Assembly (NCBI GenBank): GCA_030697445.1
Contig: JAUYPY010000051.1
Span: forward strand, 1-32,519
Direction of reading: 5' to 3'
DNA: 32,519 nucleotides
Source: a bacterium
GTDB lineage: Bacteria > Patescibacteriota > Minisyncoccia > Phycocordibacterales > UBA10002
The translations under genes and the position numbers were made by a program. Numbering within the stretch: the stretch's first letter is position 1; every line of letters begins with the position of its first letter. Shown one piece after another: positions 1-32,519 of this stretch. The notes below the pieces were generated by a model. It was not told the DNA's origin, did no database searches, and saw nothing but the letters and a program-made list of their open reading frames with translations.

Positions 1-428
1 TTAAATTGGTACGCACCTTCATACAGGGATGATCCAATCTTCTTTTTTTCTAGGATTGCTATCAATTTTGGTAGATTCCCTTTTTCTTTTCCTATCTTCA
101 ATTCACTCGCCATCTCCGCCTGCTTCTCCAGCAAAAAATACTTGGAGGCCAAATCGGTATCACCTGCTTTGAGCGCGGCGATGAAAAGATTGAGTGTTTC
201 TTCGGGCGTGTCTCCGCCGTCAAAGTCCTTTTTGTACGCCTCCACAAGGTTGTCGCTATATTCCTGAATCTTTTTCGGGTCCTTCAGTTCTTTCACGACT
301 TCGTCAAAATCTCTCGCGACAAACGGCTCGTTCTGCGCCTTCCAATACCAAAGACCTCCTGCAATTACCGCAAGTGCAACAAATGTAACTAGACCCCCTC
401 CCCCGCCCCACTTAAGAATTTTAAGCAT
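1..428 (-). CDS. hypothetical membrane-anchored protein, 3' end runs off the window
   Basis: Minus-strand frame is open from ATG (426-428) to the window edge: MLKILKWGGGGGLVTFVALAVIAGGLWYWKAQNEPFVARDFDEVVKELKDPKK... It has an N-terminal hydrophobic helix. It is absent from the supplied track, presumably because it is edge-truncated. Confidence 0.55.
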   Translation of the reverse strand, partial: MLKILKWGGGGGLVTFVALAVIAGGLWYWKAQNEPFVARDFDEVVKELKDPKKIQEYSDNLVEAYKKDFDGGDTPEETLNLFIAALKAGDTDLASKYFLLEKQAEMASELKIGKEKGNLPKLIAILEKKKIGSSLYEGAYQF

Positions 429-512
429 AGGAGGTTATTATCTAACATCTTTCACCATACACAAAATCACTTATCCACTTTTTGTGCCGCAAAAACAGCA
501 GAAAAAGAAGCG

Positions 513-541
513 TAAAAAAACGGCTCAACGCACATTGAGTC
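513..541 (-). terminator. candidate intrinsic terminator after the 54-aa mini-gene
   Basis: Minus-strand RNA GACUCAAUGUGCGUUGAGCC forms a short stem and is followed by GUUUUUUUA. Confidence 0.4.
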
Positions 542-548
542 GTTTCGT

Positions 549-578
549 TATACAGTCATTTTGCAAAATGACCGTATA
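549..578. repeat. 30-nt near-perfect palindrome
   Basis: TATACAGTCATTTT-GC-AAAATGACCGTATA: two 14-nt arms with one mismatch, in an intergenic position. Confidence 0.7.
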
Positions 579-715
579 GTAAGTAGCGGAGCATATTTAC
601 TCATTCAAAATGAATATCTCAATCACGGAATTAAGAAACGCAAAGACAAAAGAAAAAACAAAAGTAACGCTTGCTAAAACAAAAATGGACCATGCAGCAT
701 CAGCTATTTGTTTTT

Positions 716-880
716 TCATAATAGCCACTCTTTTGCAAGTTTATAAAACTCTTGCGCAATCTGCAGTCCTCGTTTATTCGGTTGAGGGTTTCCGTGGGGC
801 TTCTTCTTATCATCAGGTAAATGATATAGCGGATCTGTATTTTTTCCATGAGCGCCAGTTGCGACGAGGATGATTTTCAT
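716..880 (-). CDS. 54-aa mini-paralog of the 296-aa lysozyme-like protein (N-terminal and C-terminal segments only)
   Basis: MKIILVATGAHGKN...PNKRGLQIAQEFYKLAKEWLL matches the first 14 aa and last ~25 aa of ORF 1585-2475. The frame is intact. It has its own extended -10 promoter and terminator. The track start at 919 is an upstream extension. Confidence 0.55.
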   Translation of the reverse strand: MKIILVATGAHGKNTDPLYHLPDDKKKPHGNPQPNKRGLQIAQEFYKLAKEWLL

Positions 881-886
881 ATAGGT

Positions 887-895
887 ATTATACCA
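887..895 (-). promoter_or_regulatory. extended -10 promoter TGGTATAAT, 6 nt before the ATG
   Basis: Minus strand reads TGG-TATAAT-ACCTAT-ATG. Confidence 0.5.
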
Positions 896-930
896 TCCCA
901 CTGTAACCGGCAAATCCACTTTTCACTCGA

Positions 931-957
931 CAAAAACAGTCCAACTTCGTTGAAACT
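931..957 (-). terminator. candidate intrinsic terminator after the 180-aa membrane protein gene
   Basis: Interrupted stem AGU/CAAC-GAA-GUUG/ACU followed by GUUUUUG on the minus strand. Confidence 0.35.
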
Positions 958-1009
958 TCCAGCCTTCGCCAAAGGCTATGGATGGGCGCGGCGCGGGACA
1001 AACTGACCA

Positions 1010-1049
1010 CTAAACATTCTCACATTCTGCAGAATGTGAGAATGTTTAG
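1010..1049. repeat. perfect 40-nt palindrome (20+20, no spacer)
   Basis: CTAAACATTCTCACATTCTG|CAGAATGTGAGAATGTTTAG. Each arm holds two copies of CATTCT/AGAATG. It overlaps the stop codon (1046-1048) of the 180-aa ORF. Confidence 0.95.
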
Positions 1050-1588
1050 TGTATCGCTGGTTCGTAAAAGCAACGAATATCGCCCTGCGGGGCATAATCT
1101 GTTTGCCGAGCAAATACGACATATGGAGTTCCTTGTATATCTCGCTTATCGAAAGATACGCGCATTTTCTTATACCAGTCAGACCATAGAGTTGACCACA
1201 GATAATCTTCTGAAAACTCTTCGTCGTCAAAAAACTTGAGTTCCACAGAAACAAGATTGCTACCGTCGAAGGGTTTGACGAAGACATTTTCATAAAATCT
1301 ACTAATATTTTCTGGCGTTTTCTCGCTTACGCGAAGTTCGCCAACGAGATAATCACAACCGTTGGAAGCGCCGCGAAAAAGATTACCGAAGTCCTTCACT
1401 CTCTTTACGAGTGTTGAGTTCAATGGGTGTTCAACTGCGCGAAAATGTTTTTGCAAGGTATTTAATTGGTGATTATGCAACGGCATTTTCCACATACCCA
1501 CCATCAAGAAAAACACAACGATACAGACGAAAAAGACACCGAGCCACGCGAACATACACGCGAAGATTTTCAGCGTCTCTTTTATCAT
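1046..1588 (-). CDS. hypothetical single-pass membrane protein (180 aa)
   Basis: ATG at 1586-1588 forms an ATGA overlap with the upstream stop codon. N-terminal TM segment IFACMFAWLGVFFVCIVVFFLMVGMW. No recognisable domain. Confidence 0.65.
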   Translation of the reverse strand: MIKETLKIFACMFAWLGVFFVCIVVFFLMVGMWKMPLHNHQLNTLQKHFRAVEHPLNSTLVKRVKDFGNLFRGASNGCDYLVGELRVSEKTPENISRFYENVFVKPFDGSNLVSVELKFFDDEEFSEDYLWSTLWSDWYKKMRVSFDKRDIQGTPYVVFARQTDYAPQGDIRCFYEPAIH

Positions 1589-2475
1589 TGCAACCATTTT
1601 TGAGCCAACTGGTAAAATTCGTTCGCGATTTGTAACCCGCGCTTGTTCGCTTCTGGATGTGCATGAGGTGGTTTGTACATTGAATACAATGTTGCAATAA
1701 TTTCTGGTTTTTCGTTAAGATCAAGGTACTTTTTCCATTCATCAATTACTGAACGGATTTTAGCCGCCGCAAAAAAGATGCTATGTTTCGGCTGTTTTAC
1801 ATACTCGTACAAATCTCTGCGAGACATCTTTCCCACGCTCTTTACTGAAAGTCCTGGAGCGCCTTGATTGGGATTGTAGTAGCCGTCTTGTATAAGTCCA
1901 CGCGCAGTTTCTATCTTTACTTGAGCAATTCCCGCAGAAACATTTTTACCGATAAAGAAAACTGCTAGATTTTCAGAGACATCTTCAAATGGAGTAAACC
2001 GTGCAATCTCGTCTATGATGATTGCACCGAGGAGATACGGGTCTATCTTGAATTTCTTGGCGGCAGAAAAAATCAATTCTCGGTGCGGTTGCAATTTTAT
2101 CCTTGCTTTTTCTTTCGTTATCTTCCATTTTTCATCATAGGTAACAATGAGCGGTCCGCCGTCTTTCTCAAGTATGTATTGATACAGTTGCACATAACGC
2201 GCAAGCGCTGGCGTAGATAAGGCATTGCGCGTATCGTTTGCATAGGTAAACAGTTGGTTAGAAGAAATAGCAATTTGCTCTAATTGTTCTTTTTTTGGAG
2301 TGCTCGGCTTCGTGCGTAGATATGCGCCGTTTTTCCCTTGCACGGCGTACACATTCTCAAACTTCTTTTCTCTTGCAAGCCGCACCGCTTCTTCTAGAGA
2401 ATACACCTGCAATGTATCAGAAACAAAAATCACATTTTTGCCTTGAGCACCGGTAGCGACGAGGATGATTTTCAT
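1585..2475 (-). CDS. hypothetical protein with a lysozyme/SLT-like C-terminal region (296 aa), no signal peptide
   Basis: AIIIDEIARF...VSAGIAQVKIETAR resembles the SLT pattern ES...GAxGLMQ...TA. The N-terminal ~60 aa form a small separate domain of unknown type. Tentative family call. Confidence 0.6.
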   Translation of the reverse strand: MKIILVATGAQGKNVIFVSDTLQVYSLEEAVRLAREKKFENVYAVQGKNGAYLRTKPSTPKKEQLEQIAISSNQLFTYANDTRNALSTPALARYVQLYQYILEKDGGPLIVTYDEKWKITKEKARIKLQPHRELIFSAAKKFKIDPYLLGAIIIDEIARFTPFEDVSENLAVFFIGKNVSAGIAQVKIETARGLIQDGYYNPNQGAPGLSVKSVGKMSRRDLYEYVKQPKHSIFFAAAKIRSVIDEWKKYLDLNEKPEIIATLYSMYKPPHAHPEANKRGLQIANEFYQLAQKWLQ

Positions 2476-2481
2476 AAGAAA

Positions 2482-2490
2482 ATTGTAACA
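2482..2490 (-). promoter_or_regulatory. extended -10 promoter TGTTACAAT, 6 nt before the ATG
   Basis: Minus strand reads TGT-TACAAT-TTTCTT-ATG. Confidence 0.5.
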
Positions 2491-2614
2491 TAACGATAAA
2501 AAACGCCTAAATTCTCGCCGCTTTTTTCAAAAAAAATGGCTCCACGCTGCGGATTTGCCGATAAATTGGTGCGAACAGAAATTTGGAAATAACGGCCACA
2601 GATTACGGGAAGAT

Positions 2615-2959
2615 TCAACGGAAAAACAAGAAGAAGAGGGGCCCGAACATAAGTGCGGTTATGCAAGCGAACGCGAGAATAGTGTTCACAAAAAGCGCGC
2701 CTCCTTCTTTTTTTGCGCCATCTATGTAAAGTCGGAGTGGCGTGTACAGAAAACAGTACCCCATCACCGCCGCCGAAAGCGTGAAAAGAGAGATAAAGGC
2801 AATAGGGCCGAGCGCCCCAACATCTTGCATATGATCTTCAATTTTCGGCGCGTAGTACATCACGCTTCCGATGGTGGAAATGTATGTCGCCGCCGCAAGC
2901 GCGTTTATAATAGGATTTCTGGTCATATCGATTACGATAACACGCGTTTTTGATTTCAT
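2615..2959 (-). CDS. small integral membrane protein (114 aa, about 3 TM)
   Basis: ATG at 2957-2959 lies 1 nt after the M23 gene stop. Three hydrophobic segments are present. The longer track ORF overlaps the upstream gene. Confidence 0.6.
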   Translation of the reverse strand: MKSKTRVIVIDMTRNPIINALAAATYISTIGSVMYYAPKIEDHMQDVGALGPIAFISLFTLSAAVMGYCFLYTPLRLYIDGAKKEGGALFVNTILAFACITALMFGPLFFLFFR

Positions 2960-2960
2960 G

Positions 2961-4220
2961 TTACAAATACGACAGCGGGTTGAGGTAGGCGCCGGGGTTG
3001 GCAACCGGTAGAATGTAATTTTTGACGCATACGCGGCTTGGGCGCGTTGCAACCTCTACACCTTGCGTTGCAAACACCGTAAAGTGCAAATGCGGACCTG
3101 TGGCATATCCGGTTGCCCCGCTATACGCAATCACCTCGCCAGTAGAAACGCCCTGCCCTTCGGCAACGCGAATGAGCGAGAGGTGCGCGTAAAGCGTCGT
3201 AAGCCCGTTGCCATGCTCAACCAAAACCCATTTGCCGTAAGATGCGCCGCTACAGGTTCGGTCGGTATCACCGACCCCCTTCACAATTCCAGAAAGCGCA
3301 GTTTTAACCGGCGTGCCGATACCCGCGCGGAAATCAACACCGTTGTGCCCCTGCCCGTTGTAGGCGCCGCTTTTTGCAAACGCGGTCGCTCCGAAATATT
3401 GCGTAATCTTGATAGTATCGAGCGGCCAGCGGAGTACGCCCGAACCTGTTTGCGGCAAGCGCGATGGATCCAATTCGAACTTTAACTGCGATTCGTATTC
3501 CAAAAGCTCATTCTCAAACGCTTCGCGTAGCGCCAACCTATCTTGCAGCAATTTTTTGTAATTTGTTTCTTTGTTTTTTGTGGAAGTCAGAAACGCTTGC
3601 TGTGTCGCGCGTTCCCCGTCGGCAATTCGCTTGCGGTCTGCGCGTTCGTTTTTAAGTCCAGTGAGCTCGCGGCGTTTTGCATCAAGCGCGGTGCGATCTT
3701 GTTCTAATCCGGCTTTCAGCTCTTTCACACTGCGGATTCGCTCAGTGAGCCGCGCTTCCACCGCGCGAAGCGCGTCCGCTTCGCGCCACGCTCCGGAAAA
3801 TCCGTTTTCATTCAAGAATATTTCTACCGGGTTTTCTCGATGCACTTCCGCAAGCAAACGCAACGCTTTCTCCAACCCTGCATTTCCGCGACCGATGCGG
3901 TTCTCTTGTACGAGGATGTTTTCGGTAAGCGAATCGATAGAAAGAGTAGCGGCACTGATTTTGCTCTCAGTTGCTTTGATTTCGGTAAGAAGTTTTCTGC
4001 GCGTCAGATCCAGTTCTGCAATTGCGTTTTTCAGGGTACTCGCTTCCCCACCGAGTTTGTCCAACTCGCCCTGATAGGCGGCAATTTCTTTTTCAAGCGC
4101 CGCAATCTGCGCGTTCCGCTCGCCAATTTTCGTTTGCAAATCGGCAATGTCGGCGCCCGCTATGCGCGCGCCGAGAATACCAAATATAAAAATCGCCGTG
4201 ATAACAATAATCCGCTTCAC
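2961..4220 (-). CDS. M23 family metalloendopeptidase with N-terminal coiled coil (EnvC-like)
   Basis: N-terminal signal/TM segment and a long heptad-rich region. M23 motifs HNGVDF (HxxxD) and GPHLHF (HxH). GTG start in a GTGA overlap with the gltX stop. Confidence 0.9.
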   Translation of the reverse strand: MKRIIVITAIFIFGILGARIAGADIADLQTKIGERNAQIAALEKEIAAYQGELDKLGGEASTLKNAIAELDLTRRKLLTEIKATESKISAATLSIDSLTENILVQENRIGRGNAGLEKALRLLAEVHRENPVEIFLNENGFSGAWREADALRAVEARLTERIRSVKELKAGLEQDRTALDAKRRELTGLKNERADRKRIADGERATQQAFLTSTKNKETNYKKLLQDRLALREAFENELLEYESQLKFELDPSRLPQTGSGVLRWPLDTIKITQYFGATAFAKSGAYNGQGHNGVDFRAGIGTPVKTALSGIVKGVGDTDRTCSGASYGKWVLVEHGNGLTTLYAHLSLIRVAEGQGVSTGEVIAYSGATGYATGPHLHFTVFATQGVEVATRPSRVCVKNYILPVANPGAYLNPLSYL

Positions 4221-5119
4221 TTCACTATCATATCTTTTTTCTTGAGGTATTGCCTATTTAGCCAATTGAGCTTGTTACCGTCGAGCACCGCACCGCCTTT
4301 TTGCACGCGCTGAAGCTGAAATTGCGTGACGAGGTCGTCAAACGAAAGTACTTCGCTTGCGTCGCTCGCAGACGGATGCCAGCCAAGGAGGGCAAGAAAA
4401 TTCAGCATCGCTTCTGGTGCAATATTCATATTCCTATAGTGCGCAAGCGATACAGCTTCGCCGTGTTTGCGTTTGGAAAGCTTGCTTCTATCGGGCGCGA
4501 GGATCAAAGGCAGGTGCGCGTAGAGAGGGCGCGTCGCGCCGAGCGCTTCTTGTATTAAAATCTGGCGCGGCGTGTTGGAAATATGGTCCTCTCCGCGAAT
4601 AACATGCGTCACTTTCATTTCAAAATCGTCTACGACAACAGCGAGATGGTAAAGCGGTTCGGACACGCTCCGTGCGATGACAAAATCCTTGAGCTCGGTT
4701 GTGTCAAAACTCACTTCGCCGCGCACCATATCTTGAAAAGTGACCCGTTTGTTCGGATTTTTGAATCGCACGACTTCCGCTATTTCCCCTTCTGCTCCAT
4801 CTTTTTTCGCCTCCCGAGACACATACGCCGCGCCTGACTTTATAAGCGCATCGAGATGTTTCTGATACAGGTCCGTACGCTCAGATTGTTTGTATATTTC
4901 GTCTGGTTTTATTCCTAACCATTCTAATCCGCTTAAAATATCTTCCTCGTATTTTTTCTCCGACCGTTCCTTGTCGGTGTCTTCAATGCGCAAAATAAAC
5001 TTTCCGCCGGTTTGCTTGGCGAAAATATAATTAAAGAGCGCTGTGCGCGCGCCGCCGATATGCAAAGGGCCGGTGGGCGACGGCGCAAAACGGACGATTG
5101 GTTTTTGTTTAGTGTTCAT
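4217..5119 (-). CDS. gltX: glutamate--tRNA ligase catalytic core only (300 aa, no anticodon-binding domain)
   Basis: RFAPSPTGPLHIGGARTALFNYIFAK...FILRIEDTD (HIGH motif), KLSKRK (KMSKS motif) and NFLALLGWHP. The protein ends just after the ...LNWLNRQYL region, where the anticodon-binding domain normally begins. ATG at 5117-5119. Confidence 0.85.
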   Translation of the reverse strand: MNTKQKPIVRFAPSPTGPLHIGGARTALFNYIFAKQTGGKFILRIEDTDKERSEKKYEEDILSGLEWLGIKPDEIYKQSERTDLYQKHLDALIKSGAAYVSREAKKDGAEGEIAEVVRFKNPNKRVTFQDMVRGEVSFDTTELKDFVIARSVSEPLYHLAVVVDDFEMKVTHVIRGEDHISNTPRQILIQEALGATRPLYAHLPLILAPDRSKLSKRKHGEAVSLAHYRNMNIAPEAMLNFLALLGWHPSASDASEVLSFDDLVTQFQLQRVQKGGAVLDGNKLNWLNRQYLKKKDMIVK

Positions 5120-6236
5120 GAGATAGTCCAATTTCTAATAATTTTTCCCCAATCACGCGGCTCGCGTCAGGTTTGGCAAACGCGCGCGCCGCGCGCGCCA
5201 TTTCGGCGCGGCGGCTTTCGCTTCCAATAATCTTTGCGATTTCCGCGAGAAAGAGCGCGGGCGAGAGATTTGTCTCTTCCAAAACGGCCGCCGCGCCGGA
5301 CTCCGCATACGCGTATGCGTTCTTGCGCTGATGGTCGCCGTTTGATTCGGCGATGGGAATAATAATAGACGGCAGTCCCCATGCGGCGATTTCAAAAATG
5401 GTTGAGCCCGCGCGTGAGACGACAAGTGATGCAACGCCTGCCGCCATACGAAGTGCTTCTTCATCTAAAAATCCGAAAGGATGGTAGCGTTCCGCATGGC
5501 CGTTCCCTTCCAAAATGACGCGGCCGCGCGCCGCAGCTTCGGCAAAATTTTCTTTTCCTGTCTGGTGAATAACCTGAAACTGCTCCGTGAGTTTAGAGAG
5601 CGATGAGAGAATGAGTTCATTGATTGCTTGCGCTCCCTGCGAGCCGCCGAGCACGAGGAGCACTGGCGCGTCTGTTTCCAATTTCAGAAATTCGCGCGCG
5701 CCATCGGCGCTTGGCGCGCGCAAGACATTACGCACCGGGTGCCCCGTCCAGGCGGTTTTCGCGGACGGGAAAAATTGCGCGGAATCCGCAAACGAAACCG
5801 CGATGCGCGCGGCAAACTTCCCCGCCCAGCGGTTCACTCTGCCCGGTACGGAATCGGATTCGTGAATGACGACGGGGATTCGTAAGATACGCGCGGCAAG
5901 GAGCGTTGGGAAGCTCCCGTACCCGCCCTTACCAAACACGACATCAGGGTAATGGTAAAACAGAAGCCCTAGCGTTTTGATAACCCCCCATGCAGTCGTG
6001 AATGCATCAATAATATTTCTCTTGTCTGCATAGCGGCGGAGTTTGCCGGCGGGCGTTTTCACAAAAATGATTTCGTATTTCGCCAAAAGTCCCGCATCGC
6101 ACGGGTCGGGGGCGAAAAAATATAGCTGCGGCGGAACGAGTCGCCGTTCGCGCGCGAGAGCGCGCACCTCCTCCGCCACCGCAATAATCGGGTAAAAATG
6201 TCCGCCCGTTCCGCCTCCCGTAAAAACAATTCTCAT
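5109..6236 (-). CDS. murG: undecaprenyldiphospho-muramoylpentapeptide beta-N-acetylglucosaminyltransferase
   Basis: MRIVFTGGGTGGHFYP glycine-rich N-terminus, GT28-type C-terminal half, and dcw-cluster context. Confidence 0.93.
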   Translation of the reverse strand: MRIVFTGGGTGGHFYPIIAVAEEVRALARERRLVPPQLYFFAPDPCDAGLLAKYEIIFVKTPAGKLRRYADKRNIIDAFTTAWGVIKTLGLLFYHYPDVVFGKGGYGSFPTLLAARILRIPVVIHESDSVPGRVNRWAGKFAARIAVSFADSAQFFPSAKTAWTGHPVRNVLRAPSADGAREFLKLETDAPVLLVLGGSQGAQAINELILSSLSKLTEQFQVIHQTGKENFAEAAARGRVILEGNGHAERYHPFGFLDEEALRMAAGVASLVVSRAGSTIFEIAAWGLPSIIIPIAESNGDHQRKNAYAYAESGAAAVLEETNLSPALFLAEIAKIIGSESRRAEMARAARAFAKPDASRVIGEKLLEIGLSHEH

Positions 6237-6240
6237 ATCG

Positions 6241-7344
6241 CTATTTTACCATACTTCGGCGCGACACATTCAAAATAAGCCCTACTTCAATAAGTGTTGC
6301 AATCATCGCCGTGCCGCCGTGAGAAATGAACGGAAGCGTAAGACCGGAGAGCGGAAATAGCCCGAGCATTGACGCAAAATTGAGAAATGCCGTACCGGTG
6401 ATGAGGGCGATACAACCAAGTGCCAAGAGCCGTTCAAATGCGTCATCGGAGCGTGAAGCGATGCGAAGCCCTCGCAATGCAAGACCGGTAAAAAGCAGGA
6501 CAAGCGCAAGCGTGCCGACAAGGCCGAACTCTTCGCCGAAGACGGCGAAAATAGAGTCGCTCGTCGGTTCCGGCAATCGGTCAAATTTCTGAACGCTCCG
6601 TCCGAACCCTTTGCCTGTAATACTGCCGCTTCCAATTGCAATAAGCGATTGTTGAAGTTGGTAACCGGAGCCCAGCGGATCGCGGTCTGGATTTATAAAA
6701 ACCGTGAGGCGCTCCAAGAGGTACGGCCGTACGGAAAAAAGCACCGTCGCGCCGATAAGACCAACAACACCGAGCGTAACCAAATGCTTGATCGGATATC
6801 CGCCGACCGAGTAGAGCGCGGCTCCGGCGGCAATAACAATCGCAAACGAATCGGTATCGGGCTGTGACAAAAAGAGCGCCCCCGCAACCGTCAAGAAAAG
6901 CGAAAAGACGAGAAAGGTTTTGCGATGATGTATCTCCCGCGATGCATTACCTTGCGCGAGCCACGCGGCGAGCGCAATTACAAACGCAAGTTTAAAAATC
7001 TCTCCGGGCTGAATGGAAACACCAAAAATAGAAAACCACCGCTGAGCCCCTCCGTGCGCAACGCCGATACCAGGAACCAGTAACAGAATCATCGGTATGG
7101 TAGCGGCTATGCCGATAACCCATGCGTATTTTTTTACCAATGAAAGCGGGATGCGCGTTGCGGCAAAACAAAGTACGAGCCCGAGCGCAATGCTCGCAAG
7201 TTGCGTGAGCGCTCTGCTTGCAAACAGCCCGCCTTCTTTGAGCAACAGTCCGAACGATGCGGAAGTGAAAATAAAATACCCGCCAACCAAAAGCAGTACG
7301 GCGATGGAAAGAAATATTCGGTCAACGGATTGTTTTCTGCGCAT
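6241..7344 (-). CDS. ftsW: SEDS family peptidoglycan polymerase FtsW/RodA
   Basis: Polytopic membrane protein with conserved C-terminal LPFISHGGTAM. It sits between mraY and murG. ATG at 7342-7344 directly follows the mraY stop. Confidence 0.88.
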   Translation of the reverse strand: MRRKQSVDRIFLSIAVLLLVGGYFIFTSASFGLLLKEGGLFASRALTQLASIALGLVLCFAATRIPLSLVKKYAWVIGIAATIPMILLLVPGIGVAHGGAQRWFSIFGVSIQPGEIFKLAFVIALAAWLAQGNASREIHHRKTFLVFSLFLTVAGALFLSQPDTDSFAIVIAAGAALYSVGGYPIKHLVTLGVVGLIGATVLFSVRPYLLERLTVFINPDRDPLGSGYQLQQSLIAIGSGSITGKGFGRSVQKFDRLPEPTSDSIFAVFGEEFGLVGTLALVLLFTGLALRGLRIASRSDDAFERLLALGCIALITGTAFLNFASMLGLFPLSGLTLPFISHGGTAMIATLIEVGLILNVSRRSMVK

Positions 7345-7345
7345 A

Positions 7346-8401
7346 TTACCCAATCAGCGCCACAATCGTGCCGACCATCGCGAATAGAACCGAGAGCACC
7401 CAGTAGCGCATTGTTACTTTGTAAGGCGGCCAGCCAAGCGCTTCAAAGTGGTGGTGCAAAGGCGCGACCAAAAATACTTTCTTGCCTCTGAACTTTTTTG
7501 ACGCTACCTGCACGATATTTGAAAGTGTCGTAAGCAGTAGCGGCGCGGCGATAATCGGAAGCACGGCGATCCCCTTCCCACCGTCTACCGCGTCCGTCAT
7601 AAACGCAACAATCGTAAGCGCGAGCGTGAGCGCCATCGTTCCTGTTTCGGAAAGGTAAAAGCGTGCGGGCGGAATATTGAACCACAGGAACGCGAGAATG
7701 CCGCCGACAAGCGCCGCGCAAAGCGCGGCTAAATTGAACTGATCTTGAAAGAATGCAATTAAAGAGTACGCGCCAAACATTACCGCAAACACGCCGCCCG
7801 CAAGGCCGTCTATGCCATCTATCACGCCGCCCGAATACACCGCGAGTGCAATCAACACAAAGAGCGGAATAAAGAACATTCCGACCTGCACTTCTCCCAC
7901 AAACGGAAACGATACCGCGCTCGTTTCAAGCTTGACGGAAAACCAGAGCGCGGCGAGCAGTGAAATAATGGTAACGGCAATTAGGCGCTTCTTAAGCGAG
8001 ATTCCTCCTGCTCCGCGCACTTCTAAAAAGTCATCGGCGAGTCCGACGAGTGCGCCCAGTAAAAGCGCCATAAGCGGAAGCCATGTCTGGCCGCGGCTCA
8101 CAAAATCCAATTTTGAAAAAAGCTCTGAAGAAACAAAAAGTGGCAAAAGCCATAAAAGAAGCGCAGTTGCTCCAGCCGCCACCCACACGACCACACCGCC
8201 CATTTTCGGCGTACCGACTTCGCGCGTTTCGTGGAGTTTGTTGAAAATGTGCGCATCTCCACCATCAAGCGCGCGCTTGCCCGCGCGCTTTTTCCACATT
8301 TTGCGCGTATACAAAAAGTTGGTCAGCACCGGAGCAAACCCGATGCCGATGGCAAATGAGATAATTCCGGGCAGAAGCGTTTTTACAACATTTAAAATCA
8401 T
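7346..8401 (-). CDS. mraY: phospho-N-acetylmuramoyl-pentapeptide-transferase
   Basis: Polytopic membrane protein with TPKMGG, DDFLEV and APLHHHFE motifs. Confidence 0.93.
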   Translation of the reverse strand: MILNVVKTLLPGIISFAIGIGFAPVLTNFLYTRKMWKKRAGKRALDGGDAHIFNKLHETREVGTPKMGGVVVWVAAGATALLLWLLPLFVSSELFSKLDFVSRGQTWLPLMALLLGALVGLADDFLEVRGAGGISLKKRLIAVTIISLLAALWFSVKLETSAVSFPFVGEVQVGMFFIPLFVLIALAVYSGGVIDGIDGLAGGVFAVMFGAYSLIAFFQDQFNLAALCAALVGGILAFLWFNIPPARFYLSETGTMALTLALTIVAFMTDAVDGGKGIAVLPIIAAPLLLTTLSNIVQVASKKFRGKKVFLVAPLHHHFEALGWPPYKVTMRYWVLSVLFAMVGTIVALIG

Positions 8402-9327
8402 AGTGTATCGTTTCTTTGCAGATATTCGAGTGTTGCGGCGACGAGCGTTTTTACATCCTCAAACCGCCCCTCTTCCGTAGAGCCAAGCACGGCGACGGCA
8501 ATCGGCTTGCCGACTCCCGCATCAAATATAATTGCCAAATTGCCTCCAGCAAGATCAGTGAGTCCTGTTTTTGACGCGCGGAGCATGGGGATGTCCGCTA
8601 CAATCTTGTTTGTATTGTCCGCCTCGTGCCGGTTGCCGTTTTCTTCAGTAAACAACGAAGTTGCCTTGGTGGTCGCATCAAAAAGATCTGGATGCATGTG
8701 ATACGCAAGGGCAATCAAGCGTACCACATCATGCGCCGAACCGAACCCCCCGGCAACACCTTCGCTTTCATCCAATCCCGTCTCATTCAAAAAATACATA
8801 CTCTGGAGTCCGAGCGCATTTGCTTCTTTATTCATTTCCGTAATAAATTGTCCTCTGTTTTCCGACTCAATGCCACTGGTTGAAATAAAGCCTCCGCCGA
8901 CAGCCGCAGCCGCGGCTACACCGTCATTTGAAGATGCGGTCAGCGAAAACGAAAGCAGGTCTTTGAGCGCCCAGTTTTCATTACGCATAGGGACAAGCGC
9001 ATAGTTTGGCGCAATAGAAAGCGCAGTTATTGCAGTCATTATTTTCGTAAGCGACGCAAGCGGAAGCTGGGTGTCCGAATTTCTCGCAAAAAGCGTCTGA
9101 CCAGTCGCGACATCAAACACTTCTACCGCACGCGCGGCGAGCACCACTTCATCAAACGGAGATGGAGCAAGGGCCGCACCTCCTATACCTGCATACGCCG
9201 TATTAGGAGTGCTTGTTTCAATCAACTGCAGAGAAGATGGCGAGGATATACCAGATAGCGTTCCAATTAACGCGCCTGCAAAAGCGAACGAAGTAAAAAA
9301 ACGGAAATGTGATTGCGATTCATTCAT
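8398..9327 (-). CDS. serine-type D-Ala-D-Ala carboxypeptidase (PBP5/S11-like)
   Basis: SLTK (SxxK), SSND (SxN) and KTG motifs. Signal-like N-terminus from MNESQSHFRFFTSFAFAGALIG. ATG at 9325-9327. Confidence 0.85.
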   Translation of the reverse strand: MNESQSHFRFFTSFAFAGALIGTLSGISSPSSLQLIETSTPNTAYAGIGGAALAPSPFDEVVLAARAVEVFDVATGQTLFARNSDTQLPLASLTKIMTAITALSIAPNYALVPMRNENWALKDLLSFSLTASSNDGVAAAAAVGGGFISTSGIESENRGQFITEMNKEANALGLQSMYFLNETGLDESEGVAGGFGSAHDVVRLIALAYHMHPDLFDATTKATSLFTEENGNRHEADNTNKIVADIPMLRASKTGLTDLAGGNLAIIFDAGVGKPIAVAVLGSTEEGRFEDVKTLVAATLEYLQRNDTL

Positions 9328-9865
9328 CTTGTTTATTCTCTGTGTTAGCGGCAAACGCGTCAAGTTCTTTTTTCGCCTCCGAATAATCGGGTAATTCTTC
9401 AACGCGCGATATGCCTAAGTGTGCGAGAAGCTCAAGTGTTGGTTCGTACACAAACCCGCGCGCATCTTTCGGGTTCGCTTTGCGCGCGACAAGCCCGCGC
9501 GCCGCGAGTTCGCGCAAAGTAAAAGTTGAATTAACACCGCGAATCCAATCAAGCTCACGGCGCGTCGCCTGTCCGCGATAAAGCACAACCGCAAGCGCTT
9601 CCGCACCCGCTTTCCCCACATCGCGGGCGAGTTCTTCGCGCAACAATTTTTCTATGATCGCGCCAGCTTCGGGCGCTGTGCGGACTTCCACCTCCTCACC
9701 CGCGCGCACAAGCGATACCCCGCGCCCCACAAGCTTTTCTTCAAGAGTTTTTAACCCTTCTTCTACCGCTTTTTTATCAACACCAAGAAGCTCCACGAGC
9801 CGCTTCACGCTCGTTGGCTCGGCTTTGAAAAAGAGAACGGACTCTAATTGTGCGTCTAATGTCAT
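9320..9865 (-). CDS. scpB: segregation and condensation protein B
   Basis: Typical ScpB winged-helix repeats (LESVLFFKAEP...; ALAVVLYRGQATRRELDWIRGVNS). Confidence 0.9.
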   Translation of the reverse strand: MTLDAQLESVLFFKAEPTSVKRLVELLGVDKKAVEEGLKTLEEKLVGRGVSLVRAGEEVEVRTAPEAGAIIEKLLREELARDVGKAGAEALAVVLYRGQATRRELDWIRGVNSTFTLRELAARGLVARKANPKDARGFVYEPTLELLAHLGISRVEELPDYSEAKKELDAFAANTENKQDE

Positions 9866-9896
9866 AGCATTTTAACTACTTAAGATTAACATAATT

Positions 9897-9905
9897 TTAT
9901 CCACA
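9897..9905 (+). promoter_or_regulatory. TTATCCACA box (exact DnaA-box consensus) between the scpB start and the plus-strand promoter
   Basis: Exact 9-mer, 9 nt upstream of TTGCTT. A homologous box occurs at 11583-11591. Confidence 0.4.
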
Positions 9906-9914
9906 ATTCGTAAC

Positions 9915-9943
9915 TTGCTTTTTGTATTCCACTCTGTTACCAT
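9915..9943 (+). promoter_or_regulatory. candidate sigma70-type promoter facing MazF-like gene #1
   Basis: TTGCTT-17nt-TACCAT, then TTGTATT. It is positionally homologous to the stronger promoter at 11600-11627. Confidence 0.4.
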
Positions 9944-9949
9944 TGTATT

Positions 9950-10030
9950 TACAAGTGGCTTCGGCCTTACCCCCGTAAGGGGGAGAAAGTCAAGAAAAGC
10001 CGTCAGAATAATTTTCTGGCGGCTTTTCGT
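9950..10030 (+). ncRNA. candidate ~80-nt antisense sRNA (three hairpins) overlapping the 3' end of MazF-like gene #1
   Basis: GGC-UUCG-GCC (9957-9966), CCCCC-GUAA-GGGGG (9970-9983) and a terminator hairpin plus UUUU (9995-10027). Ends are inferred from the promoter and terminator only. Confidence 0.35.
9995..10027. terminator. bidirectional intrinsic terminator overlapping the stop codon of MazF-like gene #1
   Basis: 10-bp stem GCCGTCAGAA/TTCTGGCGGC flanked by AAAA and TTTT, giving a U-tract on both strands. Confidence 0.7.
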
Positions 10031-10386
10031 ATGCGATCAAACATATCTTTTTCAAGAAACCCTATCTTTTCAACTAAACGCCGCGTATCTACAACGCGAA
10101 TTTGTGAAAGAATTGCCGACGCTTTTTTCCCTTGTATTTCTCCAACAGGAATACGAAGAATATGTTGGCGGAGTGATGTCGTCAGCGGTATAACCATGCA
10201 AGTATCGGCTCCAAACCCTCGAACAATAACAACCGGCCTAAGAAAAAACTTTCCGCTTCCATCTTGTTCGGAACCGATATTAACGCCAAGGCGACACCAC
10301 CATATTTCACGGACGGTATACAAACGCGGCTGTTCTGCGTGCGTTCGTTTTTTATCTTTATTCCATAGGTCAAAATCTTTTTGCAT
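10003..10386 (-). CDS. PemK/MazF-family toxin-like protein #1 (127 aa)
   Basis: REIWWCRLGVNIGSEQDGSGKFFLRPVVIV aligns with the MazF/EndoA core (GDVYxADLxPxxGSEQxGxRPVLVI). Carries a 25-aa N-terminal extension, DFDLWNKDKK. Confidence 0.75.
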   Translation of the reverse strand: MQKDFDLWNKDKKRTHAEQPRLYTVREIWWCRLGVNIGSEQDGSGKFFLRPVVIVRGFGADTCMVIPLTTSLRQHILRIPVGEIQGKKASAILSQIRVVDTRRLVEKIGFLEKDMFDRIRKAARKLF

Positions 10387-10404
10387 ACTTGGATTTATGT
10401 ATAC

Positions 10405-10833
10405 TCAGTCTTCCTGGAACCTTGCGACTTCCTTAGTTAAAAGATTTTGAAAATCGGCAACTTTATGTGCATCTAAATTTCTATAATTCGCTCGTATGTA
10501 GTTAGAGAAAGATAGCAACTCTTTATCTAATTTAGAGTCAGTCGGTTTTTCCCACACCGTCTCCCAGATTTCATCGTTGCACCAATCTTTTTTATCAAGA
10601 TCAAGCCACTTTATATGTTCCACATTCTCGAATTTCCCGTTATTCAAGGCGATAGTATCCCATTCAGCTGTAATTTTTGCGCCATGTGACATTTCTTTTT
10701 TATCTTGTAGCACCTGCTTAAGCACGCGATGTCCTTTGTATGTATTGTCAAACGAAATAGATTCTCTGTCGTTCAGAGGTACGGATATAAAATACCCATT
10801 GACACTGTCTCCGTCGTCAATATTAATTTTCAT
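10405..10833 (-). CDS. hypothetical acidic Trp-rich protein (142 aa) in the antitoxin position
   Basis: ATG lies 8 nt after the scpA stop and the ORF ends 18 nt before MazF-like #1. Visibly AT-richer than its neighbours. No recognisable MazE/AbrB/RHH motif. Confidence 0.6.
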   Translation of the reverse strand: MKINIDDGDSVNGYFISVPLNDRESISFDNTYKGHRVLKQVLQDKKEMSHGAKITAEWDTIALNNGKFENVEHIKWLDLDKKDWCNDEIWETVWEKPTDSKLDKELLSFSNYIRANYRNLDAHKVADFQNLLTKEVARFQED

Positions 10834-10841
10834 ATGTTTAT

Positions 10842-11570
10842 CTACTGATATTTCGGAACGCCAACTTGTTCCGTCTCCATCAGTATATCGTCAAAATGCT
10901 TTTCTTGCGTTACGCGAATCGCGCCGCGCCGGATAAGTTCCAGCATTGCGAGAAAGCTCACGATAATTTCTTTCTTCGCCTTCGCGCCGAGCGCTCCGGC
11001 GAAATCGCGGAAGCCCAAACGCAGGCACGCCTGAATACGGCCGGTCAGACGCGCAATCGTCTCGTCCAATGAAAGCACTTTTTCCACAATAACTTTTGGA
11101 AGAACCGCCGCGCGCGGCAAGTTCATAAGAAGTGAGCGGAGCGTTTCCGAAAGCGACGCGAGTGTCGTTGACGGAGAAGTGGTAAAAAGCGGCGCGCGCT
11201 CGCGCGCCTCCAAAGAAAAGGAGATGCTTTTTCCGAAGCGTGTGCGAATCTTCCCCGCGTACCCGCGCACTTTCTGATACAACGCGAGGCGCGCTTGGAG
11301 TTCAGAAATATCGGTTTTCTCTTCTTCGGTCAATTCAAGCAAGGGCAAAAGCGACTTTGATTTGATTAAAAGAAGCGTTGAGGCAACCAAGATAAAACTT
11401 GCGCCTTCGGCCATAGGAAACTCCTCAAACTGTTTCGCGTACAAGATAAAATCATCGGCAACGGAAGCGAGCGATACATCGCTTACATGCAATTTCCGTT
11501 CTTCAATCAAATCCAAAAGCACATAAAGCGGTCCCTCAAACTTTTCATGCTTTACGGTAAATGCGGACAT
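10842..11570 (-). CDS. scpA: segregation and condensation protein A
   Basis: FEGPLYVLLDLIEERKLHVSDVSLASVADDF N-terminal signature and C-terminal winged helix. Confidence 0.9.
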   Translation of the reverse strand: MSAFTVKHEKFEGPLYVLLDLIEERKLHVSDVSLASVADDFILYAKQFEEFPMAEGASFILVASTLLLIKSKSLLPLLELTEEEKTDISELQARLALYQKVRGYAGKIRTRFGKSISFSLEARERAPLFTTSPSTTLASLSETLRSLLMNLPRAAVLPKVIVEKVLSLDETIARLTGRIQACLRLGFRDFAGALGAKAKKEIIVSFLAMLELIRRGAIRVTQEKHFDDILMETEQVGVPKYQ

Positions 11571-11582
11571 AAATATATAAAG

Positions 11583-11591
11583 TTATCCACT
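11583..11591 (+). promoter_or_regulatory. TTATCCACT box (8/9 DnaA-box consensus) between the scpA start and the plus-strand promoter
   Basis: 8 nt upstream of TTGACA, the same relative position as the box at 9897-9905. Confidence 0.4.
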
Positions 11592-11599
11592 GGTATTAT

Positions 11600-11627
11600 T
11601 TGACAGTAAATACGGTTCTGGTATACT
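11600..11627 (+). promoter_or_regulatory. strong sigma70-type promoter facing MazF-like gene #2
   Basis: TTGACA-16nt-TATACT, then TAATTGTATT and the hairpin module. Confidence 0.55.
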
Positions 11628-11633
11628 TAATTG

Positions 11634-11700
11634 TATTAGGGCTTCGGCCTCCGAGACCCCGCCGCAAGGCGGGGTCGATTGTTATATAAATTTGCTAAAT
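11634..11700 (+). ncRNA. candidate antisense sRNA convergent with MazF-like gene #2 (3' end undefined)
   Basis: GGC-UUCG-GCC (11640-11649), then GACCCCGCC-GCAA-GGCGGGGUC (11655-11676) followed by GAUUGUUAU. It runs into the toxin stop codon (11682-11684). Confidence 0.35.
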
Positions 11701-12065
11701 GCTATCTGCACTTTTTTAAATGCAGATTCAGGTATCATATCAACTTTACGCAATAATCTGTAAGTACTAATAACGCGGCTTTGAGTAAGCTTTATCCACA
11801 CTGTCCCAAACTTAACTTTTACGGCACAATGAAATTCATCTTTCTTCTCTCTACTGGTTATCGGTAAAATAAGAAGGGTTTCCGTATTATAAACCCGAAG
11901 TACCAAAACCGGTCGTTCAAAATTATCGTGCTTTCCATCTGTTTCCGCTCCGATATTCGCTCCAAGCGCACACCACCACACCTCGCGTGGATGCGCGTAT
12001 GCCATACCTGCTTGCATATGTATCTTCTTCTTTTCCCCGTTCCACTGATCAAAATCTTTATTCAT
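11682..12065 (-). CDS. PemK/MazF-family toxin-like protein #2 (127 aa)
   Basis: REVWWCALGANIGAETDGKHDNFERPVLVL core and the same DFDQWNGEKK N-terminal extension. About one-third identical to #1 by eye. Confidence 0.75.
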   Translation of the reverse strand: MNKDFDQWNGEKKKIHMQAGMAYAHPREVWWCALGANIGAETDGKHDNFERPVLVLRVYNTETLLILPITSREKKDEFHCAVKVKFGTVWIKLTQSRVISTYRLLRKVDMIPESAFKKVQIAFSKFI

Positions 12066-12091
12066 TTTCCTCGATACTTAACTTAAAATCT

Positions 12092-13492
<1,401 letters not shown>

Positions 13493-13496
13493 ATTA

Positions 13497-14444
13497 TTAG
13501 TAGAGTTTAACACCAATCTTTTCACGCACGAGGTCCATTTTCGTTTGTGCGAGCGCGCGGGTGCGCTCGCCTCCGTCTTTGAGAACTTTGAGCACAGCAC
13601 CCGTGTCGCCGGCGATTGTCGCGCGCTTCGCGCGGAGCGGCGCGATGAAGTTTTTCATATCTGCAATCAGTGCTTCTTTGAGATCTTTATATTTTCCCGC
13701 TTTTTCTTCATATAATTTTTCCAATTCCTTTTCCGAACGGAAGAGCTTATGGATTTCATACACATTTTTCGGAACGCCACCAGATGAGTCCGTTACAATA
13801 CTCATTGCTAATTTCTCTATATCGCTGTCTTCTGCAAAAAGCGGAATCGTATTGCCGTAACTCTTGCTCATCTTTTGCCCGTCAATGCCGGGTACAACCG
13901 CGACTTCTTTCATAATGTGCGCGTTTGGCAACTTAAATGTTTCTCCGTAAATACGGTTAAACTTTTCCGCAATATCGCGCGCAATTTCCACATGCTGTTT
14001 TTGGTCCGCGCCGACCGGCACCACATCCGTATCGTAAAGCAAAATATCCGCCGCCATAAGTACGGGGTAATTGAAAAGTCCGACACTCGCCTCTTTCTTT
14101 TTCGCCACGGCATCTTTGTACGCATGCGCGCGCTCTAGATATGGGACCGTAACGAGACAGTCAAAAATCCAAGCAAGTTCTGCGTGTTCAGGAATATCTG
14201 ACTGTTTGTAAAGCAATACTTTTTCCGGATCCAATCCGATCGCAAGATAATCAATTGCGACATCGAGCGTATTTTGCTTCAATTCCTCGGAATTTTGTAC
14301 AGTTGTTAAGGCGTGATAATCAGGAATAAAAAAGAAGCATTCGTATTCATTTTGTAATTCCACGAATTGACGCATCGCTCCAAAATAGTTGCCAATGTGG
14401 GGCCTCCCAGTAGGTTTAATACCAGAAAGAAGTATTTTTTTCAT
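13497..14444 (-). CDS. trpS: tryptophan--tRNA ligase
   Basis: GRPHIGNY (HIGH motif) and KMSKS motifs. ATG at 14442-14444. Confidence 0.92.
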   Translation of the reverse strand: MKKILLSGIKPTGRPHIGNYFGAMRQFVELQNEYECFFFIPDYHALTTVQNSEELKQNTLDVAIDYLAIGLDPEKVLLYKQSDIPEHAELAWIFDCLVTVPYLERAHAYKDAVAKKKEASVGLFNYPVLMAADILLYDTDVVPVGADQKQHVEIARDIAEKFNRIYGETFKLPNAHIMKEVAVVPGIDGQKMSKSYGNTIPLFAEDSDIEKLAMSIVTDSSGGVPKNVYEIHKLFRSEKELEKLYEEKAGKYKDLKEALIADMKNFIAPLRAKRATIAGDTGAVLKVLKDGGERTRALAQTKMDLVREKIGVKLY

Positions 14445-14450
14445 AACAAC

Positions 14451-14459
14451 AGTATAACA
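14451..14459 (-). promoter_or_regulatory. extended -10 promoter TGTTATACT, 6 nt before the trpS ATG
   Basis: Minus strand reads TGT-TATACT-GTTGTT-ATG. Confidence 0.5.
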
Positions 14460-14491
14460 CCCGATGTTGATTGGCTTCAAACATCGGGTGT
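14457..14491 (-). terminator. 12-bp hairpin between the M20 peptidase gene and trpS
   Basis: ACACCCGATGTT / AACATCGGGTGT with an 11-nt loop. Only a weak U-tract follows. Confidence 0.45.
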
Positions 14492-14494
14492 TTA

Positions 14495-15862
14495 TCACTT
14501 CGCAAGTTCTTGCCACAACTCTGCGCTAAGCGCCATACCGCGTTTGAAATTGGCGAGCTCAAACTTTTCGTTCGGGGAGTGCGCGTTGTCGTCGGGGAGC
14601 GCGAAGCCAATAAGCAAACTGTGAAGTCCGAGAATTTTCTGAAAATCAGTTACTACGGGAATAGAACCGCCCTCGCGTATGAAGCGCGGCGGCGCGCCGA
14701 ATACGCGTTTTATTGCGCGCTCTGCGGCGCGCACCGCGCCACTTTTCGGCTCAAACAAATACGGCTCGGCGCCGTGTCCGCTTTTTATTTCCATCGTAAC
14801 GGACTTCGGGCAATGCGCAACTAGGTGTTTCCTCACCGCCGCAATAACGGCCGATGGCTTCTGATCCGGCACAAGCCGCATCGTGAGTTTCGCGGAGGCG
14901 CGCGCCGGTACGATAGTTTTTGAACCGACACCCTGATATCCGCTTGTGAGCCCGTTTATTTCAATCGTCGGGCGCGTTGTCGTATGTTCAATGTGGTTAA
15001 AACCTTTTTCACCAAACAGGCACGGCACTTTGAGAAAATCTCGATAGAACTCAGCATCGTTTTCGCCTCCGTGTTGCAAACGCGCCCGCTCCGCAGGCGT
15101 GAGCACGCACACGCCATCGTAAAATCCGCGCACCAAAATCTTTCCTGTTTTCTTGTCTCGGAGCGTTGCAAGAAGGTGTGCGAGCGCCATCGCCGGATTT
15201 TCAATTGAGCCGCCGTATGAGCCGGAGTGTACATCGCGGTCTGCGCCGAAAAGTGTAACCTCAAGCGCAGCAATGCCGCGGAGCGCGTAGGTAATCGCCG
15301 GCGTTTTAAGCGACGGCATATTGGTATCGGAAATGACGACACCGTCCGCCGCGAGCATTTTCTTGTTCTTCTGTAAAAACAGCGCTAAGTTAGAACTTCC
15401 TACTTCCTCCTCGCCTTCAATGACAAAGGTAATGTCGCATGGAAGCGACGTGCCTGTTTTCAAGTACGCTTCAATGGCTTTGAGATGCGCGAAATGCTGG
15501 CCTTTGTTGTCGGACGCGCCGCGCGCAAAGAGCTTGCCTTTGCGGACTGTTGGCACAAATGGCGGGGTTTTCCAAAGCTCAAGCGGCTCCGGTGGCTGGA
15601 CATCGTAGTGGCCATACACGAGGTAATGAGGTCTGTTTCTCGCATCTTTTTTAGTTGTAGCGACCAGTATGGGATTTCCGGCGGTAGAATAAAGTGTTGC
15701 GGAAAGCCCGATACGGCGGCAGTGCGCGAGAAGCCACTCCGCGCATTTTTGTATTTCCTTTTTGTTTCCACTCGCCGATACGCTTGCAAGCGAAATATAC
15801 TCCTTTAGTTCCTCAAGGAATCGCGGATATTCTTTTTTGAGATACGCGCGTACTTTTTGCAT
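14495..15862 (-). CDS. M20 family metallopeptidase (dipeptidase/ArgE-DapE-like)
   Basis: YGHYDVQP, ARGASDNKGQ and EGEEEVGS motifs typical of M20 enzymes. Confidence 0.85.
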   Translation of the reverse strand: MQKVRAYLKKEYPRFLEELKEYISLASVSASGNKKEIQKCAEWLLAHCRRIGLSATLYSTAGNPILVATTKKDARNRPHYLVYGHYDVQPPEPLELWKTPPFVPTVRKGKLFARGASDNKGQHFAHLKAIEAYLKTGTSLPCDITFVIEGEEEVGSSNLALFLQKNKKMLAADGVVISDTNMPSLKTPAITYALRGIAALEVTLFGADRDVHSGSYGGSIENPAMALAHLLATLRDKKTGKILVRGFYDGVCVLTPAERARLQHGGENDAEFYRDFLKVPCLFGEKGFNHIEHTTTRPTIEINGLTSGYQGVGSKTIVPARASAKLTMRLVPDQKPSAVIAAVRKHLVAHCPKSVTMEIKSGHGAEPYLFEPKSGAVRAAERAIKRVFGAPPRFIREGGSIPVVTDFQKILGLHSLLIGFALPDDNAHSPNEKFELANFKRGMALSAELWQELAK

Positions 15863-15897
15863 AATTGATTTTTTATATAGTATCTTAATTGTAAGTA

Positions 15898-15937
15898 ACC
15901 CCGACGCTTTGGATAAAAATCCAAAGGTCGGGGGTGA
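15898..15937 (-). terminator. long hairpin between the 48-aa ORF and the M20 peptidase promoter
   Basis: CCCCGAC(G)CTTTGGA-TAAAAA-TCCAAAGGTCGGGG: 14 bp with one bulge. On the minus strand it is followed by UUACUUACAAUU. Confidence 0.45.
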
Positions 15938-15952
15938 ACTATCTCCTCGCCT

Positions 15953-16099
15953 CTACTGAAAATGCGGGTCCGTTCGCGTCCACCATCGCATCCAAATCTT
16001 GATGTCTTTTGGTTTTCCGTTTCGCGCAAAAGATATGCGGAGTTTTCGAGGTTTTTCGGTATTTCGCCGAACTCCTGAACCGTTATTTTTTACTTTCAT
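15953..16099 (-). CDS. 48-aa basic micro-ORF with a Trp cluster (candidate)
   Basis: AAGGAG lies 5 nt before the ATG. Product MKVKNNGSGVRRNTEKPRKLRISFARNGKPKDIKIWMRWWTRTDPHFQ. It is below the track's size cut-off. Confidence 0.35.
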   Translation of the reverse strand: MKVKNNGSGVRRNTEKPRKLRISFARNGKPKDIKIWMRWWTRTDPHFQ

Positions 16100-16142
16100 T
16101 TCTACTCCTTTCGTTGTTGATTTTGGTAAAGAGATATTTCAA

Positions 16143-16304
16143 AGAACAAAACAGCCCTCCGTTTTCTGGAGGGCTGATTGGTATTTTGCGTAAAATATAT
16201 TTAGGAAGCACGCAACGCACAAATCAACTCTCCAGAGGAGGTCTTGCGAATAAGGTGCCAAAACATACGGTATGCTTTGTTGGTGCGTGTTGAATTCATA
16301 GTAT
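16143..16304 (-). ncRNA. candidate ~160-nt sRNA, or leaderless 32-aa peptide mRNA
   Basis: Bounded by the TTGACA-16-TAGTAT promoter and a strong terminator. Contains CCUCCUCU (anti-SD). The alternative reading is the ORF MNSTRTNKAYRMFWHLIRKTSSGELICALRAS. Confidence 0.45.
16152..16176 (-). terminator. intrinsic terminator
   Basis: Minus-strand RNA CAGCCCUCC-AGAAAAC-GGAGGGCUG followed by UUUUGUUCUUU. Confidence 0.8.
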
Positions 16305-16310
16305 TTCCAT

Positions 16311-16338
16311 ATACTATACTTACCAATTTTATTGTCAA
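16311..16338 (-). promoter_or_regulatory. sigma70-type promoter TTGACA-16-TAGTAT
   Basis: Perfect -35 at 16333-16338 (rc) and -10 at 16311-16316 (rc). Confidence 0.6.
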
Positions 16339-16357
16339 GCGGGAGTGTGGAAAACTA

Positions 16358-16385
16358 TTGCAACTAAAATTTATAGTGCTAGTAT
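16358..16385 (+). promoter_or_regulatory. divergent sigma70-type promoter TTGCAA-16-TAGTAT
   Basis: Back-to-back with the minus-strand promoter; the two -35 boxes are 19 nt apart. Confidence 0.5.
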
Positions 16386-16412
16386 GCACGATGGATAAAA
16401 AGAGGAGTTTTT

Positions 16413-16718
16413 ATGAGCAATGAAATCGGTGCGAAAGCGATAAGTATGGCGGAAGCATCTGCTTCTACGGGGAAGCGACCGGAACAGTTTCCAACAGACA
16501 AACGATGTGCGTGCGGCTGTGTGCTGTCGCGATACAACCCATACGACATTTGTAGCGCCTGCCAAAAGACACAACGAATGCGCGCAATCAAAAAAATCAC
16601 GATGGCGACGCCTCGGAAAAACGGACATCTGTACTGGAGCGCATCTGTTATGGTTTTTGCAGAGCGCATACCATTACCGCAACATTCGCATGTTCGAGAA
16701 AGCTTGTTTGCTAAATAA
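16413..16718 (+). CDS. small zinc-ribbon protein (101 aa)
   Basis: AGAGGAG SD 5 nt before the ATG. CxCxC...CxxC cluster (CACGCVLSRYNPYDICSAC). Strong terminator downstream. This is the only convincing plus-strand CDS. Confidence 0.65.
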   Translation: MSNEIGAKAISMAEASASTGKRPEQFPTDKRCACGCVLSRYNPYDICSACQKTQRMRAIKKITMATPRKNGHLYWSASVMVFAERIPLPQHSHVRESLFAK

Positions 16719-16730
16719 GACCAAGCACTG

Positions 16731-16760
16731 AGACGGCGCAAAACGCCGTCTAATTTTTTT
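16731..16760 (+). terminator. intrinsic terminator shared with the convergent plsC end
   Basis: AGACGGCG-CAAAA-CGCCGTCT followed by AATTTTTTT. It overlaps the plsC stop codon (16750-16752). Confidence 0.8.
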
Positions 16761-17445
16761 GCCGCAAAGACGCAATTTCAGACAAAATTATTCCTGCTTC
16801 TTTTTTATATTCTTTTTGATTATTCTCCGATAACAAAATCGGTGTGCCGAACACAACAACAATGTGCCTTCGGCGCAAAAAGAAATCGCCAAAAGTCATA
16901 TTGAAATTGCCAGAAATATGAACGGGAACAACAGGGCAGCCAGTACAGTGCGCAAGATACGCGACGCCTCCGTGCACTTCAGTTCCCATGTTTCCATTGC
17001 GCGTCTTCCGTCCTTCCGGAAAAATGAGAACGCTTCCGCCTTTTTCAAGAATCTTAATATGTGCCGCGAGCGACTGTTCGTAATCGCGTGAGCCGGAAAT
17101 CGCCGCGTGCGCACCCCACATTTTAAAAAAGAATCCACCGTACAACAATTGACGCCATCCGCTCGTTTTGTAAAACTCGCGCGGACGCGACACATAAAAT
17201 ATCGGCAAGAGCGGAGAGAAAAACGGGAGCGACGCCGGCACGACAATCGCGTCCAGTTCGCTTGAATGATTCGCCGCGAAAATCATTCCTCTTTTAGCAA
17301 TAATATACGGCCGTATCTTATTGCTAACATGTAAATTTTCAAGACCGCGCACCTCAAACCGGCAAAACAAAAACAAAACGGCGCGCGTTGCGTTCCAGAT
17401 TGCTTTTTGCAATATAAGCGGAGAAATAAAGAAAAATTGGTTCAT
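16750..17445 (-). CDS. plsC: 1-acyl-sn-glycerol-3-phosphate acyltransferase
   Basis: NHSSELD (HX4D) and FPEGRKTRNG motifs. ATG at 17443-17445. Confidence 0.85.
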   Translation of the reverse strand: MNQFFFISPLILQKAIWNATRAVLFLFCRFEVRGLENLHVSNKIRPYIIAKRGMIFAANHSSELDAIVVPASLPFFSPLLPIFYVSRPREFYKTSGWRQLLYGGFFFKMWGAHAAISGSRDYEQSLAAHIKILEKGGSVLIFPEGRKTRNGNMGTEVHGGVAYLAHCTGCPVVPVHISGNFNMTFGDFFLRRRHIVVVFGTPILLSENNQKEYKKEAGIILSEIASLRQKN

Positions 17446-17448
17446 ATA

Positions 17449-17520
17449 TACCCCCAAGAGGAATTGAACCGCTATCTCAAGCTTCGGAGGCTTGCGCTCT
17501 ATCCGTTGAGCTATGGGGGC
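17449..17520 (-). tRNA. tRNA-Arg (anticodon CCG)
   Basis: Cloverleaf folded by hand: acceptor GCCCCCA/UGGGGGU, D arm GCUC-AACGGAUA-GAGC, anticodon arm CAAGC-CUCCGAA-GCUUG, T arm AGCGG-UUCAAUU-CCUCU (one C-U mismatch), discriminator A. No CCA is encoded. Confidence 0.85.
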
Positions 17521-17529
17521 GAGATTCTA

Positions 17530-18642
17530 TTATATCCCCTCTTTCTTGAGTTCTTCAACCAAGTGTTTTGCGCTTTTGGAGAGTTTGTTCGGCAAGTCAA
17601 TTTTGATTTTAATCATAAGGTCGCCGCGTTTGCCGCCTGACACCGGCACGCCCTTTCCGCGTACGCGCAAAATTTCTCCGTGTGTGATTCCCTCAGGAAT
17701 CTTGACTGTCATATCGCCGTCCAATGTTTTCAGTGCATATTCTCCACCGAGGAGCGCAGTAGATAGTTTAATAGGAAATTCAGTAACAAGGTTCGCGCCT
17801 TCTTTTCGGAAGAGCGGATGTTTACTCACATGTATTTTGATGTACAAGTCCCCCGCCGTGCCGCCAGCTACAGCTTCGCCCGCACCTGTCATACGGACTA
17901 CCTCTCCGTCTTCAATTCCTGCAGGAATACGGACAGAGATCTCTTCTTGCTTTTTCATTACTCCGTGCCCATGACAGGTCGCGCACTTTTCTGCCGGAAT
18001 CTGCCCCTTGCCGCGACACGCGGTGCATGGGCGAACGCTTTGCATAGAGCCGAAAAATGAGCGACGCGTCTCGCGCACCTGCCCTTTACCGTTACAGGTG
18101 TCGCATGTCTTTTCACCAGCTTCTGACTTTCCGCCCGAGCCTTTACAGGTGCCACACAATGCGGTTTTCGCAATCAAGACGCGCCGCTCGGCGCCAAACA
18201 CTGCTTCGGGAAATGCAAGCTCGACATCAATGGAAATGTCGCGCCCGCGTGTTGCTTGCCGTGAGCTTGTCGAACGTCCTCCAAAGACATCGCCAAACAT
18301 ATCTCCCAAATCAAACTCCACATTCATTCCGTTCGCGCCGCCAAACCCCGCGCGTTTTACAAAATCGGAAAAATCAAACCCTTCGAACCCGGCACCGAAT
18401 GGCGCACCGCCGCCGTTCGGCGCCGCACCTTCGGAAAACACCCTGCCGTACGCGTCGTACTCGGCGCGCTTTTTGTCGTCCGAGAGCACGCTGTATGCCT
18501 CGCTTGCTTCCTTAAACCTCTTCTCATCCCCGCCTTTTTTGTCGGGGTGAAATTTATGCGCCAAATTCCTGAACGCCTTTTTTATATCGTCTTTTGAAGC
18601 CGCCTTATTAACCCCAAGTGTATCGTAATAGTTATGAGCCAT
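17530..18642 (-). CDS. dnaJ: molecular chaperone DnaJ
   Basis: J domain with HPD, a G/F region and four CxxCxGxG zinc motifs. Confidence 0.95.
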   Translation of the reverse strand: MAHNYYDTLGVNKAASKDDIKKAFRNLAHKFHPDKKGGDEKRFKEASEAYSVLSDDKKRAEYDAYGRVFSEGAAPNGGGAPFGAGFEGFDFSDFVKRAGFGGANGMNVEFDLGDMFGDVFGGRSTSSRQATRGRDISIDVELAFPEAVFGAERRVLIAKTALCGTCKGSGGKSEAGEKTCDTCNGKGQVRETRRSFFGSMQSVRPCTACRGKGQIPAEKCATCHGHGVMKKQEEISVRIPAGIEDGEVVRMTGAGEAVAGGTAGDLYIKIHVSKHPLFRKEGANLVTEFPIKLSTALLGGEYALKTLDGDMTVKIPEGITHGEILRVRGKGVPVSGGKRGDLMIKIKIDLPNKLSKSAKHLVEELKKEGI

Positions 18643-18648
18643 ACGGGC

Positions 18649-18657
18649 ATACTATCA
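18649..18657 (-). promoter_or_regulatory. extended -10 promoter TGATAGTAT, 6 nt before the dnaJ ATG
   Basis: Minus strand reads TGA-TAGTAT-GCCCGT-ATG, inside the 18-nt dnaK-dnaJ gap. Confidence 0.45.
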
Positions 18658-18660
18658 CTT

Positions 18661-20535
18661 TTATTTAGTTTCCGCATCCCTTACATTCCCTTCCGGTCCT
18701 TTGTCGTCTTTTTTCTGTCCAGCATTCTCTTGCCCCGTCTTCGCCATAATTTCCCCTATTTTCTGAAGTTCTCCTGAGAGATTTTGCGTTGCGGTTTTTA
18801 TTTGGGCAACATCCGTGCCTTTGTTCGCGGTCTTGAGATCGGAGATTTTATCTTCAATTGTTTTCCGTGTCTCAGCCGGCACTTTCTCCCCCGCATCCTT
18901 CATAGACTTTTCAGCCGTGTAAACGAGCTGTTCCGATAGATTTTTCGCTTCCGCGAACTCGCGCTTCTTTTCGTCATCAGCCGCGTGCGCCTCGGCTTCT
19001 TTCGTCATCCGTTCAATATCCGCTTTTGACAGCGTTGAGCGCGCTTCAATGCGAATGGATTGCTCCTTGCCGCTCGTCTTGTCTCTCGCCTTCACCGACA
19101 AAATGCCGTTCACATCCACATCAAACGACACTTCCACCTGCGGCATCCCGCGCGGCGCGGGCGGAATACCCTCCAAGTTAAATTCGCCGAGCATTTTATT
19201 GTCAGAAAACATTGGCCGCTCCCCCTGACACACGCGAATGGTTACCGCGGTTTGGTTGTCCGCCGCCGTTGAAAAAACCTGCGATTTCGTAACCGGAATC
19301 GTGGTGTTGCGCTCTACAAGCTTGGTCGCCACCCCGCCCAAGGTCTCTAGCCCAAACGAAAGCGGAATAACATCAAGCAAAAGCACATCCTTAACATCCC
19401 CGCCCAAGATGCCGCCCTGAATCGCGGCGCCTATCGCTACCACTTCGTCTGGGTTCACGCCCATATGCGGCTCCCGTTTGAAAAACTCTTTCACCGCTTT
19501 CTGTATGGCAGGCATTCTGGTCTGACCGCCGACCATTACCACTTCGTTGATATCTCCTATCTTAAAAGGGGATGCTTCAATCGCGCGTTTCGTAATTGTC
19601 ATCGCGCGCGCAACAAATTCTTGCGTTAGTTCTTCAAGCTTTGCGCGGGATAATTTTAGCACCAAGTGTTTTGGTCCTTCCGCGCCAGAAGAAATGAACG
19701 GCAAGTTGATTTCGCTTTCAAGCGCTGTTGAAAGCTCAATCTTTGCTTTTTCCGCCGCTTCCTCAAGCCGTTGGAGCGCCAATGCGTCTTTCCGTACATC
19801 AATGCCCTCTTGCTTCTTGAATTCATCTGCAATGTAGCCGATAATTTTTTGGTCAATGTCATGCCCGCCTAAGTGCGAGTCGCCATCGGTTGCTTTCACT
19901 TCAATTAAGTCGTCCGAAACCTCCAACACCGAAATGTCGAAAGTGCCGCCGCCAAAATCAAACACCGCGATTTTTTCGTTCTTCTTTTTGTTAAAGCCGT
20001 AGGCGAGCGCCGCCGCTGTCGGCTCATTGATGATGCGCTTTACATCAAGCCCGGCTATTTTACCCGCGTCTTTGGTTGCCTGCCGTTGGCTGTCGTTGAA
20101 ATACGCCGGCACGGTAATGACCGCCTCGGTAATCGGCTCGCCAAGCCGCGCTTCCGCATCAGCTTTGAGTTTTGCAAGAATTTTTGCGGAGATCTCTTCA
20201 GGTCGTTCCCATTTATCGCCTAGTTTTACTTCAATACCGCCATTTATTGCCTTACGCACTTCATACGGCACGGTTTTAATATCTTTTTGCGCAGCTGGAT
20301 CGTCAAAGGAGTGCCCGATGAATCGTTTGATGGTATAAACGGTATTTTTCGGGTTCGTAACGGCTTGACGCTTCGCGAGTAACCCTGCGAGCCGCTCGCC
20401 GGTTTTTGAAAGCGCGACAATAGAGGGGGTTGTGCGTGCGCCTTCGCTATTTTCAATAATTCTTGGTACACCACCTTCCACTACTGCCATTGCGGAGTAA
20501 GTCGTCCCGAGATCAATGCCTAAGATTTTGGACAT
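18661..20535 (-). CDS. dnaK: molecular chaperone DnaK (Hsp70)
   Basis: [17 protein letters not shown] and VGGQTRMP signatures. Confidence 0.97.
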
Positions 20536-20556
20536 AATATTTTAGTGACTTAATAT

Positions 20557-21111
20557 TTATTTTTTATATTCTCCGATTCTAACTTTCGCCGGTTCAAGTA
20601 TCTTACCATTGATTGCAAAACCTTTCTCTACAACCTCGCGTACGGTATGGTCTTGCGATTGCTCAACGACAGATACAACGCCGATACTCGCGTGCTTGTT
20701 TCCGTCAAACACATCGCCAATTTTTGGATCAATCGCTTCTACTCCCGCTTTTTGAAGCGCGACGCGAAACTGCGCGTAAATGTGTTCAATGCCCACGCGC
20801 CAGTTTTTGTCCACCTTTTCCCACACTTCTTTGTTGCTCATCGCCCGCTCAAAATTCTGGAATACCGGCAAAAGCTCCGCGACAAACGCTTCATTTGCAA
20901 ACTTCACAAACGCGGCGCGCGCCTTCTCCTCGTCTTTGCGCGTATTGATAAAATCCGCCTTCGCCCGCTGCCACCCCGCGAGGTACTCCTCGCGTTCTTT
21001 CCGACACGCAGACAGTTCCCCTTTCAGTTTTTTAATCGCCTCCGCCGGGTCCTTTACATTGTCCGCATCTGTTTCGGGTTCAATAGTTATGTCTTTTTCT
21101 TCTGTATCCAT
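20557..21111 (-). CDS. grpE: nucleotide exchange factor GrpE
   Basis: Coiled-coil N-terminal part and GrpE C-terminal beta domain, located upstream of dnaK. An alternative ATG at 21129 would overlap rpsI. Confidence 0.85.
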   Translation of the reverse strand: MDTEEKDITIEPETDADNVKDPAEAIKKLKGELSACRKEREEYLAGWQRAKADFINTRKDEEKARAAFVKFANEAFVAELLPVFQNFERAMSNKEVWEKVDKNWRVGIEHIYAQFRVALQKAGVEAIDPKIGDVFDGNKHASIGVVSVVEQSQDHTVREVVEKGFAINGKILEPAKVRIGEYKK

Positions 21112-21113
21112 AA

Positions 21114-21542
21114 TTATCTCTTGGACCATTGAGGAGCTTTTCTTGCCTTCTTCAACCCGAACTTGCGGCGTTCTTTTGCCCGCGGGTCGCGTTTGAGGAA
21201 TCCGGCTTTTTTGAGTTTCTTGCGGAGTTCCGGTTCTACTTCAATAAGCGCACGCGCAATGCCGTGCCGCACCGCTTCCGCTTGCGAGGAAAGCCCTCCC
21301 CCTTTTACATGCGCCGATACGCCGTAGTGTTCCTTTGCCGGCTCATGCAACACAAACACATCGCGCGCGACACGGCGTTGTTCCGCTGTTTTGAAATACT
21401 CGTCAAATGTTTGGTCTCCGACGACAAAGGTGCCCATTGCCCCTTTTAGCAAGCGCACGCGCGCCGCCGCCGTCTTGCGGCGGCCGATTGCCTCAATATA
21501 TTCATGGCTCGCTATATCTTTTGTTTTTTCTTTTAGAACCAT
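21114..21542 (-). CDS. rpsI: 30S ribosomal protein S9
   Basis: GRRKTAAARVRL and C-terminal RAKERRKFGLKKARKAPQWSKR. ATG at 21540-21542. Confidence 0.93.
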   Translation of the reverse strand: MVLKEKTKDIASHEYIEAIGRRKTAAARVRLLKGAMGTFVVGDQTFDEYFKTAEQRRVARDVFVLHEPAKEHYGVSAHVKGGGLSSQAEAVRHGIARALIEVEPELRKKLKKAGFLKRDPRAKERRKFGLKKARKAPQWSKR

Positions 21543-21543
21543 A

Positions 21544-21888
21544 TTATTCTTTGATGGTGAGATTTTTGATAATCCGCGCGCGGAGCTTGTTTTTCGGAAG
21601 CATTCCGTACACCGCGCGTTGTACAACGATACCGACCCCGCGGCGTGCGATGAGTTTGCCTAATGTTTCCTCTTTTAACCCGCTTGGGTAGCCCGAGTAG
21701 CGTTGGTACACTTTCTCTTTCTGCTTTTTCTCCGTCATAAAGATCTTCCCCGCGTTTTCTATAACCACGAGCTCTTTCGGCTCCTCATTTCGCGCAAAGC
21801 TCGGGTTTGCCTTGCCGCGCAAAATATGCGCAACTTCGGTTGCAAGACGCCCCAATTTCTTTCCGTCTGCGTTTACGGTGTGATTCAT
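21544..21888 (-). CDS. rplM: 50S ribosomal protein L13 (short, 114 aa)
   Basis: GKKLGRLATEVAHILRGK and AVYGMLPKN motifs. Both termini look shorter than in E. coli L13. Confidence 0.9.
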   Translation of the reverse strand: MNHTVNADGKKLGRLATEVAHILRGKANPSFARNEEPKELVVIENAGKIFMTEKKQKEKVYQRYSGYPSGLKEETLGKLIARRGVGIVVQRAVYGMLPKNKLRARIIKNLTIKE

Positions 21889-22235
21889 ACAAATTCTATA
21901 ACTGCCCGCTTTGCGCCGTCGCTTTTGCGGAAGCCAGTTTTTACGATGCGCGTATAACCGCCCGCGCGCTTCTCGTATTTCTTGCCGATGTTTTTGAAAA
22001 GCAAGTCCGCACCGTCAACGCTGCCCATGCGGCGCGATGTGTGACGGCGCGCTGCAATCGTTCCAGTCTTCGCATGAGTAACAAGACGCTCGATAAATGG
22101 TCGAAGCGCCTTCGCACGCGCCTCGGTCGTCTCAATCCTTCCGTACCGCGCGAGCGAGCGCGCGAGCGAGCGCATAAATGCCGTGCGCACCTTGCGCACC
22201 CGCCCAAACTTTTTGTTACGATTGCCGTGCTTCAT
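21885..22235 (-). CDS. rplQ: 50S ribosomal protein L17
   Basis: MKHGNRNKKFGR...RIETTEARAKALRPFIERLVT. Confidence 0.93.
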   Translation of the reverse strand: MKHGNRNKKFGRVRKVRTAFMRSLARSLARYGRIETTEARAKALRPFIERLVTHAKTGTIAARRHTSRRMGSVDGADLLFKNIGKKYEKRAGGYTRIVKTGFRKSDGAKRAVIEFV

Positions 22236-22239
22236 ATAT

Positions 22240-23190
22240 TTACTTCAAGGTGATCCCGAAATTACCGAGCATTTTCTTGACCTCTTGCACACCCTTGCTG
22301 CCGAGCCCGTCAATATCCAAAATGTCTTCCTCTTTTTTGCGTACTAAACCGCCAACCGTGCGAATGCCGGAATTTGAAAGCGCGAGTTTCGTACGCGTGG
22401 AGAGGTCAAGAGTATCCATACGCGTTTTGAGCACCTCTGGGTCAATGTCGCGACGCGGTTCTTTCACAACCTTTGCGGCTTCTATTTTTACCGGCGCCTC
22501 TTCTTCGCGGAATCCGACCACGGCGCGCAGTTGGTCAATCATAATCTGGATTGATTTCTCAAGCGCTTGGTGCGGCGATACCGTACCGTCCGTTTCAATC
22601 GTAAAACGGAGGCGATTGAAATCGGTTCGTTCTCCGACGCGCATATTTTCTACTTCATAATTGACGCGCCGCACCGGCGTGAATATCGCATCAAGCGCAA
22701 TCGCGCCTATCTCTACGCGCTCTTTTTGCACCATTTCTTTCGGTACATAGCCGAGACCTTTTTCTACACGCGCCTCAATATCAAGCAGAGTCCCTTTTCC
22801 GGAAATAGATGCGATCACTTGTTCTGGATTCAGCACAAATACTTGCCCAGGACACTCAAACGATTCTGCCGTTACTTCTTTAGGACCCTTTACTTTAAGC
22901 AAAATTGTTTGCGGTTCGTCGGTCGTCAGGTTGAAACGCACACGCTTTAAATTGAGAATAATTGAAATCACATCTTCTTTCACCCCCTCAATGGTTGAAA
23001 ATTCGTGGGAAGCGCCAGCAACTTTCACCGAGGTGATCGCCGCGCCAGGAAGTGATGATAGAATAATCCGTCTGAGTGAATTGCCGAGCGTGTGCCCGTA
23101 GCCCGGGTAAAGGCCGTCTATTTCATACGAACCGACATTGGCGTTTTCCTTTATAATGCGCGGCTTTGATGGTAGAACGATAGTTTGCAT
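22240..23190 (-). CDS. rpoA: DNA-directed RNA polymerase subunit alpha
   Basis: GYGHTLGNSLRRILLSS-type N-terminal domain and a C-terminal domain with an HhH-like segment. ATG at 23188-23190. Confidence 0.93.
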   Translation of the reverse strand: MQTIVLPSKPRIIKENANVGSYEIDGLYPGYGHTLGNSLRRIILSSLPGAAITSVKVAGASHEFSTIEGVKEDVISIILNLKRVRFNLTTDEPQTILLKVKGPKEVTAESFECPGQVFVLNPEQVIASISGKGTLLDIEARVEKGLGYVPKEMVQKERVEIGAIALDAIFTPVRRVNYEVENMRVGERTDFNRLRFTIETDGTVSPHQALEKSIQIMIDQLRAVVGFREEEAPVKIEAAKVVKEPRRDIDPEVLKTRMDTLDLSTRTKLALSNSGIRTVGGLVRKKEEDILDIDGLGSKGVQEVKKMLGNFGITLK

Positions 23191-23234
23191 ATGTAGTGGT
23201 GCGTTATTAAAAAATATAAAACAAATATAACACA

Positions 23235-23262
23235 GGCGCGCCTTTTTTGCAAAAGGCGCGCC
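23235..23262 (-). terminator. 12-bp GC-clamped hairpin between rpsD and rpoA
   Basis: GGCGCGCCTTTT-TTGC-AAAAGGCGCGCC. No immediate U-tract on the minus strand. Confidence 0.4.
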
Positions 23263-23270
23263 CAACTTCC

Positions 23271-23861
23271 CTAACGGCGATAAAACTCAAGCACGGAGTC
23301 AACTTGAAACGGCACCTCTTCGCGACGAAGCTTTGGGGCTCCAGAAAGAATGATAGTACGCTTTTCTTTGTCGTACGAAATCCACTGTGGTGCAATTTTC
23401 ATCTCCTTCTCTTCAGGCCAGAGTTTCTTTTGCGCACTAGCGGCGCGCACCGAGATAATGTCTCCTGTAAAAATAGCGCGTGATGGAATGGTGCTTCTGC
23501 GTCCGTTTACAGTAAGGTGGCCGTGAGACACGAGCTGGCGCGCCGCGCGCCGCGTTTGCGCAAGACCCGCGCGGTATGCAATATTGTCTAACCGTATTTC
23601 AAGTGCATTCAGGAGCGCATCAGCCGCCGCTCCTTTTTTAAGGAGCGCGGCGCGTGCGTAGGTGCGAATTTGGCGATCTCCCAAGCCATAGAAGAAACGC
23701 GCCTTCTGCTTTTCTGCAAGTTGCACGCCGTAGTCGCTTCGCGCGCGCACACGCTTGCCCTCGCGTTGCCCTTCGCGCAAAGCGAACTTTTGCGTGCTCG
23801 TTTTTTCAAACAGTTCCGGGCCGTAGCGCCGCGCGATTTTGTATCGGGGTCCTAATTGCAT
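23271..23861 (-). CDS. rpsD: 30S ribosomal protein S4
   Basis: LGPRYKIARRYG start, an S4 domain (RLDNIAYRAGLAQTRRAARQLVSHGH), and operon context. Confidence 0.93.
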   Translation of the reverse strand: MQLGPRYKIARRYGPELFEKTSTQKFALREGQREGKRVRARSDYGVQLAEKQKARFFYGLGDRQIRTYARAALLKKGAAADALLNALEIRLDNIAYRAGLAQTRRAARQLVSHGHLTVNGRRSTIPSRAIFTGDIISVRAASAQKKLWPEEKEMKIAPQWISYDKEKRTIILSGAPKLRREEVPFQVDSVLEFYRR

Positions 23862-23878
23862 ATTTTAATATTTAAAAA

Positions 23879-24310
23879 TTAAACTCTGCGGGGCTTCTTT
23901 GGGCGCGGACCGTTAAACGGCACCGGCGTTACATCTTTAATGCTTTTAATCATAATGCCTTTTGACATAAAACCGCGAATGGCGGACTCGCGTCCTGAAC
24001 CAACACCACGCACCACAACCGACACTTCTTTCATACCCATAAGTAATCCCTTAGCACCGAGGGTCTCGCCCACTTTCGCGGCGGCAAACGGGGTACCCTT
24101 TTTCGCACCTTGAAAACCAAGTGCGCCGGACGAAGAAAATGCAACAACATTTCCCTTATCATCGGCGAGCGTCAATGAGGTGTTGTTGTAGGATGCGCGC
24201 ACGGTAAGAATACCGCTCTCAATTTTCTTTTTTGAGCGCGCGGCGGAAGCTGCCCCTCCAGCCGCTTCAGCACCAGCCTCTCCTTTGGTTATGATTCGTT
24301 TTTTTCCCAT
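23879..24310 (-). CDS. rpsK: 30S ribosomal protein S11
   Basis: ASYNNTSLTLADDKGNVVAFSSSG... and DVTPVPFNGPRPKKPRRV. Confidence 0.95.
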   Translation of the reverse strand: MGKKRIITKGEAGAEAAGGAASAARSKKKIESGILTVRASYNNTSLTLADDKGNVVAFSSSGALGFQGAKKGTPFAAAKVGETLGAKGLLMGMKEVSVVVRGVGSGRESAIRGFMSKGIMIKSIKDVTPVPFNGPRPKKPRRV

Positions 24311-24314
24311 ATAA

Positions 24315-24695
24315 TTACTTCTTTTCTACTGCTTTGCGTCCGGTGCCCATCGTCTTGCGCACATTGCCGCGGCGCGTGCGCGAGTTGGTCTTTGTGCGCT
24401 GGCCGCGCGACGGAAGAGAGCGTGCGTGCCGTGTTCCTCGGTACGCTTTAATATCTTTCAAACGCTTGATGTTTCCTGCGACCGCGCGCTTCAAATCGCC
24501 TTCAAGCGTCCGCTTCTCTATCTCGACACGAACGGCCTGCTCTTCTGCGGCAGTTAATTCAGCGGGCTTTTTCGCCGGATCGACGCCAACTTGCAATAAA
24601 ATTGCGCGCGCGTTTGAGCGGCCGATTCCGTAGAGAATCGGCAAGCCGAATTCAAGCTGTTTATTTTCCGGAATGGTAATGCCTTTGATACGCAT
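24315..24695 (-). CDS. rpsM: 30S ribosomal protein S13
   Basis: MRIKGITIPENKQLEFGLPILYGIG; ATG at 24693-24695. Confidence 0.93.
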   Translation of the reverse strand: MRIKGITIPENKQLEFGLPILYGIGRSNARAILLQVGVDPAKKPAELTAAEEQAVRVEIEKRTLEGDLKRAVAGNIKRLKDIKAYRGTRHARSLPSRGQRTKTNSRTRRGNVRKTMGTGRKAVEKK

Positions 24696-24699
24696 AAAA

Positions 24700-24816
24700 T
24701 TATCCTTGGCGCTGTTTGTGTCTAGGGTTGCCCGTGCACACAATAAAAACGCGTCCGCGCCTGCGGACTACTGAACACTTCGGACACCGGACTTTTACTG
24801 ATGCTTTTACATTCAT
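24700..24816 (-). CDS. rpmJ: 50S ribosomal protein L36
   Basis: Hand translation gives [38 protein letters not shown] (38 aa). ATGA overlap with the infA stop. It is too short for the supplied track. Confidence 0.92.
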
Positions 24817-25034
24817 AGGCGCTTCACAATCCTACCCTTGCCGCCGTAGCGGTCAAGTTCAACTTCAACTTTGTCTCCGATAAGAACGCGAATCCGATGC
24901 AAACGCATTCTGCCCGCCAAATACGCGAGCACGAGCTTCTCCGGCTCCGTTTCAACGCGGAAAAGCGCGTCAGGCAACGCCTCAACGACTCTCCCGTTCA
25001 CCTTCATCGGCTTTTCAGCTGTTCCCATCTGCAT
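24813..25034 (-). CDS. infA: translation initiation factor IF-1
   Basis: S1-like fold: [17 protein letters not shown]...[20 protein letters not shown]. The start may be ATG 25034 or 25028. Confidence 0.9.
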
Positions 25035-25038
25035 TACA

Positions 25039-25067
25039 AAGATAGCAAAATAATTAAATACGGTCAA
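25039..25067 (-). promoter_or_regulatory. promoter TTGACC-17-(TGC)TATCTT upstream of infA
   Basis: -35 at 25062-25067 (rc) and extended -10 at 25039-25047 (rc), 4 nt before the first ATG. Confidence 0.45.
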
Positions 25068-26398
25068 GGGCTTGCTTTTTCTTGCACCTTAACGACCACC
25101 GAAATCTTTTTTATGTTGTCGGGAAAGGCCTTTTTCCAAAATGGGCGAATGACTACTTGCGAACGCTCAATTGCCGGGTACGACGCAAGCACCGACACTG
25201 TTTCGCTTTTCAGTTTTCCGGCGAGGTCTTGCTTCAAGCGTTCTTCGTCCAATTTCCAGACAATCGTGCCTGTACCGCGAAGCCCGAAAAGCACTCTTCC
25301 GTCAGGGTTCTTTCCAAAATCAGCTTTGCTTAAGAATTCAAATGACAATCCTTCTAATTTAGAAAATTCCACCGGTGCGTTGTCGTAGCGCAAGAGCGCG
25401 CGCCGCGCAATGTACGACGCGAGTGCATCGCGCTTAAATACAAACGCCGTTAGTGTGCCACGCTCCGTTACCGACACCTTCTTGTCCGCGGTCTCCTGCT
25501 CCGCCTCTGAAGTTGCCTTAAACGCATACCCGCCCGCGAGCATAATAGAGTCAGCTGGTATTTTTTCCACTACCTCAGCGGCAAGTTTTGCTTCCAACGC
25601 TTTGCGGAGCGTTGCGCGCGAAGCACTTACTTTTTCCGGCGAAACAAATGGAGCCACGCCGACGAAACCGCCGCTCATAGCAACTTTAGAGCGCGCGTAA
25701 AATCCGGCATACCGCTCGGCGCTGCTTTTGAACCCGGGAACGGTGAAATCGGACAGGCCTATGTTGTACTCCGTGCCGACACGGTCTGCATACACACTTG
25801 TTTCAATACTCCCAGGAAGCGTTTTCCCACCCGACACGATTTTTCCAGGAACAATGATTGATTCAGGAATTCGGAAAATTAATCCATTCGTAGTTTCAAA
25901 GCGTGTGTTTTTTATAAGGCGCTGCGGAGCGCTTGAGAAGTTATTGTAAATAACAATTGTGCCGACTGCCTTCCGTTCAACGCGCTTGCTCCCTTCTGGC
26001 TCAAGCGACACGGACTCAACGCCTTCTACAACGCTTGGATCGTACGGAACATAAGCGCCGACTGTTGTAGTGGCGGTAATTGCCGTTCCTTCAATAGACA
26101 CATCAACCGGAACTGACTTGAGCGTTACCGTTACAGTCGCGCCGCTCACAGCGATACCAACCGCGAGCGCGAGTCCGACAAGCGCCGCAGCGACAACACC
26201 CCAGAGCAAAAGCAGGGCGCGATTGCCGCCGCCGCGCGGCGGCGCAATGCGAATTGGCGCTTCGTTTTCAATTACATCTTCCTCTCCGCTCTCATCTTGT
26301 GTAGAGCGGTATCTATACGAACGAGCCGGCACAGGAATACTACGCACAGAACGGCGAGCGCCAGGCGGGGTAACATCACTGACAACTTGCTTTGGCAT
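25064..26398 (-). CDS. hypothetical single-pass membrane protein with a large extracytoplasmic domain (444 aa)
   Basis: Charged N-terminus, TM segment ALLLLWGVVAAALVGLALAVGIAV, then a beta-rich region. No recognised family. Confidence 0.7.
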   Translation of the reverse strand: MPKQVVSDVTPPGARRSVRSIPVPARSYRYRSTQDESGEEDVIENEAPIRIAPPRGGGNRALLLLWGVVAAALVGLALAVGIAVSGATVTVTLKSVPVDVSIEGTAITATTTVGAYVPYDPSVVEGVESVSLEPEGSKRVERKAVGTIVIYNNFSSAPQRLIKNTRFETTNGLIFRIPESIIVPGKIVSGGKTLPGSIETSVYADRVGTEYNIGLSDFTVPGFKSSAERYAGFYARSKVAMSGGFVGVAPFVSPEKVSASRATLRKALEAKLAAEVVEKIPADSIMLAGGYAFKATSEAEQETADKKVSVTERGTLTAFVFKRDALASYIARRALLRYDNAPVEFSKLEGLSFEFLSKADFGKNPDGRVLFGLRGTGTIVWKLDEERLKQDLAGKLKSETVSVLASYPAIERSQVVIRPFWKKAFPDNIKKISVVVKVQEKASP

Positions 26399-26406
26399 AT
26401 TTATTT

Positions 26407-26415
26407 AGTATAGCA
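26407..26415 (-). promoter_or_regulatory. extended -10 promoter TGCTATACT, 8 nt before the ATG
   Basis: Minus strand reads TGC-TATACT-AAATAAAT-ATG. Confidence 0.45.
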
Positions 26416-26442
26416 CGGCAAAAAATACAAACTGTTAGTTGT

Positions 26443-27633
26443 TCACATCTTTTTCTCATTTTCGTAGAGCGCGACAAACGCCGATTCGCCGGAAAGATAT
26501 GTGTCTGGCGTTGCCGCGCGCGCGAACTGAATTGAGTTAGCAAAAGCTCCCGCGCCAAAAACCGAAAATGCCATATTAAGCGCTGTTTCTCCCGCATCAA
26601 AAAACGGCAAGCGGAACACCGCATCAAAAAACGGAAGAGTGTGTTCGTCGGCGAGCAATGTGGCGCGCGCTGGCGCAAACCCCGCTTTTATTTTTGGCAA
26701 AAGCGCCGCCGCGAGCGCGCGGCGGAAGCGTTCTCCGGCTATGGCGCGCGCATGTTCTACAGTCGCGCGACGCTGTTCCGTAAGCGATGTAAAAGAGGCG
26801 GCACGCAAAAATGATTCTGCGGAAGACGTTGAACTGAATGCGTCGTCGTTCCACGCTGCGCGCGCCGCAGTCCGTATTCCAAATGGAATTGAAATCACTT
26901 CTTGCAGCAAATTATTGCGCTCAATGCATGCTTCCGTAGCTTCGCTTCCGGCGCACACAGTCAGTACATCTCCTTGTCCGTGTGCAGACGCAGAAAGCGC
27001 TCCAGCGCATGCCGCCGCCGCACCGTGCCATTCGCGCGGCGAATGCGAGAGTGAATCAAGCGCATTTCCAAACCTAGTAATTGCGTTTTCAGGTGCGAAA
27101 CTTTCAAGTAGAGTTAGTTCTAGCGTACGAGCTTCCTTACCAACCGCAGAAGCTACCGTGTAACCATTGACACGGAACTCGATGATTTTCTTTTCAACAA
27201 CGCGCACCGATTCAGCGACTTCGCGGTGCGCGTTGTTGAAGTTTTCCGTAATCCCTTTCTCCGTTTCTTGAATCACCGAAGCAATCGTGTCTGGAGTCAG
27301 TTTTGTTATTTCTGGAAAATCAACGCGCACTGATCGAGTTTTTGAGACAACCCACGGTGCGTGCAGAAAAATATGAGCGCACACCGTTCCCGCAAGATCC
27401 GTACGATGCGTTTGAAATAAGCGTGCGCAAAGCGCCGTGAGCGCATGGAGCGTCGCCGAGAAAAAATGCTTCGGCTCAAGGCGCGGCGCGAGCGCAATTG
27501 GCGCGCGCAAAGTAAAAAGAAGCGTCGGCTTTGCGTTTGGAAACACGGCAACCACGCCAACGCCAACGCTGTCGCTTGCAATATCAATAATTAAAAACTT
27601 CTTTCCGTGCATGCCCAACGAGAACCATTTCAT
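26443..27633 (-). CDS. actin-fold (ASKHA) FtsA/PilM-like protein, degenerate motifs (tentative)
   Basis: FLIIDIASDSVGVGVV resembles the phosphate-1 motif. VLTVCAGSEATEACIERNNLLQEVISIPFGIRT resembles DIGGGTTD...G......PxG with substitutions. The start could be 27633 or 27612. Confidence 0.5.
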   Translation of the reverse strand: MKWFSLGMHGKKFLIIDIASDSVGVGVVAVFPNAKPTLLFTLRAPIALAPRLEPKHFFSATLHALTALCARLFQTHRTDLAGTVCAHIFLHAPWVVSKTRSVRVDFPEITKLTPDTIASVIQETEKGITENFNNAHREVAESVRVVEKKIIEFRVNGYTVASAVGKEARTLELTLLESFAPENAITRFGNALDSLSHSPREWHGAAAACAGALSASAHGQGDVLTVCAGSEATEACIERNNLLQEVISIPFGIRTAARAAWNDDAFSSTSSAESFLRAASFTSLTEQRRATVEHARAIAGERFRRALAAALLPKIKAGFAPARATLLADEHTLPFFDAVFRLPFFDAGETALNMAFSVFGAGAFANSIQFARAATPDTYLSGESAFVALYENEKKM

Positions 27634-27653
27634 GCGCACATTATAACATACCA

Positions 27654-29252
27654 CTATTCAAGTGTTGCTTTTATGCGGCGCACACCGGCGGAGACCGCTT
27701 CTTCTTTTGCAATCTTGAATGTGCCGAGCACGCCAGTGTTTGCGATATGGGGGCCACCACAGAACTCTTTTGAGTATGCCGTATCAAGCGAGCTCCCAAC
27801 ATAATGAACGAGTACTTCGTCTGGATACTTTTCGTCAAAAAAGTGCAGAGCGCCTGTTTTCTTCGCCTCCGAAAGCGGCAAAATGACTTTTTGTACCGGT
27901 AGACCCTCTTTTATTTTCTCATTCACTATTTCTTCAACTCTCTTCTTTTCTTCGTCCGTCATCTTACGCGGAAATGCAAAATCAAAACGCAAACGCTCGG
28001 GCGTAATGTTCGACCCTTTCTGCTGCACCTCATTTCCCAATACATCCCGAAGCGCCTGATGCAACAAGTGCGTCGCCGTGTGGTATTTCACCGACATCTC
28101 GCTTGTGTCCGCAAGCCCGCCCTTGAACTTTTTCTCCGCTCCGGCACGGGAAATTTCTTTGTGTTTCTCAAATGCTTTTTCAAACTCTTTTGTATCAACC
28201 GCGACTCCTTTTTCTTTCGCCAACTCTCTCGTCAGTTCAAGCGGAAAGCCGTATGAAGTAAAAAGAACAAACGGGTCTGTCCCCTTTTCAAACTCTTTAA
28301 GTCCCGCCGTGAGTGTCTTTCTGAATCGCGTCTCTTCATCTTTAAATCTGTCAGAAATTTTCGTACCGATACGGTCGGCATGTAAAACCGCGCGGCGAAT
28401 AAGCCGGCGGAGCACATATCCGCGGCCGATATTAGACGGTTCCACCCCTTCTTGAATGAGCGCTTCGGCGGCGCGTGTGTGGTCGGCGACAATCCGCTCG
28501 CTTCTGCTTACTGGGTGAGTTGGAAATGCATCCGTCTCGTACACGCTTTCTTTTTTTTGCAGAATCGCCGCGAGGCGTTCAAGGCCCATGCCGGTGTCAA
28601 TTCCCAAAAACGGGAGCTTCGTGAGCTTTGCCTCACCTTTATCCAACTGCTCGCGCGAGCCGTTGCAAAAATATTCGTTAAAGACGATATTCCAAATCTC
28701 CACATCTTTTCCGTTCGCGTCTTTGCAATAAATTTCGGTTGTTGGTCCACACGGTCCTGCGTTGCCCGTCGGACCCCAAAATACATCTGCACCTTCTTCG
28801 CGGACATCAACGACGCCAAGCGATTTCCAGTTTTCTTTTGATTTTTCGTCGCGCGGGACATTCTCGCTTCCTTTATAAACAGTTACATAGGAAATAGAAA
28901 GTTCTAATTCTTTGGTGATAAACTCATGCGCATACGCAATCGCTTCCTTTCTCACGTAGCCGCCAAAACTAAAGTTTCCAAGCATCTCAAAGAAAGTAAG
29001 ATGTGTTGCATCACCAACTTCGTCTATATCCGAAGTGCGAATACACTTCTGTATAGATACGGCATTTTTTGAACCAAAATCTTTTAGTGCATCTTTCTCA
29101 CCGGTGTAATACGGTTTGAATTGCTGCATTCCCGCAGTCGTAAAAAGCACAGACGGGTCGTTCTCCGGCACAAGCGGCGCGCTCGTGACAATGGTATGTC
29201 CCCGCGCCTCAAAAAACTTTAGAAACCTTTGTCGGACTTCGTTTACGGTCAT
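27654..29252 (-). CDS. alaS: alanine--tRNA ligase lacking the C-terminal coiled-coil/C-Ala domain (532 aa)
   Basis: N-terminal FLKFFEARGHTIV...LFTTAGMQQFKP. Editing-domain motifs HTATHLLH and CGGPH. Ends at ...VSAGVRRIKATLE. Confidence 0.9.
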   Translation of the reverse strand: MTVNEVRQRFLKFFEARGHTIVTSAPLVPENDPSVLFTTAGMQQFKPYYTGEKDALKDFGSKNAVSIQKCIRTSDIDEVGDATHLTFFEMLGNFSFGGYVRKEAIAYAHEFITKELELSISYVTVYKGSENVPRDEKSKENWKSLGVVDVREEGADVFWGPTGNAGPCGPTTEIYCKDANGKDVEIWNIVFNEYFCNGSREQLDKGEAKLTKLPFLGIDTGMGLERLAAILQKKESVYETDAFPTHPVSRSERIVADHTRAAEALIQEGVEPSNIGRGYVLRRLIRRAVLHADRIGTKISDRFKDEETRFRKTLTAGLKEFEKGTDPFVLFTSYGFPLELTRELAKEKGVAVDTKEFEKAFEKHKEISRAGAEKKFKGGLADTSEMSVKYHTATHLLHQALRDVLGNEVQQKGSNITPERLRFDFAFPRKMTDEEKKRVEEIVNEKIKEGLPVQKVILPLSEAKKTGALHFFDEKYPDEVLVHYVGSSLDTAYSKEFCGGPHIANTGVLGTFKIAKEEAVSAGVRRIKATLE

Positions 29253-29279
29253 TTACTTATCTTAACGCAGTTTTATACA

Positions 29280-30089
29280 TTAAAACAGCGTTGGTTTCTC
29301 ATTTATGTTTTCTTTTTTTATTTTTTCTTGTGCCATCTTCTGTGACGAGACATCGGCGACGGCTTTACGGTAAGTGCAATAATCGCAGTGTTCTGCCGAA
29401 GTCGGAAGCGCATCGGAATCAAGACATTTTTTAATTTCAAGAAGAGTTGGCTCCACCCAGTCCGTCTTTCCAATATAAGAAATAACTTTCACATCAAACT
29501 CAAGCCGCGCGTCAAACGCCACGCGGTCGGTCTTGCCGTTCACATACACAAAATAGCCGGTGTCGGAAACCTTAAATCCATTTTGCCGAAAGAGCCATTG
29601 ATACACTTCCATCTGCCGTTTGTAGCCGTCTTGCCATTCTGCATCCAAACTCACCTCGCCGTCTTTCGCCGTCGCTTTGTAATCAACCACAATCAGCTCG
29701 CCATTCGGGCGCACCCACACATCATCTACACCGCCGCGCACGAGAAAACCAGTGGGTGCGTGGCGGATACTGACACCTGCGCGAAGCGAATCCCGCCACT
29801 CCTCTATTTTCGTATGCTGAAGTGGTACGGCATCAATTCCGTATTCTTTCATAAGTGGGTGTACCGTTTTTTTAATGCGATGCGCGTCAAATTCCTTTTT
29901 CAAGAGTTTATCAACTGCGCTATTCAATGAGAACGGAAACCCAGGCGGCCGCGCCACGCCCAATTTATTGTCCGTATAAAAACACCGCGGACATTCCAAA
30001 AACAAATCTATCTTGGAACGCGACAATTTCCAATTCGGTCCCCCATAATTCCACTCCGCCCGTCTGTGCGGTTTGTAGTAGTCAGACAT
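29280..30089 (-). CDS. PD-(D/E)XK nuclease, Cas4/RecB-like with Cys cluster (269 aa)
   Basis: GGVDDV...VVDYK (D...DxK), QMEVYQWL (QxxxY), N-terminal CPRC and C-terminal C-x13-C-x2-C. ATG at 30087-30089 overlaps the upstream gene by 8 nt. Confidence 0.7.
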   Translation of the reverse strand: MSDYYKPHRRAEWNYGGPNWKLSRSKIDLFLECPRCFYTDNKLGVARPPGFPFSLNSAVDKLLKKEFDAHRIKKTVHPLMKEYGIDAVPLQHTKIEEWRDSLRAGVSIRHAPTGFLVRGGVDDVWVRPNGELIVVDYKATAKDGEVSLDAEWQDGYKRQMEVYQWLFRQNGFKVSDTGYFVYVNGKTDRVAFDARLEFDVKVISYIGKTDWVEPTLLEIKKCLDSDALPTSAEHCDYCTYRKAVADVSSQKMAQEKIKKENINEKPTLF

Positions 30090-30768
30090 AATTCGGGTGC
30101 GGATACACACCGCTTTCTATAATCATATCGTGGAGGTTGCCTTTTGCGGGGTAATTCCACCCGATAAGCGCGGCGCCCGCGCACGCGCTATATTCAATCG
30201 CCTTGTCCGTAAAATGCGTGTTGGTAATCAGAAGCCCTTTCGTTAATGCGCGTGCTTTCCCTCCATACGAAAACTGCTGGCTATATAAGTCGTCAAAACG
30301 CGCCTTTACATAGAGCGCCACCTTCACATCCGACTTCATTCCAAACTCGTGATGGAACTTCGCCTCCGCCATAAGCAATGTGTCCCCCTTCCACGCCACG
30401 ACATCCATTTCGTGGCTCGTACATTTCCCTTGCACAATCTGGTCAGTCATTGTCTCAAACCCCTGCGCTTTAAAAATATCCGACACAAAATGCTCAAAAG
30501 GAAATCCGGTTGGGCCAAGCTCAGCCATCGCGCGCTTCAGCGAATAGCGCGTTGCAATCGGCTGTTCAAATTTGCGCAAAAGCTCAAACGCGTGGTGATA
30601 AATGTCGCCCGTGCTCATCCCGCTCCGCACTTCGCCGCCAATATGACGCACAATCTTCTCACGCACTTCCTCGGAGGCGCCAGCTTTCAAGAGTGATGCA
30701 TGCAGTTTTTTTGTCTCAAACGCTTGCCGCGTTCCGTCCGACTTCACGACAAATATTTCATTTGACAT
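30082..30768 (-). CDS. ATP-cone domain fused to an Mrr-like restriction endonuclease fold (228 aa)
   Basis: N-terminus VVKSDGTRQAFETKKLHASLLKAG...TGDIYHHAFELL...ATRYSLKRA fits the ATP-cone pattern. C-terminus FEHFVSDIFKAQGFE...EMDVVA...AEAKF fits an Mrr_cat-type D...ExK motif. Confidence 0.7.
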   Translation of the reverse strand: MSNEIFVVKSDGTRQAFETKKLHASLLKAGASEEVREKIVRHIGGEVRSGMSTGDIYHHAFELLRKFEQPIATRYSLKRAMAELGPTGFPFEHFVSDIFKAQGFETMTDQIVQGKCTSHEMDVVAWKGDTLLMAEAKFHHEFGMKSDVKVALYVKARFDDLYSQQFSYGGKARALTKGLLITNTHFTDKAIEYSACAGAALIGWNYPAKGNLHDMIIESGVYPHPNYV

Positions 30769-31826
30769 CACTTTATTATACCACCACCAAGCATTACCTC
30801 GCCATCACCAAGCGACTTTGCTCGGGGCAAGTACAACACGAGCGACTGGCCGGGCGCGACGGTCTGTGGCGCATCAAAAACCACCCTCGCCTTTTTGATT
30901 GACATCGGATGTCTATCAAAAATACGGCAAGGGATAAGCGGAGCTCGGTAGCGCATACGCGCGAGATATTTCTCTCCGATTGCTGGAACGCCGGATATCC
31001 AGTTGCAATCGGCGATAGCGACTTCGCTTTTTGCATGCGACAATTCTCCAGCACTATTTTTCTGCGAAATCGTTACCGTATTCTTTTTAATATCTTTGGA
31101 AACAACATACCCGCCGGCGAGCCGCTCGCCGATCGTGTAAAACGCCGCGCCGTTATGTTTTTCGATAATGTTCCCGCTTTCGTTCTCAACGGTTCCCTCT
31201 TTCTGTGTAATGTAGTGCGATAAAAATTCTTTCATATCCACTTTCCCTACAAAACATAATCCTTGACTATCTTTTTTGTCCGCAGTGATCAGCCTAAACT
31301 TTTTCGCCAATTTTCTCACTTCCGGTTTTTTCATTCCACCAACCGGAAACAAAATATGCGGAAGTTGTTCTTGTTTTATTTGCCACAAGAAATATGACTG
31401 ATCTTTGTTGGTGTCGCTTCCCGCAAGTAATTGGTTCGTATCTATGCGCGCATAGTGTCCGGTCGCGACAAAATCCGCCCCGTTCGCCAGCGCCCACTTG
31501 TAAAACCCCCCAAACTTAATGAAACGGTTGCACGCAACATCCGGATTCGGCGTTCGCCCTGTCTTGTATTCGCGAATCATATAATCCACCACTTCTTTTT
31601 TGTATTCTTTCTCAAGATTTAATTCCTTAAACGGAATACCGATCATGGCGCACACCCGCATTGCATCCAGTCGATCATCTTTCCAACTGCAATGAAAGAA
31701 ATCGGGTTGCCAGACGCGAATAAAAACGCCGGTTACTTCATAACCGGCTTCTTTTAGGAGCGCCGCGGAAACCGACGAATCTACTCCGCCCGACAGACCA
31801 ACGAATACTTTTAATTTCTTTGTCAT
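30768..31826 (-). CDS. mnmA: tRNA 2-thiouridine(34) synthase
   Basis: PP-loop VGLSGGVDSSV, a conserved Cys, and ARMRYRAPL in the C-terminal barrel. Confidence 0.92.
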   Translation of the reverse strand: MTKKLKVFVGLSGGVDSSVSAALLKEAGYEVTGVFIRVWQPDFFHCSWKDDRLDAMRVCAMIGIPFKELNLEKEYKKEVVDYMIREYKTGRTPNPDVACNRFIKFGGFYKWALANGADFVATGHYARIDTNQLLAGSDTNKDQSYFLWQIKQEQLPHILFPVGGMKKPEVRKLAKKFRLITADKKDSQGLCFVGKVDMKEFLSHYITQKEGTVENESGNIIEKHNGAAFYTIGERLAGGYVVSKDIKKNTVTISQKNSAGELSHAKSEVAIADCNWISGVPAIGEKYLARMRYRAPLIPCRIFDRHPMSIKKARVVFDAPQTVAPGQSLVLYLPRAKSLGDGEVMLGGGIIK

Positions 31827-32044
31827 ACTGAAATTTCAAAAATCTTTTGGCGGGAAGAGAAACCGGATGCGAGTATGACTTGCCCGCGTGTAATGCCAAA
31901 GTGCTTGGCGAGCGCACGGGCGATTGCTTCGTTTGCCTTCCCTTCTCGTGGCGGCTCTTTGACACACACCACAAAACTACCATCTTCCGCCTTCACGACG
32001 GATTCCTCCCGCGCGCTCGGTTTTGCTTTGACGGAGATTCTCAT
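31823..32044 (-). CDS. DUF167 (YggU-like) protein
   Basis: ISVKAKPSAREESV...EGKANEAIARALAKHFGI pattern typical of the family. ATGA overlap with mnmA. Confidence 0.8.
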   Translation of the reverse strand: MRISVKAKPSAREESVVKAEDGSFVVCVKEPPREGKANEAIARALAKHFGITRGQVILASGFSSRQKIFEISV

Positions 32045-32219
32045 ACGACAAAATACTTCTCAACTTCTATCATCTGCTCGCCCTGCTCAACGATTTTCGA
32101 ACTTTTGACTGGGCGGAGGAATATAAATATCCTACCGTGGTTTTAGATCAGATGAAAGGATTGCTGGCCAAGTACGAGAACCTGTAACCCCTGATTTCCC
32201 ACTTGGTTGCCCTTGTGGC

Positions 32220-32251
32220 GAGCTTTGTACCGAAGGTAAGAGCTTTGCACC
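32220..32251. repeat. 12-nt direct repeat GAGCTTTG(T/C)ACC x2 with 20-nt periodicity
   Basis: Copies at 32220-32231 and 32240-32251, matching 11/12, in the intergenic region. Confidence 0.7.
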
Positions 32252-32295
32252 AATTGAGACACTGCCGAGCCGTAAAACCAAATTTGAGAGCGTGG

Positions 32296-32356
32296 GACGA
32301 TTTGCTTAACTTAAACAATATTAAGCAAATTGCACCGAGTCATAATTGCTTAACTA
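32296..32356. repeat. TTAAGCAA/TTGCTTAA motif cluster including a 10-bp inverted repeat
   Basis: ATTTGCTTAA-11nt-TTAAGCAAAT, plus a third copy ATTGCTTAACT about 30 nt downstream. It lies just past the TspO stop. Confidence 0.65.
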
Positions 32357-32359
32357 GAT

Positions 32360-32519
32360 TTAATTCAGCGACCAAATTGCATAGTTTAAGTACATCGCGA
32401 AACTGACCCAGAGAATATACGGCACAAGAAGCCACGCGGCCGGTTTAGATATTTTGGCAAAGGCGATGATCGTGGCGAGAATGGCGAGCCAGAGAAATAC
32501 AATCTCAACAAGCGCACCG
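32360..32519 (-). CDS. TspO/MBR family protein, C-terminal fragment (5' end beyond the window)
   Basis: Hand translation gives ...GALVEIVFLWLAILATIIAFAKISKPAAWLLVPYILWVSFAMYLNYAIWSLN*, matching the conserved TspO C-terminus (PYxxWVxFAxxLNxxIW). Confidence 0.75.
   Translation of the reverse strand, partial: GALVEIVFLWLAILATIIAFAKISKPAAWLLVPYILWVSFAMYLNYAIWSLN

Follow-up and report, generated by a model that had tools for sequence, protein, structure and literature searches.

Toxin genes of the MazF/PemK family in Parcubacteria are faced by a conserved, convergent small RNA gene, a candidate for their missing regulator

Two MazF/PemK-like genes on a patescibacterial contig are each faced, on the opposite strand, by a predicted small RNA gene that runs toward the 3' end of the toxin gene, and this arrangement was found with orthologs of the first toxin throughout the related loci analysed. 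As the same pairing of RNA and toxin recurs across Parcubacteria, the RNA is probably the missing regulator or antidote of a protein family whose textbook member, the type II toxin MazF, has the protein MazE as its antidote. The whole stretch of DNA analysed, referred to here as the window, comprises positions 1 to 32,519 of JAUYPY010000051.1, forward strand (GCA_030697445.1; Patescibacteriota, Minisyncoccia, Phycocordibacterales, UBA10002). A sequence-only reading of this DNA had proposed a shared module at the two loci, and all of its motifs, at locus A as well as locus B, were recovered at the coordinates it had given (Table 1).

Table 1. Features of the two toxin–small RNA loci (positions in the window)
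Feature	Positions	Strand	Details
DnaA-box-like TTATCCACA	9897-9905	+	start 18 nt 5' of the small RNA A -35 start; optional part of the module
Small RNA A promoter (predicted)	9915-9943	+	-35 TTGCTT 9915-9920, 17-nt spacer, -10 TACCAT 9938-9943
Small RNA A (predicted, A type)	9951-10032	+	about 82-83 nt; covariance model R1, fold z-score
Small RNA A leader	5' of hairpin 1	+	ACAAGU
Small RNA A hairpin 1	9957-9966	+	GGC-UUCG-GCC
Small RNA A hairpin 2	9970-9983	+	CCCCC-GUAA-GGGGG; AGAA linker, then hairpin 3
Hairpin 3 / intrinsic terminator	9994-10028	bidirectional	15 bp, U-tract; common to small RNA A and toxin #1
Toxin #1, MazF/PemK family	10003-10386	-	127 aa, extra N-terminal helix; PF02452 E 1.8e-14
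DnaA-box-like TTATCCACT	11583-11591	+	start 17 nt 5' of the small RNA B -35 start
Small RNA B promoter (predicted)	11600-11627	+	TTGACA, 16 nt, (TG)g-TATACT
Small RNA B (predicted, B type)	11633-11687	+	about 50 nt; (G)UAUUA leader, two hairpins
Small RNA B hairpin 1	11639-11650	+	GGGC-UUCG-GCCU; core GGC-UUCG-GCC 11640-11649, then CCGAG linker
Small RNA B hairpin 2	11655-11676	+	GACCCCGCC-GCAA-GGCGGGGUC; doubles as terminator
Toxin #2, MazF/PemK-family paralog	11682-12065	-	127 aa; PF02452 E 1.8e-13

Both proteins matched PF02452 (PemK_toxin) well above the gathering cut-off of 23.1 bits (54.3 and 51.1 bits) and share 35% amino-acid identity. An AlphaFold2 model of toxin #1 (pLDDT 83) was searched against the PDB with Foldseek, whereby the best 50 matches were all MazF, EndoA or MoxT, with TM-scores of 0.6-0.8; neither ToxN nor AbiQ was among these best 50. 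In alignment with EndoA, the LRPVV and PLTTS segments keep the catalytic Arg (RP motif) and Thr (P-x-T-T/S), and across 49 homologs R50, P67 and T69 do not vary. F5, W8 and K12 of the extra N-terminal helix are also invariant. As modelled, the protein has a MazF fold with aligned catalytic Arg and Thr, and it is a putative toxin. It is soluble and 127 aa long, rather than the small hydrophobic peptide, usually of under 60 aa, that typifies type I systems. Identity within the family is 60-89%, with saturated third codon positions; such conservation is unusual for a toxin of this kind, and the protein could therefore be a housekeeping RNase.

For analysis of linkage, the toxin was taken as the starting point in GTDB species-representative genomes, in which 62 loci with a toxin #1 ortholog were found, 60 of them usable. 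These loci cover many Parcubacteria lineages, and their neighbouring genes vary. The ordered module was present opposite the toxin in all 60: first a sigma-70 promoter, then the GGC-UUCG-GCC hairpin and a second, G+C-rich one with a mostly GNRA loop, and finally a terminator over the last codons and stop of the toxin. A covariance model of the A type (R1) was built from 60 other genomes with the window left out, and it matched locus A at 9949-10032 on the plus strand with 97.6 bits (E 6.5e-22). When a metagenome scan was instead started from the RNA motif, 69 of the 71 RNA copies with enough flank (97%) faced a PemK gene, the exceptions being decayed loci, so that the hairpins do not occur independently of MazF-like genes, an outcome that would have counted against the sequence-only reading. 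Extra RNA copies within the loci accompany PemK paralogs, the RNA type matches the toxin subfamily, and in both diverged types the RNA 3' end abuts or overlaps the toxin stop codon. Within the 32.5-kb window, exact GGCTTCGGCC occurs only twice, at loci A and B. The toxins being only 35% identical, neutral flanks would not be expected to remain alike, and chance likeness of the two intergenic regions was ruled out by the comparative evidence.

A few RNA copies (L003, L057, L042 and L167) face other genes or no gene. L003 holds a full orphan copy beside a 586-aa ORF, and in L167 one B-type copy faces a HAD hydrolase. In L057 the promoter and hairpins 1 and 2 are duplicated before a NUDIX-like ORF, the direct duplication flanking an inserted gene.

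The promoter, structure and strand of the A-type RNA were established computationally, as was its tight linkage to the toxin. At the homologous position of the 60 loci, -35 and -10 elements follow the pattern TTGACw, 16-17 nt, TAnnnT, with at least 9/12 matches in 53 loci, vs only 7/60 when the opposite strand is read. In 43/60, 12-13 nt separate the end of the -10 from the GGC of hairpin 1. The hexamers of locus A itself are weak, yet they lie at the site of this strongly conserved promoter. In the 60-locus alignment, 95.7% of cells were paired and double changes were seen in 16/22 pairs (12/14 in the terminator helix); none of 500 shuffles reached the observed values, slid controls were 41-62% paired, and RNAalifold independently recovered the same three helices. 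The small RNA A fold has a z-score of -5.85. The A-type 5' end is conserved as AYA(G/A)(U/G)UGGC.

The tetraloops proposed for the plus strand were borne out across the family, with UUCG in hairpin 1 of 58/60 copies and GNRA or UUCG in hairpin 2 of 49/60. Strand could be judged from the substitutions as well: G-U wobbles number 84 on the antisense (plus) strand vs 24 on the toxin strand, and fold stability favours the antisense strand in 57/60 A-type and 15/18 B-type copies, so the compensatory changes speak for the plus-strand fold. The anticipated terminator over the end of toxin #1 takes the form of the 15-bp hairpin 3, which holds the stop codon (10003-10005) and the last 7-8 codons, and in which a U-G wobble on the plus strand becomes a C-A mismatch on the toxin strand. 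Mean identity between loci was 85% for the RNA core, 38% for toxin third codon positions and 45% for the linker. A hidden small ORF was considered and rejected; by eye, the aligned sequences have no conserved start codon, and the stem changes are compensatory, as expected of RNA. At the gathering score, Rfam gave only one tRNA across the window and no family at either locus, and at E up to 10 merely sub-threshold, partial, terminator-like matches were obtained at both loci. Phage or viral origin was ruled out, neither RNA pattern having any match among the viral contigs of IMG/VR.

The motifs proposed for locus B are in place, but a single model does not cover both loci. R1 gave just 11.2 bits there (E 0.57), for which reason membership of the A type was ruled out and locus B was treated as a separate, shorter sister type, established through relatives of toxin #2, beside which it is kept. 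The promoter of small RNA B matches the consensus at 11/12 positions with a TG extension, is the top score in an 8-kb scan and is kept in toxin #2 relatives. Only 5 nt lie between the end of hairpin 2 and the stop codon of toxin #2 (11682-11684), and the U-rich tail enters that codon. Among 17 further distinct B-type copies, GGCUUCGGCCUCCGAG is invariant and hairpin 2 covaries; 14 of the 17 face a PemK gene. In the sister genome L063, the small RNA B ortholog has an identical RNA core. TTGTATT, which had been read as common to both loci, is not a family trait of the A type; GUAUUAGGGC is conserved in the B type only.

Of 156 non-redundant module copies, 43 carry a DnaA-box-like motif, which mostly begins 13-18 nt 5' of the -35 and is enriched 37-fold in that zone (P about 3e-14). 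Its position 5' of the RNA promoter suggests a possible link between replication control and toxin regulation.

No MazE/PemI-like gene adjoins the toxin in the window or in the 60 related loci, in agreement with the earlier view that a protein partner is absent. The genes upstream of the toxin in these 60 loci belong to many unrelated clusters, and toxin #2 directly follows AspRS. No protein antitoxin is conserved, therefore, and the RNA is the sole conserved neighbour of the toxin. The partner search covered the toxin neighbourhoods, and a protein antitoxin may be encoded elsewhere in the genome. The 142-aa ORF upstream of toxin #1 was rejected as an antitoxin: it clusters with none of the other genes found upstream in the 60 loci, and its nine homologs lie between pheS and pheT, or beside CYTH and glyoxalase genes, without PemK. 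It had no match in Pfam or PADLOC, and in NCBIfam one far-sub-threshold match (E 0.014; 14 bits vs a cut-off of 225). In the window this ORF, toxin #1 and the RNA separate scpA from scpB, two genes that are direct neighbours in L063.

Since the toxin gene keeps this RNA as its only constant neighbour, and keeps no protein antitoxin, the role of cognate regulator or antitoxin most likely falls to the RNA. A plausible though still tentative account, and the one we prefer, is that a cis-encoded antisense small RNA replaces MazE through type I-like pairing. Each MazF-like gene and the non-coding RNA gene on its opposite strand would form a two-gene unit, in which the RNA would be transcribed from its own sigma-70-type promoter toward the toxin gene 3' end; as predicted from sequence, such an overlapping antisense RNA with its own promoter is what type I systems have. 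In the A type, two hyperstable tetraloop hairpins would be followed by a terminator stem made of the toxin's last codons, its stop and bases beyond, and in the B type the second hairpin would itself be the terminator, its U-tail reaching the toxin stop codon. We infer that the RNA neutralizes the toxin by base pairing to its mRNA, at the complementary 3' end or in the 3' UTR, an interaction that would lead to cleavage or decay, or to reduced toxin output. The conserved UUCG and GNRA 5' domain may give the RNA a long lifetime or offer a platform for protein binding. If both transcripts end at the shared terminator, the A-type overlap would be limited to a hairpin of about 35 nt. RNA–RNA pairing starts poorly from UUCG and GNRA loops, and a very stable RNA is at odds with the classical picture of a labile antitoxin; both points count against the antisense account.

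Cis-antisense pairing needs no sequence conservation, so the near-invariance of GGCUUCGGCCU indicates another constraint, such as protein binding or stability. It is on this ground that a type III-like mode of action has to be weighed, in which the small RNA, notably the invariant GGCUUCGGCCU hairpin with neighbouring elements, would bind the MazF-like protein directly, either inhibiting it or being its preferred substrate, and convergence would matter only for co-inheritance and terminator sharing. The hairpin 1 sequence, beyond its structure, is nearly invariant in both RNA types despite the divergence of the toxins, and the RNA core keeps its identity where synonymous sites are saturated, neither of which pairing in cis would demand. 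Hyperstable loops would suit a stable protein ligand, ToxN (the type III endoribonuclease toxin) has a fold related to Kid/MazF, and complementarity of the RNA 5' domain to the toxin mRNA (-30 to +330) was no better than chance (mean z +0.37, no consistent site). The antitoxins of type III systems (ToxIN, CptIN, AbiQ/antiQ) are, however, tandem repeats located upstream on the same strand and processed by the toxin, and here no ToxI-like tandem repeats were found in 9300-12700, nor is the RNA upstream on the toxin strand. With the fold search placing the protein with MazF rather than with ToxN or AbiQ, and with the strict overlap of RNA 3' end and stop codon in both types left unexplained by protein binding, we consider direct binding rather unlikely as the main mode of action.

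Less probable still is a passenger role, in which a genuine small RNA, or a block of promoter plus terminator, rides with the toxin cassette without controlling the toxin. It could be a transcriptional insulator, a bidirectional terminator with a 5' stabilizer, or an RNA acting in trans on other targets, and the MazF-like protein would then be a non-toxic or self-limited housekeeping RNase. The L057 duplication does resemble a portable promoter and leader, the HAD hydrolase and orphan copies of L167 and L003 would be accommodated, and the protein is very well conserved while its third codon positions are saturated. Linkage of 97% from the motif side and 100% from the toxin side argues against a passenger, as does the tracking of toxin subfamily by RNA type, and a plain terminator needs neither a conserved promoter nor two invariant hairpins. 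It is highly improbable that the hairpins are a DNA-level element with no RNA gene, such as an attC-like or REP-like recombination or integration site at the edge of a mobile toxin cassette. The toxin and RNA unit is found in many different neighbourhoods, and both the position between scpA and scpB and, in L057, the inserted gene flanked by directly duplicated promoter and hairpin blocks would fit such an element. A cruciform would favour neither strand, whereas the G-U wobbles and RNA-type tetraloops are strand-specific; the -35 and -10 are conserved at a fixed distance, the terminator carries a U-tract, and neither a linked recombinase nor a viral-contig match was found.

The antisense account places these loci nearest to txpA/RatA and bsrG/SR4 of B. 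subtilis, type I pairs in which a 3'-overlapping, convergent antisense RNA faces a toxin that is a small hydrophobic peptide. Like those RNAs, the predicted small RNAs have promoters of their own, run toward the toxin gene and overlap its 3' end and terminator, in a compact two-gene unit without a protein antitoxin. The differences are that the toxin here is a 127-aa MazF-fold RNase, that the overlap is short (about 35 nt, or 3' UTR only), and that the RNA 5' domain, with its UUCG and GNRA loops, is conserved in sequence, which is unusual among type I antitoxins. An endoribonuclease-type toxin with a structured RNA and no protein antitoxin recalls type III, although the RNA, whose role here is predicted, is single-copy, convergent and free of repeats, and the protein groups with MazF, not ToxN. 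Canonical MazEF/PemIK shares the PF02452 match, the fold and the aligned catalytic Arg/Thr, but not the lack of an adjacent MazE/PemI gene or the extra N-terminal helix. The pemK RNA motif of Weinberg et al. (2017), likewise pemK-associated, is reportedly a conserved structured RNA of Firmicutes that shares the strand of pemK and precedes it, and by that description it differs from the family reported here. The RNA family is large and apparently undescribed.

Antisense RNAs at loci of type II character have been reported. SymE of E. coli, which resembles the antitoxin MazE/AbrB, is repressed by the cis-encoded antisense RNA SymR (PMC1891008), and there too a toxin from the type II protein world is found with a cis antisense RNA in place of a protein antitoxin. 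Unlike the RNAs described here, SymR overlaps the 5' end and ribosome-binding site of its target, SymE has no MazF fold, and the pair is under SOS/LexA control in Proteobacteria (PMC1891008). The antisense RNA aMEF at E. coli mazEF, likewise encoded at a type II toxin locus, stimulates mazEF expression, and its promoter is poorly conserved (PMC8749433); by comparison with that two-protein locus, no protein antitoxin was found here, and promoter and RNA are strongly conserved. The M. tuberculosis RelBE locus is reported to be an asRNA-regulated type II locus, termed 'type IIb' (PMC9325379). Our literature search found no description, in CPR bacteria, of a convergent RNA at a MazF or PemK toxin gene.

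The outcome is two covariance-supported subtypes of one small RNA family in poorly studied organisms. An RNA-controlled MazF would, to our knowledge and within the literature searched, be the first. It is conceivable, and we offer it with some doubt, that Parcubacteria hold a widespread and ancient MazF subfamily that lost MazE or never had it and is controlled solely by a convergent structured RNA, a hybrid class with a type II toxin, a type I layout and possibly type III-like binding via the GGCUUCGGCCU hairpin, the RNA promoter perhaps being wired to DnaA in about a quarter of copies through a box near -50. Such wiring, if true, would couple toxin release to replication status. The annotation 'type II toxin-antitoxin system toxin' misses the candidate RNA partner of these genes, and a conserved MazF subfamily partnered by RNA, if true, would blur the borders between types I, II and III.

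Relatives of toxin #1 (56–83% identical to it, from many Parcubacteria lineages) were collected with their flanks from species-representative genomes as 62 loci, 60 of which were usable. All 60 carried the same ordered parts on the strand opposite the toxin: a promoter (TTGACw, 16–17 nt, TAnnnT), a spacer of ~6–7 nt, the element AYA(G/A)(U/G)UGGCUUCGGCCUYRCCCCC-GCAA-GGGGGAGAA and, after a short linker, a hairpin that takes in the last 7–8 toxin codons, the stop codon and adjoining bases beyond it and is followed by a U-tract. A promoter matching the consensus at 9/12 positions or better was present on the RNA strand in 53/60 loci, compared with 7/60 on the other strand and ~17% of shuffled sequences. 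The end of the -10 box lay 12–13 nt before GGC in 43/60 loci, a spacing that puts the predicted start on the conserved "A" of ACA. In the three-helix structure 95.7% of cells were paired, with both-sided changes in 16/22 pairs; 0/500 shuffles reached the observed pairing/covariation values, and sliding the partner reduced pairing to 41–62%. RNAalifold, given no structure, returned the same three helices with compensation in 14/18 pairs. With the window left out, the 60 loci yielded a covariance model that recovered locus A (97.6 bits, E = 6.5e-22).

The same A-type model gave only 11.2 bits at locus B, so the flanks of toxin #2 relatives (45–82% identical to toxin #2) were inspected instead, together with copies already collected. 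Besides locus B, 17 further distinct copies of a two-hairpin B type were obtained, all with a consensus promoter, a short AUUA-like leader, the invariant GGCUUCGGCCUCCGAG and a second hairpin. The stem sequence of hairpin 2 varied among copies while pairing was kept (a C-G to U-A change in L068), and hairpin 1 was flipped from GGC/GCC to GCC/GGC in two copies (L151 and L202). The U-rich tail after hairpin 2 extends to the toxin stop codon.

Every motif listed for the two loci in the sequence-only reading was located at its coordinates, and folding of both regions reproduced the described hairpins, with a slight advantage in stability for the plus over the minus strand. Exact matches to GGCTTCGGCC occur twice in the window, at locus A and locus B only. 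An 8-kb promoter scan ranked the plus-strand match at locus B first (TTGACA-16-TATACT preceded by TG, 11/12). The reading had called the two loci the same module; a promoter, GGCUUCGGCCU and a G+C-rich second hairpin are indeed common to both, but locus B is a sister type to locus A, the two being homologous subtypes. Feature coordinates are collected in the table.

Coordinates of features in the window and in fetched genome loci (L numbers)
Feature	Sequence	Position	Strand	Remark
scpB	window	9320-9865	minus	
Locus A non-coding gap	window	9866-10002		
DnaA-box-like site	window	9897-9905 and 11583-11591		also L014, L015, L029, L030, L036, L052, L063, L080, L098, others
A-type covariance-model match	window	9949-10032	plus	
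Toxin #1	window	10003-10386	minus	PF02452
Region upstream of toxin start codon	window	e.g. 10387-10410		also L004, L013, L016, L028, L044, L046-L048
142-aa ORF	window	10405-10833	minus	
scpA	window	10842-11570	minus	
Locus B non-coding gap	window	11571-11681		
Toxin #2	window	11682-12065	minus	PF02452
AspRS	window	12092-13600	minus	
tRNA	window	17449-17520	minus	63.4 bits
scpA-scpB interval	window	9866-10841		
scpA-scpB gap	L063	2721-2824		104 nt
Clustered PemK paralogs with small RNAs, including a tandem duplicate	L005	22-1574		
Duplicated promoter block	L057	3380-4120	minus	
Extra small RNA gene	L003	2840-2957	minus	
B-type copy facing PBECR3-like gene	L042	~5440	plus	reported as minus-strand offset 939

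Three independent features favour reading of the RNA from the window plus strand, antisense to the toxin. The antisense strand has 84 G-U pairs, where the toxin strand would have 24 G-U cells. The hairpin 1 loop is UUCG in 58/60 copies and the hairpin 2 loop GNRA in 47/60 (UUCG in 2/60); on the toxin strand of A-type loci these become ordinary CGAA and UUNC, in agreement with the earlier claim that the tetraloop types are confined to the plus-strand reading. Hairpins 1–2 fold better on the antisense strand in 57/60 copies and the whole RNA in 52/60, and 15/18 B-type copies likewise have the more stable fold on that strand. The possibility that only a minus-strand fold would be supported did not hold, since G-U wobbles, loops and stability all favour the plus strand. 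Between loci the RNA 5' core is 85% identical and the toxin coding sequence 65%, so the non-coding core is the more strongly constrained of the two; the linker is 45% identical and the third codon positions, which are saturated, 38%.

Linkage was also scored from the RNA side, by scanning metagenome contigs with a pattern of hairpins 1 and 2 only, without toxin sequence. A downstream flank of at least 470 nt was available for 71 matches; in 69 of these the RNA faces a PemK gene, and the hairpins do not occur independently of MazF-like genes, as the sequence-only reading had allowed they might. The remaining two represent a single sequence found twice, which has lost the toxin and half of the terminator; another exception, on a shorter flank, faces a decayed toxin. 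Extra covariance-model matches accompany PemK paralogs in six fetched loci (L004, L005, L006, L009, L022 and L048), and 14/17 B-type copies face PemK genes, the other three facing a sub-threshold PBECR3-like nuclease, a HAD hydrolase and an unknown ORF. Viral contigs contained no match to either RNA pattern. That these toxins are linked to a conserved gene for an antisense small RNA is, in our view, very probable.

In the same six loci and in the window, two or three PemK paralogs often lie close together in one genome, each paired with a small RNA of the corresponding subtype; in L005 the toxin-RNA unit is duplicated exactly in tandem, alongside one toxin #2-like unit. The gene faced by the B-type copy in L042 is not PemK but has a sub-threshold match to PBECR3, a Barnase/EndoU/colicin/RelE-like nuclease family (25.2 bits, cut-off 30), so the module may partner another predicted RNase toxin there. 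In L057 a stretch of ~75 nt comprising the promoter and hairpins 1 and 2 occurs as a direct duplication, and the second copy, without terminator, precedes an ORF that looks NUDIX-like by eye, which would fit reuse of the block as promoter and 5' leader of a captured gene. L003 contains a complete extra small RNA gene with its own terminator, a promoter (TTGACT-17-TATCAT) and a fully covaried hairpin 2 (CUCUGUC-GCAA-GACAGAG); it stands back to back with the toxin start and converges on a 586-aa ORF, and so is without a toxin of its own.

Upstream of the RNA promoter, a perfect or near-perfect DnaA-box consensus (TTATCCAC[A/T]) starts 13–18 nt before the -35 start in 43/156 non-redundant module copies, usually in one orientation. 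Its 37-fold enrichment in this zone (P about 3e-14, 60 genome loci) suggests control of the RNA promoter by DnaA, or by some other factor, in part of the lineages.

Both toxins match PemK_toxin (E about 1e-14) and are 35% identical to each other; their closest relatives are annotated in Parcubacteria (Patescibacteria) assemblies, e.g. Taylorbacteria and Kaiserbacteria. The AlphaFold2 model (pLDDT 83, pTM 0.75) is a MazF barrel with an extra N-terminal helix (residues 4–16), and its 50 best PDB neighbours are all MazF, EndoA or MoxT, with no type III toxin among them. Alignment with B. subtilis EndoA matches the catalytic Arg (in LRPVV) and Thr (in PLTTS), and both residues are invariant in 49 homologs. 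Many orthologs lack a Shine-Dalgarno sequence and have a TATAAT-like -10 box 7–12 nt ahead of the ATG, suggesting leaderless or very short-leader mRNAs; others start 0–3 nt after the upstream gene's stop codon, which suggests translational coupling.

All genes in the toxin region are transcribed from the minus strand, in the order TrpRS, AspRS, toxin #2, scpA, 142-aa ORF, toxin #1, scpB, peptidase and mraY. The closest relative (L063) has AspRS, an ankyrin-repeat gene, toxin #2, scpA and scpB, the last two being neighbours; the 142-aa ORF, toxin #1 and small RNA A between them in the window therefore behave as an inserted cassette splitting a conserved pair. The lack of a protein partner noted earlier extends to all 60 toxin #1 ortholog loci, where upstream genes (50–966 aa) fall into many unrelated clusters, the largest having 8 members (long proteins and their fragments), and downstream genes vary too. 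The 142-aa ORF was rejected as a partner: its homologs, only 9, occur in three different contexts not adjoining a PemK gene. It matches nothing in Pfam or PADLOC and has a single, far sub-threshold NCBIfam match (E 0.014).

Neither RNA locus matches an Rfam family, the tRNA being the sole match at gathering score in the whole window, and our literature search found no paper describing a small RNA facing these MazF/PemK genes. The module differs from type II systems in that its loci hold no protein antitoxin. Antisense RNAs at type II loci are known, e.g. aMEF, whose locus is the two-protein mazEF system (PMC8749433).

In both diverged types the 3' end of the RNA either overlaps the toxin stop codon or lies directly against it, and in the A type that codon is inside a shared bidirectional terminator; this geometry argues for cis-antisense action at the toxin 3' end. 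No U-tract follows the B-type hairpin on the toxin strand, as read from the sequences, so read-through is expected and the toxin transcript should carry the full small RNA complement in its 3' UTR. As the best explanation, rated at somewhat under even chances, the predicted small RNA would pair with the 3' end of the toxin mRNA in a type I-like manner. The type I systems txpA/RatA and bsrG/SR4 have such a 3' overlap and the module would work like them, although the window toxins are not small peptides. In concept it also resembles SymE/SymR (PMC1891008). Cis pairing requires neither the near-invariant hairpin 1 sequence nor the hyperstable loops; these features suggest a role in RNA stability or protein binding and keep a type III-like mechanism, in which the small RNA binds the toxin protein, a serious if rather unlikely rival. 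Complementarity of the 5' domain to the rest of the toxin mRNA did not exceed chance. Against protein binding, there are no ToxI-like repeats, and the module departs from type III systems in lacking a repeat array, in having its RNA off the toxin strand and in a protein that groups with MazF.

A small RNA without a role in toxin control would fit the few copies that serve other contexts (L057, L167 and L003) and a protein unusually conserved for a toxin, both of which count against toxin control. We nevertheless judge it probable that the predicted small RNA, converging on the toxin gene, would serve as its cognate regulator or antitoxin, whether by pairing or by protein binding.
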